From the NCBI GenBank assembly GCA_965238275.1, contig OZ250186.1:1728001-1792000 (forward strand): 64,000 nt of DNA, in the 5' to 3' direction. Origin of the DNA: Nitrosopumilus sp. (GTDB lineage: Archaea; Thermoproteota; Nitrososphaeria; Nitrososphaerales; Nitrosopumilaceae). Both the position numbers and the translations under genes were made by a program. A model generated the notes under the pieces. That model saw nothing but the letters and a program-made list of their open reading frames with translations. It searched no databases and was not told the DNA's origin. Positions 1 through 64,000 of this stretch are shown one piece after another (positions within the stretch are counted from its first letter, which is position 1; every line of letters begins with the position of its first letter).

Positions 1-147
1 TGCTGCCTGCATCCTGATCCGGGCACATCGCAGGCAAGCGAACCGCCGATTCCCAAACAAGAAGGCGCGTACCGGCGCGTCTGCGCCTCAAATACGGGGG
101 AATGACGCATGGCAATTTTTTAAATATGGCCCCATCAAACGAATCCC

Positions 148-429
148 ATGCGGGCCATATGGAACGACGTCGTGATTGCAGAAGGAAGCGACATAGTCGA
201 CCTTGACGGGACAAAGTACTTTCTGCCCGGGGCCATCAGGACGGAATACTTTGCAAAGAGCCAGACCACAAGCGTCTGCGGCTGGAAGGGGATGGCCAGC
301 TACTACTCTGTCACCGTAAACGGAAAGACCAACAGGGACTGCGCATGGTGCTATGCAGAGCCAAACGATGCGGCCAAAAAGATCAAGGGCAGGATCGCGT
401 TCTGGAACGGCGTGCGCATCGAAGGCTGA
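148..429 (+). CDS. DUF427 family protein
   Basis: MRAIWNDVVIAE...YF...CGWKGMASYY...AWCY...IKGRIAFW pattern typical of DUF427; TTTAAATA box upstream. Confidence 0.85.
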   Translation: MRAIWNDVVIAEGSDIVDLDGTKYFLPGAIRTEYFAKSQTTSVCGWKGMASYYSVTVNGKTNRDCAWCYAEPNDAAKKIKGRIAFWNGVRIEG

Positions 430-591
430 TTCGGCACATCCCGGCAGTCCGGGGACCTGCGGGGCCTGGCGCGTGATCCTGGCTGCGGCTGCCCCTTGGT
501 ACTGTGATGTCTTGGAGGCCCTCCGGCGTGGATCTGCCGCACCTGCATATTTTGATAGCTTATATTTAGTCTGTAATCCTCCCAAAAATAC

Positions 592-969
592 ATGTCAGTT
601 CCAAAGCCAAATCTCCTGAAGATCGTCGAGGACGTTTTGGATCTCAGTCCGGAGATGAGGTTTGTTGCAATCATCGACCCGAAGGGCAACGTGCGCGAGG
701 CCATCATGAAGGAAGGAAAGACCAACCTCAAGTCCCAAAAGGAGCAGGAGCACTTTTGCATGCAGGTGGCGCAGAGGCGTGCAATGCGCAAGGAGTTTGA
801 CAAGTCGCTTGGCAAGGTCAGGTACGTCCATGTTGAAAGGGAGCGCATATCGCAGCTGGTCGTGTACACGAAGCGAAACATCATCTATTTCACGACAGAG
901 GCAGAGATGCCGCCTGTCACGGTGTCCCGCCTGATAACCAAGGTAAAGAAGATCGCCTCGACTATCTAG
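592..969 (+). CDS. Roadblock/LC7-like thaumarchaeal protein (DUF6659-like)
   Basis: MRFVAIIDPKG...RRAMRKEFDKSLGKVRYVHVERE pattern common in Nitrososphaerota. Confidence 0.65.
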   Translation: MSVPKPNLLKIVEDVLDLSPEMRFVAIIDPKGNVREAIMKEGKTNLKSQKEQEHFCMQVAQRRAMRKEFDKSLGKVRYVHVERERISQLVVYTKRNIIYFTTEAEMPPVTVSRLITKVKKIASTI

Positions 970-1040
970 CAAACCATTAGATAATGCAGGCGCCATGAGT
1001 GATGCTGTTGGTTCCGCACAAGTACCTCGGGGATTCAAAG

Positions 1041-1364
1041 ATGTTCGAGTATGACAGGCACTACAGGGAGTGCCAGCATTCGGGCAGGCCGTTTATCAGG
1101 GCAAAGACAAGTCCCGCACACGGAAGGTACCACGTGCAGATGGACATGGCGCCGTGCGACAGCCACCGCCGCCTGTCGCCGCGCCAGCAGGCCGCGATAC
1201 AAGAGATGTTCGAGGCGGAGGCGGACTTTGTAAAATCGCGTCTTGGAGCATCCGAGGGATTCTCCATAGGCCCAGAACTGGTGTGGTTTGACGGCATGTC
1301 CCCTGAGCACCTGGATGCGCTGTGCTGCAGGCTGCATGATATTGTGCAGGGCGGCGTGGACTGA
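1041..1364 (+). CDS. hypothetical protein
   Basis: Protein-like ORF co-oriented with the previous gene; start chosen at ATG 1041. Confidence 0.5.
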   Translation: MFEYDRHYRECQHSGRPFIRAKTSPAHGRYHVQMDMAPCDSHRRLSPRQQAAIQEMFEAEADFVKSRLGASEGFSIGPELVWFDGMSPEHLDALCCRLHDIVQGGVD

Positions 1365-1439
1365 GCGGGACCGGCCCGCACGATGGCTTTAGTTTGTGGT
1401 CTTGCCTGGATCCTGCGTACCGGCAGCAGTATGTGTCTG

Positions 1440-1685
1440 TCAGTTGACAGGATCTGCTTCTGCGTCCCACTCCTCTGGCGTGACGTCTGGAAACATCTTC
1501 CTTATCCTGTCAAGATCCTGCTCCATGGCCCTGATCCTTCCGTCAAGGTGGCTCCTTATGGTGGGGTCTCCCTCGGTTCCCATCTCCTGTCTGATATCCG
1601 AGATGGTCCTGCGCAGTGACATGTAGTATGCCATGTGATCCCTTTTTGACGCCTCTGAGGCATCATCATCCTTGTCATTCTCCAC
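1440..1685 (-). CDS. hypothetical acidic/coiled-coil protein
   Basis: Plausible composition; TTAA-type box upstream on the minus strand. Confidence 0.55.
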   Translation of the reverse strand: MENDKDDDASEASKRDHMAYYMSLRRTISDIRQEMGTEGDPTIRSHLDGRIRAMEQDLDRIRKMFPDVTPEEWDAEADPVN

Positions 1686-1992
1686 AATCGGCAGTATGCC
1701 ATTGGTGGTTAAGTACCTGACGCCTGCAGGGGCGGTATTTCACAGGACATGTCTGCCGGTCCTGGCAGACTGCATGACCCTGCGCACGCATGACGTCACG
1801 CGTGGCAGCATCCGGAAACGGCACTGCACTGACAGGTGCTGCGCTGTTCCAGGACACCTCAATCCTTTCATGTCTGGTGATGCATTTTTGATTTTGGCGG
1901 CAGCCTGCAGGTGGCCAGTATGTGATGCGCCCGTCCGCCCGGACAGGACATGTCCAAACATGTTAATACCAAGCAGCCTGCAAACTGCGCGT

Positions 1993-2274
1993 ATGGACGC
2001 ACTGCTTGACGAGATGTATGACGGCTTTGACGACAAGATTAACGGCCTCGGCCTCAAGTGCAAGGCGTACAGCGTCAAGAAGCTCTTGATTCAGGGCCAT
2101 CCGCTCAAGACTGACTATTCTGTGATCAGCTATGTCAAGGACAACGGCATGGTGCTGATTACAGAAGATGTTGAAAACGGCAAGGCGTGCGAGGAGAATG
2201 ACATCCCATGCATACTGATAAACCGCGATGTCATACTCGACGCCATGGTGGAGCAGCTCAAAAAGTACTGCTGA
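1993..2274 (+). CDS. PIN-like domain protein (DUF5615/Mut7-C-like)
   Basis: MDALLDEM...D...MVLITED acidic PIN motif; true start at ATG 1993 within the longer ORF. Confidence 0.7.
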   Translation: MDALLDEMYDGFDDKINGLGLKCKAYSVKKLLIQGHPLKTDYSVISYVKDNGMVLITEDVENGKACEENDIPCILINRDVILDAMVEQLKKYC

Positions 2275-2427
2275 TCTGCAGGACGCATCATCCGGATCTG
2301 AATGTAGTCACATGGTTGCAGCCTGCGCGTTCAGATGTGAAACCCTGGCAGGCATCGCCCCTGCAGTCACTGGGAGGCCCAGCGGGTGCTCTATGTCGTC
2401 AGCAGCACGAACCGGGCTGTGCGCCCG

Positions 2428-2568
2428 TCAGATGCCCTTTACCAGTAAGTCATTGACGGCCTTGGAGTAGCTGCATCCGTTGTTGCTATCCTGTATTGTC
2501 CTGGCCTGGTGCTGCCGCACCTTGCGATCCAGATCATCACTGATCATGATTGTAACTCGTCTTGTCAT
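2428..2568 (-). CDS. 46-aa ribbon-helix-helix (CopG-like) protein, copy 1
   Basis: Hand translation MTRRVTIMISDDLDRKVRQHQARTIQDSNNGCSYSKAVNDLLVKGI; same length as two paralogues in the window; below the ORF-track cutoff. Confidence 0.75.
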   Translation of the reverse strand: MTRRVTIMISDDLDRKVRQHQARTIQDSNNGCSYSKAVNDLLVKGI

Positions 2569-2611
2569 ACGTCACATGTGTTGTTTCATTATTTATACCA
2601 GAACCGCCTTT

Positions 2612-3206
2612 TACAAGGGCACTGCGACGAGATACATTTCAAGATTCGCAGGGAGGCGCGGTGGCTTTTTGCCGTCATGGACGGCGCCAGCAGGTTCATA
2701 CTGTCCCATGACGTGTCTGCGACAAAACTCAACTACAATCCCGCTCCCCTGTTTGCAGCCGCAAGGAATCTGGCCGGAACCGCCCCGTGGGTGCTGGCCA
2801 CAGACGGCCTGCAGGCGTTTTGTCCTGCCGCACGCAGGGCGTTTTGGAGCCACAACAGCTTCATGCTGGTCCACGTCCGGGAGATTCACCTGAGGAACCG
2901 CTTCAGCCATAACAACAAGCACGAGAGGCTTAACGGCGAATTCAGGGATCGCATCAAGACAGTCCGCGAATTCGGGACAGAAAGCCCCGCGCTGGTGCGG
3001 CTGATGATCGTCCACCACAACTTTTTCCGCCCCCACGGCGGCATTGGCAAAATGACGCCTGCAGGGGCTGCGGGGATCATCATATCGGGAACAGACAAGC
3101 AGATCACCCTCATCAGCAATGCGGCAGCAGTGCACGCAGCCTAGGCGGACCCTGGCGCGATGGACGTGCAGTCAATGCATGCCATGGCAATTACCGGGAT
3201 TGTCCG
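2612..3206 (+). mobile_element. IS6-like DDE transposase, 5'-truncated remnant
   Basis: DE..F...WLFAVMD.ASRF, LATDGL, NNKHERLNGEFRDR, HHNFFRPHGG motifs; no N-terminus; boundaries approximate. Confidence 0.7.
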
Positions 3207-3640
3207 TCACGGCGGGGCAGACGTTCATCAGAAGATCATGGTTTGATGGGAATGGGATGATGGCGTGTAAAACATGCAAGTGAATCTGGAGAAGATCCTG
3301 AATTTGTGCCACCAACCGGTGATGCAGGAGAACCAACGCCAGACAGCCCTTGTATGAAATCTGTCTGGCATACCTGCCATCTTCTGCAATCCACACACAT
3401 GCCGGTGCCGCCGTGGCAGGAAGCGCATACTGATGGTGGGACTGACAGACTATGCAGGATCGGTTTTCTTCCGGCATGGCGGAATGGCATGGCGGAATGG
3501 CCTGTTGGGCATGTGTGTTGATTTCAGCCGGTCGTGGATTTTACCGGTTCGGCATCTCCGGGTACACGGCAAAACCAATACCATCATCGCAGCCCGGAAG
3601 AAAACCAATCAATGCATGAACGAACCAGATGGCACGCCTG

Positions 3641-3781
3641 TCAGGTGCCCTTTGCCAGCAAGTCATTGATAGCCCTGGAGTAGCTGTATGCCTTGTTGGT
3701 GTCCTGTATCGTCTTGGCCTGGTACTGCCGCACCCTGCGATCCAAATCATCACTGATCATGATCGTGACTCGTTTTGCCAT
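3641..3781 (-). CDS. 46-aa ribbon-helix-helix protein, copy 2
   Basis: MAKRVTIMISDDLDRRVRQYQAKTIQDTNKAYSYSRAINDLLAKGT; TATAAATA box upstream on the minus strand. Confidence 0.8.
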   Translation of the reverse strand: MAKRVTIMISDDLDRRVRQYQAKTIQDTNKAYSYSRAINDLLAKGT

Positions 3782-3948
3782 GGAATACGTAAGTCATTTT
3801 TAATATTTATACAAAACCCGTCTTGGATTGCAGTGGTTCAGGGGCGTGACACGTTGATGACAATATCACTCACGTCCAAATCCTGTGCATGACGCGCCTT
3901 GGGGTCCATTTGCCTCCACATTGGATGAACCATGACACCATGTGGCGG

Positions 3949-3979
<31 letters not shown>

Positions 3980-4016
3980 AACTCTCCCCTTATACCATTT
4001 TGGGACATATCCGTCC

Positions 4017-4163
4017 ATGATGTGCAATCATTGCGGAATGGACAGGTGTGAGAGCGGTGTGACTGTATGTGAATCATGCATAAGCGACGGGTGGTGCGAC
4101 GACTGCGGCAAGAACAGGCAGGCCGGGTATGCATCGCAGTGCAAATACTGCTTTCTCAAGTGA
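4017..4163 (+). CDS. small Cys-rich (Zn-finger-like) protein
   Basis: 48 aa with four CxxC pairs (CNHC, CESC, CDDC, CKYC). Confidence 0.5.
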   Translation: MMCNHCGMDRCESGVTVCESCISDGWCDDCGKNRQAGYASQCKYCFLK

Positions 4164-4356
4164 TCATGCAGCAGATGATACTGCCACGAGACACGCCGCT
4201 ATTCGGCATTTAGGGGACGGAGCTTGGCGCGCGCCACGCAGGATGCAGGGGGAGAGAGGACCAGAACAGCCTGATGGAATCTTTTGGGTAATCGGATCGG
4301 CATGTCATGTCCGATATGCGATGTAAATATTTAAGATAGTTAATCATGGAACTGAC

Positions 4357-4593
4357 ATGGGAAAAGTAATCATAATAACTGAATCCGTATTGGCGTGGTG
4401 CGACAACTGTGAGGCGGAATTCACGCCCAGGATAGTGCGCAAGATCCATACCTGCCCAAAATGCAGAACAGCCGTGCTTGGAGCCGAGGACGTGCCGCTT
4501 CGCGGCCCGGGCGTGCACAAGGTGATTAAAAAGACGATCAAAAAGGCAGACAGAGCCAGTGCCGTGATCAGCAAAAAGCCTGCCTCCAAATAG
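4357..4593 (+). CDS. Zn-ribbon protein, copy A (basic tail)
   Basis: CDNC...CPKC; AT-rich TATA region upstream; paralogue of 4867-5064. Confidence 0.75.
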   Translation: MGKVIIITESVLAWCDNCEAEFTPRIVRKIHTCPKCRTAVLGAEDVPLRGPGVHKVIKKTIKKADRASAVISKKPASK

Positions 4594-4866
4594 GCCAAGG
4601 GACGTCTTGGGTTTTTGTTGGAATCGTGCGTGGACTGCATCGTACGATGGTTAGGCTCTGCGCCCTGGCAGGATGGGACAGGAAAAACCATAGAGGATGC
4701 AAAAGCAAGACAGTGCCCGGTGTAATTTTTTTGTGCCGCCCGTGCCGGGTTCATGTACATGCCCCCTGTTGCAAAACGGATGAAATCCACAACACGGATG
4801 ACTGTGTACCGTGTTTGTATTAGTTATTTATTATAACTATTTAAGTTAGTCACGTACAAACGATAC

Positions 4867-5064
4867 ATGGGAAAGGTAACTATAACCACCGAATCGGTTC
4901 AGGCGCACTGCGAGGCATGCGGAAAGGACTTTACCCCCCGGATAGTGCGCAAGATCCACACCTGCCCGAACTGCCGGACCGCCGTTACCGGGGCAGAAGA
5001 CGTCCCGCTTCGCGGTAGCCGCGTTGGCAGGGTGGTTGGCAGAAGGGTAGAGACCGCGCAGTAG
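4867..5064 (+). CDS. Zn-ribbon protein, copy B
   Basis: CEAC...CPNC; shares FTPRIVRKIHTCP and GAEDVPLRG with copy A; T-tract terminator after the stop. Confidence 0.75.
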   Translation: MGKVTITTESVQAHCEACGKDFTPRIVRKIHTCPNCRTAVTGAEDVPLRGSRVGRVVGRRVETAQ

Positions 5065-5139
5065 CCGGAGTTTTTTTTTGTAATGCCGGCTGCGCGCTCT
5101 GCATTGGTGTAATCAGGCTCGCTGCCCGGCCACATCAGA

Positions 5140-6012
5140 TTCCCCACTGGTAATAACACACCTGATCGAGGACGGCGTAATCAGCCTCGAGTTTGCAGCG
5201 TACGTCTGGATGCTGATAGACGTCACGCCGTTCCTGCTGATAGTCGGCGAGACCGGCAGCGGCAAGACCACGCTGATAAACGCCCTCATGTGCCTGTCGG
5301 ATCCGCGCATGCACGTCATGGTGATTGAGGATACCCGGGATCTGAGGATGCCGCCTACTGGGCAGAGTACAACATTGCAGTCGAGGGAGGCGGCGGCAGC
5401 GGCAGCTCCAAGGGGAGTAATTCCGTACAAAAGGGCACCAGCATGATGGACCTGGTCCGCATGGCCCTTCGAAAAAAACCGCATTTCGTGCTGATAGGGG
5501 AGGTTCGGGGCGAGGAGACGCGGGAGATGTTCCAGGGAGCAGTATCCGGCCACGGGGCCATGACCAGCTTTCACGCAGCCGGGGTGCCAGAGGCGTTTGC
5601 CCGACTGAGATCCGAGCCCATCAACATCACTGACAACCAGCTGATGAACCTCTGGGGAGTGCTCCACATCAGCAATCTAAAGACACAGTCAGGCCAGACT
5701 GCCAGGCGCATGCTGACTTATGCCGAACTGTACGTGGACGGGGACGACGGCAGGATACGCCACCAGACAGTCTTTGGGTACGACCACAAGACAGACACGA
5801 TCATGCCGCGCAGCAGCGCCGAGATCATCAACAACAGCAGGAGGATCCGATACGCCGCCGACAGGTTCGGGGTGCAGGACATCGCAGCCGAACTTGACCG
5901 GCGCAAGGAGCTGCTGCAGGAGTGCATTGATGCCGGCGCCTACACGGTGCGGGAAGTCTTTGACGTCACGTCCCGATGTTATGACCATGCCAGCCCCGCG
6001 GACCGCCCCTGA
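5140..6012 (+). pseudogene. type II/IV secretion (VirB11/FlaI/TadA-like) ATPase, C-terminal part, frameshifted
   Basis: Walker A GETGSGKTT, VIEDTRDL; second frame has LRKKPHFVLIGEVRGEE...GHGAMTSFHA; N-terminal domain absent; start approximate. Confidence 0.8.
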
Positions 6013-6108
6013 GCCAAAATAATCCCATCATGCTTGTCCGGTGTTTTTGTATGTGTATATATCATAAAGCAATATAATATTTATATAGATTAGTGCCGTA
6101 CAATAACC

Positions 6109-6870
6109 ATGAAACGAACCAAGAAATCATACAGGGAAGTCATGGGCGATCTTTTGGAGTCATTCAAGAGCGGCGATCTGCCTGAGGCGGTCGCAAGGAC
6201 GTACATTGACTTTCCGGACGTGCCGTGCGCAAGGTATTCTGTCGTGAACAGGCTCTTGATTATGTTTGCCCGGACGGGCGACGCGCGGGGGTACAGGCAG
6301 TGGGAGAAGGCGGGGCGCCGCGTCAAGAAGGGCACCAAGGCGTTTTACATATTCGTGCCTAAAATCGTCCCCCGAAAGAACAAGGACGGGGAGGAAGAGA
6401 CTGCATGTACGGGATTTGCGATGGTGCCGATGTTCAGGTACGAGGACACCGAAGGCCAGCCGCTTCCGGAGCATGCGCCGGTGACAATCCCGCCGCTCGT
6501 GGATGTGGCAAGGAAGGCGGGAATAGGCGTGACGTGGGGGAGAAGCACCCGCGGGGAATACGGGTACTTTAGCCCGGGCTCGAACCAGATTAACCTCTCA
6601 AGCGAGGATCCGAATGTATTCTTTCACGAGCTGGTTCACGCGTACGACAACAAGACTACAAAGCTCAAGGGTGGACAGGATCCCGTGCAGGAGTGCGTGG
6701 CAGAGTTTGGCGCATGCGTGCTGGCCAGGGTCTTTGGAATCCGGGTGGACAAGTCGTCTTACGACTACATCAAGGCGTACAACGGGGAGGTCCCAAACAT
6801 GTGCCAGAGGGTGCTGACGAGGGTAGACAAGATAGTCCGGACGATCCTCAAAGACAACGAATCGGCCTAG
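6109..6870 (+). CDS. ArdC-like ssDNA-binding/zincin antirestriction protein
   Basis: YSVVNRLLI...GYRQWEKAGRRVKKG (ArdC N-domain) plus FFHELVH...ECVAE metalloprotease-like motif. Confidence 0.8.
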   Translation: MKRTKKSYREVMGDLLESFKSGDLPEAVARTYIDFPDVPCARYSVVNRLLIMFARTGDARGYRQWEKAGRRVKKGTKAFYIFVPKIVPRKNKDGEEETACTGFAMVPMFRYEDTEGQPLPEHAPVTIPPLVDVARKAGIGVTWGRSTRGEYGYFSPGSNQINLSSEDPNVFFHELVHAYDNKTTKLKGGQDPVQECVAEFGACVLARVFGIRVDKSSYDYIKAYNGEVPNMCQRVLTRVDKIVRTILKDNESA

Positions 6871-7129
6871 GGCCATTTCCTTTCCTTTTTATACCAAACA
6901 ATTTTCACGTGCGTGGACACAGGTATGGAAAGACAGGGGACTGAAATCCGTGTTGGTGCTTGGCGCGTGCTTGTTTGCAGCCGGTCTGTTGCTGTACTGC
7001 TTGATCTGAGTACTGAAAATCGTTAGGCCGTTTCCCTGGGTTCTCATACGCGGGAGATTTCACGCGTTCATGTCCAACATGGCTCGGGTAAATTCCAGCG
7101 GTCTGATCACCAAAATTTACCAGAGCCCG

Positions 7130-7323
7130 CGGCAAGAGGTGGGTTGTGGAATCTGCCTTCAGGGGGATGTTCTGAGGGCATCCGTATTCGTTGAAATGGA
7201 TTCAGGAAGTCAATCTCAAGGTGACCGCGTACAACAAGCTGGTAAACATTGGAGCAGGTAAAATGTAGGACCAGGCGGATCCGGCACAAATCTTGTCAGA
7301 CCCTGCTGAATCATGCAACAAGC
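7130..7323 (+). mobile_element. IS5-family (IS903-like) transposase 3' remnant
   Basis: Translates GKRWVVESAFRGMF*...IQEVNLKVTAYNKLV; ends near CATGCAACAAGC, resembling an IS903-type terminus. Confidence 0.55.
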
Positions 7324-7388
7324 TGCCAGATTCGGTGTTGTCCACATTTTGATAATCCCGCTCTATTTCACATTATTTTTGGCTCATT

Positions 7389-8219
7389 TTGGCATCCCAA
7401 ATCCGGATTCTGAGGGGGCTTTTGGTGTTGACAGGTTTACGATTAGTCGCTTTTGAGCCATTTTCATCTGGTGGTGCATGGCATCGGCTGGAACCGGAAA
7501 CCGGCATTCTGCCCCTACCGGATGTCAGGGTGTGCCATTTTGGATCAGAGCTGGGAAAGACGCAGGAGACTATCCGGGGGATAGAGGCCGGCGAAATTGA
7601 GGATGACGGAATCGGTGGCTGGAAATTACTGGAGGAGGCAGAAAAGAACAACCTGGAATGCGCCAGGACGATGCCGTTTGTGCGCTCGGCCAAGGTCCCG
7701 GCCCACATACAACTCGCACACGTCTGGAACGACTGTTACTATGACGAGAAGAGGAAGATATTTGCCACTTTCCGCAGGTTCCCTAACGGCGTGGGTTGTG
7801 AGACGCGCGCCAAACAGGACCAGCCAGGTTATGACGGAGAAGGGATGGCCTTTGGCTGGAAAGATGTACGGTTCAGATACGGTTATCCAACAGTAACGGC
7901 AAATGACAAAAAGGGCCTTTATTGCAGCAGCATGCTGTGCACAATGTCTGAGGAAATGATAACAGACGATCTTGTGATATCGCTGCTTAGGCTTCATGAT
8001 GATTTGGGCAGATCTGATTTGGATACGGTCTACTACGAGACTGAGGCAAAGCGATGGATCGGCGGCAGGTTCTTCAAACTCACGGACGCAGAACGCAGGA
8101 TCGGCCTAAAGTATTTGGCGTGGCTCCAGGCCACGAACAATCCCGACATCCCGTGGACCAGGCCAATGGAGTTCATCCGGCTTGACGAAGAAGAAGAAGA
8201 AGAAACGGTCGTGGCATAG
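7389..8219 (+). CDS. hypothetical protein (start uncertain)
   Basis: Long ORF with natural composition and acidic tail. Confidence 0.55.
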   Translation: MASQIRILRGLLVLTGLRLVAFEPFSSGGAWHRLEPETGILPLPDVRVCHFGSELGKTQETIRGIEAGEIEDDGIGGWKLLEEAEKNNLECARTMPFVRSAKVPAHIQLAHVWNDCYYDEKRKIFATFRRFPNGVGCETRAKQDQPGYDGEGMAFGWKDVRFRYGYPTVTANDKKGLYCSSMLCTMSEEMITDDLVISLLRLHDDLGRSDLDTVYYETEAKRWIGGRFFKLTDAERRIGLKYLAWLQATNNPDIPWTRPMEFIRLDEEEEEETVVA

Positions 8220-8596
8220 GGCAGAATACACGCGCCGGTTTGGCATGTTATTTCAAGTTTGTCCAACCCAGTTCAGGTCCGTCCAATCGCTTGTGCATCA
8301 AGGGCGTTAGTACCATGCCGTCCTCGGCTGCTGCCCTGAATTCGTTTGCGAGTTCAAGCAGTCCCTCTTTGCTGGAACGGTTCGGCTCGGATCTGCAAAC
8401 CCGATCATGCAGAATACCCTACTCCGCCATGAGAACGATTTGAATGGAGGTTTTGTAATAAATCCGATTTTTGTTCACGGATTTACGTTCCGTGCAGGAA
8501 TTCCTCAGCGACAGGACTTCGGTGTTGCATATACGGATTTACGTTCCTGGAATTTCACGGCAGTCTCTTTATAACGCGCACTTTGGCACGTCTGTT

Positions 8597-8932
8597 CTAA
8601 ATGTATTTTTCCCCTTTTTGCCTGGTGGTGATGTCGACTACGTCATCCATTGTAGAGATGAAAATCTTACCGTCGCCCGGCGATCCAGTATGCGCAGCAT
8701 CTGCAATTATCGACACTACCTCGTCTGCCTTGGCGTCCTCAACGGCAACAAAAAATGTCAAAACATCATTGTATCGTTCGATGTAGCGTCCTAGTCCCGG
8801 TTTGATCTTTCTGGGTCCTTTTCCGCGACCCTTTGCAGAGGTTACGGTAAGCCCGCCAATTCCTGCTTTTTGCAGAGCGTCCACAACGTCTTTTTCCTTG
8901 GATGCGTGAACTATCGCGTCTATTCTTTTCAT
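8597..8932 (-). CDS. glnB: P-II family nitrogen regulatory protein
   Basis: MKRIDAIV...GIGGLTV...GRG...AHTGSPGDGKIFIS...T.QKGE signature. Confidence 0.92.
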   Translation of the reverse strand: MKRIDAIVHASKEKDVVDALQKAGIGGLTVTSAKGRGKGPRKIKPGLGRYIERYNDVLTFFVAVEDAKADEVVSIIADAAHTGSPGDGKIFISTMDDVVDITTRQKGEKYI

Positions 8933-9017
8933 GTTTTTTCTTGCAAGTATGGGTTAAAAAGCTTAGTTTTTTCAGGATTCTACGATGGGCTTTTAAAGAA
9001 AACTCCATCCTAGGGCG

Positions 9018-9842
9018 ATGACTCCGTGGAAAAAGGCCAAGCGAACGGACTGCATGCTCTCGTTTGCCACCGTGAGGTACTGGCTGGGACAGCTGAACGA
9101 GTGCGGAATCAAGCACGATATCAAGATTCCAATAAACACCAAGGACGTCTACCTGTACCACCTAACCACGTTCAACGAATGGCTGGCAGGGCGCGAGTTT
9201 GACGTGCGGGTGCAGACAGTAGTCGACGGCAGGATAGTCCGCAAGACGGTCCAGAAATCGTTTAAGCACGTGGAGGAACTGCTGTACTTCGGGGAGGACG
9301 AAAACACCAAAGATGTCAGGAAGATCATAAGCCAGCATCTGGTAGCTCCGCAACACAAGCACCTGAAACGCGCCACAAGGACCGTCATATGTTCGGCGAT
9401 AAAGTCGTATTTTGACGCGCACGACGTGTTCACGAACGTCAAGGTTAACGGGCGCAAGAACAGCGAGGCGGAATTCGCCGACGAGCCGGGGCTTGACATC
9501 ACGGAGTTCTACAAGATGATGACGGCAGGCAAGATAAACCCCCTGACGTGCGCCGTGATGATGGTAAAGTTCCAGGCGGGGCTCGATTCGAGCACGCTTG
9601 CAGACAGGTTCAATTTTTACGCATACAAACAGATAGCCGAATACTGTGGAACCCCCGACCATGAAAAGTGGGATCTTGAAAAGTGCCCCGTCCCGATAAG
9701 GCTGAGGCGCGTGAAGACCACCGTCAAGTACACTACGTTCATCGATCGCGATGCGCTGTCAGCGCTCAAGGACTACTTGGTGTGGAAGGAGGGATTACAC
9801 GGCCCGCACGATCCCGAAGGTCCATTGTTCACTACCATCAGG
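9018..9842 (+). pseudogene. tyrosine recombinase/integrase, truncated by IS481
   Basis: SAIKSYFDAH core-binding helix; FQAGLD box I region; RRVKT...YTTFIDRDALSAL.DYL...GPLF; HxxR and Tyr half missing. Confidence 0.7.
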
Positions 9843-10996
9843 TGTATTGTAACGAAATTATGTCCACCTATTCTTCGACGCACCCTGCATGACTTCATTA
9901 GGCTGCACCGATCAGGACGACCAATGCCGACCAAACTTGATGATGCCAAAATCAAGTACGTCATCCGCGAGAAGAAGAAAGGGACATCCAACACAAAGAT
10001 AGCAGACGGTGTGGGGATAAGCACCCGTCATGTGCGCCGCCTCTGGTCCCTGTACGAGGCGACAGGATCATTACCTGTCATCAAGAGAAATTCGCAGGCA
10101 GACCAGCTGCCAAGATATCCGATGAGGATGTCAGGCGGGTGCTGGATGCGTATGGGAACGAGGGTGCTGGTGTGGGACGTGTTGCCAAGGCACTGAGGCA
10201 TCAAAACATAAGCGGGCGGACCGTATACAAGGTGATGAAGAGACGTAATCCGTAATTAGTCGTTAGGCACAAAGTGGGAATAGATGCTAGGCACGAAATG
10301 ACCCAAAACTGCCTATTACGGATTATGTCTAAGGAACACGGGTTGGTGGAACCGTGCCCCACCAAATCAAAGAAACGCAAGTGGGTAAGGTACGAACGCC
10401 TTCACTCAAACTCCATGTGGCACACGGACTGGCACGTGATGAAAGACTACCGCATGAAGGATCTGAACCTGATCACGTACTTGGACGACGCCTCAAGATG
10501 CGTGACAGGGTTTGGCCTGTTTGATGAGGCTACCGGCCAGAACGCCGTGCAGGTGCTCAGGCAGGCCGTCCAAGCATTTGGCGTCCCGTCATCCATCCTG
10601 TCCGATAACGGTTCGTGTTTTGTGGGAGTTCGAAGGGGCACGCCAAAGGGATCCTGGAGACCCACCATCTTTGAAAACGAGCTGTTGGATCTTGACATAC
10701 ACCTAATCAACTCCAGGCCATACCACCCCCAGACCAACGGCAAGCTAGAGCGGTTCCACCGAACCATTAAGGACGAGGTAGGACGGCACGACAGCTTGGA
10801 AGATTTCATCACATTCTACAACGAGAGACGATTGCACTGGTCACTTGACATAGATAATTGCCAGACGCCTCTCAAGGCGTTCCATGACAAGGCAGCAGAC
10901 GAATCCACAAGAGCTACCAACCCAAACTGGATGGAGGCGGATGTCCATGGATAAACAGCCACCAAAGGGGGGCGGACATAATTTCGTTACAATACA
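9843..10996 (+). mobile_element. IS481-family element (transposase 9924-10954 disrupted by a frameshift and a MITE)
   Basis: Perfect TIR TGTATTGTAACGAAATTATGTCC / GGACATAATTTCGTTACAATACA; HTH then WHTDW, YLDDASR, ILSDNGSCF, HPQTNGKLERFH. Confidence 0.92.
10241..10330. mobile_element. 90-bp MITE inserted in the IS481 transposase
   Basis: 16-bp TIR AGAC(G/A)TAATCCGTAAT; AAG duplicated at 10238-40 and 10331-33; removal restores VMKEHGLVEP. Confidence 0.85.
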
Positions 10997-11048
10997 CCTA
11001 CAGTTTTCCCCCCTCAGACTTTATCTATTACCGGAACGCCACACCATC

Positions 11049-11296
11049 ATGGAGAGTTGCGACCGGCGCGTCCGGGCATACAAGAATGGAAGAACCCTTG
11101 AGCAGTGCCGCGACATTGCCGAATCAATGAACCCCGGATTCAAGGTACAGATAGAGCAGAATGGCCGCGTCCTGTGGAGTGAGATACTTGCGCAGGCGGA
11201 TCATGACGAGCTTGTCTACAAGTTTACGCTAAAGTTTCTCAGGCGCGACGGCTACGACATCGGCAACTACAAGACCCCCGAGGTAAAGCGGTTTGC

Positions 11297-11300
<4 letters not shown>
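11049..11300 (+). CDS. hypothetical protein
   Basis: ATG 11049 preceded by a TTTATCTA box; compact protein-like ORF. Confidence 0.65.
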
Positions 11301-12118
<818 letters not shown>

Positions 12119-12166
12119 GCCTTGTACTCTGCCCCGGTCTGATTAAATCCTATCTTGCATGGCTCC

Positions 12167-13993
12167 TCAGCTTAGCCGCGGGACAAAGATGTAGATGATT
12201 GCAATTATCTCCAGCCTCCCAAAGATCATCAGGAATCCCAGGTATATCTTGGTTGCCGGATCCGTCTCCGAGTCGATGACCCCGGCTGAGAGTCCGCCCG
12301 TGGTGATGACCCCCACTGCCTCGAGGAATGCGTCCTGGTATGGCACGTTCTCTATGGCTGCAAGGTGCACCCCCGTGACTGCCGAGATTATCAGAAAGAG
12401 CCCCAGTATGATGCTGGTTGATACGATCTCCTTTCTTGTCTGGTCTTCAAGGCTGCTCCATCCGGACCTTTTAAGCGCCCGGAATGCGTCCCTAAAATGA
12501 AAGAGCCTGAATATCTTCAGCCCCCCGGCAGTGGAGAACCCGCAGCCCCCTATAATCATGAGGATGACAAGTATCAACTGCGCCGGCCCCCCGAGCCCTG
12601 CAAGGCTCTCCAGCTGCAGGCCCGCAGTGGTGCTTGCAGATACGGTGAGAAACGCGCCGTCCAGCGGGTCGATACCGGAGATGGCCATGAACAGGAGCAG
12701 CGCGCCGCCCAGTATTGCAAAGTACGTCAGGACCTCCCTGCCAAGCTTTGGGGCAAGGAACTTTTTTCTTACAAACGCATAGTGGAACGTAAACGGCAGC
12801 GCGCCCAGGATCATCGCGCCCATCAGCACCACGTACTCCTGCCACATCAGGCCTTCAAGGATCGTCGATGACGGGACAAACCCCCCGGTGGCAAGCGTGC
12901 TCATTGCCAGCGAAAAGTCGTCAAGAAGGTTCCCCCTGCCAAGTACAAACAGCAAAAGCGCCACTATCACGATGTACAGGGCAAAGATGACTGTGATGGT
13001 AAGGAAGAGCTCCTTCATGTGGAGCGTCTTTCCGGATATGAACCCGCGCATGGACTGCAGCTTTGACTCGGGATAGAACGCAGTGATTACCAGGTATATG
13101 AAACTCATGCCCCCGACTAGCTGCGTGTAACTGCGATAGAATGTAAAGCTCTGCTGGAGTTCCTCCGGGTTCTCAAAGAGCGATATTCCTCCGGTGGTAA
13201 ACCCTGCAGCGCTTGAAAAGAACGCGTTTCCAAACGTCTCCACGCTGGTGTCATCGTCGGGAAAGACGTACAGGTACGGCACGGTTCCAAAAAGCGACAG
13301 AAGAAAGAGGCTTGCAAAGACCAGGATGGATGCCTGCTGCAGGTTCAGGCTTGACTTTTCGCCATACGAGTTCAGAAAGAATCCCGTGACAAGCAAAAGG
13401 ACGGTAGTCAGGTATATTCCGGTGGCAATGGTGGTATCCTCAAGTATGGTTGCAACGATTGCAGGAACAAGCAGCAGGACGCCTGCAAACTGCAGCACAA
13501 AGCCAAGGTTGCCAAGCACTGCCTTGACCGGGGGGCTCAGGAGCCTTGGCGGGATTGCAATTGCGTCCCTTATGGCATTTGCAATGGTCGCCTCAAAGAT
13601 CATCCCGACGATCTCGTCCTTCTTTGAGAGGACCGGCAGTTTTCTGACATTGTTCTTCTTCATCGTGTCCAGTGCCTCCTTGAGTGTGGATTTTTCGCCG
13701 ATTGTGATTAGCGGGGTGCTCATGACATCCTTCAGGATGGTGGTCTCGGCATAGACTGTCGCGTCACTTACCTTGCTGAGGATGTCATCGTCGGTGACGA
13801 TTCCAATGGGGGTGCCCTGCCTGTCTGTGACTATGACGTCGTCCCTTTCATACCTGCGCAGCAGCCTGGCAGCAGTCCTTGTCAGCGTCCCCGAGGGCAG
13901 TTTCAGTACATCCTTGTCCATGTACTCCCTCACATGCTTGTTTCGGACGTAGGATATGGCCCGCTCCGGGTTTGTAGACAACAGGGTATCCAC
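12167..13993 (-). CDS. trkH: CBS-domain-fused TrkH potassium uptake protein
   Basis: Tandem CBS pair, then pore loops FTTGG, LATGGF, STTAG, ITTGG and final GRLE. Confidence 0.9.
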   Translation of the reverse strand: MDTLLSTNPERAISYVRNKHVREYMDKDVLKLPSGTLTRTAARLLRRYERDDVIVTDRQGTPIGIVTDDDILSKVSDATVYAETTILKDVMSTPLITIGEKSTLKEALDTMKKNNVRKLPVLSKKDEIVGMIFEATIANAIRDAIAIPPRLLSPPVKAVLGNLGFVLQFAGVLLLVPAIVATILEDTTIATGIYLTTVLLLVTGFFLNSYGEKSSLNLQQASILVFASLFLLSLFGTVPYLYVFPDDDTSVETFGNAFFSSAAGFTTGGISLFENPEELQQSFTFYRSYTQLVGGMSFIYLVITAFYPESKLQSMRGFISGKTLHMKELFLTITVIFALYIVIVALLLFVLGRGNLLDDFSLAMSTLATGGFVPSSTILEGLMWQEYVVLMGAMILGALPFTFHYAFVRKKFLAPKLGREVLTYFAILGGALLLFMAISGIDPLDGAFLTVSASTTAGLQLESLAGLGGPAQLILVILMIIGGCGFSTAGGLKIFRLFHFRDAFRALKRSGWSSLEDQTRKEIVSTSIILGLFLIISAVTGVHLAAIENVPYQDAFLEAVGVITTGGLSAGVIDSETDPATKIYLGFLMIFGRLEIIAIIYIFVPRLS

Positions 13994-14114
13994 GGTTGCG
14001 GATTTTAAATAATTTGGGGTTGGGAGTCTGCAGCGTCATGCAGCATGGGTTTGTGCCCGAACGGGGTGCCTCTGTGTGAATTATGCTTATAAGCATTGGG
14101 GGTGGAATTCTGTC

Positions 14115-14540
14115 ATGGATATCGACCAGGTCCAGGAGCCTGACTACGAGTCTGTGCGGATTGAATACGTCGGGTTCGTCGATCCGTATGCAGTGGAGGG
14201 ATTGATCATCCTCAAGACCGATGACGGAAGGGAATTTCACATGAGGGCGTTTTCAGGCGAGGTTGCAAGGCACATGTCGGGTTTTGGCAGTGCCGAAGGC
14301 GAGTCCGTCCCGTCAGTATACCAGATGATAGAGGAGATCTGCGAGGAGAACGAGCTGGTGCTGGTAAAGGTAAAGATTTACGAGAGCGGCCAGGTGCTGC
14401 GGGCAAACCTCTACTTTACAGGCAGAAAGGACATGGTGCTGCGCAACTATCGCGCCTCAGACGCAGTCGCGCTGGGGGCATTTTACAACATTCCGATACT
14501 GCTCAGAAAGAACCTCCTCAGGGTCAGTACGGACGCATGA
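14115..14540 (+). CDS. bifunctional nuclease family protein (DUF151)
   Basis: RASDAVAL...IPI motif. Confidence 0.8.
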   Translation: MDIDQVQEPDYESVRIEYVGFVDPYAVEGLIILKTDDGREFHMRAFSGEVARHMSGFGSAEGESVPSVYQMIEEICEENELVLVKVKIYESGQVLRANLYFTGRKDMVLRNYRASDAVALGAFYNIPILLRKNLLRVSTDA

Positions 14541-15014
14541 TGCCTGCCGGGTTCAGGCAGGCGTGCCGGTTTTATGGCACCATCACACCAAAATCCATTG
14601 CCGCCCCTGCGGCCTGAATTGCAGGCGTCTGCAAAAAACCACAGCGCTGATGCACAAGATCAGATAAAATCACGCATTTGTCGTACTCGTGCATATTGCG
14701 TGGAAAATATTACCGCTCATCGGCATCTGTCTCCGTCTGCAGGCACGGGCAGGAGCACCCCTGCAGGATTGCATTACACAAGCGCACCATTTTACGTCCA
14801 TCTCTGATGTATTCCAGGGCAGTGTCATCGCATGCCGGATGGTCCGGCAGATTAACAGGTTTGTCAATGTACTATTTTATACCACACTTAACAATTGGCA
14901 TATCTGATTTTCCTGCAAGAGTGATCATCCGGTATTCGCTTAAATATGATCAACGCAAACAAATAACCTAGGAAGATAAATTAGGTATAAATACTGAATG
15001 TGTGTAATTATAGT

Positions 15015-15155
15015 ATGGCAAGAAGAGTTACGATCATGATTCAAGATGATCTGGATAGAAAAGTGCGCCAATACCAGGCCAAGATGATACAAAGTAGCAA
15101 CAAATCATACAGCTATTCCAGGGCTGTCAATGACATACTAAAGAAAAACATCTAA
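15015..15155 (+). CDS. 46-aa ribbon-helix-helix protein, copy 3
   Basis: MARRVTIMIQDDLDRKVRQYQAKMIQSSNKSYSYSRAVNDILKKNI; TATAAATA just upstream. Confidence 0.8.
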   Translation: MARRVTIMIQDDLDRKVRQYQAKMIQSSNKSYSYSRAVNDILKKNI

Positions 15156-15635
15156 AATAATCCAGCATCAGACTGCATTGTGGTGATCAAAAGACCGTGC
15201 CAGATAGTTTGGTTTTCTGACGGCAGATTGGGAAATCTCCGGATTGAATCCGGGAAATCCGCGATACCCTGAGTGGAAACTGCGCATGTGCAAAATTTTT
15301 TGTGACATTCTGAAACCGGGGGGAGGGAGGGATCTGATGCAGTCATTCCCCCGGGATTGGGATGTGGCAAGTCTGGAATATCCGAAATTTGGCTAGCAGT
15401 GGCACAACTGGATATGAATTAAATCCGGAATGTGTCAGTATTGCACGTGCATGCCGCCTCAAAAGGCTGCGGGGTCTGCACGGTGTTGGGTTTGGCAGGC
15501 TCAATTTTGCACATGCCCCCGCAGCATAGAACGACGTGCCTGATTTGGTTCGGTTGTATGCTGCGGATGCAAACTCTTTTTTTGAGCCCGCCGTTTTGTA
15601 TCTGCGTGGGCAGGACAATATTCATCAAGGAGATA

Positions 15636-15863
15636 ATTGCAATCCTCAAAAAACCCGAATTCTGTCCCAGGTGTATGAAGAGTGACCGGCTAGAGGAGGG
15701 TGTAGTCCGGGAGGAAAGGACCGGGGGCAGCACCCTTTTGTGCACCAGGTGCGAGGCGCTGACGGTGGTTACAAACCAGAACATCAGGCGCGTGGAGCTC
15801 TCATCAAGCCGGGGGGACGTGATAATGCTCAAGGAGCCGCATCTCATCAGAAGGGTGGGCTGA
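15636..15863 (+). CDS. small Zn-ribbon protein (start uncertain, possibly ATT)
   Basis: CPRC...CTRC; AAGGAG upstream of in-frame ATT 15636. Confidence 0.6.
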   Translation: MAILKKPEFCPRCMKSDRLEEGVVREERTGGSTLLCTRCEALTVVTNQNIRRVELSSSRGDVIMLKEPHLIRRVG

Positions 15864-16065
15864 GGTTTCAGGATGCAGTAATATAGGATAATGCCCGGAC
15901 GCTAGGTGCTGATGATTATCTGACAACCTGCTGATGCGTGATGAGTTTGCCGAATTATGAAGCACGGGATTCCAATGGCGTCATTGCGCCTGTAATGGTT
16001 TGGTGCCAAGCCGGTTTGGCTGGCTTGTGCGGTTAACTGACGAATGGTTATATCATGTCCAGCCA

Positions 16066-16251
16066 ATGTGTGTTGTGGTCTGGTACTATATCGCAATTGG
16101 GATTGCCGCAGCCGTAATCATCAAGCTTGCCATTCCGTATATCCGGCGGAGATACGTAGATAACGATGGTGCCGTGGCGTGCCCCGTATGTGGCAACCGA
16201 TACACTAGGAATGAGGGGCCGTGCCCCAAGTGTGGCGTGGGCGGCAGATGA
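16066..16251 (+). CDS. small membrane-anchored Zn-ribbon protein
   Basis: N-terminal TM followed by CPVC...CPKC. Confidence 0.6.
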   Translation: MCVVVWYYIAIGIAAAVIIKLAIPYIRRRYVDNDGAVACPVCGNRYTRNEGPCPKCGVGGR

Positions 16252-16460
16252 CGGCCGGATGCATCCAGTCGTGCACGCTTGGTTTTGGTTCTTCCCTGTG
16301 CAGGGATGCTGCACAACCCAACTGCAGATCATGCGCATGGGATTTCAGGCAGATGACGGCCGGATGCATCCAGTCGTGCACGCTTGGTTTTGGTTCTTCC
16401 CTGTGCAGGGATGCTGCACAACCCAACTGCAGATCATGCGCATGGGATTTCAGGCAGATG
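16243..16460. repeat. perfect 105-bp tandem duplication (2 units + 8 bp)
   Basis: GGCAGATG recurs at 16243, 16348 and 16453 with identical intervening sequence. Confidence 0.9.
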
Positions 16461-16511
16461 TGGTACTAATCTGGAATAACATTTTAAAGCAAAAAACGCG
16501 GTTTTCCTGAT

Positions 16512-17246
16512 ATGGCAGAGATCACCCTTGCAATTGCCGCACTTGCGGGTCTGGGATCCTTTGTGGCACCGTGCATCCTGCCCATGATTCCTGCATTCAT
16601 TGCGTATATCTCGGGAACCACCCTCTCGGATCTGAACCAGAGCAGGGGCTCTGGAACAGTCACGATAAACAGGACAAACATCATACTAAACTCAGTCTTT
16701 TTTGTGGTTGGGTTCTCAGTCGTGTTCTCGACGCTTGGCGTGCTGATCAACAGCGTTCTTTCAACGTCCACCGGGGAGATAGTAGCGGGGCTCAACCAGG
16801 CAGGCGGCGTCATAATAGTAGGGTTTGGAGTGTTTCTGCTTTTGTCAACCAAGATCAACAAGCTCAACATGGAAAAAAAGTTCTTCCCAAAGAGGTCCAA
16901 GGCAAGCTATCCAATGTCCTTTGTGTTCGGGCTTGCATTTGCCGTGGGCTGGACCCCGTGCGTGGGACCCATACTGGGCACCATACTGACTCTTGCTGCA
17001 ACCACTCCCTCTGTCGCATTCAACTTGCTACTGGTTTATTCGCTGGGGCTTGGAATACCATTCATACTGATAGGCGTGTTCTATTCCAGGGCAAGCAGGC
17101 TGATCCGCTCAATGAGCAAGCACCTAAAGTACTACAACGTGATTCTGGGGGCATTCATAGTGCTGCTTGGAGTATTGGTGTTTACAAACCAGCTTGCATA
17201 CATTGCAAACTTTCCACTTCTCAACGAGCTGTTGTTCCTAGGGTGA
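16512..17246 (+). CDS. ccdA: cytochrome c biogenesis/thiol-disulfide transporter CcdA
   Basis: SFVAPCILP and GWTPCVGPILG motifs. Confidence 0.92.
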   Translation: MAEITLAIAALAGLGSFVAPCILPMIPAFIAYISGTTLSDLNQSRGSGTVTINRTNIILNSVFFVVGFSVVFSTLGVLINSVLSTSTGEIVAGLNQAGGVIIVGFGVFLLLSTKINKLNMEKKFFPKRSKASYPMSFVFGLAFAVGWTPCVGPILGTILTLAATTPSVAFNLLLVYSLGLGIPFILIGVFYSRASRLIRSMSKHLKYYNVILGAFIVLLGVLVFTNQLAYIANFPLLNELLFLG

Positions 17247-17256
17247 TGATGACGAT

Positions 17257-18384
17257 ATGAAGCCAGAACTCAGAACCCCGCTGATACTTGGAATAGTCAT
17301 TGTGACTGGAATAGGCGCCATGAGCCTCATCTTTTCTGCCTACGACGAGCAGGTTGCAGCACCGGATGCAAGCCTGACAGGAGCGGACGGCACCGCAGGC
17401 AGCGCCCTTTTAACCATCGACAAGTCGGGGTTCAAGACGGCACCGGGGATTGTCGGGATTGCAGACTATATCAACACGACTCCTGAGGCCCTGGCACAGG
17501 AGATGGAAGGCAAGGTGGTCCTGTATGACATATGGACGTACAGCTGCATCAACTGCATCAGGACCCTTCCGCACATTACGGCATGGGACGACAAGTATGC
17601 AGAGCAGGGGCTGCTGATAGTGGGGATTCACAGTCCGGAGTTTGAGTTTGAAAAGGATCTCAACAACGTGCAGACGGCAGTGGCCAAGCACGGGATAAGC
17701 TATCCGGTGGTGCTGGATAATGACAAGGAGACATGGAAGGCATTCGAGAACCGCTACTGGCCAAGAAAGTACATTGCAGACCACGAGGGGTTCATCAGGT
17801 ATGATCACATAGGCGAGGGCGCCTACCAGGAGACTGAAAGGGTCATACAGCAGCTGCTAAGGGAGAGGTCAGCGTCGCTTGGAGTCCAGACTGCCTCAGC
17901 CACGGGTCTGGTTGATGTTGACGAGTTTGAGCATACGCTGTTTCGTACCCCCGAGCTGTACTTTGGGTACTACTTTGCGCAGGGCAGGAGCCAGATTGGA
18001 AGTCCGGAGGGATTCAGTCCCGGAAACACCGTAACGTACTCTGAGCCGGATGCGGTGAACCTGCACAAATTTTATCCGGTAGGGGACTGGACAAACCTCT
18101 CAGACAGCATGGAGCTGGAATCTGAGACCGGCGCCATCAAGCTTCGATACAACGCCAAGGAGGTAAACATTGTCACCGAGAACAGCGCAGAACTTGAGAT
18201 ATTTCTGGACGGTAAGCCGATCCCGCCGGAGCTTGCAGGGGCCGACATCACGTCAGGGAACATCCTGAACGTGGAGGAGCCGGACCTGTACAATATCGTG
18301 TCTGGGGATTCCAGTTCGGAGCACCTCCTGGACATCAGGGTCAGCGGCCAGGGATTCCAGATATTTACGTTCACGTTTGGATGA
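17257..18384 (+). CDS. membrane-anchored redoxin (DipZ C-terminal-like)
   Basis: WTYSCINC, GIHSPEFEFEK, NRYWP, HIGEG, TPELY, FTFG end. Confidence 0.9.
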   Translation: MKPELRTPLILGIVIVTGIGAMSLIFSAYDEQVAAPDASLTGADGTAGSALLTIDKSGFKTAPGIVGIADYINTTPEALAQEMEGKVVLYDIWTYSCINCIRTLPHITAWDDKYAEQGLLIVGIHSPEFEFEKDLNNVQTAVAKHGISYPVVLDNDKETWKAFENRYWPRKYIADHEGFIRYDHIGEGAYQETERVIQQLLRERSASLGVQTASATGLVDVDEFEHTLFRTPELYFGYYFAQGRSQIGSPEGFSPGNTVTYSEPDAVNLHKFYPVGDWTNLSDSMELESETGAIKLRYNAKEVNIVTENSAELEIFLDGKPIPPELAGADITSGNILNVEEPDLYNIVSGDSSSEHLLDIRVSGQGFQIFTFTFG

Positions 18385-18521
18385 TGCGTATTGGATGGCA
18401 CCCATGCCGTCTTGCGCTATGATTGCAGCAGGTACTGGCCGGTGCGCAAGACGGGGCTTTTGGTTGCATGCGCGTCTGCCTGCTCCATTCTTATTGGAAA
18501 GCGGCCAAGCCGTGGCAGCCT

Positions 18522-19139
18522 ATGCGTTTTGATATTGGGATAATTGCCCAGGTGGTGACATCCCCCAACTCTGCGTTTGCGCGCCTCTGCGGCGACCCGG
18601 ACGCATACATGGGACAGTCAGTGGCGGTGTTCCTAGTCGCATCCATCCTCGGGGCAGTCATCGTGGTACCATACGAGATCATCCATGGGCATGCAGGCGG
18701 ATCAAGCTGGGCCCCATTCCTTGTCAACATGACGTCCGTACTGGTAAGCGGGGTAGTCTCCGTGCTGGTCGTGCACCTTGCAGGACGCAGGTTCGGCGGC
18801 AGCCATGACTGGAGACAGACGTTCGTGACGCTGTTCCACGTGCACATGCTGCTTGTGGTGGCGTCTGCAGCCGTCGGGGTGATATGGGTCGCAGTGCCCC
18901 CGTCGGACATGCGCCATTTGATGCTCGCCTTTGAACAGGGCATTGAGCTTGCTCTTGCGTACTATGCCATAGTGGTCGCAGTCTCGGCATGGATCATAGT
19001 CCTGTCTGTAAAGGCGATAAAGGTGGTGCACTCGTTTGGAACGGCCAAGGCGTTCGGGCTGCTGGTTCTGGCCGTGGCTGCCGCATACGCTGCCACCGTG
19101 CCTTTTGATCTCAGCATGCCGCTTGTTGCGGGCCCGTAG
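18522..19139 (+). CDS. Yip1-family membrane protein
   Basis: SPNSAF start, five TMs, GRRFGG and HSFGTAKAFG motifs. Confidence 0.7.
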   Translation: MRFDIGIIAQVVTSPNSAFARLCGDPDAYMGQSVAVFLVASILGAVIVVPYEIIHGHAGGSSWAPFLVNMTSVLVSGVVSVLVVHLAGRRFGGSHDWRQTFVTLFHVHMLLVVASAAVGVIWVAVPPSDMRHLMLAFEQGIELALAYYAIVVAVSAWIIVLSVKAIKVVHSFGTAKAFGLLVLAVAAAYAATVPFDLSMPLVAGP

Positions 19140-19490
19140 CCAAGACTGTGGCAGCGATGCTTAATTGTGCCACGGCAGGTTGTCTCCACCATGGTACGTA
19201 ATTCCTCCCAGCCGAAGTCTGACAGATGCGTCTTCTGATCAGTGATCCTGTATGCCCCGCAATGAGAACACCAAAGACGGAAAAGATACCGGCAGCGTTA
19301 CGAACTTGCAAAGTCGAGTCGTTTCATCTGAACGGAGGATTGATCGATGTAATCGGGAGAACCCGTGCCCACATCCGAAAATCGGTAACCGGGTGGGTGT
19401 AACTGCACCCTGCTGTAACTGCAGTTACATGATGCATGGTAACACACCGGTTTAAAGCAAATATTTCAAGATAACCTGAGGAAACCAAGA

Positions 19491-20147
19491 TTGTTAAGCA
19501 ATTCCTGGAACAGGACAGAAAAAGAGAGCATCTCCCAGAAAATGATGGGCAGGGTAAGACCTGAAGAACCATTAAAGAACAGGATTGATGTTGCGCAGAA
19601 AAAGCTGCAATTCCAGATCTCAAAGCTTGAGAAAATCGGTGAAAAGTTGCAAATGAAACATGATGTGATCTTCGAAAAGATCGTCCAAGCGCAGAAAAGC
19701 AACAGAAACCGGTATGCTCATGCTTATGCAGGAGAGCTGGCGCAGGTACGCAAGATGAAGAACATGATCAGCGGCGCAAGATTGTCCATGGAGCAGATCA
19801 GGCTCAGACTGGATACTGTTTCGGAGTTGGGAGACGTAGTAGTAACTCTCAGCCCATGCATGTCGATCATCAAGGGCCTCAGTCCGTCGTTGAGCGGGAT
19901 TATGCCAGACGCGAATGCATCCATGCAGGGTCTGTCCCAGATTCTCGGCGATGTGATGGCTGACTCCTCGATGAATCTCGGAAGTGACATAAGCGTGGAT
20001 ACTGGGAGCAACGCAGACACGCTTGCAATCCTGGAAGAGGCACATGATGTAATTGCAGGCCAGACAAAGTCTGCAATTCCGGATGTCCCAGACAGCCTCA
20101 AAGGGCAGCGCGTTGACAGGATGCGCGGCTCGATACAAGAGGCCTGA
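19491..20147 (+). CDS. cdvB: ESCRT-III/CdvB paralogue (Snf7 family)
   Basis: PLKNRI...QISKL...YAGELAQVRKM...EQIRLRLDTVSELGDVVVTLSP...ILEEA; paralogue number not resolved. Confidence 0.9.
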   Translation: MLSNSWNRTEKESISQKMMGRVRPEEPLKNRIDVAQKKLQFQISKLEKIGEKLQMKHDVIFEKIVQAQKSNRNRYAHAYAGELAQVRKMKNMISGARLSMEQIRLRLDTVSELGDVVVTLSPCMSIIKGLSPSLSGIMPDANASMQGLSQILGDVMADSSMNLGSDISVDTGSNADTLAILEEAHDVIAGQTKSAIPDVPDSLKGQRVDRMRGSIQEA

Positions 20148-20150
20148 ATG

Positions 20151-20723
20151 TCAGGGAGACGGCTGATCACCGCTTCTCTGGATCAGGGCCTTTTTTATTC
20201 TAAATATGGTGGGATAGCTGTATCCGCGCCTGCGGTAGTTTGCAATCATGATCTTCCAGTTCTTCAGCCTCCACCGGGCCTGCTCGGCGGTGACTGAGTG
20301 GACCTCCTTTTGGATTATGCTCTTTCGTCCCACCCTTAGGGTCCCTGCGTCCTTTGCAGACCACCTGTTTCTTGCAAACTTTAGCCCCGCCAGAATCTCG
20401 TCTAGCGGCATCTCCCCAAAGTATTTTTGCAGATCCCTCATCTGGGAGTCGGTGGGCTTTTCTGCTACCGGAAGCCGTATGGTATCCTTCACAGGATTAT
20501 CTGGACCGCACCCACTTAATAGAATCACGCCTTTTCCCCCGGCACGGCGCCCTGACGGGATGCCTTCCGGTGTGGCTATGCCCGAACGCCAGGGTATGGA
20601 TTGTCCGGGCATGCCGGGGGACGGTGCAGGTTTCCCCAAGAACAGGGTATTTACGGAGGCTGCCAGGTTCGCATCCAGGCAGACGGGACATGCGACAATT
20701 TTATAGGGTCCTGTGGAATTCAT
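20151..20723 (-). CDS. conserved hypothetical protein (true start probably ~20480)
   Basis: C-terminal ~105 aa basic and protein-like; N-terminal part looks like non-coding read-through. Confidence 0.6.
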   Translation of the reverse strand: MNSTGPYKIVACPVCLDANLAASVNTLFLGKPAPSPGMPGQSIPWRSGIATPEGIPSGRRAGGKGVILLSGCGPDNPVKDTIRLPVAEKPTDSQMRDLQKYFGEMPLDEILAGLKFARNRWSAKDAGTLRVGRKSIIQKEVHSVTAEQARWRLKNWKIMIANYRRRGYSYPTIFRIKKALIQRSGDQPSP

Positions 20724-20966
20724 TGCATGGGTCGACTTACCAAGATTCTTGTGCTGGTTCCCCTGACTGCCTTTGGGGTTGTGATACTGGGGTTTGGGAT
20801 GTACCTGACTCTGTGCAAAAACTCCAACATCCCGCTTGACTGCTGATGCCGGTCTGCAGACGGACGGACGGACGGACGGACAGTCGGATACTGCATGGTC
20901 AAAAATGCGCGTGGTTTGGCCACATCGGCATGTCCGGATGCAGCAGGCAGTGGTGGATTCCCACGC

Positions 20967-21404
20967 TTAATCTGCAGCATCCTGAACGGTGACGGTAAAT
21001 GTCCCCCGGACGTTGGAATTCTGCAGGTTCCGTATCATCTTCCTTGGAATGGCATCTGAGGCCCCGTCACAGCGTATGGCAAGCGTCCTTGGGCATGTGA
21101 AGCTGCTGGTCCTGATCACAATGTCATGCTCATCAGACAGTTCAAGGTCGGGATGCCCGGACCCGTTCACGACAAACTCCGAGTCCCCAACCCGGATGGA
21201 GATGGCAACGCGCGCGCCGGTACTTCTGAGCATGGCCTTCATCTCGTCAGGCAGGCCGGCGCATCCTGATGCGGCCCCGACCCCGACGATGCAGTCGCCC
21301 TGCAGGGTCAGGTACGGCTCCCTTGTAATCTCTATGGTTCTGCCGTGCAGTGATCTGATGTTTGGGTGCCCGGAGAAGGGTATCTTAAAGTGCATGTACG
21401 TCAA
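20967..21404 (-). CDS. DUF371 family protein
   Basis: GHPNIRSLHGRTIEIT...GDCIVGV...GHPDL...DIVIRTS.F..RTLAI. Confidence 0.9.
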   Translation of the reverse strand: MTYMHFKIPFSGHPNIRSLHGRTIEITREPYLTLQGDCIVGVGAASGCAGLPDEMKAMLRSTGARVAISIRVGDSEFVVNGSGHPDLELSDEHDIVIRTSSFTCPRTLAIRCDGASDAIPRKMIRNLQNSNVRGTFTVTVQDAAD

Positions 21405-21410
21405 ACTGGC

Positions 21411-22289
21411 CTAGAGGTACCTTTTGTTCTTTTTGATGTAATATTTCATAAACCACTTTACAAAGAACATTTCGTCATTGTTTAGTTGCGATTTTTCCAG
21501 TGAACCAAAGTATGACCTCCTGTCCCTGCTTTCAATCAGCATGGGTGGGCATCCGTGCCTGATCAGCAGGCAGTTCATGATCATTCTGGATATCCTGCCG
21601 TTCCCGTCTGCAAACGGGTGAATCGACACGAACGCATAGTGTGCAAGGGCCGAGAACTCCACGGGGTTTCGCGGTTCTTCCTTGTCCAGCCACTCAAAGA
21701 ACATTTTGATCCTTTTTGGAATCTCAAAAGACGGCGCAAACTCTATCTTTGGGTTCGTTATCACCCCCACCGTATGGCGTCTGAATGCTCCTGCCTCGCC
21801 AATCTTTGTCTGGCCGAATACTTTGGCATGCCACCTTTGAACTTCCTCTACTGTAATCCCGGGCGGCGTCCTTGCAGTTACCAGATCCATGAACAACTCA
21901 TAATGTCTCTTCGTCTCGATCGTGTCTGTGTTTGACTTTCTTGCAGGGGTCACGCCGTGGACCAGCAAGTCGTTTGTGTCTGCCCTGCTCAGGGCAGAAC
22001 CCTCCATCCTTTGCGTGTTGTAGGTAAACGCGATGCCAAAACTCTCAAAATTCTTCAATTTTATCGATTCTTCAATTCCGGCATTCTCCTTCCCGTAGTT
22101 TCTGATGATCTCTTCTGTCTTTCTGTCCCATTCGTGCCGGAAGAACTCCCTTTCAAGCGTTCTTTTCCGCTCCTTGATGTCCTTTGGTATCGTCCTGCCC
22201 AGGTATCTCTTCATGGATCTGCCGCCTGATTGGTGGACTAGATAATAGAACGAGGTATTCCCCTTTTTCTGGCAGATCACGTTGGCCAT
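21411..22289 (-). CDS. Fic family protein (class II, N-terminal inhibitory motif)
   Basis: HPFADGNGRISR catalytic motif; TQRMEG inhibitory motif; start ATG 22289 after an AT-rich promoter. Confidence 0.9.
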   Translation of the reverse strand: MANVICQKKGNTSFYYLVHQSGGRSMKRYLGRTIPKDIKERKRTLEREFFRHEWDRKTEEIIRNYGKENAGIEESIKLKNFESFGIAFTYNTQRMEGSALSRADTNDLLVHGVTPARKSNTDTIETKRHYELFMDLVTARTPPGITVEEVQRWHAKVFGQTKIGEAGAFRRHTVGVITNPKIEFAPSFEIPKRIKMFFEWLDKEEPRNPVEFSALAHYAFVSIHPFADGNGRISRMIMNCLLIRHGCPPMLIESRDRRSYFGSLEKSQLNNDEMFFVKWFMKYYIKKNKRYL

Positions 22290-22812
22290 GACTTGGTAGG
22301 TATTTGATATGTTATAAATTTTGATAAAATGTAAAAAATAAATACCTACCAACCAACTGCCGCTGCGACACGCCGCAACAGCACGTTTTTTCTCAAGCCG
22401 TCTTGTTTCGTATCCCGTTTCCCGCCGTGTGGCTTTGCCAATGTCGTTGGTGCAGCAAGCAGTATCATGTCCACATTGGCCGCATCGGAATTGGACAGTG
22501 TATGCCATCGTGAAAAGATGATTCAAAGTCTCAAGAAGGTGAACTCTGTCGTGCTCACGGTACTTTGCGTCTGTCACAACCACAAGGCCGCATCTTGGAC
22601 TGAATGGTAAGCCCCATCGAGGTTGCCGGCATTCATAAGAGTATGACAACAAATGGGTTACGCTTATCCAGAGCGCCGCAGAGTGTGCATAAAATGTTGC
22701 AAAAAACTATCCTAAAAACAAGGATCCACCCCAATCCGATGTTTTATTGTGCGGGGCAGGCACGTTGACTGCAAAAGTTCCGACTTTTATATCGGATTGT
22801 GCATACCGCCAT

Positions 22813-23478
22813 ATGGGAGGATCCTATCTCTCCGAGTTCAGATTTACAATACAGGGTGAAAGGCGGTGCATACTGGGCCCGCCGGGGCATGACGGCAAGA
22901 CTGTTCTGGTGGGAGGGCACAAGGTTGTAAATCTCGGCAAATCGAGCCCGTGGCAGAAGGACAGCCGCGTGTTGTACAGTTATACAAAACCCGAACCGAT
23001 AAGGTTCTCGTTTACCAGATCCCGCAACGAGTGGGGCGTGATCGGTCCGAAGGGACACGAGGGCATGACGGTGATGGTAAGGAGAAGGCATGACGGGTCC
23101 ACCCGCGTAAAGCTTGGTGTTGTCTGGGAGATTAGGAGGAGCAGGGCGGTATACTCTATTGCCGAGAAGAGCAGCGAAGCTACAAAAAACCAGATCGGAT
23201 ACATCGAGTCCATGGCCTACCAGTTGGAGGCGTGCAGTCAGTTCACGCCGCCTGACACCATGTATATCCGCAAGGAGTACGCCCAGGCAGAACAGATGAA
23301 TCCGCAGGAGATAGCAGCCGGAACCAGGGCGCGGATCAGGCGCGGCATCATGTTCCATGAGGCCGGCGATCTCATAGAGGAACTGCAGTACTATGTCTCC
23401 ATGATACCTGGAACCGGCAAACGAAAAAAATCCGACTACAGGAGGCCCGTACCGGAACCCGAGACCACCAGGGATTAG
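22813..23478 (+). CDS. hypothetical protein
   Basis: Long ORF with internal repeat ILGPPGHDGKTVLV / VIGPKGHEGMTVMV. Confidence 0.6.
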   Translation: MGGSYLSEFRFTIQGERRCILGPPGHDGKTVLVGGHKVVNLGKSSPWQKDSRVLYSYTKPEPIRFSFTRSRNEWGVIGPKGHEGMTVMVRRRHDGSTRVKLGVVWEIRRSRAVYSIAEKSSEATKNQIGYIESMAYQLEACSQFTPPDTMYIRKEYAQAEQMNPQEIAAGTRARIRRGIMFHEAGDLIEELQYYVSMIPGTGKRKKSDYRRPVPEPETTRD

Positions 23479-23755
23479 ACGCGGCCGCCGTCATTGCGGG
23501 CGGCGCTCGTGAAGCTGTCCATCACTTGGCTTGTAAATAACTGGCATGTCATCCCGCACGTTTCACGCGTTTGCCTTGTTCTGCGGGATTTCAGCGGACG
23601 GCTTGATCCCCCGGCGTCTGCGGTCCCGCAAAATCGCGTGTCTGGCACGATCATCCTGCATGTGATCTTTTGTCATTTGGTCCAATACCAAAAACAAACT
23701 CGACTTCTTTTCTACCGGCATTATTTTGTTCCAAAAGCCTGCAGACAATCCCGGG

Positions 23756-25681
23756 TTACCGTTGTGAATGGCGTGATCGCGCGTACGCGTGGATCTTGAA
23801 TCCTACCAAGACAGGCGCCGCTACATACATTCCCAGGTTGAGCGCGATGACTGCCATGCCGAGTCCCAAAACCCCCGCCTCAGAGCTCTCGTCTGCGAGT
23901 GTCATAATGGACAGCGTGGCCAGCATTGGCGCGATGAATGCCCGGACTGCCTCGCGAAATATCGGGTTTTCCCGTTCTGCGTCTGCTATCACGGGTGAAA
24001 ACGAGTAGTATATCTGGTTGAATCCGGACATGAATGATGCCCCTGCCGCGGTGCTCATTACCGTGCCGTCGCGGATCTCCCTTAACATCTGGACTTGGGG
24101 CGCAAGCTCGCTGCCGTATGCGGCAGTCGCAATGAGGCATCCGCCACCATCATCCCCATCATCATCATCATCACCAGCATCTGGGATGCATATGCCATCT
24201 TGCATGACGGTGCCGGGATCACACTCCTGTTCGGCTTTGGTGTCCGGATCCGCCATCACGGGTACCAGGCCCAAATCCGAAACGTACGTTCCTATGCGCT
24301 CCCATCCGGCTGATCTTATTCCCCACACGGCGTAGCTGGCCTCAGCAGAGTCGCCTACATCATTTAGAACTATGTTGCCCAACGCACCTTGGTAATCTGA
24401 GACTGCCAGTGGAATCTGTCTTTTAATCTCCTCAAAACCTCCGTCCCCGGCTGCCTCTATTGCAAGGCCAAGCGTCCATATTGAGTCATAGGAGGCGTAC
24501 GTGTAGACGTTTGGGGTATCCACAATCCTCGAATCCGCAGACAGACGTGCGTTTAGCTGCTGGTATCTCTGGCTTGTCTGGTCTTCTGCAAATATGCACG
24601 CGGTAAAGTTGACATCCTGCATGAACTGGAATATCACCGGATCATCCACAAGGGAGTTGCTCAGTACGTTGGCATCGGATCCTATCCAATTTACGGTATG
24701 TAACACCGGATGGGCAGCGGCTCTCTGCATAAAGTCGGCAGTCTCAGCAGCCCCGACATACAGTACTGCCACCTTCTCACTGCCGTGGCTGTCCACGTAC
24801 ATTTGCACCTTCTCGCGCAGTTGCTCCGTCAGGGCATCAAAGGCAGCATCGTGACAGTTGTCCTCATCACACAATGGATAGCTTCCCAGATCATCCACCG
24901 TACCTCCAAGTTCCCCAAACTTTGCCACCGTACTATCATGCAGTCCGTTGCCAAACGGCCCGTCCCTCCAGACAGAGATCAGCACCGTCTTTCCATTATC
25001 CCACAACAGGTTGGAAATTACCGGTCCGTGAAGAGCGTCATCTGGAGCCATGCGGAACACGTTGTCCCCCTCAAATGCAAGTGATGGGGAAGTAGAGCAG
25101 CAGCTGACAATCAGCATGTCGTTGGCATCAGCATAGTCTTTTATCATGCTGACCCTGGAGCTTGCAGACGGTCCGGATATGAATTGGACGCCATCATCAT
25201 GAAGCGACTTTACCAAATCCAACGGGTCTGCCGAGGGTGCGGCAGTGTCCCTAACATCCAAGTCCAGCCTCCATGATGCGCCGCTTGCCTCAAGATACTT
25301 GTTAAAGTCTTCAATGGCAAGCTCTGTGGCGACCTGCCTGTGGATGCCTGCCCCGTCGGGCCTGCTCACGGGTACGAGTGCCCCTATGGTGATGATCTCT
25401 GCATCCTCTTCGTTTATCATCTCGGATGTGGCGTCGTGCTTGCCGTCGTCCGGATCACCTGCCACGTCGGGTTCCGTATTTTCGGCTGCATCAGCATATG
25501 GTACGGGATTATAGTAGGTATCAAGAGTGTCTCTTTGCAGTTCCTCCGGCGCGGCTCCCTCGTCGGGGTGCAGGTCAAAGATCATGGTGTCGACGTTTGT
25601 GCCCTGACTTGCAAAAGAGTAACCGGTACTGAGAAGAACGGCCACAGACAGCATGACAAAGAAAAGGGCGTTTAATTTCAT
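23756..25681 (-). CDS. LivJ-like ABC substrate-binding protein with CFI-box-CTERM
   Basis: Signal peptide; SCCSTSPSL...FRMAPDD; YDSIW; C-terminal GGCLIATAAYGSELAPQVQ.LRE.RD plus TM. Confidence 0.88.
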   Translation of the reverse strand: MKLNALFFVMLSVAVLLSTGYSFASQGTNVDTMIFDLHPDEGAAPEELQRDTLDTYYNPVPYADAAENTEPDVAGDPDDGKHDATSEMINEEDAEIITIGALVPVSRPDGAGIHRQVATELAIEDFNKYLEASGASWRLDLDVRDTAAPSADPLDLVKSLHDDGVQFISGPSASSRVSMIKDYADANDMLIVSCCSTSPSLAFEGDNVFRMAPDDALHGPVISNLLWDNGKTVLISVWRDGPFGNGLHDSTVAKFGELGGTVDDLGSYPLCDEDNCHDAAFDALTEQLREKVQMYVDSHGSEKVAVLYVGAAETADFMQRAAAHPVLHTVNWIGSDANVLSNSLVDDPVIFQFMQDVNFTACIFAEDQTSQRYQQLNARLSADSRIVDTPNVYTYASYDSIWTLGLAIEAAGDGGFEEIKRQIPLAVSDYQGALGNIVLNDVGDSAEASYAVWGIRSAGWERIGTYVSDLGLVPVMADPDTKAEQECDPGTVMQDGICIPDAGDDDDDGDDGGGCLIATAAYGSELAPQVQMLREIRDGTVMSTAAGASFMSGFNQIYYSFSPVIADAERENPIFREAVRAFIAPMLATLSIMTLADESSEAGVLGLGMAVIALNLGMYVAAPVLVGFKIHAYARSRHSQR

Positions 25682-25806
25682 AGGATTTCTTAAACAGTGT
25701 TAGAATAATAAGTTTTGAGGCACGGGGGATGGACGGGTGATCTGACAAAACAAGATGCGCACTAGACAAAGCCACGTTAAAACAGTACGAAGAGGTCTCA
25801 GTAAAC

Positions 25807-26055
25807 ATGAGCAGTGGAGCTAAGATGGACGGATTGGGACGCAAGGAAGAAGCGTTCAAGTTCTACTCACAAGCCACGAGTGTGGTCGAATCGATACTGG
25901 GATGTGATATCCCTGACAATGTTCGCGAGGTGTATGCCAACAGGCACGGCTTGTTGAGCGACAGGATTGAGACGTTGCGTACTGAATGCTCCAAAGGCTC
26001 TGTTAACTCCCATGTGTTACGGGCATCCAAACCTGTTGATGTCATGTGTTGGTAA
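25807..26055 (+). CDS. MIT-domain-like small protein
   Basis: GAKMDGLGRKEEAFKFYSQA...REVYA.R...RIETL resembles the MIT three-helix pattern. Confidence 0.45.
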   Translation: MSSGAKMDGLGRKEEAFKFYSQATSVVESILGCDIPDNVREVYANRHGLLSDRIETLRTECSKGSVNSHVLRASKPVDVMCW

Positions 26056-26305
26056 TTCGTCTGATCTGGTCCAGTTTGGATTAGTCCAGTGATTTTTTAA
26101 AGATTTGCGGACATGTCCGGTGTAAATCTGGGCATGTCCGTGCCTGATCCGGCCGCTCTGTTCCCCAGGCAGAACAACATCAGCGGTTCTGCATCCTTTA
26201 TGGGCTTGACATCTTCAGGCGAGAGATTCACGCCTCCAGAGGGTCGGTTTTGCTACAAAACGCATTACCAAAACATAAATTAAACTTTCAAAGAGTCATA
26301 CCCGT

Positions 26306-27043
26306 ATGCTTCCTGCACAGCAAGGTTATGACAGAGCCATTACGGTATTTTCCCCTGACGGGAGGCTCTACCAGGTAGAGTATGCAATAGAGACTGTGCG
26401 GAGGGGAGCCATCGCAATCGGCATAAAATGCAGCGAGGGAATAGTCATTGCAGTCGAGGAGAGGCCGCGGAAGCTCCAGATATCCAAGATAGCCCAGAAG
26501 ATATTCCAGATTGATGATCATGTAGGCGTGGCAGCTGCCGGGTACATTCCGGATGCGCGCAGCCAGGTGGACAATGCGCGGTTCTTCTCGCAGAGCAACA
26601 AGATGATCTACGACGAGCCAGTCGAGGTGGAGACCATAGTGAAACATCTGGCAGACCAGTCACAGCAGTACACCCAGTATGCCGGAGTGCGTCCGTTTGG
26701 AGTGGCGCTGATTCTTGGCGGGGTGGTGGCAGGCAAGCCGCAGCTGTTCCTGACTGATCCCAGCGGGACATACATATCGTACAATGCAATTGCCATAGGA
26801 TCAGGCTCGGACAGGGTGACTGACTTTTTGGAGGGTGCCTACGGCGAGGATCTGACCCTAGAGTCTGCATCCGTTCTGGCAGCCGCGGGAATATACCTCT
26901 CAAGCGAGGATCGGGAGGGGACTGACCACATCAGGATGGCACACGTCAGGGCCGACACCGGCCTTTACGGACTCGTACCTGACGAGGAGATTGTCAAGTA
27001 TGCGCAGCAGGCCAAGGAAAAGTATCCGCATGATAAGAACTGA
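26306..27043 (+). CDS. psmA: proteasome subunit alpha
   Basis: GYDRAITVFSPDGRLYQVEYA signature. Confidence 0.97.
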   Translation: MLPAQQGYDRAITVFSPDGRLYQVEYAIETVRRGAIAIGIKCSEGIVIAVEERPRKLQISKIAQKIFQIDDHVGVAAAGYIPDARSQVDNARFFSQSNKMIYDEPVEVETIVKHLADQSQQYTQYAGVRPFGVALILGGVVAGKPQLFLTDPSGTYISYNAIAIGSGSDRVTDFLEGAYGEDLTLESASVLAAAGIYLSSEDREGTDHIRMAHVRADTGLYGLVPDEEIVKYAQQAKEKYPHDKN

Positions 27044-27064
27044 CTGCGGAGATGCCGACGCGTA

Positions 27065-27880
27065 TTGAACCTGTCTGTCGCAATTCCAGAATCTGCACTC
27101 TCTGATGAGTCCCTCAAGATAGACAAGACGCGGAAGGTATCATTAATTGCAAGGGCGTGCGCCATATTCCGCGTCGGCACCATATACGTGTACAGGGACG
27201 GCGCGGACGGCGACGGGGCCCTTCTTGCAACCATACTCAGATACCTTGAGACGCCGCAGTTTCTTCGAAGAAGGATGTTTCCGATGGTGAATGATCTAAA
27301 GTTTGCCGGAGTACTCCAGCCGCTGAAGATACCAAGCCATGTCACCCCGGCAGACCCCAAAAAGATCCAGACAGGCGACATCAGGGAGGGGATAACGGTG
27401 GCTGCAAGGGGCAGAAGCTTTGTGGACGTGGGCATTAACCGCCTGATACCGCTGCAGGGAAGGATGCCCACGGGCAAAAGGACGACTGTCAGGTTCAAGG
27501 AGGGGTATCCGAGCCTGGTCGCAAAGGAGATTGGCAGGGACGAGACGGGCCAGTACTGGGGGTATTCTGTGCACAGGAGGGCCGGCCTGTACCAGCTGCT
27601 TGCAGAGTGGAAGGGCAGCATCATAATAACATCAAGGAGGGGCAAGACGGCTGCAGGCTCAAGCATTCCCACTACGGGAGGAGGGGAGGCGCCTGTCCTG
27701 GTGGTCTTTGGATCCCCCGAGAGGGGGGTGCACGAGATCCTGGGAGGCAGCATGAAGAGGGTGCAGAATGCGCGGGTGCTTGACTTTTTTCCCGGCCAGG
27801 CAACCCAGACGGTACGGCTCGAGGAGGCAATGCTAGGGGTGCTTGCCGTACTGAACATGCAGGGGAATGGCAATGCCTGA
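27065..27880 (+). CDS. SPOUT RNA methyltransferase (DUF171)
   Basis: LRYLETPQFLRR, YWGY, PGQATQTVRLEEA motifs. Confidence 0.9.
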   Translation: MNLSVAIPESALSDESLKIDKTRKVSLIARACAIFRVGTIYVYRDGADGDGALLATILRYLETPQFLRRRMFPMVNDLKFAGVLQPLKIPSHVTPADPKKIQTGDIREGITVAARGRSFVDVGINRLIPLQGRMPTGKRTTVRFKEGYPSLVAKEIGRDETGQYWGYSVHRRAGLYQLLAEWKGSIIITSRRGKTAAGSSIPTTGGGEAPVLVVFGSPERGVHEILGGSMKRVQNARVLDFFPGQATQTVRLEEAMLGVLAVLNMQGNGNA

Positions 27881-27989
27881 GCAGAAGACGTTTTTGCTTC
27901 TGGCACTGGGGATGGGGGCTGCAGGCATCATTATTGGCGCAGTCACCATTATGGATATCATTGCAGGAATCAACGCGACAGGCCCGTGA
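27873..27989 (+). CDS. 38-aa single-TM peptide
   Basis: Overlaps the previous stop; MPEQKTFLLLALGMGAAGIIIGAVTIMDIIAGINATGP. Confidence 0.45.
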   Translation: MPEQKTFLLLALGMGAAGIIIGAVTIMDIIAGINATGP

Positions 27990-28111
27990 ACAAAAACTAG
28001 ATCATCCCAAGGCATGCCTGCGTGGTGTGGGTTGCCGCAGTCAGTAACTTGTTCGGATTGGAATTGCGTGGCAACCCTGAGGTGGTGATTCCACGGACGG
28101 GATGCAAACGG

Positions 28112-29038
28112 CTATCCTGCAGCATCAAGCAGCGACTCGAAGACTGAGTACGGCTGAGCCCCTGCCACCTTCTCCTCCTCCTGCCCGTCAGACGAGATTA
28201 TCAGGAATGATGGGGTGGTGCTCACGCCATGTGCCTTTGCATCTGCAGTGTTGCTGAGCACCCGCTCCTGATACTTGCCAGAGTCCAGGCACTCGCCAAA
28301 GAGTTCCGTGTCAAGTCCAAGCTCGGAGGCAAACCCCTTGAGGTTCTCCACCGAGGCCCAGCCGCCATCATAATCGGCAGCCTGGGACGTGTACAGCTTG
28401 TCGTGGTACTGCCAGTACATCCCCTGGTCCTCTGCGCAGTACGACGCCTGGGCGGCGCTGCGGGAGTCGTCCCCGATGAATGCAATGTCGACAAAGACCA
28501 AGTTGGCCTTTCCTGTCTGGATATAGTTTTCGGATATGTCAGGCTTGGTGTTGGTGAACCATTTCTTGCAGTTGGGACACTGGTAGTCGCCAAACTCCAC
28601 TATCGTTACTCCGGCATCTGGGCTTCCCTGTACGGGGGATTCGGTCTCAGAAAATGCCTGAATGTGCACATTCCCCACTAGGGTGCCGTCGTCGTCCTGC
28701 TGCTGCTGCTGCTGCTGCACCCCGCCACCATCCCTCAGATTGGCGTTTTCTGCCTTCAGGGCCGCGTTCTCCTGCTGCAGGTCCTCGACTGTCTGCTCCA
28801 GCTCATTAATCCTGCTTGACTGATCAGTCTGGATGACCCCTGCGCCCACCAGAAACTCGATGGCGCCTATCAGGTCTGCATCGCTTACCTGCTCGTCTGT
28901 CCATGACTGGAACAATCCCTTTATCCATCCGGGTATTCCGGCATCTTGGGAGTATGCCATTCCGGCTGCGCCCCCAAGCGCCAAGACCCCTGCAAGTCCA
29001 AGGAGCAGTGCGCCCCTCCGAGTGCCGTACACATTCAT
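28112..29038 (-). CDS. DsbA/thioredoxin-like exported protein
   Basis: Signal peptide, IPGWIK module, FGDYQCPNC, GVSTTPSF, GAQPY. Confidence 0.9.
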   Translation of the reverse strand: MNVYGTRRGALLLGLAGVLALGGAAGMAYSQDAGIPGWIKGLFQSWTDEQVSDADLIGAIEFLVGAGVIQTDQSSRINELEQTVEDLQQENAALKAENANLRDGGGVQQQQQQQDDDGTLVGNVHIQAFSETESPVQGSPDAGVTIVEFGDYQCPNCKKWFTNTKPDISENYIQTGKANLVFVDIAFIGDDSRSAAQASYCAEDQGMYWQYHDKLYTSQAADYDGGWASVENLKGFASELGLDTELFGECLDSGKYQERVLSNTADAKAHGVSTTPSFLIISSDGQEEEKVAGAQPYSVFESLLDAAG

Positions 29039-29370
29039 CACAGGGTAATTGGCAGGCGTGTTTTTATGTTTGACTGATTGCCCAGCATCAGGCAGGCACG
29101 GGGGGATTGGATGCAAACGGCTGGTGGAGATAACTTCCGCACAATACTTCCGATGTTTTCATCGCGTATGCGTTTGCCGAGGCAGGATACGCAGGTATCG
29201 GGATTGACGTAGCAATCAGAAAAGGGATCATCCTGCAGGATATAATCGAGCCTTGAAGGAATGCAGGATCCGGATGCGGTTCTGGCAGAAGAGTGGGTTA
29301 ACCTTAAAAAATATTGCAGTTAACGATGTTCTGCGATGGTTTAATAGTAGGATGCCAAGTGCGCCATGTC

Positions 29371-30363
29371 ATGGGTGCAAGAAAGAACCACCAGCCCCGC
29401 AGGGGAAGCCTTGCGTATTCGCCGCGCGGGCGCGCAAAGAGCATGGAGGCCCGGATAAGGGCGTGGCCTGATGCAAACTCGGACAAGCCGCAGATTCTTG
29501 CACACTGCGGATTCAAGGCCGGATGCGTGCAGGTGGTAAGTATTGATGATCGTGAAAAGACCCCCAACGCTGGAAAGCAGCTTGTCAGTCTTGGAACAGT
29601 TTTGGTTACCCCCCCGGTGGCCATACTGGGAATAAGGGGATACTCCAATGGGCACGAGGGACGGCATGCAGAGTTTGACGTGTTTGCCAAGGACATCCCC
29701 AAGGAGCTGGACAAGAGCATGGAGAGGCGCACTGCAGGAAGCACCGCAGATGGCGCAGCAGCCAGGCTGGGAAGGATTCACGAGATATTTGCCATACTTG
29801 CAGTATCCCCAAGGGCCGCAGGCATGGAGCAGAAGAAGCCGTACATATTTGAGGCGCTTGTCAGCGGCGGCACCATACAGGAGCAGTTTGCGTACCTGCA
29901 GGAACTTTTAGGCAAGGAGATTAGGATTGACCAGGTATTTGAGACGGGCACCACCGTGGATGTTGCAGCCATCACCAAGGGCAAGGGATGGCAGGGCGTC
30001 ATACAGCGATGGGGGGCAAAGAAGAAGCAGCACAAGTCGCGCAAGACCGTAAGGGAGATTGGCTCGCTGGGGCCAATATCGCCGCAGAGCGTCATGTATA
30101 CTGTTCCCAGGGCAGGCCAGATGGGATTCCACCAGAGGACAGAATATGACAAGAGGATAATGATTATGGGAAACTCGGAGGATGATTCCATACGAATCAA
30201 CCCTGACGGGGGCTACAAGCACTTTGGCCTGGTAAGGGGCGACTTTGTCGTGCTAAAGGGGTCTGTTCCGGGGACGTACCGCAGGCTGATAAAGCTCAGG
30301 CGCCAGATCAGGAACGCTCCTGCCCGGACAAACAAGCCGCGCATTCTGGAGGTAGTGGTATGA
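29371..30363 (+). CDS. rpl3: 50S ribosomal protein L3
   Basis: MGARKNHQPRRGSLAYSPR; TKGKGWQGVIQRWG; RAGQMGFHQRTE. Confidence 0.97.
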   Translation: MGARKNHQPRRGSLAYSPRGRAKSMEARIRAWPDANSDKPQILAHCGFKAGCVQVVSIDDREKTPNAGKQLVSLGTVLVTPPVAILGIRGYSNGHEGRHAEFDVFAKDIPKELDKSMERRTAGSTADGAAARLGRIHEIFAILAVSPRAAGMEQKKPYIFEALVSGGTIQEQFAYLQELLGKEIRIDQVFETGTTVDVAAITKGKGWQGVIQRWGAKKKQHKSRKTVREIGSLGPISPQSVMYTVPRAGQMGFHQRTEYDKRIMIMGNSEDDSIRINPDGGYKHFGLVRGDFVVLKGSVPGTYRRLIKLRRQIRNAPARTNKPRILEVVV

Positions 30364-31172
30364 AGGGGACAGTACACAGGATTAACGGAGAAAAGGACAG
30401 GGAGATAGAACTTCCGCTAATCTTTGAGACGCCGTTCAGGCGCGAGCTCATACACAAGGCGTACGTGAACCTTGACTCCCACAGGTTCCAGCCCCAGGGG
30501 AGGCATCCCACTGCGGGAACGGACGTGGTGGCAGACACCAACGATCCGCCAACAGGGCGCGGCATCTCCCGTGTGGCAAGGGCCCGCGGAGGCGGAGGCG
30601 GAAGACAGGGCCAGGGCGCAGAGGTGGCATCCACCCGCGGAGGACGGCAGGCACACCCGCCAATAGTGGAGAGGGTGATATACAAGAGGCTCAACAAAAA
30701 GGAGAACAGGCTGGCACTGTGCTCGGCAATCGCAGTCACTGCATCCAGGGACATGGTAGAGTCACGCGGCCACAAGGTGGGCGGGGTAGTCTCGTTTCCG
30801 GTAATCGTATCTGACGAGGTGGAGGCAGTCTCCAAGGCATCCGAGGCAGTCAGGGTGCTTGAGGCGCTGAACCTGTATCCGGACGTACAGAGGCTGGAGG
30901 CGCGAAGGGCAAGATCCGGCAAGTCCTCCCTGAGGGGAAGGGTCAAGAAGGTGGGAAGGAGTGTGCTGTTTGTGGCAGCAGATGCATCAAACATTTCAAG
31001 GGCCGTAGGCGCCCTGCCGGGAGTGGAGGCAAGAAGCGTCGAGGACCTGAGCGTGCTTGATTTGGCGCCGGGCTCTGATCCGGGACGGCTCGTAGTGTAT
31101 TCTGAATCCGCAATTAATCGCATTGGAGGGATACAGTCAAGGCATCTTGAGGTAATGGTGAGAATGGCATGA
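30360..31172 (+). CDS. rpl4: 50S ribosomal protein L4
   Basis: TRGGRQAHPP, NKKE, LDLAPG.DPGRL. Confidence 0.97.
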   Translation: MKGTVHRINGEKDREIELPLIFETPFRRELIHKAYVNLDSHRFQPQGRHPTAGTDVVADTNDPPTGRGISRVARARGGGGGRQGQGAEVASTRGGRQAHPPIVERVIYKRLNKKENRLALCSAIAVTASRDMVESRGHKVGGVVSFPVIVSDEVEAVSKASEAVRVLEALNLYPDVQRLEARRARSGKSSLRGRVKKVGRSVLFVAADASNISRAVGALPGVEARSVEDLSVLDLAPGSDPGRLVVYSESAINRIGGIQSRHLEVMVRMA

Positions 31173-31435
31173 ACGTGGATCAGGCAGTCAGGATTATAAT
31201 AAAACCGCACATTACAGAAAAGACCTTCGAGATGGTCCAGCGCGACGGCAAGATATGCTTTATTGTCGAAAGGTCAGCGACCAAGCCGCAGATAGCAGAG
31301 GCCATAAACGTACTGTACAAGCAGAACGTGTTGGATGTAAACACTGCAAGGACCATATACGGAAAGAAGGCCTTTGTAAAGTTTGAAAATATTGAAAAGG
31401 CGACGCACCTTGCCACGGACATAGGAATGCTATAA
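31169..31435 (+). CDS. rpl23: 50S ribosomal protein L23
   Basis: PHITEK...VNT...KKAFVK. Confidence 0.95.
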   Translation: MNVDQAVRIIIKPHITEKTFEMVQRDGKICFIVERSATKPQIAEAINVLYKQNVLDVNTARTIYGKKAFVKFENIEKATHLATDIGML

Positions 31436-31473
31436 TATGGAACGCAAAGATCGTAGGATTGGAGGTATTTGAG

Positions 31474-31869
31474 ATGGTAAAGGAGTTCTTGTACAGGGGT
31501 ATCCCCAAGGAGGAACTCGAAAAGGTCCCACTGGACAGGCTCTTCCAGCTGTTCAATGCCAGGCAGAGAAGATCCCTTACCAGGGGCATTACAGACGGCA
31601 AGCGAAAGCTGATAGGCGAGATAAAGGCCGCAAGGGCAGGCACCCTGAAGGGCCCAATCAAGACACACCTGCGGGATCTCATAGTGCTGCCAGGCATGGT
31701 GGATGTTACAGTAAACGTATTTTCAGGAAAGGAGTTTGTCCCGGTACTGATAAAAACCGAGATGATAGGACACTATCTCGGGGAGTACGTGATAACCAAC
31801 AAGAAGGTATCCCATGGGGCCCCCGGAGTGGGCGCCTCAAGATCAAGCCTCTACGTCCCGTTGAAGTGA
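31474..31869 (+). CDS. rps19: 30S ribosomal protein S19
   Basis: KTHLRD...MIGHYLGEY...HGAPGVGASRSS. Confidence 0.97.
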   Translation: MVKEFLYRGIPKEELEKVPLDRLFQLFNARQRRSLTRGITDGKRKLIGEIKAARAGTLKGPIKTHLRDLIVLPGMVDVTVNVFSGKEFVPVLIKTEMIGHYLGEYVITNKKVSHGAPGVGASRSSLYVPLK

Positions 31870-31874
31870 TTGTG

Positions 31875-32333
31875 ATGGGAAGGTTCGAATATGCGTTTCA
31901 GGGTTACGATCCTACAAGGCATGTCCGCGCCTCCATAAGGGAGAGGCCCATATCGCACAAGCATGCCCGTGAGATTGCAGTGGCCCTGAAGGGGATGACT
32001 GTGGATTCTGCACGGGACTATCTGCATGACGTGAAGAACCACAAGAGGGCAGTCGCGTTTGGAAGATTCAAGAACCAGGTGGGCCACAGGTCGGATCCGG
32101 GGATGATGTCCGGACGGTATCCTGAAAAGGCGGCAGGCGAGATCCTTCTGCTGCTTGACAATTTGGAGGCAAACGCCGAGTACAGGGGGATGGACCTTGA
32201 CAGGCTCAAGATAATAAACGCAACTGCCCACAAGGGCGTAACCGTAAAGAGGTTCATACAAAGGGCCATGGGACGGGCAACGCCAAAAAACAACGTAATG
32301 ACCCACGTGGAACTGGTGGCGCAGGAGGTATAG
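31875..32333 (+). CDS. rpl22: 50S ribosomal protein L22
   Basis: ISHKHAREI...GRYPEKAA...RAMGRA. Confidence 0.96.
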
Positions 32334-32337
32334 GGGG

Positions 32338-33087
32338 ATGTCGGCAATCAAGAATGTGATACGGGACAACTACAACATGATGCTGCTCCGGGGGTATCTC
32401 AGGGATGCAATCAAGGATGCAGGATTCTCGCATGCGGAGATATCAAAGACCCCCATGGGAACCCGCGTCACGCTGCATGTGACAAGGCCTGGAATAGTCA
32501 TAGGCAGAAAGGGATCCGGAATCAGGGATCTTACAGAGAAGCTTGGAAAGGACTTTGGGCTGAAGAATCCGCAGATATCGGTAATCGAGATTGAAAAGCC
32601 GGAACTCTCCCCTAGCGTGATGTGCAACAGGATGGCCTCGCACCTTGAGCGCGGGACCGCATTCAGGAGGGCCACCATGTGGACACTCAAGCAGATAATG
32701 GAGAGCGGCGCGATGGGCGTGCAGATAACCATATCCGGAAAGCTCCGCGGGGACCGCTCCGCATTTGAAAAGCACACTGCAGGCGTCCTGCCAAGGGCCG
32801 GCCACCACGCAGAGGTCATAGTCGACGAGGACATAGCACATGTGGGCACGGCAATGGGGCTTATCGGCATCAGGATAAGGATAGCCCGAAAGGAGAAGCT
32901 GATACCGGAGTTTGAGATGAGACCGGACAGGGACGCAAAGCAGGTCATGGACAAGGACACCGGAAAGATGCGTGATGAGACGGCGGCAGAAAAGAAGGCA
33001 AGGACCGAATCAGAGCAGATTGCGCTGGAGGCAGAAAAGAAGAAGGAGACCGAGACGCACGAGGAAGAGGAGGCAAAGCTAAAGTGA
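32338..33087 (+). CDS. rps3: 30S ribosomal protein S3
   Basis: KH motif [10 protein letters not shown]; SGKLRG. Confidence 0.97.
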
Positions 33088-33284
33088 CCAGAATCAGCAT
33101 GAAGACCGTACGACAGCTAAACGAAAAGGATCTCAATTCCAAGATTCAGGAGGCCCGGGGGGAGCTTGCAAAGCTCAGGACAGAGTCTGCAAAGGGCACA
33201 TTGAGAAAGAAGAGCGGAAAGATAAAGCCCATGAGGAGGGACATTGCAAGGATGCTGACACAAAAGAACGGGATGAAGCAATGA
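33084..33284 (+). CDS. rpl29: 50S ribosomal protein L29
   Basis: RRDIARMLT; operon position. Confidence 0.93.
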
Positions 33285-33547
33285 TCACGCCGGATAACGT
33301 AATGTCACACGAACTGATCGGCCTTGATGTGACGGTAACAGGGTCTGCAAACAGGCAACTCATAGGATTAAATGGAAGGGTAGTCTACGAAACAAAGTCA
33401 ATGCTTGAGATAATGACCGGCGACCGGACCAAATCAATACCAAAGGGGCTGTGCACCCTCGGGTTTGCCCTGGGCGGCCGGCGCGTTAGTGTTGACGGTG
33501 CGCGAATCTCCAAGAGGCCGTACGATAGGATAGGGGCCAAATTATGA
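33281..33547 (+). CDS. rnp1: RNase P protein subunit p29 (Rnp1)
   Basis: HELIGL...G.VVYETK...IPK...RPYDRI. Confidence 0.92.
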   Translation: MITPDNVMSHELIGLDVTVTGSANRQLIGLNGRVVYETKSMLEIMTGDRTKSIPKGLCTLGFALGGRRVSVDGARISKRPYDRIGAKL

Positions 33548-33867
33548 CGCGCAGCATAGGGATTAGCGTGGATGCACCAAAGAGGGAGTGCAGCGATGTC
33601 CACTGTCCGTTCCATGGAAGCCTGGCAGTACGCGGCAAGCTGTTTGATGGCAAGGTGACAGGCGACAAGGCCAGGCAGACCATCACGCTGCAAAAGGACG
33701 CCCCGATATACTTTAGCAAGTTCAAGAGGTATGCACGCGGCAAGAGCACCATTCATGCGCACGTGCCCGGATGCATCGATGTGGAGTCAGGCGACAGAGT
33801 CCTTACCGCAGAGTGCAGGCCGATATCAAAGTCAGTATCATACGTGGTAGTGGAGGTAAGGAAGTAA
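33544..33867 (+). CDS. rps17: 30S ribosomal protein S17
   Basis: CPFHG...ECRPISKS. Confidence 0.96.
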   Translation: MTRSIGISVDAPKRECSDVHCPFHGSLAVRGKLFDGKVTGDKARQTITLQKDAPIYFSKFKRYARGKSTIHAHVPGCIDVESGDRVLTAECRPISKSVSYVVVEVRK

Positions 33868-34289
33868 TGGCAAAACAGGCAGGCAAGGGCGTAGAGGAGT
33901 TCAGGCCGTACGTTACCAGGTCCATACCAATAGGCGCACGAATAGTGTGTGCAGACAACTCGGGGGCCAAGATTCTGGAGGTTATCAACGTTCCAAGGCA
34001 CAAGACAAGGGTGTCCAGGCTTCCGGCTGCAGCAGTCGGCGACTTTTGCAACGTGGTGGTAAAGAAGGGTCCTGCCGAGCTCAGAAAACAGGTGTACGGG
34101 GCGGTGATAGTCAGGCAAAAGTACGCCGTAAGAAGGCTTAACGGCGTAAGGGTATGTTTTGAGGATAATGCAGCAGTACTGATTACCCCCGAGGGAGAGA
34201 CCAAGGGGACTGACATCAAGGGACCGGTGGCCGCAGAGGCCTCGGAGAAATGGCCAAGGGTGGCAAACTTGGCATCGATGGTGGTATGA
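33867..34289 (+). CDS. rpl14: 50S ribosomal protein L14
   Basis: CADNSGAK...FEDNAAV...IKGPVA. Confidence 0.97.
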
Positions 34290-34290
34290 G

Positions 34291-35109
34291 ATGAAGCCGA
34301 CAAAGATGCGCAACAGACTCATTTACAAAGCATCACACGTGGTGCAGAGCAGCCAGCTTGGCTCCACACTGTCTGACGATCTTCGCAAGAGGTACGGCAA
34401 GAGGAGCGTCAGGGTGACCAAGGGGGACCACGTCTCCATACAGAGGGGCGAGTACAAGGGCGTTGACGGCAAGGTGACAGTGGTGCTTCCGGACAAGCAG
34501 TACGTTGCCATCGAGGGCATAAAGAAGGAAAAGACAAAGGGGGACAAGTTTGATGTTCATATTCACACCTCGAATCTCATGGTGACATCGCTAAACACGG
34601 ACGACAAGTGGAGGATGAAGGTGTTGCACAGGGGTCAGGACGAGTCATCGGTCAAGAAGGATGAGGGTACTGTACCCGAATCCGACAATGTGACAGATGT
34701 TCCGACAAAGGCTGCAAAACCAGAGGTTGCAAAGCCAGCAAAGCCAGCAAAGCCAGAAGAGGCCGTAACGGTACCACCACCTGCAGAGGCTGCAAAACCA
34801 AAGGTTGCAAAGCCAGCAAAGCCAGCAAAGCCAGAAGAGGCCGTAACGGTACCACCACCTGCAGAGGCTGCAAAACCAAAGGTTGCAAAGCCAGCAAAGC
34901 CAGCAAAGCCAGAAGAGGCCGTAACGGTACCACCACCTGCAGAGGCTGCAAAGCCAGAAGAGGCCGTAACGGTACCACCACCTGCAGAGGCTGCAAAACC
35001 AAAGGTTGCAAAGCCAGCAAAGCCAGAAGAGGCCGTAACGGTACCACCTACAGAGGAGTCAGGCAAGGATGCAGAGGCACCCAAGGAAAAGGAGGATGTT
35101 AAGGAGTAA
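34291..35109 (+). CDS. rpl24: 50S ribosomal protein L24 with long repeat tail
   Basis: LRKRYGKRS...KGD.V...G..KG..GKV KOW motif; C-terminal P/A/K/E repeats. Confidence 0.95.
34710..35049 (+). repeat. in-frame tandem repeats (78-bp unit and shorter variants)
   Basis: [26 protein letters not shown] units, near-identical at DNA level. Confidence 0.9.
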
Positions 35110-35825
35110 TGGTAAGCATATCAGGCAGCAAGAAGCTCAAGCGCCAGATGGCTCCGCAGTTCTGGGGCATTGAAAGAAAGAACAAGAGGTTTGTAATTAC
35201 TGTCAGGCCCGGCTCGCACGGCAAGAATCACTCCGTTCCCACCGCAGTGTTTCTCAGGGATGTCCTGAAGATCGTAACAAACCTGAGGGAGGCAAAGGCT
35301 GCAATATACTCAGGCAAGGTCAAAGTCGACGGCGTGGTAAGAAAGTCACTCCATCATTCCATCGGCCTGATGGACGTGGTGGAACTGGAGAACGTCCCAC
35401 AGATATACCGCATGGTTCCAACCGAAGGAAAGCTGCTAAGGCCAGTGGAGATAAGCGATTCAGAAAAGACAAAGAAACTCGTACATGTGACCAGCAAGAC
35501 CACCATTAACGGCGGAAGAACACAGATCGGATTCCATGACGGACGTAGCGTGATATCCGATGTCAAGATGAACGTCGGGGATACGTGCCTGATGCGGGTA
35601 CCGGATCAGAAGATTCTCAAGGTTATACACCTGAAGGCAGGCTGCCAGGTGCTGGTGACGCGCGGGATAAACTCCGGACAGACAGGCAGGGTGGAGAGTG
35701 TCGAGGCAGGAACGTTCATCCTTCCAAAGAGGGTTACGCTTGCACTCCAGGACAGAAAGATAGAGATTCCTGCAGAGATTATAATGCCAGTCGGAACAAA
35801 GGAGCCCGTAATTCAGATAAAGTGA
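35109..35825 (+). CDS. rps4e: 30S ribosomal protein S4e
   Basis: KLKRQMAP...PG.H...LRD...KVDG...GLMDV...HDGR. Confidence 0.96.
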   Translation: MVSISGSKKLKRQMAPQFWGIERKNKRFVITVRPGSHGKNHSVPTAVFLRDVLKIVTNLREAKAAIYSGKVKVDGVVRKSLHHSIGLMDVVELENVPQIYRMVPTEGKLLRPVEISDSEKTKKLVHVTSKTTINGGRTQIGFHDGRSVISDVKMNVGDTCLMRVPDQKILKVIHLKAGCQVLVTRGINSGQTGRVESVEAGTFILPKRVTLALQDRKIEIPAEIIMPVGTKEPVIQIK

Positions 35826-35829
35826 TCAC

Positions 35830-36351
35830 ATGTCCCAGCAAACAGAGTCCGTAATGAAAAAGATATACCTTGAAAAGGTGGTGCTCAACATGGGCGTTGG
35901 GCGCTCCGGGGATGCCATTACCGCTGCCCAGAAGGCACTTGACCAGATATCAGGCAAAAAGTCATGCGTGCGCAACGCAAAGGAGGCCCAGAGGGACTGG
36001 GGGGTAAGAAAGGGCGAGCCCATAGGCGCATCAGTCACCGTCCGCGGGGATGATGCGCGTGCCCTTGTGGTCAGGCTCATGGAGGCAAAGGGAAATGTCG
36101 TTAACGGCCGTTCCTTTGATGACTTTGGCAACTACTCGTTTGGAATACACGAACACATCGACATTCCAGGGGTAAAGTACGAGCCGCAGATAGGCATACT
36201 GGGACTTGGGGTGTCTGTTGCGCTGGCAAGGCCAGGATACAGCATCAGGAAGAGGAGCAAGCACAAGGCAAGCGTTGGCAAGACGCACGCAATATCTGCC
36301 CAAGAGGCAAAAGATTATCTAGTCAGAGAGTTTGGAGTGACAGTGGAATAA
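35830..36351 (+). CDS. rpl5: 50S ribosomal protein L5
   Basis: EKVVLNMGVG...RKGEPIG..VTVRG...GNYSFGI.EHIDIPG. Confidence 0.97.
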   Translation: MSQQTESVMKKIYLEKVVLNMGVGRSGDAITAAQKALDQISGKKSCVRNAKEAQRDWGVRKGEPIGASVTVRGDDARALVVRLMEAKGNVVNGRSFDDFGNYSFGIHEHIDIPGVKYEPQIGILGLGVSVALARPGYSIRKRSKHKASVGKTHAISAQEAKDYLVREFGVTVE

Positions 36352-36530
36352 TGGCAAAAGACAGATCATACGAATTTACGGGAAGAAAAAAGCACGAGTT
36401 TGGAAGGGGTTCGCGATGGTGCAAGAGATGCGGCGACTATACTGCCGTTATTCAAAAGTATGATCTGATGCTGTGCAGACGGTGCTTTAGGGAGGTTGCT
36501 GTGTCCCTGGGATTCAGGAAGAACAGGTGA
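36351..36530 (+). CDS. rps14: 30S ribosomal protein S14 (Zn-binding)
   Basis: Hand translation GRGSRWCKRCG...KYDLMLCRRCFRE; 59 aa, absent from the ORF track. Confidence 0.96.
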   Translation: MAKDRSYEFTGRKKHEFGRGSRWCKRCGDYTAVIQKYDLMLCRRCFREVAVSLGFRKNR

Positions 36531-36536
36531 GTATGG

Positions 36537-36929
36537 ATGCCGGCAAAGAATATCTTGGCAAACCTGTTTGTCACGCTGTACAACAACGAGACCCGAAGAA
36601 AGAGGGAGTGCACCATACTGCCCACCTCGAAACTCGGCGTCGAGGTGCTAAGGACGCTCCAAAAGGACGGATACATCGGTGAGTTTAAACACGTTGAGGA
36701 CATGAGGGGCGGAAAGTTCAAGATAAAGCTGCTGGCAAAGATTACAAAATGCGGCTCCATATCGCCACGCTTCAAGGTCAAAAACGACGAGTTTAACGGC
36801 TGGGAGCAGCAGTACCTGCCGGCATACAACAGGGGGATGCTGCTGGTTACGACCAACCAGGGAGTGATGTCGCACCACGAGGCCGTGCAGAAGGGAATAG
36901 GAGGGTTTCTGATAGGATATGTCTACTAG
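36537..36929 (+). CDS. rps8: 30S ribosomal protein S8
   Basis: GYIGEF...CGSISPRF...TTNQGVMSH.EA...GG.LIGYVY. Confidence 0.97.
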   Translation: MPAKNILANLFVTLYNNETRRKRECTILPTSKLGVEVLRTLQKDGYIGEFKHVEDMRGGKFKIKLLAKITKCGSISPRFKVKNDEFNGWEQQYLPAYNRGMLLVTTNQGVMSHHEAVQKGIGGFLIGYVY

Positions 36930-37473
36930 GCAGGCCGAAAAGTTCCAAGACGAGGTGGCCATACCCGAAGGGGTTCGCGTCACGCTAAACAGGCACATGC
37001 TGGGATTTGAAGGACCCCTTGGAAAGACATTCAAGAGCTTTCGCAGCATTCCAGTCGCCATCGAGGTTACGCCCGAAAAGATCCTTCTCAAGGCCACCGG
37101 GTTCAGAAAGAGGGACTATGCCATACTGCACACGGCAAGATCAATAATCAAAAACATATGCGAGGGGCTTGTCACGGGGTATACTGTCCGGATGAAGGTT
37201 GTCTTTGCGCACTTTCCGGTAACCGTGAAGGTGAACGGCAGGCAGGTAATTATTGAGAATTTTCAGGGAGAGAGGGCGCCAAGGGTCACGCGCATAGTCG
37301 GGGACACAAAGGTCGTTCCCAAGGGGGACGATGTGGTGCTGACAGGGCATGTCTGGACAGACGTGACGCAGACTGCTGCAAACATCGAACTGAAGACCAG
37401 GGTCAAGAACAAGGATCACAGGGTCTTTCTTGACGGCATATACGTGTACGAAAAGAAAAAGGGCCTAGACTGA
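36919..37473 (+). CDS. rpl6: 50S ribosomal protein L6
   Basis: AHFP...ENFQGE...KNKDHRVFLDGIY. Confidence 0.97.
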   Translation: MSTRQAEKFQDEVAIPEGVRVTLNRHMLGFEGPLGKTFKSFRSIPVAIEVTPEKILLKATGFRKRDYAILHTARSIIKNICEGLVTGYTVRMKVVFAHFPVTVKVNGRQVIIENFQGERAPRVTRIVGDTKVVPKGDDVVLTGHVWTDVTQTAANIELKTRVKNKDHRVFLDGIYVYEKKKGLD

Positions 37474-37480
37474 CTGACAG

Positions 37481-37768
37481 ATGGCACTTGATGCAGAATT
37501 TGCAAAACAGACCACCGAACTTATCCGCCAGACTCTGGAGCTGTACAAGAGTGCAGGCGCATCCCCGAGGGTCGGCGACATCTGGAAGTGTCAGAACGTG
37601 GGCGATTTTCTGTGCGGCTTTTTTGTAGGCGAGATGGTGGGTTCTGCGCTCAGCGCGTTTCAGATAGTCCACAAGAGGGAGCCCACTGCAGGCGAGCACA
37701 TGGAGATAGTGGGGCTGGTAGAGCAGCATGCAGGGGACATCCAGGCGTTCTTTGCCAGGTTCAACTAG
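37481..37768 (+). CDS. conserved hypothetical protein
   Basis: Directly follows rpl6 on the same strand; helical protein-like ORF. Confidence 0.75.
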   Translation: MALDAEFAKQTTELIRQTLELYKSAGASPRVGDIWKCQNVGDFLCGFFVGEMVGSALSAFQIVHKREPTAGEHMEIVGLVEQHAGDIQAFFARFN

Positions 37769-37822
37769 GTACGCACTCAAGTCGTAAGGATTAAATCACT
37801 TCTCAGATTCTGGAATGCTGTT

Positions 37823-37899
37823 GCCGCCCTAGCTCAGCGTGGTAGAGCATCCGACTGTTAATCGGACGGTCGTCAGTTCAAGTCTGATGGGCGGCGCCA
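37823..37899 (+). tRNA. tRNA-Asn(GTT)
   Basis: GCCGCCC/GGGCGGC acceptor stem, TCCGA-CTGTTAA-TCGGA anticodon arm, GTTCAAG T-loop, encoded CCA, T-run after. Confidence 0.96.
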
Positions 37900-38047
37900 T
37901 TTTTGGTATGTGTGAGAACGGATTATTCCATGCGGGCATAAAAAAAGAGGTTTAGGTATTGAGGGCATGACGCGGGGACAGAAGGGGTATGGGAGAGGAC
38001 GGGGCATGCATAATAGATTTATTTAATATTAATTGGTAGACTTTCTG

Positions 38048-39371
38048 TTGAACCGCACCGTTTTGATTGCCATCGGGGTCGCCCTGATTATTGCAGGAGG
38101 ACTGACGGCCCTGCCCCCAGGACGACCAGACTGCAGACGTTACCACGGAGGAACCCCAAAATACCGACGGTGCCGTTGACTTTGAGGGTTCGGTATCGTT
38201 TAGCCTGCTTGAATCCAGTTACGATGAGAGGACCCTGTACGACAACCACACCAAGAGGTCATTCAATCTTGCCATAGAGGACTTTAACGCATATTTGTCC
38301 GAGAAGGATGTTACGTGGGACGCAGTCTCCAAGGTAGTACAGTTTGGCGAGAATCCGACAGAGGCGCTGGATGCGATATATGCCGAAGGCAATGTGCTTT
38401 TGGATGAGCCGGCAGCTGATTCGGGCGACGAGTCACAGCGTTATCCATTCCAGGCCTTTGTGGTGGGCCCCACCACCAGCAACCAGGTTGCAGACATCAT
38501 GGAATACGTCCAAGACCATGACATGCTGGTGATATCGCATTCAAGCACCGCCCCGTCGCTGGCAATACCGGACAGGATATTCAGGCTTGTCCCGGATGAC
38601 ACCGGGCAGGCCCGTGCCACGGCAGCGGTCATGAGCGATATGGGGGTACGGGTGGCGGTTCCAATATACATCGACAACATATGGGGCACGGAGCTGTACG
38701 GTGCAGTGTCGGACTCGTTTGGCGCAATCGGGGGCATGGTGGACGAGGGGGTCTCATACAGTCCGGACACGGATGACTTTTCAGAGCAGACAGGAATGCT
38801 GTCAGAGAAGATAGACGCGTATCTGGATTCAGGGTATGCCAGCGACCAGCTGGCGGTTCTTGCCATATCATACGGCGAGATAGTCCCGTTGCTGGAGGAT
38901 GCCGGTGCGCATGGGAACCTGGCATCAGTGGTGTGGTTCGGGTCAGACTCGTCTGCAAACACCAGCCCCATTACTGACAGCCCGGCGGCGCTGGAGTTTG
39001 CGCAGCAGGTAGGCCTCATCTCACCTTCGTATAGGATTCCGAACAATGAAAAGAGCATGCACGTGTACGATGTCCTGGTTGAGGAGACAGGGATCGCGCC
39101 CAACGGCCACGTGTATGCAGTGTATGATGCCGTCTGGATATACGGGCTTACCATAGAACGGGGCGGTACCCTGCAGGTGGACGTCCTCAAGGACATACTG
39201 CCCGAGGTGGCATCAGGGTACAGCGGCGCGCTGGGCTCGACTGAGCTGAATGATGCAGGAGACTTGGCAAGCGCCGATTACGAGCTGTTCTGGATTCATG
39301 ACGGGGAGTGGCAGACATATGGAGTATATGATGCCTCGGCAGACGAATTCACAAAAGATTCCAGTGGTTGA
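38048..39371 (+). pseudogene. LivJ-like substrate-binding protein, frameshift after signal peptide
   Basis: TTG 38048 starts a hydrophobic leader that is out of frame with the SBP body (SHSSTAPSL, FRLVPDD, YDAVW); shift near the C5 run 38114-38118. Confidence 0.75.
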
Positions 39372-39600
39372 TGCCTGCCGGTTTCATCCTTGTGGAGATT
39401 TGGCGTCAAGAACTGTCTGGTGCTGATGCCAAGGAATTATTCTGAAAACCCAAACACCTGTCAGTGTCTGCATATCCAAGTTCCACTCATGTACGAGTAT
39501 GGATGGTTTTGCAGACAGCCGTATCCGGTGCATCATGTTGCCATGCATGTACAGAATGGATTCCCTTTGATCATAGGTAACGGGCATGTCTGACAGTCAG

Positions 39601-41265
39601 TCAGTTGCGGTGGCTCGCCCTTTTGCAGACTGCACGGATTGCCAGGTATGGCCCTGTCACGTAGATGCCGGCAATGGCTCCTATTGAGAGCATGCCAAAG
39701 ACCAGTACCGAGACTTCAGAGCCCGGATCCGCAAGTGTCATGATGTTCATGGTGTACAGGCCAGGCGTGATTAATGCCAGTACGGCATCCCTGAATACGG
39801 GGTTCTCTCTTTCAAGGTCTGCAATTGCAGGCGAGAAGGAGTAGTAGACATGGTTGAATCCGGTCATGAATGATGCTCCGGATGCAGTGGGGAGCAGTGT
39901 GCTGTCCCTGATTTCACGGAGGAGCTGGACCTGTGGTGCAAGCTCGCTACCGTATGTGGCAGTAGCAATCAGGCATCCGCCTGTCTCATCAGATATAGGC
40001 GTAGCAGTATCATCATCCTTCATGGCATCATCATCATCCTTCATGGCATCATCATCATCCTTCATGGCATCCAAGGTTATTGAATCGGTGGCCGAAAAGT
40101 ACACGCCCCTCAGAACCCACTGATCATCCACTATGTGCCATATGTCATAGTCGGTCTGGGCAAGATCTCCTGCAGCGTTGAGTTTCGTGGAGCCGAGCGC
40201 TCCGATGTGCTCTTCTGCAATAAGTGGAATTTGGGCAGTAAGTGCATCAGCGTCCATGCCCTGCGTCTTCTCTATTGCAAGTCCGACCAGCCACACTGCG
40301 TCATAGGTGGAACTGGCATAACTGCTTGGCTCACGGCCAAGTACGTCCTTTACACCCTCGTTTACACGGTCGCTGAATTCATTCTTGCCTGATGCTACCT
40401 GAACTGTAGAGAATTCCGTACTGGTAACAAACTGTAACGCTATTGGGACCTCTAGGAGTTCAGGATCCCTGGAATGTGGATCCGCGCCAAACCACTGTAC
40501 ATGTGGGAGTATCTCATATTCTGCTGCAGACTGCATAAAAATTGCTATCTCACCAAATCCCATGAACAGTACGCCGACCTTGTCAGTGTCTGAGCGGTCT
40601 ACTGCTGACTGAACCTGATCTGCAACAAGGGACGCGGATACTGAGAATTTGTCAGTCTCTGGGTCGTATCCAAGACCGTCAGCCATTTCACCGCCAATAT
40701 CGGTAAATGCCGTCCTGGCCGACTTTGCAAGTTCAGAGCCCCATGCGTCTTCCCTCCATACCGGGACTGCAATCTCGATTCCCGCGTCTGCCATGAGTCG
40801 TGCAAGTGCAACCCCCTGGTTGGTGTCATCAGGGGATGTCCTGAATATGCGGTCGCCCTCGATTGCAAGGAGTGGTGACGTGGAACAGCAGCTGACTGCA
40901 ACCATGTCGCTGTTGTCAACATACCCTTTGATGTTTTGGAGGATGCCGGCAACCATCACATTGATGCCCTTTGCATGCAGCGCCCGGACCTTTTCCAGTG
41001 CCACTGCCGGCTGTGTCTGGGAATCCTCAATGATCATAACAAGGGACCAGTCTGCTCCCTTGTCTGCCAGATACCGGTTAAAGTCGGTTATTGCGAGTTT
41101 GGCTGCCTCGCGGTTCTCCTCTCCGTGGTTTGAGACACCGCCGCTGATTGGCTGAAGCAGGCCTATGCTGACTTCGCCGGACAGTTCAGCAGATGCAGAT
41201 TGAGAGAATGCGCCGATCCCCAGCACGCTGATCGCGACAACTGCGATAATCGTGTATGAATCCAT
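39601..41265 (-). CDS. LivJ-like substrate-binding protein with CFI-box-CTERM
   Basis: SCCSTSP, FRTSPDD, YDAVW, GGCLIATATYGSELAPQVQ; DAMKDDD linker repeats. Confidence 0.88.
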   Translation of the reverse strand: MDSYTIIAVVAISVLGIGAFSQSASAELSGEVSIGLLQPISGGVSNHGEENREAAKLAITDFNRYLADKGADWSLVMIIEDSQTQPAVALEKVRALHAKGINVMVAGILQNIKGYVDNSDMVAVSCCSTSPLLAIEGDRIFRTSPDDTNQGVALARLMADAGIEIAVPVWREDAWGSELAKSARTAFTDIGGEMADGLGYDPETDKFSVSASLVADQVQSAVDRSDTDKVGVLFMGFGEIAIFMQSAAEYEILPHVQWFGADPHSRDPELLEVPIALQFVTSTEFSTVQVASGKNEFSDRVNEGVKDVLGREPSSYASSTYDAVWLVGLAIEKTQGMDADALTAQIPLIAEEHIGALGSTKLNAAGDLAQTDYDIWHIVDDQWVLRGVYFSATDSITLDAMKDDDDAMKDDDDAMKDDDTATPISDETGGCLIATATYGSELAPQVQLLREIRDSTLLPTASGASFMTGFNHVYYSFSPAIADLERENPVFRDAVLALITPGLYTMNIMTLADPGSEVSVLVFGMLSIGAIAGIYVTGPYLAIRAVCKRASHRN

Positions 41266-41324
41266 GATAAAGTTTCAAATATGCAGGCTAATAAGAATTT
41301 CATGGCATTCTGGGGGTATATTCT

Positions 41325-41566
41325 GTGTATGATGCGGTCTGGGTATACGGGCTTACCATAGAACGTGGCAATACCCTGCAGGTGGATGCCCTCAATGACA
41401 TACTGCCCGAGACGGCATCAGGGTACAGCGGTGCGCTGGGCCCGACTGATCTGAATGATGCAGGGATCTTGCAAGTGCCGATTACGAGCTGTTCTGGATT
41501 CAGGACGGGGAGTGGAAGACATACGGGGTTTATGATGCCTCGGCAGATGAATTCACAAAAGACTCC
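41325..41566 (+). repeat. degenerate direct copy of the SBP 3' end (39120-39362)
   Basis: GTGTATGATGC...ATTCACAAAAGA highly similar to the original, with an indel. Confidence 0.85.
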
Positions 41567-41620
41567 TGGACATGATGCGGGTGTGCTTATCTGCTAACTT
41601 GCGAATGGACAGATTATCCA

Positions 41621-41935
41621 TCAGTGCTCCATCCATCCGAGCAGATCATCTTTTGTTCTGTTGAGTATCAACCCATATTTTTTTGAATTTTCAATTCTTT
41701 TCTTATGTGCTGTAGGATCAAGATAATGATAGGGAATTTTTTTTATTTTTTCGGAGATACTTCCTGAGATACTTTCTTCAATATCAAGAATTGAGAGCAG
41801 ATAGCCTAGCCGTTTCAAAACCGCATTCACTCCTATCTTCTCTGCCATTTCAATTACTGTTTGCCAGTTGACTTCCTTTCGCGCATTCCACATTGCCTTG
41901 GTTACCTCCGCCATCCCCCCACTGGATTCCGATAG
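41621..41935 (-). pseudogene. AbiEi-type antitoxin/regulator C-terminal fragment
   Basis: GGMAEVTKA...AVLKRLGYLL...YLDP...KYGLILN; AT-rich; no N-terminus. Confidence 0.7.
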
Positions 41936-42587
41936 GGCCCGTGGACCTGCCAAGGCAGTTCAGCCATGCCATCATCGAGGGTATGGGGTCCGGCACGTCG
42001 TGGAACAGCCTGCGCAAGTCAGCAGAATTGAGCAGGTGGGCGACAACACAAGAGTACGCGCTGGCGCTAAAGGATCTGTCAGTTGCCGTCATGGTGTACA
42101 GGTATGACTACAAAAGAAAACGGCCCTGGATGGTAAAGGAGAAGAAGATATACTTTCACGATCCGTTTTATGTCCACATGTTTAGAAGCTGGGATGGCAT
42201 GACGGATCCGTTTGATTCTGCCGAAGACTATCTTTCAGGCAGCATACGGTGCAGCAGTATGGCAGAGGGGGCGGTTGCAAGTCATCTGGGCAGGCTGGCC
42301 TGGGACATTACAAAAAACAAGCACGAATTCAACAGCGCCAACAGCGTCTTTTTCTGGAAGGACGGGAAAACAGGGAGGTGGACTTTGTCATGTGTCCTGA
42401 GCGTGCCGTGGAGATTCCCATCGAGGTCAAGTATAGGGAAAGCATAGACCACAGGGAACTTGGAGGACTGGCAGGCTTTCTGTCAGAGACTGGTACCAAG
42501 AGCGGCATCGTGCTGTCCAAAACCCAGATGGAGGAGAGGCGCGACTATCTGGTCATGCCGGTTTCGGTATTTTTGATGCTGGCATGA
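41935..42587 (+). pseudogene. AAA+ ATPase DUF4143 C-terminal fragment, frameshifted
   Basis: KKIYFHDPF, EGAVASHL, FFWK..., EVDFV...PIEVKY PD-(D/E)xK-like tail. Confidence 0.8.
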
Positions 42588-42851
42588 TGGTACTGGACCT
42601 GCCTGATACAGGATATACAGGGGGATGTGACCGGATACTGGCAGGGCATCCGGGGTGTTCCACATACGGGGAGGGGCGGCGGCGTTGCCAAATCGCAGAT
42701 TCGGATATAAATTGCGGCAGTTTGGCAACAAATCTTCCCAGCTGCGCGCATCCTGCACGATTCGGATCGAATGCCGTGGGACGGCACCAGTCTGGCCATT
42801 CGGCGTGGCGGCCATTGTCCCGGTATGAACCAGGCGGGCCTGGCTTTTGTG

Positions 42852-43958
42852 TCAGGCATGCTCGGCGGGTGTTGCCGTCTGACTGTCTTTTCTGCATGTG
42901 AATCCGCATTCGCCTAAGCGGCTGCGGATGTCCTGCGGAATCACTGCGATTTTCTCCTTCTTGAAGACAGGCAGCTTGCCTACAGGGTACCACGCACGTA
43001 CGTTCTTGCGCATCCCGACGAACAAAAGGCCCCTGCACCGCAGGGAGCCGATTGTGGACAGCGGTCCGCCACTCTTGAACCGCCGTTTTATGGTATCGTC
43101 TGTGCCAAATTTCTTTTGCAGGCCGGCATGCCCTGCAACCCATCCGTTCCTGACCACGAACCGCAGGCAGTCCCTCTCAGATTCAGAAAGGCCGCCCACC
43201 ACTTTTTGCAGCCTCTCAGATCGGAGTACAGATGAGATTACCCTTGCCTTCTCCCTTTTGGTGCTGCACTGCTCCTCAATTTCCAGGTTCTCCCATACGA
43301 GGTTCAGTATTGCCGCCGGAAGCTTGTTGAGTTCGGCAAGGATATTGGCGTCAGGCGAGATTGGTAATGTCGTGATGCGCCTTTTGGGTTTCATCTTGGG
43401 TCCGCCTGGCATTTTGCCGTACCCTGCGTACCCCCGGAGAAGATCGTCCATCCCAAGTATGCGGTGGGTGGAATCAGTCACCGCAGCTCCATGAAGGAGG
43501 CAGGAACCCTCACCAAAACGGTACAGCATTCCCACAAAGGATCTTGCAACCCTGAGCCTCTCTGCCGTGGTTTGGTCGGGGCGGATGCGGTAAATGGCGC
43601 CGTCGCTGCGCGATCTTGCCGTGATCTCCTGGCCGTTCCACTCCATCAGATCAAACTCGTCAAGGATTGCATTCTTCATCATGAGTATCATGGCTGCCAG
43701 GAAGCTGTCGTGCACGTAGCGTTCGACAAAGTCGTCAATCGGGGATTTTCCGCTGGCAGGATCTGCGGTAATGCTGAACCACAAGACGATCATCGCATCG
43801 TTGAACCTGTCTAGGTCCACGTCTGTCCTGTACGGGTACCGGCTACGGGCCGCCTCCAAGTCGTCGAGGCGTTCATTTAGCAGATACTCCTGAAAGACAC
43901 CCGGGAAATTCTCTTCTGTTACGTCGCAGTCTATGCAGTGGGGTGGGCGCATGTGCAT
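42852..43958 (-). CDS. uncharacterised protein, paralogue 3 (WF...G.S.IDDF domain + winged-helix-like C-terminus)
   Basis: Shares LWF..T.DPASGKSPIDDFVERYV and LSESERDCL..V...G...LQKKFG.DD...STIG.LR.RGLL.VG...IP.D with 47514-48659. Confidence 0.75.
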   Translation of the reverse strand: MHMRPPHCIDCDVTEENFPGVFQEYLLNERLDDLEAARSRYPYRTDVDLDRFNDAMIVLWFSITADPASGKSPIDDFVERYVHDSFLAAMILMMKNAILDEFDLMEWNGQEITARSRSDGAIYRIRPDQTTAERLRVARSFVGMLYRFGEGSCLLHGAAVTDSTHRILGMDDLLRGYAGYGKMPGGPKMKPKRRITTLPISPDANILAELNKLPAAILNLVWENLEIEEQCSTKREKARVISSVLRSERLQKVVGGLSESERDCLRFVVRNGWVAGHAGLQKKFGTDDTIKRRFKSGGPLSTIGSLRCRGLLFVGMRKNVRAWYPVGKLPVFKKEKIAVIPQDIRSRLGECGFTCRKDSQTATPAEHA

Positions 43959-44094
43959 AATATGCTTTGAGCCGTTCAGACGACGTGCATTTCAGGTTCC
44001 GTATTGGCCTACGAAAACTGCCAGCCACCCCGCAAACAATCATGGCCAGACCCGAAGCCGACGCGGATGTGCGTTCGGGTGTGTGTGGCCGCGC

Positions 44095-45717
44095 TCAGAC
44101 CGAGTCCAGCTCTGCCAGCAGGGCAGGACGCCTCGGGAACTCTTTGCGTATCGAATCGATAAACTTTTGAAACTCAAAGACGTGCCCCGGGACGGACTTC
44201 ATCAGGCGCAGGTGATCGCCAAATCGTCTGTAGTCCTTGCCGTCCCTGCCCGGGTCGGCACCCTCAAGCAGCTTCCTGTACGCTGCATAGTACCTGTCCG
44301 GGTACTGCATGCACAGGGGATCATGGTACGTCCCCAGCAGATCCAGGCTCCCTGCAGATACCACCTCCGAGACTGCCCGGTCATTGTGGCCTTCCCGGAG
44401 GAGCACACCCACCAGGGTTTTGAGATTCCCCATGCGTCGGAGTCTGTCAAGGACTGACTCGACGGCATCCTGCCTGTTGTCAGATGACTTTGTCAGGGAG
44501 TTGTAGTAACTCCACATGTCCGTGCTGCAAAAAAGCGTCTCCAACAGGATCACGCGCCTGGGCTCCCCGTCATGGTACAGTTGGAGGGCCGCATCCAGCA
44601 TGGCCCTGCAGGGGAACATGCCGATTCCCTCATCTGCCACGCTTTTGGCCCTGTCCAGATCCGACCCCTTTAGGTGCTCTATGTACTGCAGGCACACGTG
44701 TATGTTGGAGCGGTAGTTTTTCAGGTAGGCCTCCCCGCAGGACGGATCGCCGAGTTTGTCCAGGATGTGTATCTGCATGCTTGTCAGTGTCTCGTTGCTG
44801 ATGTCGCGTTTCCGGCGCATCCGGTCAGCCAGTATCGGCTCCAGCAAACCCTTCCAGTACAGCAGATCCTGCCTGTCAGTGCAGACGTTCTTGAGGGCGT
44901 CTGCACAGTATTCGATGAAATACGGTGCATCGGACTTTGCCAGATCAAACAGGTGCGATATGTGCTGGCGCTTCTGCCCATGTTCAAGTTTCTGCCCGTT
45001 TATGCAGTCGGCCATTCCCTCAGCGGCCTTGGCAAAATAGTTATCGTAACGCGCCTCGGCATCGTCAACTTGCTCCATGTTGGCCTCCACTGCATCTGCC
45101 ATGGCCGCGTATATGCTGAGTGCCTCTGCGTAGCCGGCCCCGTTTGCCATCGCCTTGGCCGTCTTGAAGAAGGGGCCTAGGTTCACCCGGGCATAGTAAC
45201 CGTCGCTCCTGTATCCCCTGGCATACACCCGGTCTATCTCCTCGCGGTAGTTTCTATTGCCCTTTACCCCGTGGTATGCCATAAACTGGCTCCGCAGGTC
45301 CTTGTCGCGCTTCATGGCAAGTTCAAGGAATTCCCTGAGGGACTCGGCGGATGCGTTCTTGAGGATGCTCTTGACGCCGGGGCCCCTCTTGGCGCGGCCT
45401 GTTCGGATGCTGTCAGGGTTTTGGGATACGTAAAGCAGGACTGCTGCGATATGCTCGCAGGCGTTCTTCTTGCACGTGCAGTCGCGCTTTGCGCCGCCGG
45501 AAAGCAGGGATGCCGTGACGCGGTACCTTTCTGTGTCTGCCACATACGCAATCACGGCCCCGCCGCTGACCTTTACTGAGGTTACAGCGCCGCGCTCAAG
45601 CAGCCTTTTGCCCCTCTCAAGGGATTCTGCGGTGCCTGCGTCCCATGTCCTGGGTTCTGCGGATCCGTCGGAGGGGTAACTGCCAGACTCGGGCCATCCC
45701 GGCACAGGGGTTCTCAT
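44095..45717 (-). CDS. SWIM Zn-finger protein with helical-repeat C-terminus
   Basis: ERGKRL...V.....YRV...CTC....CEHIAAVLL SWIM motif; ends RRPALLAEL. Confidence 0.85.
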   Translation of the reverse strand: MRTPVPGWPESGSYPSDGSAEPRTWDAGTAESLERGKRLLERGAVTSVKVSGGAVIAYVADTERYRVTASLLSGGAKRDCTCKKNACEHIAAVLLYVSQNPDSIRTGRAKRGPGVKSILKNASAESLREFLELAMKRDKDLRSQFMAYHGVKGNRNYREEIDRVYARGYRSDGYYARVNLGPFFKTAKAMANGAGYAEALSIYAAMADAVEANMEQVDDAEARYDNYFAKAAEGMADCINGQKLEHGQKRQHISHLFDLAKSDAPYFIEYCADALKNVCTDRQDLLYWKGLLEPILADRMRRKRDISNETLTSMQIHILDKLGDPSCGEAYLKNYRSNIHVCLQYIEHLKGSDLDRAKSVADEGIGMFPCRAMLDAALQLYHDGEPRRVILLETLFCSTDMWSYYNSLTKSSDNRQDAVESVLDRLRRMGNLKTLVGVLLREGHNDRAVSEVVSAGSLDLLGTYHDPLCMQYPDRYYAAYRKLLEGADPGRDGKDYRRFGDHLRLMKSVPGHVFEFQKFIDSIRKEFPRRPALLAELDSV

Positions 45718-46546
45718 GCAGGATGCATGTGTGACGGGGTATTTTATGGATTCTGTGTGTGGCCGGAGGGAGACGTCTGCAGTTTAGTCGGGCAGGGGCA
45801 TGGCTCGTGAGGGCACATGTGAACTGTCGTCTCTTTTTGTTGAACGGCAGCATGCCCGTCTCATGCGCCGCGGCAATCTGCGCAGATTCCGTGTGGGAAC
45901 CCAGCCCTGCTCTCGGCTTTGGGCTTGATCTTTTTAGAAAAGCTGCAATCTGCGCAGATTCCGTGTGGGAATCCAGATCGGCATACGACTTGTGATTTCG
46001 CGTATTGACGATAACCTGCCTGTCTGTATTTCTTTTCATGCCCGGCTCTGCCTGCTTGCGCGGTGTCTTGCCACCCGGGACAGTATTCTGCTTGCCGATC
46101 CTTGGATCCTGGTTGCAAGTACCATTTGATTTTCCGGTCGGTTTTTTCACACATGGCTGATTCAGGCCACCACAGTTGTCATTGCAGGTGCTTTGCACGG
46201 ATGAGGTTTGGTGTTTTCCAGTCGGGATCGTCCATGATGGGCGATTCTGCCAGTCGTTGTGGGGAGCCGGAGGGCATGGTTTATTTTCCAGTCGGGATCG
46301 TCCATGATGGGCGATTTCGTTGCGATGCGTGGCAGCATTCCCGGAGTGTCATGCGCAACGGGGAAAAGCCGCAACCGATGCGTCCATTCCGTGCAGGACT
46401 GCCGGTTATGAGCCAGGCGTCTGAGGCAGAATGCCCGGCGGCCGTCCCGAGTGGCATTGCCCGGTGGCAGAAGCCCTTTCAGACACGGGCGTGCAGACTG
46501 GTTTTAGACGGGGCAGATCCTTCTACCTGCCTGCCTGCCCCGGATG

Positions 46547-47488
46547 TCAGGGCTGCCACCGTTTCAGCCCGAGGCACCCAAGCCGGTACATGGCTGCAAG
46601 CAGGTCCGGGGCCATGTACGCCGCGTTGAACACTGTAGACTGCTGACGGAATGCTATCCGCGCGACAAGGCAGGCGTACTCTAGTTCGTCAAGCATGTCC
46701 TCGAATCCGCGCCCGAACCGCTCCTGCAGGTCTGAATACTCTGCAAGTCCGCCGCCACGGGCAATGTATGCCAGACAGTCCCGGGCTGCGGGGGTAAGCA
46801 TTTCCAGTATCCTGCGCACCCTGTCCGTGGTGAGCGTCTTTGATATCTCCTGCGCCATCCGGGCATGCCCCATGCCGGACGGATCAATCCCAAGATTGTC
46901 GCAGGTGCCTTCCAGATCTAAAAGAGAATAGTTTTGCAGGAGCTGCAAAAGGCTGACGCCTGATGGAAGGTTCCCGGATCCGAGTCTGGCCATGGCCGAT
47001 TCGGAGTTTGAATTAAAGGCAATTTGCGTAACGTGTACTGCCCCCACTATCCTGTGTGTCTTGCCGCCGTTCCACGGGTGCACCAGTCCTGCAAACTCCA
47101 GACCGGGCACCAGATCCCTTGCGACGTGTTCTTCTGTCTCCAGACAGATGATACCCTTGCCTGTCCGGGATGCGGCCGTTATCAGCACGCCCCTGCATTC
47201 GAGCACAGAAAACAGGTCATGTTCCATCTCCTTTAGCAGGAGGATCCTTGACTTGAGCCTGCTCCCGCGCACGAACCTGTCTGTGAATTCGTCTAGAATG
47301 GTGGTTCCGGTTGCAGTGTTGACCATCTTGCAGGCGGCCCACAGCGATGCCTGGCTGAAGTGATCGTCCCGGTCCGGAGGGGTTTTGTAAGGGTATTTCT
47401 TTCCCATCACGTCGATGATATCGCCATAGTTCCACGTCACAAAATTCATGAAGCGATCCATAAAGTTCCCCTCATCGACTTCCAGCAT
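46547..47488 (-). CDS. uncharacterised protein, paralogue 2
   Basis: TGTTILDEFTDRFV...F.G.VHPW..G.THR..G; LTPAARDCL.YIA..GG...Y..LQERFG. Confidence 0.75.
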   Translation of the reverse strand: MLEVDEGNFMDRFMNFVTWNYGDIIDVMGKKYPYKTPPDRDDHFSQASLWAACKMVNTATGTTILDEFTDRFVRGSRLKSRILLLKEMEHDLFSVLECRGVLITAASRTGKGIICLETEEHVARDLVPGLEFAGLVHPWNGGKTHRIVGAVHVTQIAFNSNSESAMARLGSGNLPSGVSLLQLLQNYSLLDLEGTCDNLGIDPSGMGHARMAQEISKTLTTDRVRRILEMLTPAARDCLAYIARGGGLAEYSDLQERFGRGFEDMLDELEYACLVARIAFRQQSTVFNAAYMAPDLLAAMYRLGCLGLKRWQP

Positions 47489-47513
47489 TACATGCGCGGT
47501 TTATGCGGGAGGA

Positions 47514-48659
47514 TTATATTTCTTCAGCATGCAGGGATTCGTCCCGGAGGGGCATTCGTGTTATGTCCTGGGGCCAGTCAGGCCAGAGACTGTGCATGCA
47601 GGCAAGTACGTCTTCTGGGACTACGACATGCCGGTATTTGCTGCCGCGCTCCAGCACCCCCACGACGAGGAGGCCCCTCTTCCGGAGGTGTCCTATCGTG
47701 GATGTGGGCATCCAGGACTTCCACAGTTCTGCCGCGTCGTCTTTGCCAAAGTGCTTCTGGAGGGCGGCATACCGGATGATGCCCCCCGCGTCAGTCACAT
47801 GAACCAGGCAGTCCATCTCTTTTTTGGAGAGGCCATATATCACGCCGCGGAGTCTTTCTGATGTGAGGAACGAGGATATCGCATCAATCTTTTCTGCCTT
47901 GATCATCTTTGCCGTGCTGATTTTCAGGGTAGTGGAGATTCCGTCTACCCACTTGAGCGTAAGGTTTGTGAGGATGGAGGCCAGAGTCTGCCCCCTGCCG
48001 ACAGGTATGGACTCGGCACTCTTTTTGGCTCGCGCATCCATCTTTTGGCCCATCCTAAGCAGGCGGCCTACCGTGTCAGGATCCAGTGCGGGCATGACGT
48101 TTTGGCCCTCTCCAAATCGGGGAACAGTCGGCGCCATATGCGGGGGCAGAGCCATGATCAGTATGCCGCATGTCTTGTGCGTCCCGTCCTCAAGCCACGG
48201 GTGTATTATTCCGAAAAACTTCGCCCCCGCGTCATAACTCACAAAGGTTTTACGCGTGACCATGATTCGATAGTTTCTGCCTGCGCTGTTTCTGGCAGTG
48301 ATGATTCCGTTGTTTGCGCCCCTCTGTCTCTTGCCCGTGGTCGTGACATCTGCAGTTACCTTTGAGATTATCGTAAACTCGTCATAAAACGCGCCCCTTG
48401 CCCGGAGCAACATCCCGGCAAGCCGGGCATCCTTTACAAATCTCCGGGTAAACTCTTCTAGTATGGTCATTCCAGTCCGGGGGTTGGTTCGTAGGAAGAT
48501 GAACCATACGAAGAACTGCTTGATGGCGTGTTCCTCGTTGTAATCGTTCAGATTATACGGACACTGGGAGCGGCTTGGTTCAACGTCATCGCCGTATACT
48601 GCAACGGCGTAATCGTAAAGGTGCTGCTCAAAGTTGTCTGTTGTGGTTACCGGAATCAT
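47514..48659 (-). CDS. uncharacterised protein, paralogue 1
   Basis: FFVWFIFLRTNPRTGMTILEEFTRRFV...FFGIIHPW..GTHKTCG; LSKKEMDCL...GLLVVG...VVPED. Confidence 0.78.
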   Translation of the reverse strand: MIPVTTTDNFEQHLYDYAVAVYGDDVEPSRSQCPYNLNDYNEEHAIKQFFVWFIFLRTNPRTGMTILEEFTRRFVKDARLAGMLLRARGAFYDEFTIISKVTADVTTTGKRQRGANNGIITARNSAGRNYRIMVTRKTFVSYDAGAKFFGIIHPWLEDGTHKTCGILIMALPPHMAPTVPRFGEGQNVMPALDPDTVGRLLRMGQKMDARAKKSAESIPVGRGQTLASILTNLTLKWVDGISTTLKISTAKMIKAEKIDAISSFLTSERLRGVIYGLSKKEMDCLVHVTDAGGIIRYAALQKHFGKDDAAELWKSWMPTSTIGHLRKRGLLVVGVLERGSKYRHVVVPEDVLACMHSLWPDWPQDITRMPLRDESLHAEEI

Positions 48660-48771
48660 GCAGGATGCATGCCGTGTACTAGAAATATTTCTTTCCGTGC
48701 AGGCGTGTCCGGGCAGATGCCCGAAGGCCAGTGCTTGAACCGGTATGTCCCCGTGGAATACAGTTTGGGTG

Positions 48772-50012
48772 TGGGCCGGACCCCGCTAGAATGAGACCGA
48801 TCAAATCCGAATGCCTTTTGGAGCAGGGGGTCGAGGGAAGGACATGAGCAAGAGACGTAGTCCCCAGGACAAGGCCAGGATAGTGATGGAGTTTTTTACC
48901 ACCAATGTGCCAGCTGCCGAATTGTGCCGAAAGCACAACGTGTCGCCTGCAACCTTCCAAGACTGGAAGGACAAGTTCCTGCAGGGAGGCAAGCAGGCTC
49001 TCATAAACAGGGGGGATGCAGCCAAAAACCATTTGGCAGAGGTGGAAAACCTCAAGCGCATAATAGGCGAGATCACCGTAGCCAACGACATTTTAAAAAA
49101 AACTTTGGAGGGAACAAAGTGATGAGGATGCAGGCCGTAAGTGACGTAAGCAAGTGCATGAGCCTGAACAGGGCCCTGCAATACTGCGGCATGTCCAAAC
49201 ACTCCTGGTACTACACCAAGAAGCCAAGAGACATGGCCATGGACCCAGACGTGGTTGACGTGGTTAGGAAGATAGCCTCCAAGCGCCCCACGTACGGAAC
49301 CAGACGCATGGCCGCGCAGGTCGCCAGGGAGACAAACGTTCCAACAAATCGCAAGAAAATACAGCGGATATATCACAAAATAGGCTGGATCGAGCCCAAA
49401 AAAACTAAAAACGACATCATTCGTGCCTCAAGGCGCAGGAGGTTCAAGCCCACCGCACCCAACCAGCTGTGGGAGACTGACATAGCGTACATCCACTGCG
49501 GGGTCGACGGATGGTGCTACTGTTTCAATGTCCTTGACGTATTTACCAGAAAGTGGATGGCGCACATGTTTGACACCACGGCTCCTGCCCACACGGCAGT
49601 GCAATCGGTGCTAAAGGCGGTGTCGTCTGCAGGAGAGATCTCAAACCTGAGGCTCAGGACCGACAACGGTTCCCAGTACAGCAGCCGCGAATTCAAAAAG
49701 GCCATGCAGGCGCTGGGGATAAAGCACGAGTTCATCTGGAAGCAGACACCGGAACAGAACGGACACGTGGAGTCATTCCACGGGACGCTCAAAAGGGAGT
49801 ACATCTGGCCGCATGAGTTTGCGCGCTTTCAAGATGCAGAGGTCGTACTTGCAAAGGCCTTTGAGGACTACAACAAGGACAGGATCCACTCGGCTCTGGG
49901 GTATCTCACACCCGACGAGTTTATCGGCAAGATGGAGGTTGAGAATAAATGAGAGACATGATTATTCGGAAAAAGATGCAAAAAGTGGTACCAAAAACAA
50001 GGATCCAGATCA
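48772..50012 (+). mobile_element. IS3-family element (orfA 48844-49122, orfB ~49119-49952)
   Basis: HTH orfA; slippery TTTTAAAAAAAAC; orfB YGTRR, PNQLWETD, LRTDNGSQY, NGHVESFH, RIHSALGY; weak TG...CA inverted ends, boundaries tentative. Confidence 0.88.
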
Positions 50013-50351
50013 ACATACTATAGCCTGGATGTAAAGATATGTGCCAGATATATTGTGCGCTTGAAAAAGACGGACCCCGACAGGGTATCAGAGATCAAAA
50101 GTGAGGGGGCAAAAATCTTCCCTCACACGGATTATTACTTTGAACAAAGCAGTATCGCAAATGGTGAGCCCTGGCGGGAAAAGTTCTGTTGACTGTCAGG
50201 AACGCATTCTGACTGCAGAACCAAATCCCACACGCCCTCAGGCGCATTTGATCGTCACCGTCAGTACATGGTATTTCCAAATTCGAATTTAGAATGCCCG
50301 CATTGCCTCACAAACAGCCACATCCGTCCTGCCTAGGCACCAGCATGCAGT

Positions 50352-50379
50352 ATGTTTCTAAATTCGAATTTAGAAACAT
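50352..50379. repeat. perfect 28-bp palindrome ATGTTTCTAAATTCGAATTTAGAAACAT
   Basis: Self-complementary; identical copy at 55181-55208, degenerate copy at ~50275-50294. Confidence 0.9.
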
Positions 50380-50431
50380 TCAAGATCCATGCCTCCAACC
50401 ATACAAATAGAACCGGCGGCAACCCACCCCC

Positions 50432-50866
50432 ATGAGCGCGTCCCGGATGAGAGACAATGTGGAGAGATGGCTGGTTCACCATGATCTCTCCTTCAAATCC
50501 GTCAAGAATACTGAAAACACGTTTCACATACTGGTACGGCATACAAACCATCCAATCGAGATATTCGAGCCAAAGGCCCAGCCCGGAACAATAGTGGTCG
50601 GGGCCAAGGCAGTCATGAGAAACAACCAGATCAGAAGGTACCAGGAGTTCAACGAGGACGAGAAGAAGAGATGGGAGGAAAGGGTCAGGGACTTTTGCAC
50701 ATCCATTCATGCCATAAACCGCAACATGACAGAGGACGGCAAACAGAAGATTGGAGTGTACATTGTATTAGACAAGGACATCAACCAGCAGGTGCTGCTA
50801 GATGCGATAGACCAGATAGCAGTCATGCATGAAAAGACATCAAGGTTCCTGATGAAGACGTTCTAG
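50432..50866 (+). CDS. DUF2299-like hypothetical protein
   Basis: VERWL.H..LSF... type III chaperone-like pattern seen in archaeal DUF2299. Confidence 0.55.
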   Translation: MSASRMRDNVERWLVHHDLSFKSVKNTENTFHILVRHTNHPIEIFEPKAQPGTIVVGAKAVMRNNQIRRYQEFNEDEKKRWEERVRDFCTSIHAINRNMTEDGKQKIGVYIVLDKDINQQVLLDAIDQIAVMHEKTSRFLMKTF

Positions 50867-51359
50867 TTCGTGCCTGAACCGCATCACTCCTTACCCACAT
50901 CGAGTCCAAAACCCCCTACCCTTTGGAGTGAAACATGCCATTACACACAGGCACAGGGCAGGCACGCAGGGCCACAACATGCCAATCCGTGCCTAGGTGC
51001 TAAACCCCCCTGCACAGCCACCACACCTAGGCACGATCCCATATTTCCAAAAACGGCCGATTTGAGGGGGGGTTTAGCGTTCGTGCCTAGGGGTGCGATG
51101 CAACCCCCAAACCACCCCGATAGCTCACCAGAACATGCCCAATCTTTTATTTCCGTGCCTGAAAGCTAAACCCCCCAATAATGGGAGTATCCATGAGGCT
51201 ACAGGTGGTTCCAGGCACGCATCAGAATACCAGAATCAGTACAAGACAAGGCAGAGATGCCAATCAGACACGATGCGATATTCCATGTCCAGATTTCATC
51301 TTAGGAACCTTCAACTTTGAAGGCAGTAGGAAAACATTACATAGTGTCCGCGCATCAGA

Positions 51360-51809
51360 ATGGCAAATGCAAACAGGGTACTGCTGTCAGCCTTGGTGAT
51401 TGGAGGCGTTGCAGTATTGTTATTTTTTGTGATCAATAATGAAGAAAATACCATGCCAGAGCCACAGCCAGATGTGTCAAACCAGACCGCTGCCAGTATG
51501 CCTGGAGATGACGCAGACCCCATGCCAGAGCCACAGCCAGATGTGTCAAACCAGACCGCTGCCAGTATGCCGGGAAGTGTCACATACCCCATGCCAGAGC
51601 CACAGCCAGATGTGTCAAACCAGACCGCTGCCAGTATGCCGGGAAGTGTCACAGACCCCATGCCAGAGTCATCACGTGAGCATGGCATTCCAATAAATAA
51701 AATCACATGTCCCGATTCAAAAATACCTGTCTACTCCCCGGGCAACAGACCCGTCTGTGTATCTCCCCAGACGGTTCCAATGTTTGGATCTGCGGGTTGG
51801 GAATTACTA
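51360..51809 (+). pseudogene. exported protein, 5' part (interrupted by the TnpB element)
   Basis: Signal/TM, 23-aa repeats, C..P.CV.P.T....GW module; joins in frame to 53326-54213. Confidence 0.85.
51451..51668 (+). repeat. 69-bp in-frame tandem repeat (3 units + partial)
   Basis: Encodes MPEPQPDVSNQTAASMPG(x4)P. Confidence 0.9.
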
Positions 51810-53323
51810 TAGTGAAAAGCGAAAGTTCGTGCAATTTTTTGAGATCCTTTTTAAGAAAATAAATCCCAACTACAGGTATGATTGTCAGTAAAATCATCAA
51901 GATAACACAATCTCGGGAACTGTCACGCAAGATCGTGAAATGCTCCCGGGAAACAGACATCATTTACGACATGACAATCATGATGAAACTTGCACACTCA
52001 CGGATCACACAGTTTGATGTCAACAACCTGATAACAGGATGGCGCAGGGAATTCAACCTGACCAACAGCGTCCGCATGCATGAGGCCGCCTCAAAACAGG
52101 CTTTCCAGGCGGCAGTCAAATTCCGCAAGGCAAACCGGCTCAAGCACAACAAGCGCATCTGGCGCAAGAAGCAGATCAAGCTGGGGAAAAAGAAGACGTA
52201 CAAGCACAATCGGTGGACCGAGCCGTCCAGCCTGATGAGGCGCGGCAGGAAAACAACCAGGCTGCGCTCGCTGAATTCACGCGGAAAGCCAAAACTGCGA
52301 GACAGTGGAGCCGTGTTTCTGCCCGGACTCGGGGAAGCAAGGCCACGCACGAAGGCTCCGGAAGGCAGGCTCGTGTCATTCCAGATGATTGACACCACGG
52401 GCAAGGTCACGCGTAAGACCAAGGATGGTGATCGCGAATTCAAACTGCATTTGCAGATAGAAGTCCCAGACCCCGAACCCGCGACAGGCGGTGGTGGTGG
52501 CGGCGGATGCAAGGCAGGGCTAGATCTTGGAGTCAGGCACCTTGCGGCAGTCGCAGACGAGCATGGGAACGAAAAACTGCACAATGTCCCCGGAGGCTGC
52601 AAGAGGCATGACGGCGACAGGATTGATCAGCTGAAATCACTTAGATCAAGATGCCAGGCAGGCTCCAGAAGATGGAAAGAGATCGGCCGCAAGGTAACGC
52701 ATGAATTGAAAAAGATATCAAACAGGCAAAAACACAACGAGGCCGACATTGCCAGGCGGATAACAAAAGGACTGTCCGTATTGTTCTTGGAAGATCTGGA
52801 TTTGACCAAGATGAGGCGATCCTGCGGGGCGGCTTCAAAGACGGGGTTGAACCGCGAGATGGCCTATTCCAGAATGGGCGAGTTCAGGATCCAGCTTGAA
52901 TGGCAGATGAAAAAGAAAGGCGGAATTTCAAGACGCGTGGAACCCGCACATACAAGCCAGAGATGCGCTGCCTGCGGGGTAGTGGACAAGAAATCCAGGA
53001 ACGGCGAATCATTTGTCTGCACCTCATGCGGATGGTGCCACCATGCCGACAAGAACGCGGCAAAAAACATTTTGGATAATGACTGTCTCCATACGGAGGA
53101 GACTGGCGGCCAAGCCCACGGGAATCGTGGAGGCACCATTGCAGGTGTCGAGGTCGTCACAAGGCGCGAGGATCACGGATCGGATGGTTCTGGAATGAAC
53201 AATTCGACAGGTCGGCTTGGATCCGACAACGACGACAATATTGGAAGGTCTGACAGAGCGCCGGAAAGAGCATCAGGACATGCTACAGAGAGATCTGTTT
53301 GCACGAACTTTCGCTCGCCGCTA
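51810..53323 (+). mobile_element. non-autonomous TIR element carrying tnpB, TA target duplication
   Basis: Left TAGTGAAAAGCGAAAGTTCGTGCAA vs reverse complement of right TAGCGGCGAGCGAAAGTTCGTGCAA (21/25, inner 17 perfect); TA at 51808-09 and 53324-25. Confidence 0.9.
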
Positions 53324-53389
53324 TACCAAATGTATCCCCCGGGCAGGATTATTTACCGCCCCCAATGCACTGTGATAAAATATGGGTGA
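51878..53389 (+). CDS. tnpB: TnpB RNA-guided endonuclease
   Basis: RuvC-I GLDLG, RuvC-II LEDL, TSQRCAACG...FVCTSCG Zn finger, RuvC-III ADKNAAKNI; TTTTTAAG box upstream of the ATG. Confidence 0.92.
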   Translation: MIVSKIIKITQSRELSRKIVKCSRETDIIYDMTIMMKLAHSRITQFDVNNLITGWRREFNLTNSVRMHEAASKQAFQAAVKFRKANRLKHNKRIWRKKQIKLGKKKTYKHNRWTEPSSLMRRGRKTTRLRSLNSRGKPKLRDSGAVFLPGLGEARPRTKAPEGRLVSFQMIDTTGKVTRKTKDGDREFKLHLQIEVPDPEPATGGGGGGGCKAGLDLGVRHLAAVADEHGNEKLHNVPGGCKRHDGDRIDQLKSLRSRCQAGSRRWKEIGRKVTHELKKISNRQKHNEADIARRITKGLSVLFLEDLDLTKMRRSCGAASKTGLNREMAYSRMGEFRIQLEWQMKKKGGISRRVEPAHTSQRCAACGVVDKKSRNGESFVCTSCGWCHHADKNAAKNILDNDCLHTEETGGQAHGNRGGTIAGVEVVTRREDHGSDGSGMNNSTGRLGSDNDDNIGRSDRAPERASGHATERSVCTNFRSPLYQMYPPGRIIYRPQCTVIKYG

Positions 53390-54213
53390 TGTCTCCAATC
53401 GGAGATCTGGGATGCGTGGAATGGTATACTGGTGTGGAGTTGGTATCTCAGAAATGGCTGGCCTTGGATCGTCATCCTGATGCTGAAAAGTATGGGCCCG
53501 AGATAGTTCGATATTTCACGCCCCATGCCGAAACCCAGCCAATTCTTAATCATACCGTGACGCTGTCTCTGTCAGAACTGCCAATAGTTGGACAGAATGT
53601 GACTGTCACTGCTACCGTGGAATCTGATGAGGCTGCCTCTGAAAGGAACTCGAGGGTAGAGTTTCTGTTTATGGGCGCATTGAACGTCACATCATCACAT
53701 CCCGATGTTAATCCCGGTTCCCATGATGAATATTATCCAGGTACCTACTTTTCTACGCCATCAATTGCCCTGACACCTGGCGGAACACACCAATTCAACA
53801 TGAATGTGGTGCCAACTGCAGAGGCTCTTGCCCTCATATCTGTTCGACTTCCATCATGGGGTTTTGCCGTAAACGATGATCGTATCTACCTCTCAATTGG
53901 AAGTCAAAAATCAGGCTACCAGTTGGACAAGGATTCACATGCACGGGACCCTGATGTCAACTATGTCTGGACTGAAAGGACAATCCCGCAGTGTGTCTAT
54001 TATCCTTGGGATGAAACCGGTCAGACAATACAGCAATATTATGCGGATTTGGGGATCGTCGTTCTGGAAACAAAGTATCCGTCTTATCCATTTGTCGTCT
54101 GTATGGCATGTGGTTGCTATGGTAACTCAGTTTTATTTTTAATACCTGAGTCAGATTATGATCAGGTGCCCAGTCTGGACGAATGGGTGAATCCCCAGTC
54201 CGATCATCAGTAA
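53326..54213 (+). pseudogene. exported protein, 3' part
   Basis: Second C...G.CV...T...L...W module, Ig-like beta region, VCMACGC; extreme end derived from an IS5 remnant. Confidence 0.8.
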
Positions 54214-54310
54214 TCCTGACTGCCAGAATTCTTTTTGTATTCGTGTCCACCAGAACGCGCATCTTTACAAATCTGCGTCTTGCCTGTCACTTTTGCCTTA
54301 TCCGCCCCCC
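54183..54310 (-). mobile_element. IS5-family (IS903-like) internal fragment
   Basis: IRQK*..RR.FVKMRVLVDTNTKRILAVRITDDRTGDSP, a degenerate KxHxxVD...ILA..T...GD motif. Confidence 0.65.
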
Positions 54311-54359
54311 CCCCTGAATGTTCCGCTTAAACTATATACTAAAATATGTACAGCCAGTC

Positions 54360-54860
54360 ATGATACGAATCGGCATAATACTCGTGGTGGGTGCAATGAT
54401 GGCATCCATGGCTGCAGCCATGTACGCATACGTAGAGTACCAGACAAACTACATCGAGGTAAATGCCGGCGACACCATCACCATCGGTCCGGTGGAATAC
54501 GTAGTATTGTTTGACGGAACCCACGAGGGAAGCAAGGCTGTCAGGGCCAACAACACGTTTGTCCAGATCATGATCACTGCAAAAAACACAGGCGATGAGA
54601 GAACGCTCCTTTCAGGGGGGCAGATGTACATCCTAGATGCGGACGGAGAGAGGCACGAGGCGGTCCACGGCGCATTCTCGGCCAAGGATCTGCTCGTGGA
54701 ATGGCTGGAACCGGACAGGGCAGTTGAAAGAACCACGCAGTTTGACATACCGTTCAATGAGGAGGGTAGGTATGATGTCCTCATAAGGCCGCAAAAGGAG
54801 CAGGCGTCATCGGACATTGCAGTGATCTGCATTGCCAACTGCCAGCAGGAAAGACCATAA
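54360..54860 (+). CDS. DUF4352-like membrane-anchored Ig-fold protein
   Basis: N-terminal TM; FVQI.ITAKNTG...ILDADG...LEP...FDIP. Confidence 0.7.
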   Translation: MIRIGIILVVGAMMASMAAAMYAYVEYQTNYIEVNAGDTITIGPVEYVVLFDGTHEGSKAVRANNTFVQIMITAKNTGDERTLLSGGQMYILDADGERHEAVHGAFSAKDLLVEWLEPDRAVERTTQFDIPFNEEGRYDVLIRPQKEQASSDIAVICIANCQQERP

Positions 54861-55180
54861 AACCAGGATTTACCGCACGGTTGGAAAGTCTGCATCACCT
54901 GTTTCTGACAGGATACTGCAGTATCATTTTACGGCACACGTGATCATCACTACGGCACCCATCCTGACAAACCAGTTTTTGGGTATGGTCCTGTTGCCGG
55001 CCGGATTTTTGCAGAACCGGCGGGCACTTTCATCACATCTTGCACAGGAACTCGTGCCTTGCAGGACACTCCTCTCAGCGGCATCACCAAAAGGCATGCG
55101 GCAAAAACAGGCATTCGGACAGGCAGTACAGGACCACACACTTGACGCCGTCGTCCCTAACTCGAGGCTGTAAATATATG

Positions 55181-55208
55181 ATGTTTCTAAATTCGAATTT
55201 AGAAACAT
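55181..55208. repeat. second copy of the 28-bp palindrome
   Basis: Identical to 50352-50379; abuts the stop codon of the PPOX gene. Confidence 0.9.
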
Positions 55209-55622
55209 TCAGGATTTAACATCGTTGATCTTTGGCCGCGGCATGACAAATACGCTGGCAGGCCTGATCCTCAGGATGATCCTCTTTTCACCGTCACGCC
55301 TGAACGGGTAACGATCACGGCCCATGTACTTTTGTGCAAGCCTGTCTGCATGCTCATAGTCATAGTCGGGGATAATCCCCACGACAGTGCCACGGACAGT
55401 TGCCATGTCAAGCGGACTGTCCCGGGATACGACAGAGACTGCAACACGGGGATCACGCAGGATGTTTTTGTGCTTTGTTCTTCCCTCCGCCGTATTGACC
55501 AGGATGTGGCTGTCCTCATAGTCGGCCCATACCGGGGAGACCTGCGGGGAACCGTCCTTCATGACAGTTGCAATAAAGACAAGATTTGCCTCCGAGAACA
55601 ACCTTGCCGCCTGCTCATCCAT
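55209..55622 (-). CDS. PPOX-class F420-dependent oxidoreductase
   Basis: IATVMKDGSPQVSPVW...R.KHKNILRDPRVAVS...LAQKYMG. Confidence 0.9.
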   Translation of the reverse strand: MDEQAARLFSEANLVFIATVMKDGSPQVSPVWADYEDSHILVNTAEGRTKHKNILRDPRVAVSVVSRDSPLDMATVRGTVVGIIPDYDYEHADRLAQKYMGRDRYPFRRDGEKRIILRIRPASVFVMPRPKINDVKS

Positions 55623-56341
55623 GGAACATGTCACAGCGTCCTGTAAGAAAAATCTTCTGCAGACGGCAGGATTCAAAAGGGCACCATCCGGCCAGGATTC
55701 ACAGCCTGCCGGTACGGGTGATGTCCGGTTTTCATGCACGGTTGTGCCTGCATCGGACTACTGTCAGAATCGTGTCCTGATACTACAAAAGCCGCAGAAC
55801 GTGGCACCCCCAACCATGACGGACATCACGTGCGGGGGCTCTCACCGATGTCGTCTCCACGGCATCAACATGGTATTGGTATGATGTTTGTTGTACGGAC
55901 ATACGTGATACCAGTATGATACAAATGATATTGGTATGATGCTTATAATACTGATATGACATTCAGGGTATAAAGAGGATATTTATCCCACATATGGGAT
56001 AAAAATCATATCTGCATGATTAAGGCAGTATCAATGGCATGGTTATGGCATGAGAGGAATCCGGATGATGCCAGCAGAATGACGGTGATGCCATGACACA
56101 TACCCCCGTACCACGTCATCCAGCGGATGCCATGGCAGCGGTGTGATTCTTTTGAGACAGTGGCAAAAAAATCTCGCCCCGGCAGCCCATGTGCCGAAAG
56201 GCATCAAAAACAGGGGTCAGCGTGCCGTGTGCCGTAAAACAAAATTCGAGTCAGCATGCCTCTGCATGAACAGAACAGGCAGAATTCTGCATGCCCGCCA
56301 GCCTTCAATCAGGAACGTGTAAGGATCATCACAAGGATGGG

Positions 56342-57169
56342 TCAGGGCAGGTGCAGGCCTGTCAGTCTTTCATATGCTGCAGTGTAACGCCGTGTCATCT
56401 TTGCAACAATTTCAGAGGGAATCTCGGGTGCGACAGGCTCTGCTCCTGCGGCACGGGCATCATCAAACTGCTTTTGATAGCCGTTTGCAGTCAGCCAGTC
56501 GCGCAGCAGCTGCTTGTCATATGCCTCCTGTATCCGGCCCACCTCAAACGAGTCCTTTGGCCACAGCCGGTACTCGTCGGGGCCTATCGAGTCCCCAAGG
56601 GTGATGCGGCCGTCAAGAATCCCAAACTCCAGTTTCAGATCAGCCAGTATGAATCCTGCACCATCTGCAATTCGGGCCATCTTCTGATAAATCCCGATTG
56701 AGGTATGCTCAAGGATATCATACTGTTCGGGGCTTACCAGGTTCCTTTGGATTGCGCCCTCCCTGTCAACAGGGACATCATGCTCCGACTTTGTGGTAGG
56801 GTCAAAGACAGGTACCGGCAGTCTTGCTGCAAGTCTGGTGTCTGCACCGTCAGGAAGCCTTGCAGTGCCGCTCTTCCACCTGTTGACCAGGCTGCCATAA
56901 AAGTATCCGCGCACCACGCATTCAATGGGAAGCATGTCCATTTTTTTTACGACAATCTCGGTATCTGACTGGCGTCTTACAAAATGGTTCGGGGTCTCAA
57001 GCCTGTCAAACCAAAACTCTGCAAACCTGCACAGCACCTCCCCCTTCCTTGGAATATCCTGTCGAAACTTTACATCATACGCAGAGACCCTGTCTGAAAA
57101 CCTGAAGAGGAGCGTCCCAGGATCCACCTCATAAATATCCTTTACCTTTCCGCTTGCAAGAAACCTCAA
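56342..57169 (-). CDS. purC: SAICAR synthetase
   Basis: [48 protein letters not shown]. Confidence 0.97.
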
Positions 57170-57324
57170 ACACCCATGTTCAGTCAGGGCAGAATTTAAC
57201 TGCTAGTGTCAAAAGTAAACGGGGTGCTGTGCAAATCTTGGATTCAAGATATTTAGTCTGTTGCCAGACTGCCCTAAAGAACGTGCTGAGTACTTTCTCC
57301 ACGTCGCGTACCGGATGTGTTGAT

Positions 57325-57567
57325 TCACCAGCGATTTTTCAGGCTCCGGCGATAGGTGTGTGTGGTATTGCTGCCCCTCACCACGAGGAGCCTGCATACT
57401 TTGCAGTTGGAGCACTCCTCGTAAATCTTGTAGTCGTCGCCACTCAGGGCAAACCAGCCCGGATTGGACTTTTTGCCCACCCTGCACCGCGTCCACGCGT
57501 GATCCTTCTTGGCACAGTCGGGGCAGTCCGGCGTCCATCTGTCCGGCGGCGCATCAGTCATTGGCAT
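57325..57567 (-). CDS. small Cys-rich protein
   Basis: CPDC...CSNC; otherwise unassigned. Confidence 0.45.
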   Translation of the reverse strand: MPMTDAPPDRWTPDCPDCAKKDHAWTRCRVGKKSNPGWFALSGDDYKIYEECSNCKVCRLLVVRGSNTTHTYRRSLKNRW

Positions 57568-57688
57568 TTCCCTCCGCAGAACTGGTTTGGACTGAATTTA
57601 GGCTTTTCGGCAGTCGGGCCGTCGCGCCGTGATCACATTTGGGTCATGAGTGTGAATCGTTAAATATTATAGATATCTATATGCATCT

Positions 57689-57925
57689 ATGGAACAGTCA
57701 AGTATTGCAGTTTCTAAAAAATCCAAAGAAGAATGGGAGCAATTTAAAAACCACCCAGGCGAATCCATGGAAACCATGATTAATAGGATTTTAAAATCCA
57801 AAGCTGAGGAAGATGCAGACCTGCTTACAGAAAAAGACATTCTAGAAATCAAGGCATCGATTTTGGAAATTGAAAAAGGCGACTACCAAACTCAATCCCA
57901 AATGAAAAAAAAGTATGGGTTATAA
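57689..57925 (+). CDS. antitoxin (RHH-type, RelB-like)
   Basis: SSIAVSK...K.HPGESME..I.RIL; acidic C-terminus; directly upstream of relE. Confidence 0.8.
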   Translation: MEQSSIAVSKKSKEEWEQFKNHPGESMETMINRILKSKAEEDADLLTEKDILEIKASILEIEKGDYQTQSQMKKKYGL

Positions 57926-57927
57926 GT

Positions 57928-58188
57928 TTGGCACGTGGTTGGAGGGTGGTTTATTCCACCCAGGCTCAAAAAGATCTTGATGGCCTCGGAGAAGATCTTG
58001 CCAAAAAAATCATTTTATTGATGGATGAGATTGCTTTAGATCCTTACAGATTACTTGAAAAAATGACAAACTCGCCGTTTTACAAATTTAGAGTGGGAGC
58101 CTATCGGGGAATCGTGAATATCGTCAATGACAAACTGGTTTTACAGGTAGTCAAGACAAGGCATCGCTCACAGGCTTATAAAAAATAA
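57928..58188 (+). CDS. relE: RelE/ParE family toxin
   Basis: WRVVYS.QA.KDL..L...YKFRVGAYR.I...HRSQAYK. Confidence 0.9.
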   Translation: MARGWRVVYSTQAQKDLDGLGEDLAKKIILLMDEIALDPYRLLEKMTNSPFYKFRVGAYRGIVNIVNDKLVLQVVKTRHRSQAYKK

Positions 58189-58363
58189 TTCTGAATGCCA
58201 GATAACCCAAACGTGATCACGGCGCGGCAGGATGGAATTGTTCATCATATCGCGTCTCAGGCGATTTTTTTGGTGGTACATAAAGGCCGTCTGGGGCGTA
58301 CCTTATTGATCTGTTTGGATTGAAAATTTGCCTGAACGTGTCACATTTGCCTTTGCCGAACTT

Positions 58364-59526
58364 TTACCGCAGCGCCAGCGGCGTGACTGCCGTAAACACC
58401 GGAGACGACGGGTCCGATACGTCAAATATGTGGACTATGTTCTCGTCGTCCATCATGACAAGCGCAAGCGTCGCAGAGTCAGTATGCACTACCCCCACAT
58501 TGCGCACCCCGTAGATGGTCGTGCCTTCCAGTCCGGCGCTAATCAGCCCTCCATCGTCGGGGATGCAGGATCACCAAAATCCACCACATGCACCTTGTCA
58601 GATTCCAGCACCAACGCATGGCTTCCAATCACGGCAACGTCAATTATGCCCGAGGAACTGTAATGCATCTCCATTGCGGCGCCGCAGTTCACTATCATGC
58701 AGAAGTTCGACTGTTCCATGCCTTCAAGCCCGTGCCGCTCATCCATCAGCGCCACCTGTACCGGAAACGACTGATCCGTAATGTCCACCACTGCGACTGT
58801 CCCATGGCCGGCAACAAGCGCAAATACTCCCCGTTCGGACGCCACAGTCTCGATATCGGAAATGTCATTTATTCCTTCAAAACCGTACTGGCCATCTCGG
58901 ATTACCGACACCGGATTCGGGTTGGGAAGATCAGTCACGTCCAACACCTGAATCGCATCAACGCTTGCTATCATCACGTACGTCCGACCGTCGGATACAA
59001 ACTGCTCTACCTCAGAGGCCTCCTCCAGTGCATAAAAGCCATAGGAGGCATCCCGGACATGGTTTACCAGCAGCGGCTCTTCAGGATTTGTCACGTCCAC
59101 TATCTGAATCGTATCCCCCACGGCAAGTAGCGCGTACGTCCCGTCGCGCGCGTGTATCACCTCCAAGTCAGTCACCACAGAGTCGCCTGGATCTCCGGCC
59201 CACCCACTAACGACTGAGACGGCGGTAGGCGCGTACGGCTCAGTCACGTCCACAACGTGCAGGGCGTTGTCTGCCGAATCAACTACAAACAGGTAGTTGT
59301 GCCCATCGACTAACGCAACCTCCAGGTCTGCAGCCTCGCCGGTCTCAAACCCTGGCACGTGCACCAGATCCAGCGGCAGGTGGAGCGACGTGATATCCAT
59401 GATTCGCATCGGCCCGTCTCCCACAACGTTATAGGTGGCATCACCGTCCACAAATATCGTCTCGGCGTATGCCGTAACGGGTGCCATGGCTGCAAACAAC
59501 ATTATGAAAAATACTAAAATATTCAT
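58364..59526 (-). pseudogene. LVIVD-repeat beta-propeller exported protein, frameshift near the 3' end
   Basis: Repeated IQIVDVTNP / VVDITD / IFDVSDP units; last repeat continues in another frame below 58548. Confidence 0.75.
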
Positions 59527-60038
59527 TTAACCAATTGCATGATATAGTGTATTTAAATATTTAAGTAAGAATCAAGATAAACAGTCAGTTCGGTACACGA
59601 TAATTGAACAACTTGTACCTAAACGCAGCATCTTACTGTCCAATTATTGTCTGAGTCCCGGCATTAAATGCCAAAGAACGCCGCAGGCACATTGCAGGAT
59701 GCGACAGCTGATCCTGCAATCTTGGACGGGCAGGAACCAAGACCCTGCAGGCGGCAGCAGGGCAGGCACGTTTCAAATGACACTGCAAGCTACTACATGC
59801 AGTGCGCACACCGTTTCACTGTGAGGCTTAAATTGGACAACTCTCAGAATTTGACGGGATCGTAGTCTAGATTGGTAGGATTCTGCGTTCGGGACGCAGA
59901 GATCGTGCGTTCAAATCGCACCGATCCCATCTAAATCATCGTTATGCAGAAACGCGTGCAGGTACAAGTATGAAAAATCATGCAGCAGTATGAAAAACCT
60001 TGACCCATCATGTAAAATAAAACCTCGGGCAACACCAC

Positions 60039-60239
60039 GTGATGCAAGTACGGACAAGAAGCAGCTGGTGGTACCTGCTGCCCATATTTCTTGGAGTGGT
60101 AGGTGGAATCATCGGATACTTTGTCATCCGCCATGACGATCCAAAAAAGGCAAAAAACTGCGTGTACCTGGGAGCCGCCCTGACCGCAGTCCACATAGTG
60201 CTAAACATCGCATCTGCGGCAGCAGGTTTTGTCTTCTGA
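60039..60239 (+). CDS. small membrane protein
   Basis: WWYLLPIFLGVVGGIIGYF..R.DDPKKAKNC motif, two TMs. Confidence 0.8.
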   Translation: MMQVRTRSSWWYLLPIFLGVVGGIIGYFVIRHDDPKKAKNCVYLGAALTAVHIVLNIASAAAGFVF

Positions 60240-60417
60240 TTCTCGACCAATCTATGCATGACGCCCCGACCGTTGCATTTTGTGCAAGCCGTTCTTAATG
60301 CAGAACCTGGCTTCTTTGTCTACAGGATACCGCCTGTAGAGTCAGATGATGATGATGATGATGATGCTCGGCCACACAAGGCCCGGCGTGTTCCCCGCAA
60401 CAATTTGGGTGCGGTAC

Positions 60418-60918
60418 CTAGTGTTTGGGATTCTCAAGCACGTTTGTCACGGCCCGGTTCATAATCTCCACCATCAGATACTGGGAGTACTCCTCAGGCT
60501 TCTTTCCCTTTGGCGCATCCGACGATATGTCCAATCCCTGGAGGATCTTTTCAAGCTTTGCAGATGTCTTGCTTATGATTTTGGAGTACTTTGTTTCAAA
60601 GTCGTCTGGCGGCTGAAAGCCCATCAGTCGGACTGATGTGCCATAATACTTTGTGACTGCGCCCCTCTGTTCATCAATCCTTGTAATCTCAATCATTCCT
60701 GACACCTTTAGAACCTCCAGATGATGGCGAATCGTAGTCAGCGCCTTGTTAAAGCCGACTTTTTTGAGCCTTTGGGTAATCTGGTCTGCAGAAAGGCTCT
60801 GCTTGTACAGCATCTCTACGACCTTTGCCCGAATGGGATCCTCGATTGCGCGCGCGTGGGCTGTGCTTGTAGTGACTATGCGGTTTATCTTGATCGGTCT
60901 TTCCAGCAGCGTCGACAT
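60418..60918 (-). CDS. ArsR-like winged-helix regulator
   Basis: DPIRAKVVEML...TTIRHHLEVL..SG.I...GAVTKYY. Confidence 0.85.
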   Translation of the reverse strand: MSTLLERPIKINRIVTTSTAHARAIEDPIRAKVVEMLYKQSLSADQITQRLKKVGFNKALTTIRHHLEVLKVSGMIEITRIDEQRGAVTKYYGTSVRLMGFQPPDDFETKYSKIISKTSAKLEKILQGLDISSDAPKGKKPEEYSQYLMVEIMNRAVTNVLENPKH

Positions 60919-61068
60919 GCTTGGATTCCTGGTCTGATCTAAAAGATGCCGGTATCATATTTTTTTGTCCAGCAGCATTGTTTTTTTTCCGCTACGGGAT
61001 CCGTCTCATCAGGTACGCCTGCACATGCCTGTTCTGGGAGGCTTTTGCAGGATCATGTCTGGTGGGAA

Positions 61069-61455
61069 TCAGGAGCCCATCATGCCGACCATCTTGGGCA
61101 GTTCACGGTAGGCCTTGCTGACAAAGACATCGTTATCGGCACTTATCATGACAAACTCCATGGAGTTCTCAGGCGGAGGCGAGACTATGACCTTCTGTCC
61201 GGCCCTCAGGGTGCCCAGATCCAGCGTGTCCCCGTCTCCAAAATTGACGCGAATGTTGGTAAGGGGTTCAGAGCCGGTGTTCTGTATCGTTACCCGGCCC
61301 ATCACAAACAGGCTCTGCTTGTCCAGTATCGGATCGACAAATATGTCATGTTTCTGCGTGGCCACAGACAGTTTGAGCACGTCGGCGCCAAACACCACTG
61401 CCATCAGCACAATCACCCCAATCCCCAACCCTACAAGCATGGTGTACTGCTTCAC
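61069..61455 (-). CDS. membrane-anchored Ig-like (CARDB-like) protein
   Basis: TM then VTIQNTG..PLTNI.V......LG.L..G. Confidence 0.7.
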   Translation of the reverse strand: MKQYTMLVGLGIGVIVLMAVVFGADVLKLSVATQKHDIFVDPILDKQSLFVMGRVTIQNTGSEPLTNIRVNFGDGDTLDLGTLRAGQKVIVSPPPENSMEFVMISADNDVFVSKAYRELPKMVGMMGS

Positions 61456-61656
61456 AGCAATGTTTGTTGCATCTAATAATTAAGGATCACATGACAGCAG
61501 TCATGCAGGGAACAAATTTTGCCATGACGGGTTCGGGCATTTCAAACCTGGTGCGATACCAGACGGCAGTCATCTGGCAGGGCAGAATTGTCGGATAGTT
61601 CTCATGCACCATCCAGAAGCGTTGCTACATACTGCCCTGAAATTCCTTGAAATTTT

Positions 61657-63417
61657 GTAATTGTTTCGCTTTTTGAAGTGGCCTGCCTAACAGTGGAGCG
61701 GGTGCAGCCTTTCCCTTACCGTGAAATCTTTTTTCCCGTGATGCACCACGCGTGCCGTCGGATGGCGCCTCAACTGTCTCCAGAAGACGAGCGGACCAGA
61801 TGATCAAAGAAACTGTTTCCGCTGATCCTGTCAGTTGCCAGCAGCGTGAACAGGATCGAGTTGGCATCCATGCCCTTCTGGGAGCGGTTTCCGCCCCCGT
61901 CGCTCCTTATGGCCACGAACCTCCGGTTGACCCTCTCCACTGCGTTGTTGTCAGGCTCGATGCCGTCCACGTGCAGGCAGGTGGTCATAAAGTATCCCTC
62001 CCGGGGGTTCCTCTTCTTGTGTCTGGCGATGGTGCCGTGCCCATCGTCTGCAAACGGTTCGTTCATCAGCCCGCGCAGCTCCGCGTCTATGCAGTGGGCC
62101 GCGACGATCCTCGTGTGCCCGTCTTTGATCCTGGATGCGCGATAAATCTTATCATGGATTGCCGACAGCCTGTCCAGAAACTTTGGAACGTCACCTTTGG
62201 GGTTGGTCAGGACGTCCTTTTGCACCAGGCGTTCCTGGTGCCACACGCACATCTGGCGGCACGATCCCACGTGGAGCCATCCTGAATACGAGTCCTGCGT
62301 TATGGTTCCCTTGTAGTCCGGGAGTGTGTGGCAAAGCGTCTTGATGTCCCGAGAGCCGGTCACCTCCACGAGGCAGGCGTCTTTTGCCAAGGCCACTATC
62401 CCGTAGCCGCGTTTGCCGCCCAACGGCCAGTGGAATTCGTCTGCGTTCAGGTGTGGCGCCTCTAACACGCGCTTTCTTACAGAATCACGCTCCGGTGCCA
62501 TGCGCTCTGCCTGCCTGATCTTGCCGCGGTATGCAGACGGGCGCGAGATTTTGTGCCCCCACGCGTCGCTGCCAAATTCTGCGGCCCTGGCATGCGACAA
62601 ACCGTTCATGTTCAGGGACGTCATGGCCGCATCAAAGTTTGATGAACGGCGCGCGTGTTTTGCCGCGCCGGGAACCCTTCCAGAGACCTGTTTTTTGCAC
62701 CCGCGGCACCAGCGCCGCTTGATGACGTACCTGACGTTTTCCAGTATGACGCGCATGACAGTCACGATGCGATCGTACCTGTCAGTCACGTCCGAAAGAT
62801 TGTCGTTGCCACAGTCGGGACATTCCTTGCAGTCGATCTCCTCGACGCGGTCGACGCGTTTTGGCCTGCAGTTGATGGTGGGTTTTTGCCCCTTGGGCCT
62901 GCCGGCCTTCCTTGGGCCTGCCTTTTTCTTGGTCACGGTGGGGATGTTGATCCTGTTGGCCTTGGCGTTAAGCTCCCTGTTGGCCTTGGCGTACCTCTTG
63001 TTGTCCTCGGTGAGGGATGAGACGAGTGCCTGTAGTCCCTCGATCTCCTTGCAGTCTGCGCCTGGCCTGCCTGCAACTTCGGCGGCAGCCTCCGGAATCT
63101 TGCCTGCCAAACCGATCGTGTCACCAAGCACCCTTGTCCAGAACCGGCAGCACCTGCATCCTGATTTCATGCACGCCCCGGCATCCTGTGGGATTTGCGG
63201 CAGGACAGATGAGGATTCCATGGCCTTAAATTCCACTGCTTCCAACCACGATTGGCGTGCTGGTTCCTTCATTTGGTACTTCGAAGGAACTGGCACCCAC
63301 TGGTATTTGGATCGCAATGATCAATTTTTGTCGTCATTGGCACAAAATTATTGGATTCAGTTCAGGTGCCCTAGCTGCCCGCCGAGTCGTCCGGGCACTT
63401 CAAAAAGCGAAACAATT
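61657..63417 (-). mobile_element. IS66-family element (transposase 61770-63272)
   Basis: TIR GTAATTGTTTCGCTTTTTGAAGTG; CPDCG and CRGC Zn finger; NADE, TQD, QMC.WH..R, PDNNAVER motifs. Confidence 0.9.
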
Positions 63418-64000
63418 GTAAGTGATTCGCTTTTTGAAGTACCCTGACTCCTCTGCCGGTAGTCACCGTGTCGGGACGGAACCAGAAGATTTTTCACGCC
63501 TTGTCAAAAATAATTGTCTGTAGAGATCCAAGTACTAGCGGGTGCCAGTCCCTTCAGATCATCACAAATGAAGGAACCGACACACCAAACATGCTTGGAA
63601 GCGGAGGGATTTAAGGCAATCCCGGGACGTTCCGCGCCGGACTGCGGCACCTGCATGGAGTCCGGATGCGGGTGCTGCCAGTACTGGTCAGGCGTGGTGC
63701 GCGATGTCGTGGATGCCGCCGGCGGGATCCTGAAAATGGCGCGCAAGATTGCCGGTACGGCAGACGGCAAGGAGACAGAGAACCTGCGGGCCAGGGTGGA
63801 GTCACTTGAAGGAGACAACAAGAGGCACGTTGACGCAAACCGCAGGCTCAGCGCCCGGGCAAACGGGATAAGCATGCCTTCCTCCAAAAAGAAGGCCAAT
63901 CCCGGCAAGGCAGGCAGGCCCAAGGGGCAAAAGGCCACGATCAACAAGAGGCCCGATAAGGCAGACTGCACGGAGATCGTAGACTTTGACAGGTGCCCCG
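63418..64000 (+). mobile_element. second IS66-family element (partial, ORF from 63568 runs off the window)
   Basis: Starts GTAAGTGATTCGCTTTTTGAAGT; MKEP...CGCCQYW...KAGRPKGQK is homologous to the first copy. Confidence 0.85.

Follow-up and report, generated by a model that had tools for sequence, protein, structure and literature searches.

The closest described systems differ in how the nuclease gene is carried. Elements of the IS200/IS605 group have no terminal inverted repeats (TIRs), make no target duplication, carry subterminal hairpins and need the Y1 transposase TnpA (PMC13565253). The same 2026 review of OMEGA systems treats the linkage of TnpB to DDE transposases as rare and questions what benefit a cut-and-paste element would draw from it. 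It also places the target duplication of Fanzor1 next to the TAM, and for Fanzors it puts the 3' duplication within the scaffold and the 5' duplication within the TAM. IS630-linked TnpBs with symmetrical ends were described as the DDE-6 branch by Altae-Tran et al. 2023 PNAS (PMC10691335), who report that each of the six TnpB branches associated with DDE enzymes has inverted repeats, and who proposed both that solo TnpBs whose ends resemble those of transposase-bearing elements are mobilized in trans and that there is a link to Fanzors. An initial, sequence-only reading of the locus described here had implied that a partnership of TnpB with IS630 was new; by the account in PMC10691335 this kind of partnership has been known since 2023, and the present family shows unusually clearly how a nuclease and borrowed ends fit together.

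The window, meaning the whole stretch of DNA that was analyzed, comprises 64,000 nucleotides of a Nitrosopumilus sp. genome (contig OZ250186.1 of assembly GCA_965238275.1, positions 1,728,001 to 1,792,000). That the host, an organism of ammonia-oxidizing type, is an archaeon was borne out by its SSU rRNA, for which the best fit was the archaeal Rfam model (1469.9 bits, full length). The element occupies positions 51808-53325, is 1518 bp long, has tnpB as its sole gene and has TA on each side (Table 1). A search of positions 51600-53600 gave 30 inverted pairs, the longest of which is formed by the imperfect 27-nt ends of the element with the terminal TATA counted in (arms 51808-51834 and 53299-53325, 85% complementary). 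Removal of the outer TA leaves a 25-nt pair in which 21/25 positions match and the inner 17 nt are identical, so that the anatomy first read from the sequence, a lone tnpB between 25-bp TIRs with a perfect inner 17 bp and outer TAs, is confirmed in every part. The inner 17-mer occurs at two places in the window, which are the two arms, against an expectation from shuffling of 0.02; the outer 8 nt differ between the left and right TIR. The only long ORF between the arms runs from 51878 to 53389. The octamer listed in Table 1 as a possible TATA box is also kept in the sister genome G017 and in the copy of a Nitrosopumilus sp. metagenome-assembled genome (MAG).

Table 1. Positions in the window of the element, its parts and the interrupted host gene
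Feature	Positions	Strand	Basis and remarks
Host gene, 5' half	51360..51809	+	150 codons; signal/TM-like start; three tandem PMPEPQPDVSNQTAASMPG-like repeats; no Pfam match
Candidate TAM, TAC (T-N-C)	51805..51807	+	Directly 5' of the left TA; TAM role inferred
Left TA, target-duplication copy	51808..51809	.	All copies read TATAG...CTATA; two uninterrupted paralogous sites with exactly 2 nt
Left TIR	51810..51834	+	Arm of the 27-nt pair; 17-21/27 anchored positions equal to resident IS630 D-type ends
Possible archaeal TATA box, TTTTTAAG	51848..51855	+	About 26 nt before the ATG; perhaps a leaderless transcript
tnpB	51878..53323	+	482 codons to the element end; frame continues to a stop at 53387-53389
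Structured RNA (omegaRNA scaffold)	53085..53316	+	10 helices; overlaps the 3' tail of the ORF; covariation
Right TIR, also part of the RNA scaffold	53299..53323	-	Arm of the inverted pair; GCTC 53313-53316 pairs with GAGC 53268-53271 (helix 10)
Right TA, duplication copy	53324..53325	.	Copy ends and paralogue spacing; predicted guide bases 1-2
Flank predicted as guide part of the omegaRNA	53326..53345	+	Analogy with TnpB omegaRNAs
Host gene, 3' half	53326..54213	+	295 codons; no Pfam match

By sequence comparison the encoded protein is an ordinary TnpB with a 400-residue core and no special closeness to Fanzors. The ORF matched the Pfam families OrfB_IS605 (8e-12) and Cas12f1-like_TNB (1.2e-17) and the NCBIfam model guided_TnpB (NF040570) at 125.9 bits against a cut-off of 100, and it reached 91 bits with the IS607_TnpB profile, for which the cut-off is 350. 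The three RuvC acidic residues and the zinc finger noticed at the outset are indeed present: D216, E305 and D391 of a split RuvC domain, together with C363, C366, C381 and C384 of a zinc ribbon placed between RuvC-II and RuvC-III, are invariant in eight aligned homologues, and a comparison with PDB chains lines them up with the catalytic motifs of TnpBs of solved structure. That comparison matched ISDra2 TnpB (5e-9) and mimivirus L79 (3e-8), and the other 22 matches with E <=0.01 were all to chains named TnpB, transposase or Cas12-type.

Deletion of the element together with one TA brings positions 51360-51809 into frame with 53326-54213 and restores 445 codons. This fusion had been taken as independent proof of the element boundaries. 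The 445-codon frame stands. The chance of a frame match alone is 1 in 3, and the interrupted gene has no orthologue in the 30 relatives searched (the right half gave one weak partial match, in G017, with 33% identity over 66 residues), so that the orthologous empty site is not readable there. About 22 copies, each in a different flanking context, fix the boundaries independently, as all of them start with TATAG and end with CTATA. One of these copies (G000:C1:883619-891004, G000 being the genome of the window) sits in a repeat that also exists as two uninterrupted paralogues, in which the flanks are exactly 2 nt apart, the same spacing as follows from the reading-frame argument in the window. 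In both paralogues these 2 nt are AA and not TA, which confirms the spacing and not the duplicated letters, and a 2-bp TA duplication looks the same as a single TA that belongs to the end of the element. Assembled contigs of four runs contained no joint across the element of the kind expected from an empty allele; in two runs, of unrecorded type, loose contig ends with differing flanks cluster at 51804-51807 and 53325-53326 and agree with the boundaries.

The genome is complete (2.2 Mb in one contig, 99.92% complete) and holds about 22 full-length copies plus fragments, the youngest pair of copies being 98.9% identical. The inverted ends are retained in every full copy, and MITEs have inserted into some of the tnpB copies. 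The sister genome, also complete, has at least 14 copies of the tnpB element, and a search of genome_contigs added one locus, that of the Nitrosopumilus sp. MAG; viral_contigs and metagenome_contigs contained no relatives. Four lineages can be distinguished, represented by G000, by types 1 and 2 of G017 and by the MAG copy, with about 45-82% protein identity to the window TnpB. The distance from gene to TIR is constant on both sides across all of them, and tnpB is the sole gene in each of the 34 bounded elements examined in the two genomes and the MAG. A wider search of relatives found no case of a DDE gene in cis with tnpB. In one study, two metatranscriptome runs yielded contigs that resemble the element but for 20-24 differences; the differences point to other copies or strains as the source, and the finding speaks for presence in an RNA library only.

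The last ~240 nt of the element fold as RNA, and the final helix of this fold pairs into the right inverted repeat. RNAalifold gave 52 pairs, 21 of them with a compensatory change. In the alignment 97.8% of cells are paired, against 34-48% (maximum 47.5%) when the structure is slid, and the covariation score was reached by none of 500 shuffles. That the RNA has the same strand as tnpB follows from invariant G-U pairs. The 82-codon tail of the ORF, which overlaps the RNA, is open in 14 of 21 copies. No Rfam family was matched, the sole match being to SECIS_1 with an E of 0.39 on the opposite strand.

Which transposase could move such an element was approached through the enzymes that the genomes encode. 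Profile searches of G000 gave no match to Y1_Tnp, the IS200/IS605 transposase (control matches in 6/14 genomes), no match to Resolvase, the serine recombinase, and 34 matches to DDE_3, of which 32 were above the cut-off; in G017 there were 0 Y1 matches and 16 DDE_3 matches. Among the resident IS630 elements, those of D-type are 1094-1362 bp long and have TATA at the start and end. Their transposases are intact ORFs of 337 and 353 aa that score 172-175 bits with NCBIfam transpos_IS630 (cut-off 100) and have Pfam DDE_3 and HTH domain matches. Seven of eight D-type ends agree with the ends of the tnpB element at 17-21 of 27 anchored positions, against 8-16/27 for IS630 families A, B and C, and in G017 the left end of the tnpB element equals the D-type left end at 18/19 positions. 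The right repeat is read in the same register by both ORFs, the transposase terminating in ...LCKDF-stop and tnpB in ...VCTNFRSPL. The sequence-only reading had expected further copies together with an IS630 transposase between the same TIRs. The copies exist; the second expectation did not hold, as all 41 matches of the exact 17-mer in the genome belong to tnpB elements, to fragments of these or to a single solo left end. G000 has no transposase between identical ends, and no transposase-bearing element has the exact 17-mer. Since the best end match in G000 is 21/27, cross-recognition by the D-type transposase is assumed. The possibility, raised at the outset, that no transposase-bearing element shares these ends is contradicted by the related ends in both genomes.

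We put at roughly three in four the probability that this is a non-autonomous element of the IS630 superfamily that carries TnpB and its omegaRNA as cargo, is moved by the D-type transposase and homes by means of TnpB. What we observed are the anatomy, the copy family, the related ends of transposase-bearing elements, a genome lacking other TnpA types, an RNA with covariation and an asymmetry of the flanks. The acting transposase, the position of the guide, the TAM and homing are what we infer. The original proposal, in which tnpB is the only gene of a non-autonomous element bounded by TIRs of IS630 type and flanked by TA on both sides, is supported, and mobilization in trans by a DDE transposase is the most likely mode of movement, given the related D-type ends and the absence of Y1 and serine recombinases. 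The D-type transposase would bind the related 25-27-nt inverted ends, cut the element out and paste it at a TA. The omegaRNA would be a transcript of the final ~240 nt in the orientation of tnpB, with a scaffold that uses the right inverted repeat and a guide made up of the duplicated TA and the right flank. TnpB would recognize its own site when unoccupied, with T-N-C as TAM followed by TA and the flank, and would spare the occupied site, where C-T-A precedes the TA. A cut at an empty or vacated allele would lead to recombinational copying of the element back. Cut-and-paste insertions would then persist only if a TAM directly precedes the left TA, and this would account for the invariant C at that position.

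Several other readings have to be weighed against this one. The element might belong to IS200/IS605 as an ordinary case of the IS1341 type and travel as single-stranded DNA with the help of a Y1 TnpA in trans, its apparent TIRs being subterminal hairpin regions and its left flank the target or TAM. The canonical layout of that group has tnpB followed by an omegaRNA at the right end, as here, IS200/IS605 elements likewise have a strictly fixed base before the left end in one orientation (34/34 here), and canonical pairs of Y1 and tnpB do occur in other genomes of the family, where Y1 is above the cut-off in 18/401. This is nevertheless very improbable, because two complete genomes with about 22 and at least 14 copies have no Y1 at all, and the 18 family genomes that match this tnpB clade strongly (best E <=1e-20) do not overlap with the 24 that have a Y1 match. 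Moreover, the ends form genuine inverted repeats and are related to those of IS630, TA is found on both sides with an empty-site spacing of 2 nt, and the left end is free of hairpins (its DNA fold has -2.1 kcal/mol and z +0.9, and 172/200 shuffles fold at least as well). Barely credible is a chance nesting, in which an IS605-type tnpB element landed in an IS630-derived MITE and the composite was amplified. MITEs with D-type ends exist (one of 154 bp in G017) and some tnpB copies carry insertions of other MITEs, yet four lineages with ~45-82% identity to the window TnpB have the gene at unchanged distances from both TIRs, the left TIR is 43 nt from the ATG, and the covarying RNA takes in the right TIR through its pairing and so leaves no room for separate inner ends. 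IS605-type ends inside the TIRs, which the first reading had considered, are thus contradicted by the hairpin-free left end and by an omegaRNA that runs into the right TIR. It is also conceivable, if decidedly unlikely, that the family is a fossil whose own transposase partner has been lost, to whose ends the D-type transposase is blind and whose copies are decaying. The best end match of 21/27 and the lack of identical copies in G000 (maximum 98.9%) agree with this, the latter counting against the preferred reading as regards current activity, as do the 7 of 21 copies that are broken or interrupted, several by foreign insertions. Against it, 14/21 copies have a full-length frame of 479-532 codons, the catalytic residues are invariant in the aligned homologues, the RNA pairing is upheld by compensatory changes, and the element-like contigs occur in two metatranscriptome libraries (as presence only).

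The flanks bear on the TAM. A C stands at position -1 before all 34 left ends of tnpB elements, whereas the mirror G follows 15 of the 34 right ends (Fisher p = 1e-7), and this invariant left C would fit a TAM just 5' of the duplicated TA. Classical IS630 prefers CTAG targets. The D-type ends that lack tnpB have an outer C in 19 of 29 cases, so some of the signal at the left flank reflects target preference and not TAM. With outer 8 nt that differ between the two tnpB TIRs, a one-sided preference may be an alternative source of the asymmetry, and the whole signature might be such a CTAG-like preference of the transposase with no TAM involved. We regard this as doubtful, though a good deal less so than the readings above. 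The frequency of C before the tnpB elements exceeds that at D-type ends (34/34 against 19/29, p = 1.6e-4) as well as that at their own right end, and the base at -3 differs by subfamily, being T in 16/19 G000 tnpB copies and A in 6/8 G017 type 2 copies; T at -3 accompanies 2/15 of the G000 D-type ends. (Counts at -3, -9 and +9 were made by hand from flank tables.) A like one-sided pattern is also seen with the unrelated IS1595 family (17/22 against 3/22).

Related tnpB genes in the sister genus g30 ride IS1595-type ends with 8-bp duplications. Among 22 such elements, a G stands directly 5' of the left 8-bp duplication in 17 and the mirror C on the right in 3. The IS630-type carriers with the TA duplication are those of G000, G017 and the Nitrosopumilus sp. 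MAG, and the IS1595-type carriers with the 8-bp duplication are those of g30; both types have one or more conserved, subfamily-specific bases 5' of the left duplication and none at the mirror position. We suggest tentatively, as an idea that may well prove wrong, that one TnpB clade in one archaeal family was captured by two unrelated DDE families, IS630 and IS1595, that the conserved bases are the footprint of a TAM, that the guide starts with the duplicated bases, and that cleavage of empty sites decides which insertions persist. If true, such "TAM anchoring" would directly answer the question of what use an RNA-guided nuclease is to a DDE transposon. We found neither a partnership with IS1595 nor a TAM situated beyond the duplication in the published literature searched, the supplements of which may hold them.

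The family is a compact natural test case, with a complete genome, about 22 copies, no competing TnpA and candidate partner transposases with related ends. Its covariation-supported omegaRNA reuses the predicted binding site of the transposase, and its one-sided flank signature predicts both the TAM and the start of the guide. It bears on the possible origin of Fanzor-type partnerships, though the protein is not specially close to Fanzors.

Compared with the TnpBs of PMC10691335, the present tnpB likewise lies inside an IS630-family transposon with inverted ends, and its 3' end is less than 250 bp from the transposon end. The DDE-6 branch, as presented there, has the IS630 DDE gene in cis and a separate HTH protein, whereas 0/34 bounded elements here hold another gene. 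The host here is a Nitrosopumilus-group archaeon, and the main text of that paper does not contain "Nitroso", "Thaumarch" or "TSD". With the IS1341 group the family shares a lone tnpB, an omegaRNA that overlaps the 3' end of the gene and reaches to the right end, multiple copies and the lack of its own transposase. It is unlike IS200/IS605 in having TIRs and TA on both sides and in lacking a left hairpin and a genomic Y1, and unlike IS607 in that G000 has 0 Resolvase matches and the IS607_TnpB score is below the cut-off. The resemblance to Fanzor1, found in Tc1/mariner-type elements of eukaryotes and giant viruses, is that a DDE transposon which duplicates TA carries a nuclease of the TnpB family inside its TIRs, often in the absence of a transposase. 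The differences from Fanzors are that the conserved bases lie outside the duplication, that the host is prokaryotic and that the protein has an ordinary TnpB core. Fanzors are defined by a eukaryotic or giant-virus host and a Fanzor-clade sequence; here the host is archaeal, viral_contigs contained no relative and TnpB-type chains lead the matches in the sequence comparison with PDB chains. Closest in mobility are IS630 and its MITEs, with which the element has in common TIRs, TA on both sides, the probable mobilization in trans by an IS630-family transposase and the C-TA bias (19/29). It departs from IS630 MITEs in carrying a 1.45-kb nuclease gene and a structured RNA in place of non-coding sequence, and in having a right TIR that doubles as scaffold.

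The sequence-only reading had placed a lone tnpB, with its RuvC and zinc-finger residues, between terminal inverted repeats (TIRs) and TA duplications in an archaeal host, this observation is confirmed, and the structural reading of an element with IS630-type ends is supported. TATA stands at the end of each arm, so that the element proper reads TAG...CTA with a TA on either outer side. The inner 17-mer of the arms occurs at just these two sites within the window, with 0.02 matches expected from shuffling. The tnpB product scores 125.9 bits against NCBIfam guided_TnpB (cut-off 100), falls under the NCBIfam cut-offs for IS607_TnpB and IS200_TnpB, and has solved TnpB and Cas12f chains among its matches; in an alignment, D216, E305, D391 and the CxxC...CxxC cysteines are unchanged across eight homologues. 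Removal in silico of the element plus one TA does join the two orphan ORFs, of 150 and 295 codons, in one frame, and the genome's SSU rRNA fits the archaeal model best. IS605-type ends inside the TIRs, which that reading had held would count against it, are absent: just 43 nt lie between the left TIR and the tnpB ATG and therefore leave no space for them, the left end lacks a stable DNA hairpin (folding at -2.1 kcal/mol, matched or bettered by 172 of 200 shuffles), and on the other side the predicted RNA extends into the right TIR.

Coordinates of the tnpB element, related elements and associated features
Feature	Location	Remarks
tnpB element	window 51808-53325	1518 bp; bounded by inverted repeat
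Inverted-repeat arms	window 51808-51834 and 53299-53325	27 nt, 85% complementary; longest inverted repeat of region
tnpB ORF	window 51878-53389	sole long ORF between arms; Pfam OrfB_IS605 and Cas12f1-like_TNB
Structured RNA (predicted)	window 53085 (just after RuvC-III motif) to 53316	tnpB strand; RNAalifold covariation
Right repeat read by tnpB ORF	window 53299-53325	...VCTNFRSPL, without own stop
Right repeat read by D-type transposase ORF	L100 (D-type locus) ~1170-1204	...LCKDF, stop TGA inside repeat
IS630 families in G000		A ~1435 bp, B ~1260 bp, C ~1450 bp, D ~1105 bp
~90-bp MITE insertions in tnpB copies	G000:C1:615466-615558, 643114-643206, 1821626-1821717	
29-nt piece	G000:C1:951012-951040	query 1437-1465
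IS1595-type loci of sister genus g30	G130 and G095, L134-L157	e.g. L136 101-1572, L134 101-2790

The interrupted host gene encodes a hydrophobic N-terminus and then three tandem ~19-residue repeats (PMPEPQPDVSNQTAASMPG-like; window 51440-51660); it matches no Pfam family and has no orthologue among 30 relatives searched. Upstream of it, at window 51000-51180, the motif CTAAACCCCCC occurs three times, once as the inverted complement GGGGGGGTTTAG.

The genome holding the window (G000) is a single contig of 2,216,668 bp, 99.92% complete. Its 35 DNA matches to the element represent ~22 full-length copies plus fragments, the further TA-flanked copies that had been expected, and every copy with intact ends starts with TATAG and ends with CTATA between unrelated flanks. 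The copies fall into identity classes of ~97-99%, 89-94% and 80-82%, the nearest pair being 98.9% identical. A full-length tnpB frame of 479-532 codons stays open to or beyond the last base of the element in 14 of 21 copies and is broken or interrupted in 7 of 21; about half of the copies gain a stop from TA together with the first flank base, or the stop lies further downstream. A ~90-bp MITE with inverted ends GAGACATAATCCGTAAT... interrupts three of the tnpB copies, its insertions falling at two positions. Directly beyond the right end of a divergent copy (951041-952545) stand 29 nt from the 3' region of the element itself, which looks like a rearrangement or nested remnant. In two copies, G000:C1:828589-830106 and 2146754-2148268, the left end is missing its first 16 nt, and 376 nt of upstream sequence are common to both at 100%, which suggests either that the segment was duplicated or that both copies abut the same second element.

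An empty site can be approximated for the copy at G000:C1:883619-891004, located within a ~130-bp repeat. Two uninterrupted paralogues of this repeat have exactly 2 nt between the left- and right-flank sequences, confirming the spacing obtained from the host-gene frame; the duplicated letters are not confirmed, because both paralogues, ~92% identical to the flanks, carry AA instead of TA. This tnpB copy is split by a 5.9-kb insertion that contains one family-A IS630 copy.

Which transposase might mobilize the element? Neither Y1_Tnp nor Resolvase has a match in G000, although control genomes were positive. The IS630-type DDE_3 domain gives 34 matches, 32 of them above the cut-off, belonging to at least four IS630 families with different ends, a heavy load for a 2.2-Mb genome. 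One group, the D-type elements (1005-1362 bp, TATA at both ends), has intact ORFs of 337 and 353 aa with HTH and DDE_3 domains that score 172-175 bits against NCBIfam transpos_IS630. Over 27 anchored positions, seven of eight D-type ends share 17-21 with the tnpB-element ends and the eighth 13-15, compared with 8-16 in families A, B and C. Across the inner 12 nt, AAAGTTCGTGCA, the match to the right end of the D-type copy G000:C1:1872987-1874348 is perfect. An IS630 transposase had been expected between the same TIRs; the TIRs around it are related, but identity did not hold up, since all 41 matches to the 17-mer in G000 (up to two mismatches; one match with the reversed-pattern control) lie inside tnpB elements or pieces of them, or in one solo left end.

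The link to D-type IS630 is clearer in the sister genome G017, a single contig from the same genus and the only one of 30 relatives with DNA related to the tnpB element (65-70% identity). There, two more tnpB-only subfamilies of the same layout (six copies of ~1485 bp and eight of ~1489 bp) occur beside a 154-bp MITE bearing D-type ends and D-type elements whose ORFs encode 338-351 aa, and Y1 again has no match. The left end of the type-1 tnpB elements differs from that of G017's own D-type at 1 of 19 positions. A tnpB copy in a Nitrosopumilus sp. MAG (L099) has the same ends and flank, with 73% protein identity and a broken frame. We infer that the tnpB element descended from a D-type IS630 whose interior was replaced; across the right repeat, the ORF of the D-type transposase and that of tnpB share one register, which fits such an origin.

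The 3' region of the element probably encodes the guide RNA (omegaRNA). The last 262 nt of 19 elements (nine from G000 and five of each G017 type, leaving out one G000 copy with a 44-nt insertion) fold with RNAalifold into 10 helices of 52 pairs, 21 of which show compensatory changes. Paired cells amount to 97.8% on the predicted structure and 34-48% when partners are slid by 1-3 columns; covarying pairs drop from 21 to 2-5, and the covariation score was reached by none of 500 shuffles. Invariant G-U pairs assign the RNA to the tnpB strand, and it matches no Rfam family. In the final helix, GAGC (53268-53271) is paired with GCTC (53313-53316), which lies within the right TIR; A-U, U-G, G-U and C-G variants occur. 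The right TIR therefore appears to double as transposase site and 3' part of the predicted omegaRNA scaffold.

In 34 of 34 elements (19 from G000, 6 + 8 from G017 and one from the MAG), omitting copies without a left end (642577, 828589, 2146754 and fragments), the base immediately 5' of the left TATA is C; a C also precedes the solo left end. The mirror base, G 3' of the right TATA, is present in 15 of 34. The uninterrupted paralogues of the ~130-bp repeat contain the C, and it is therefore part of the target rather than of the element. The C is also found outside 19 of 29 D-type ends lacking tnpB, so the transposase itself prefers C-TA; yet 34/34 exceeds this preference (Fisher p = 1.6e-4) as well as the element's own right end (p = 1e-7). 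By hand count, T occupies position -3 in 16 of 19 G000 tnpB copies vs 2 of 15 D-type ends of G000; among G017 type-2 copies, 6 of 8 have A there. The excess may reflect a motif required by TnpB beside its target (TAM). The TAM would be T-N-C and the guide would start with the duplicated TA, so that an occupied site would show C-T-A at the TAM position and be spared.

The TAM reading is favored mainly because the one-sided pattern recurs with an unrelated transposase in the sister genus g30. Its tnpB relatives are at middle distance (clade-profile E values of 1e-45 to 1e-54) and form 1.42-1.57-kb elements with tnpB as sole gene, ends that begin GGGAATTATATAC and, in 16 of 22 examined, an exact AT-rich 8-bp duplication. 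Their outer 13 nt also bound 2.7-2.8-kb elements, likewise with 8-bp duplications, that encode an IS1595-family transposase (Pfam DDE_Tnp_IS1595 1e-40, plus Zn-ribbon) and methylase-HNH cargo. Of the 22 tnpB elements, 17 have a G directly before the left duplication and 3 the mirror C at the right (hand count). Judged by titles and abstracts, our literature search found no paper linking TnpB with IS1595 ends or partnership.

Across the family, the profile of this tnpB clade matches at E <=1e-10 in 48 of 401 sampled genomes (unpublished G233 and G255 included). Y1_Tnp passes its cut-off in 18 of the 401 genomes and reaches E <=0.001 in 24 (unpublished G233 and G283 included). No Y1 match occurs in the 18 genomes that match tnpB strongly (best E <=1e-20), compared with 9 of 30 with weak tnpB matches alone, where some Y1 genes adjoin tnpB. 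This archaeal family holds both IS605-type and DDE-type tnpB elements, since canonical Y1 TnpA genes lie beside distant tnpB genes in other genomes (e.g. G239:C290, G114:C29, G396:C103).

The searchable text of the literature, whose supplements may cover more, yielded neither this archaeal lineage, nor a covariation-supported omegaRNA pairing into the TIR, nor, for prokaryotic DDE-linked TnpBs, an inferred TAM just outside the duplication. The novelty implied by the sequence-only reading does not stand, because the kind is already in print. Altae-Tran et al. 2023 (PMC10691335) describe DDE-6, a TnpB branch with symmetrical ends that is linked to a separate HTH protein and to DDE transposases of the IS630 family, and solo TnpBs with nearly identical ends, hence mobilized in trans; a possible link to Fanzors is raised there. 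A 2026 review (PMC13565253) restates these findings and treats duplications beside Fanzor TAMs. The Nitrosopumilus element is a well-resolved new archaeal case of this IS630-linked TnpB kind, with a mechanistic signature that is testable.
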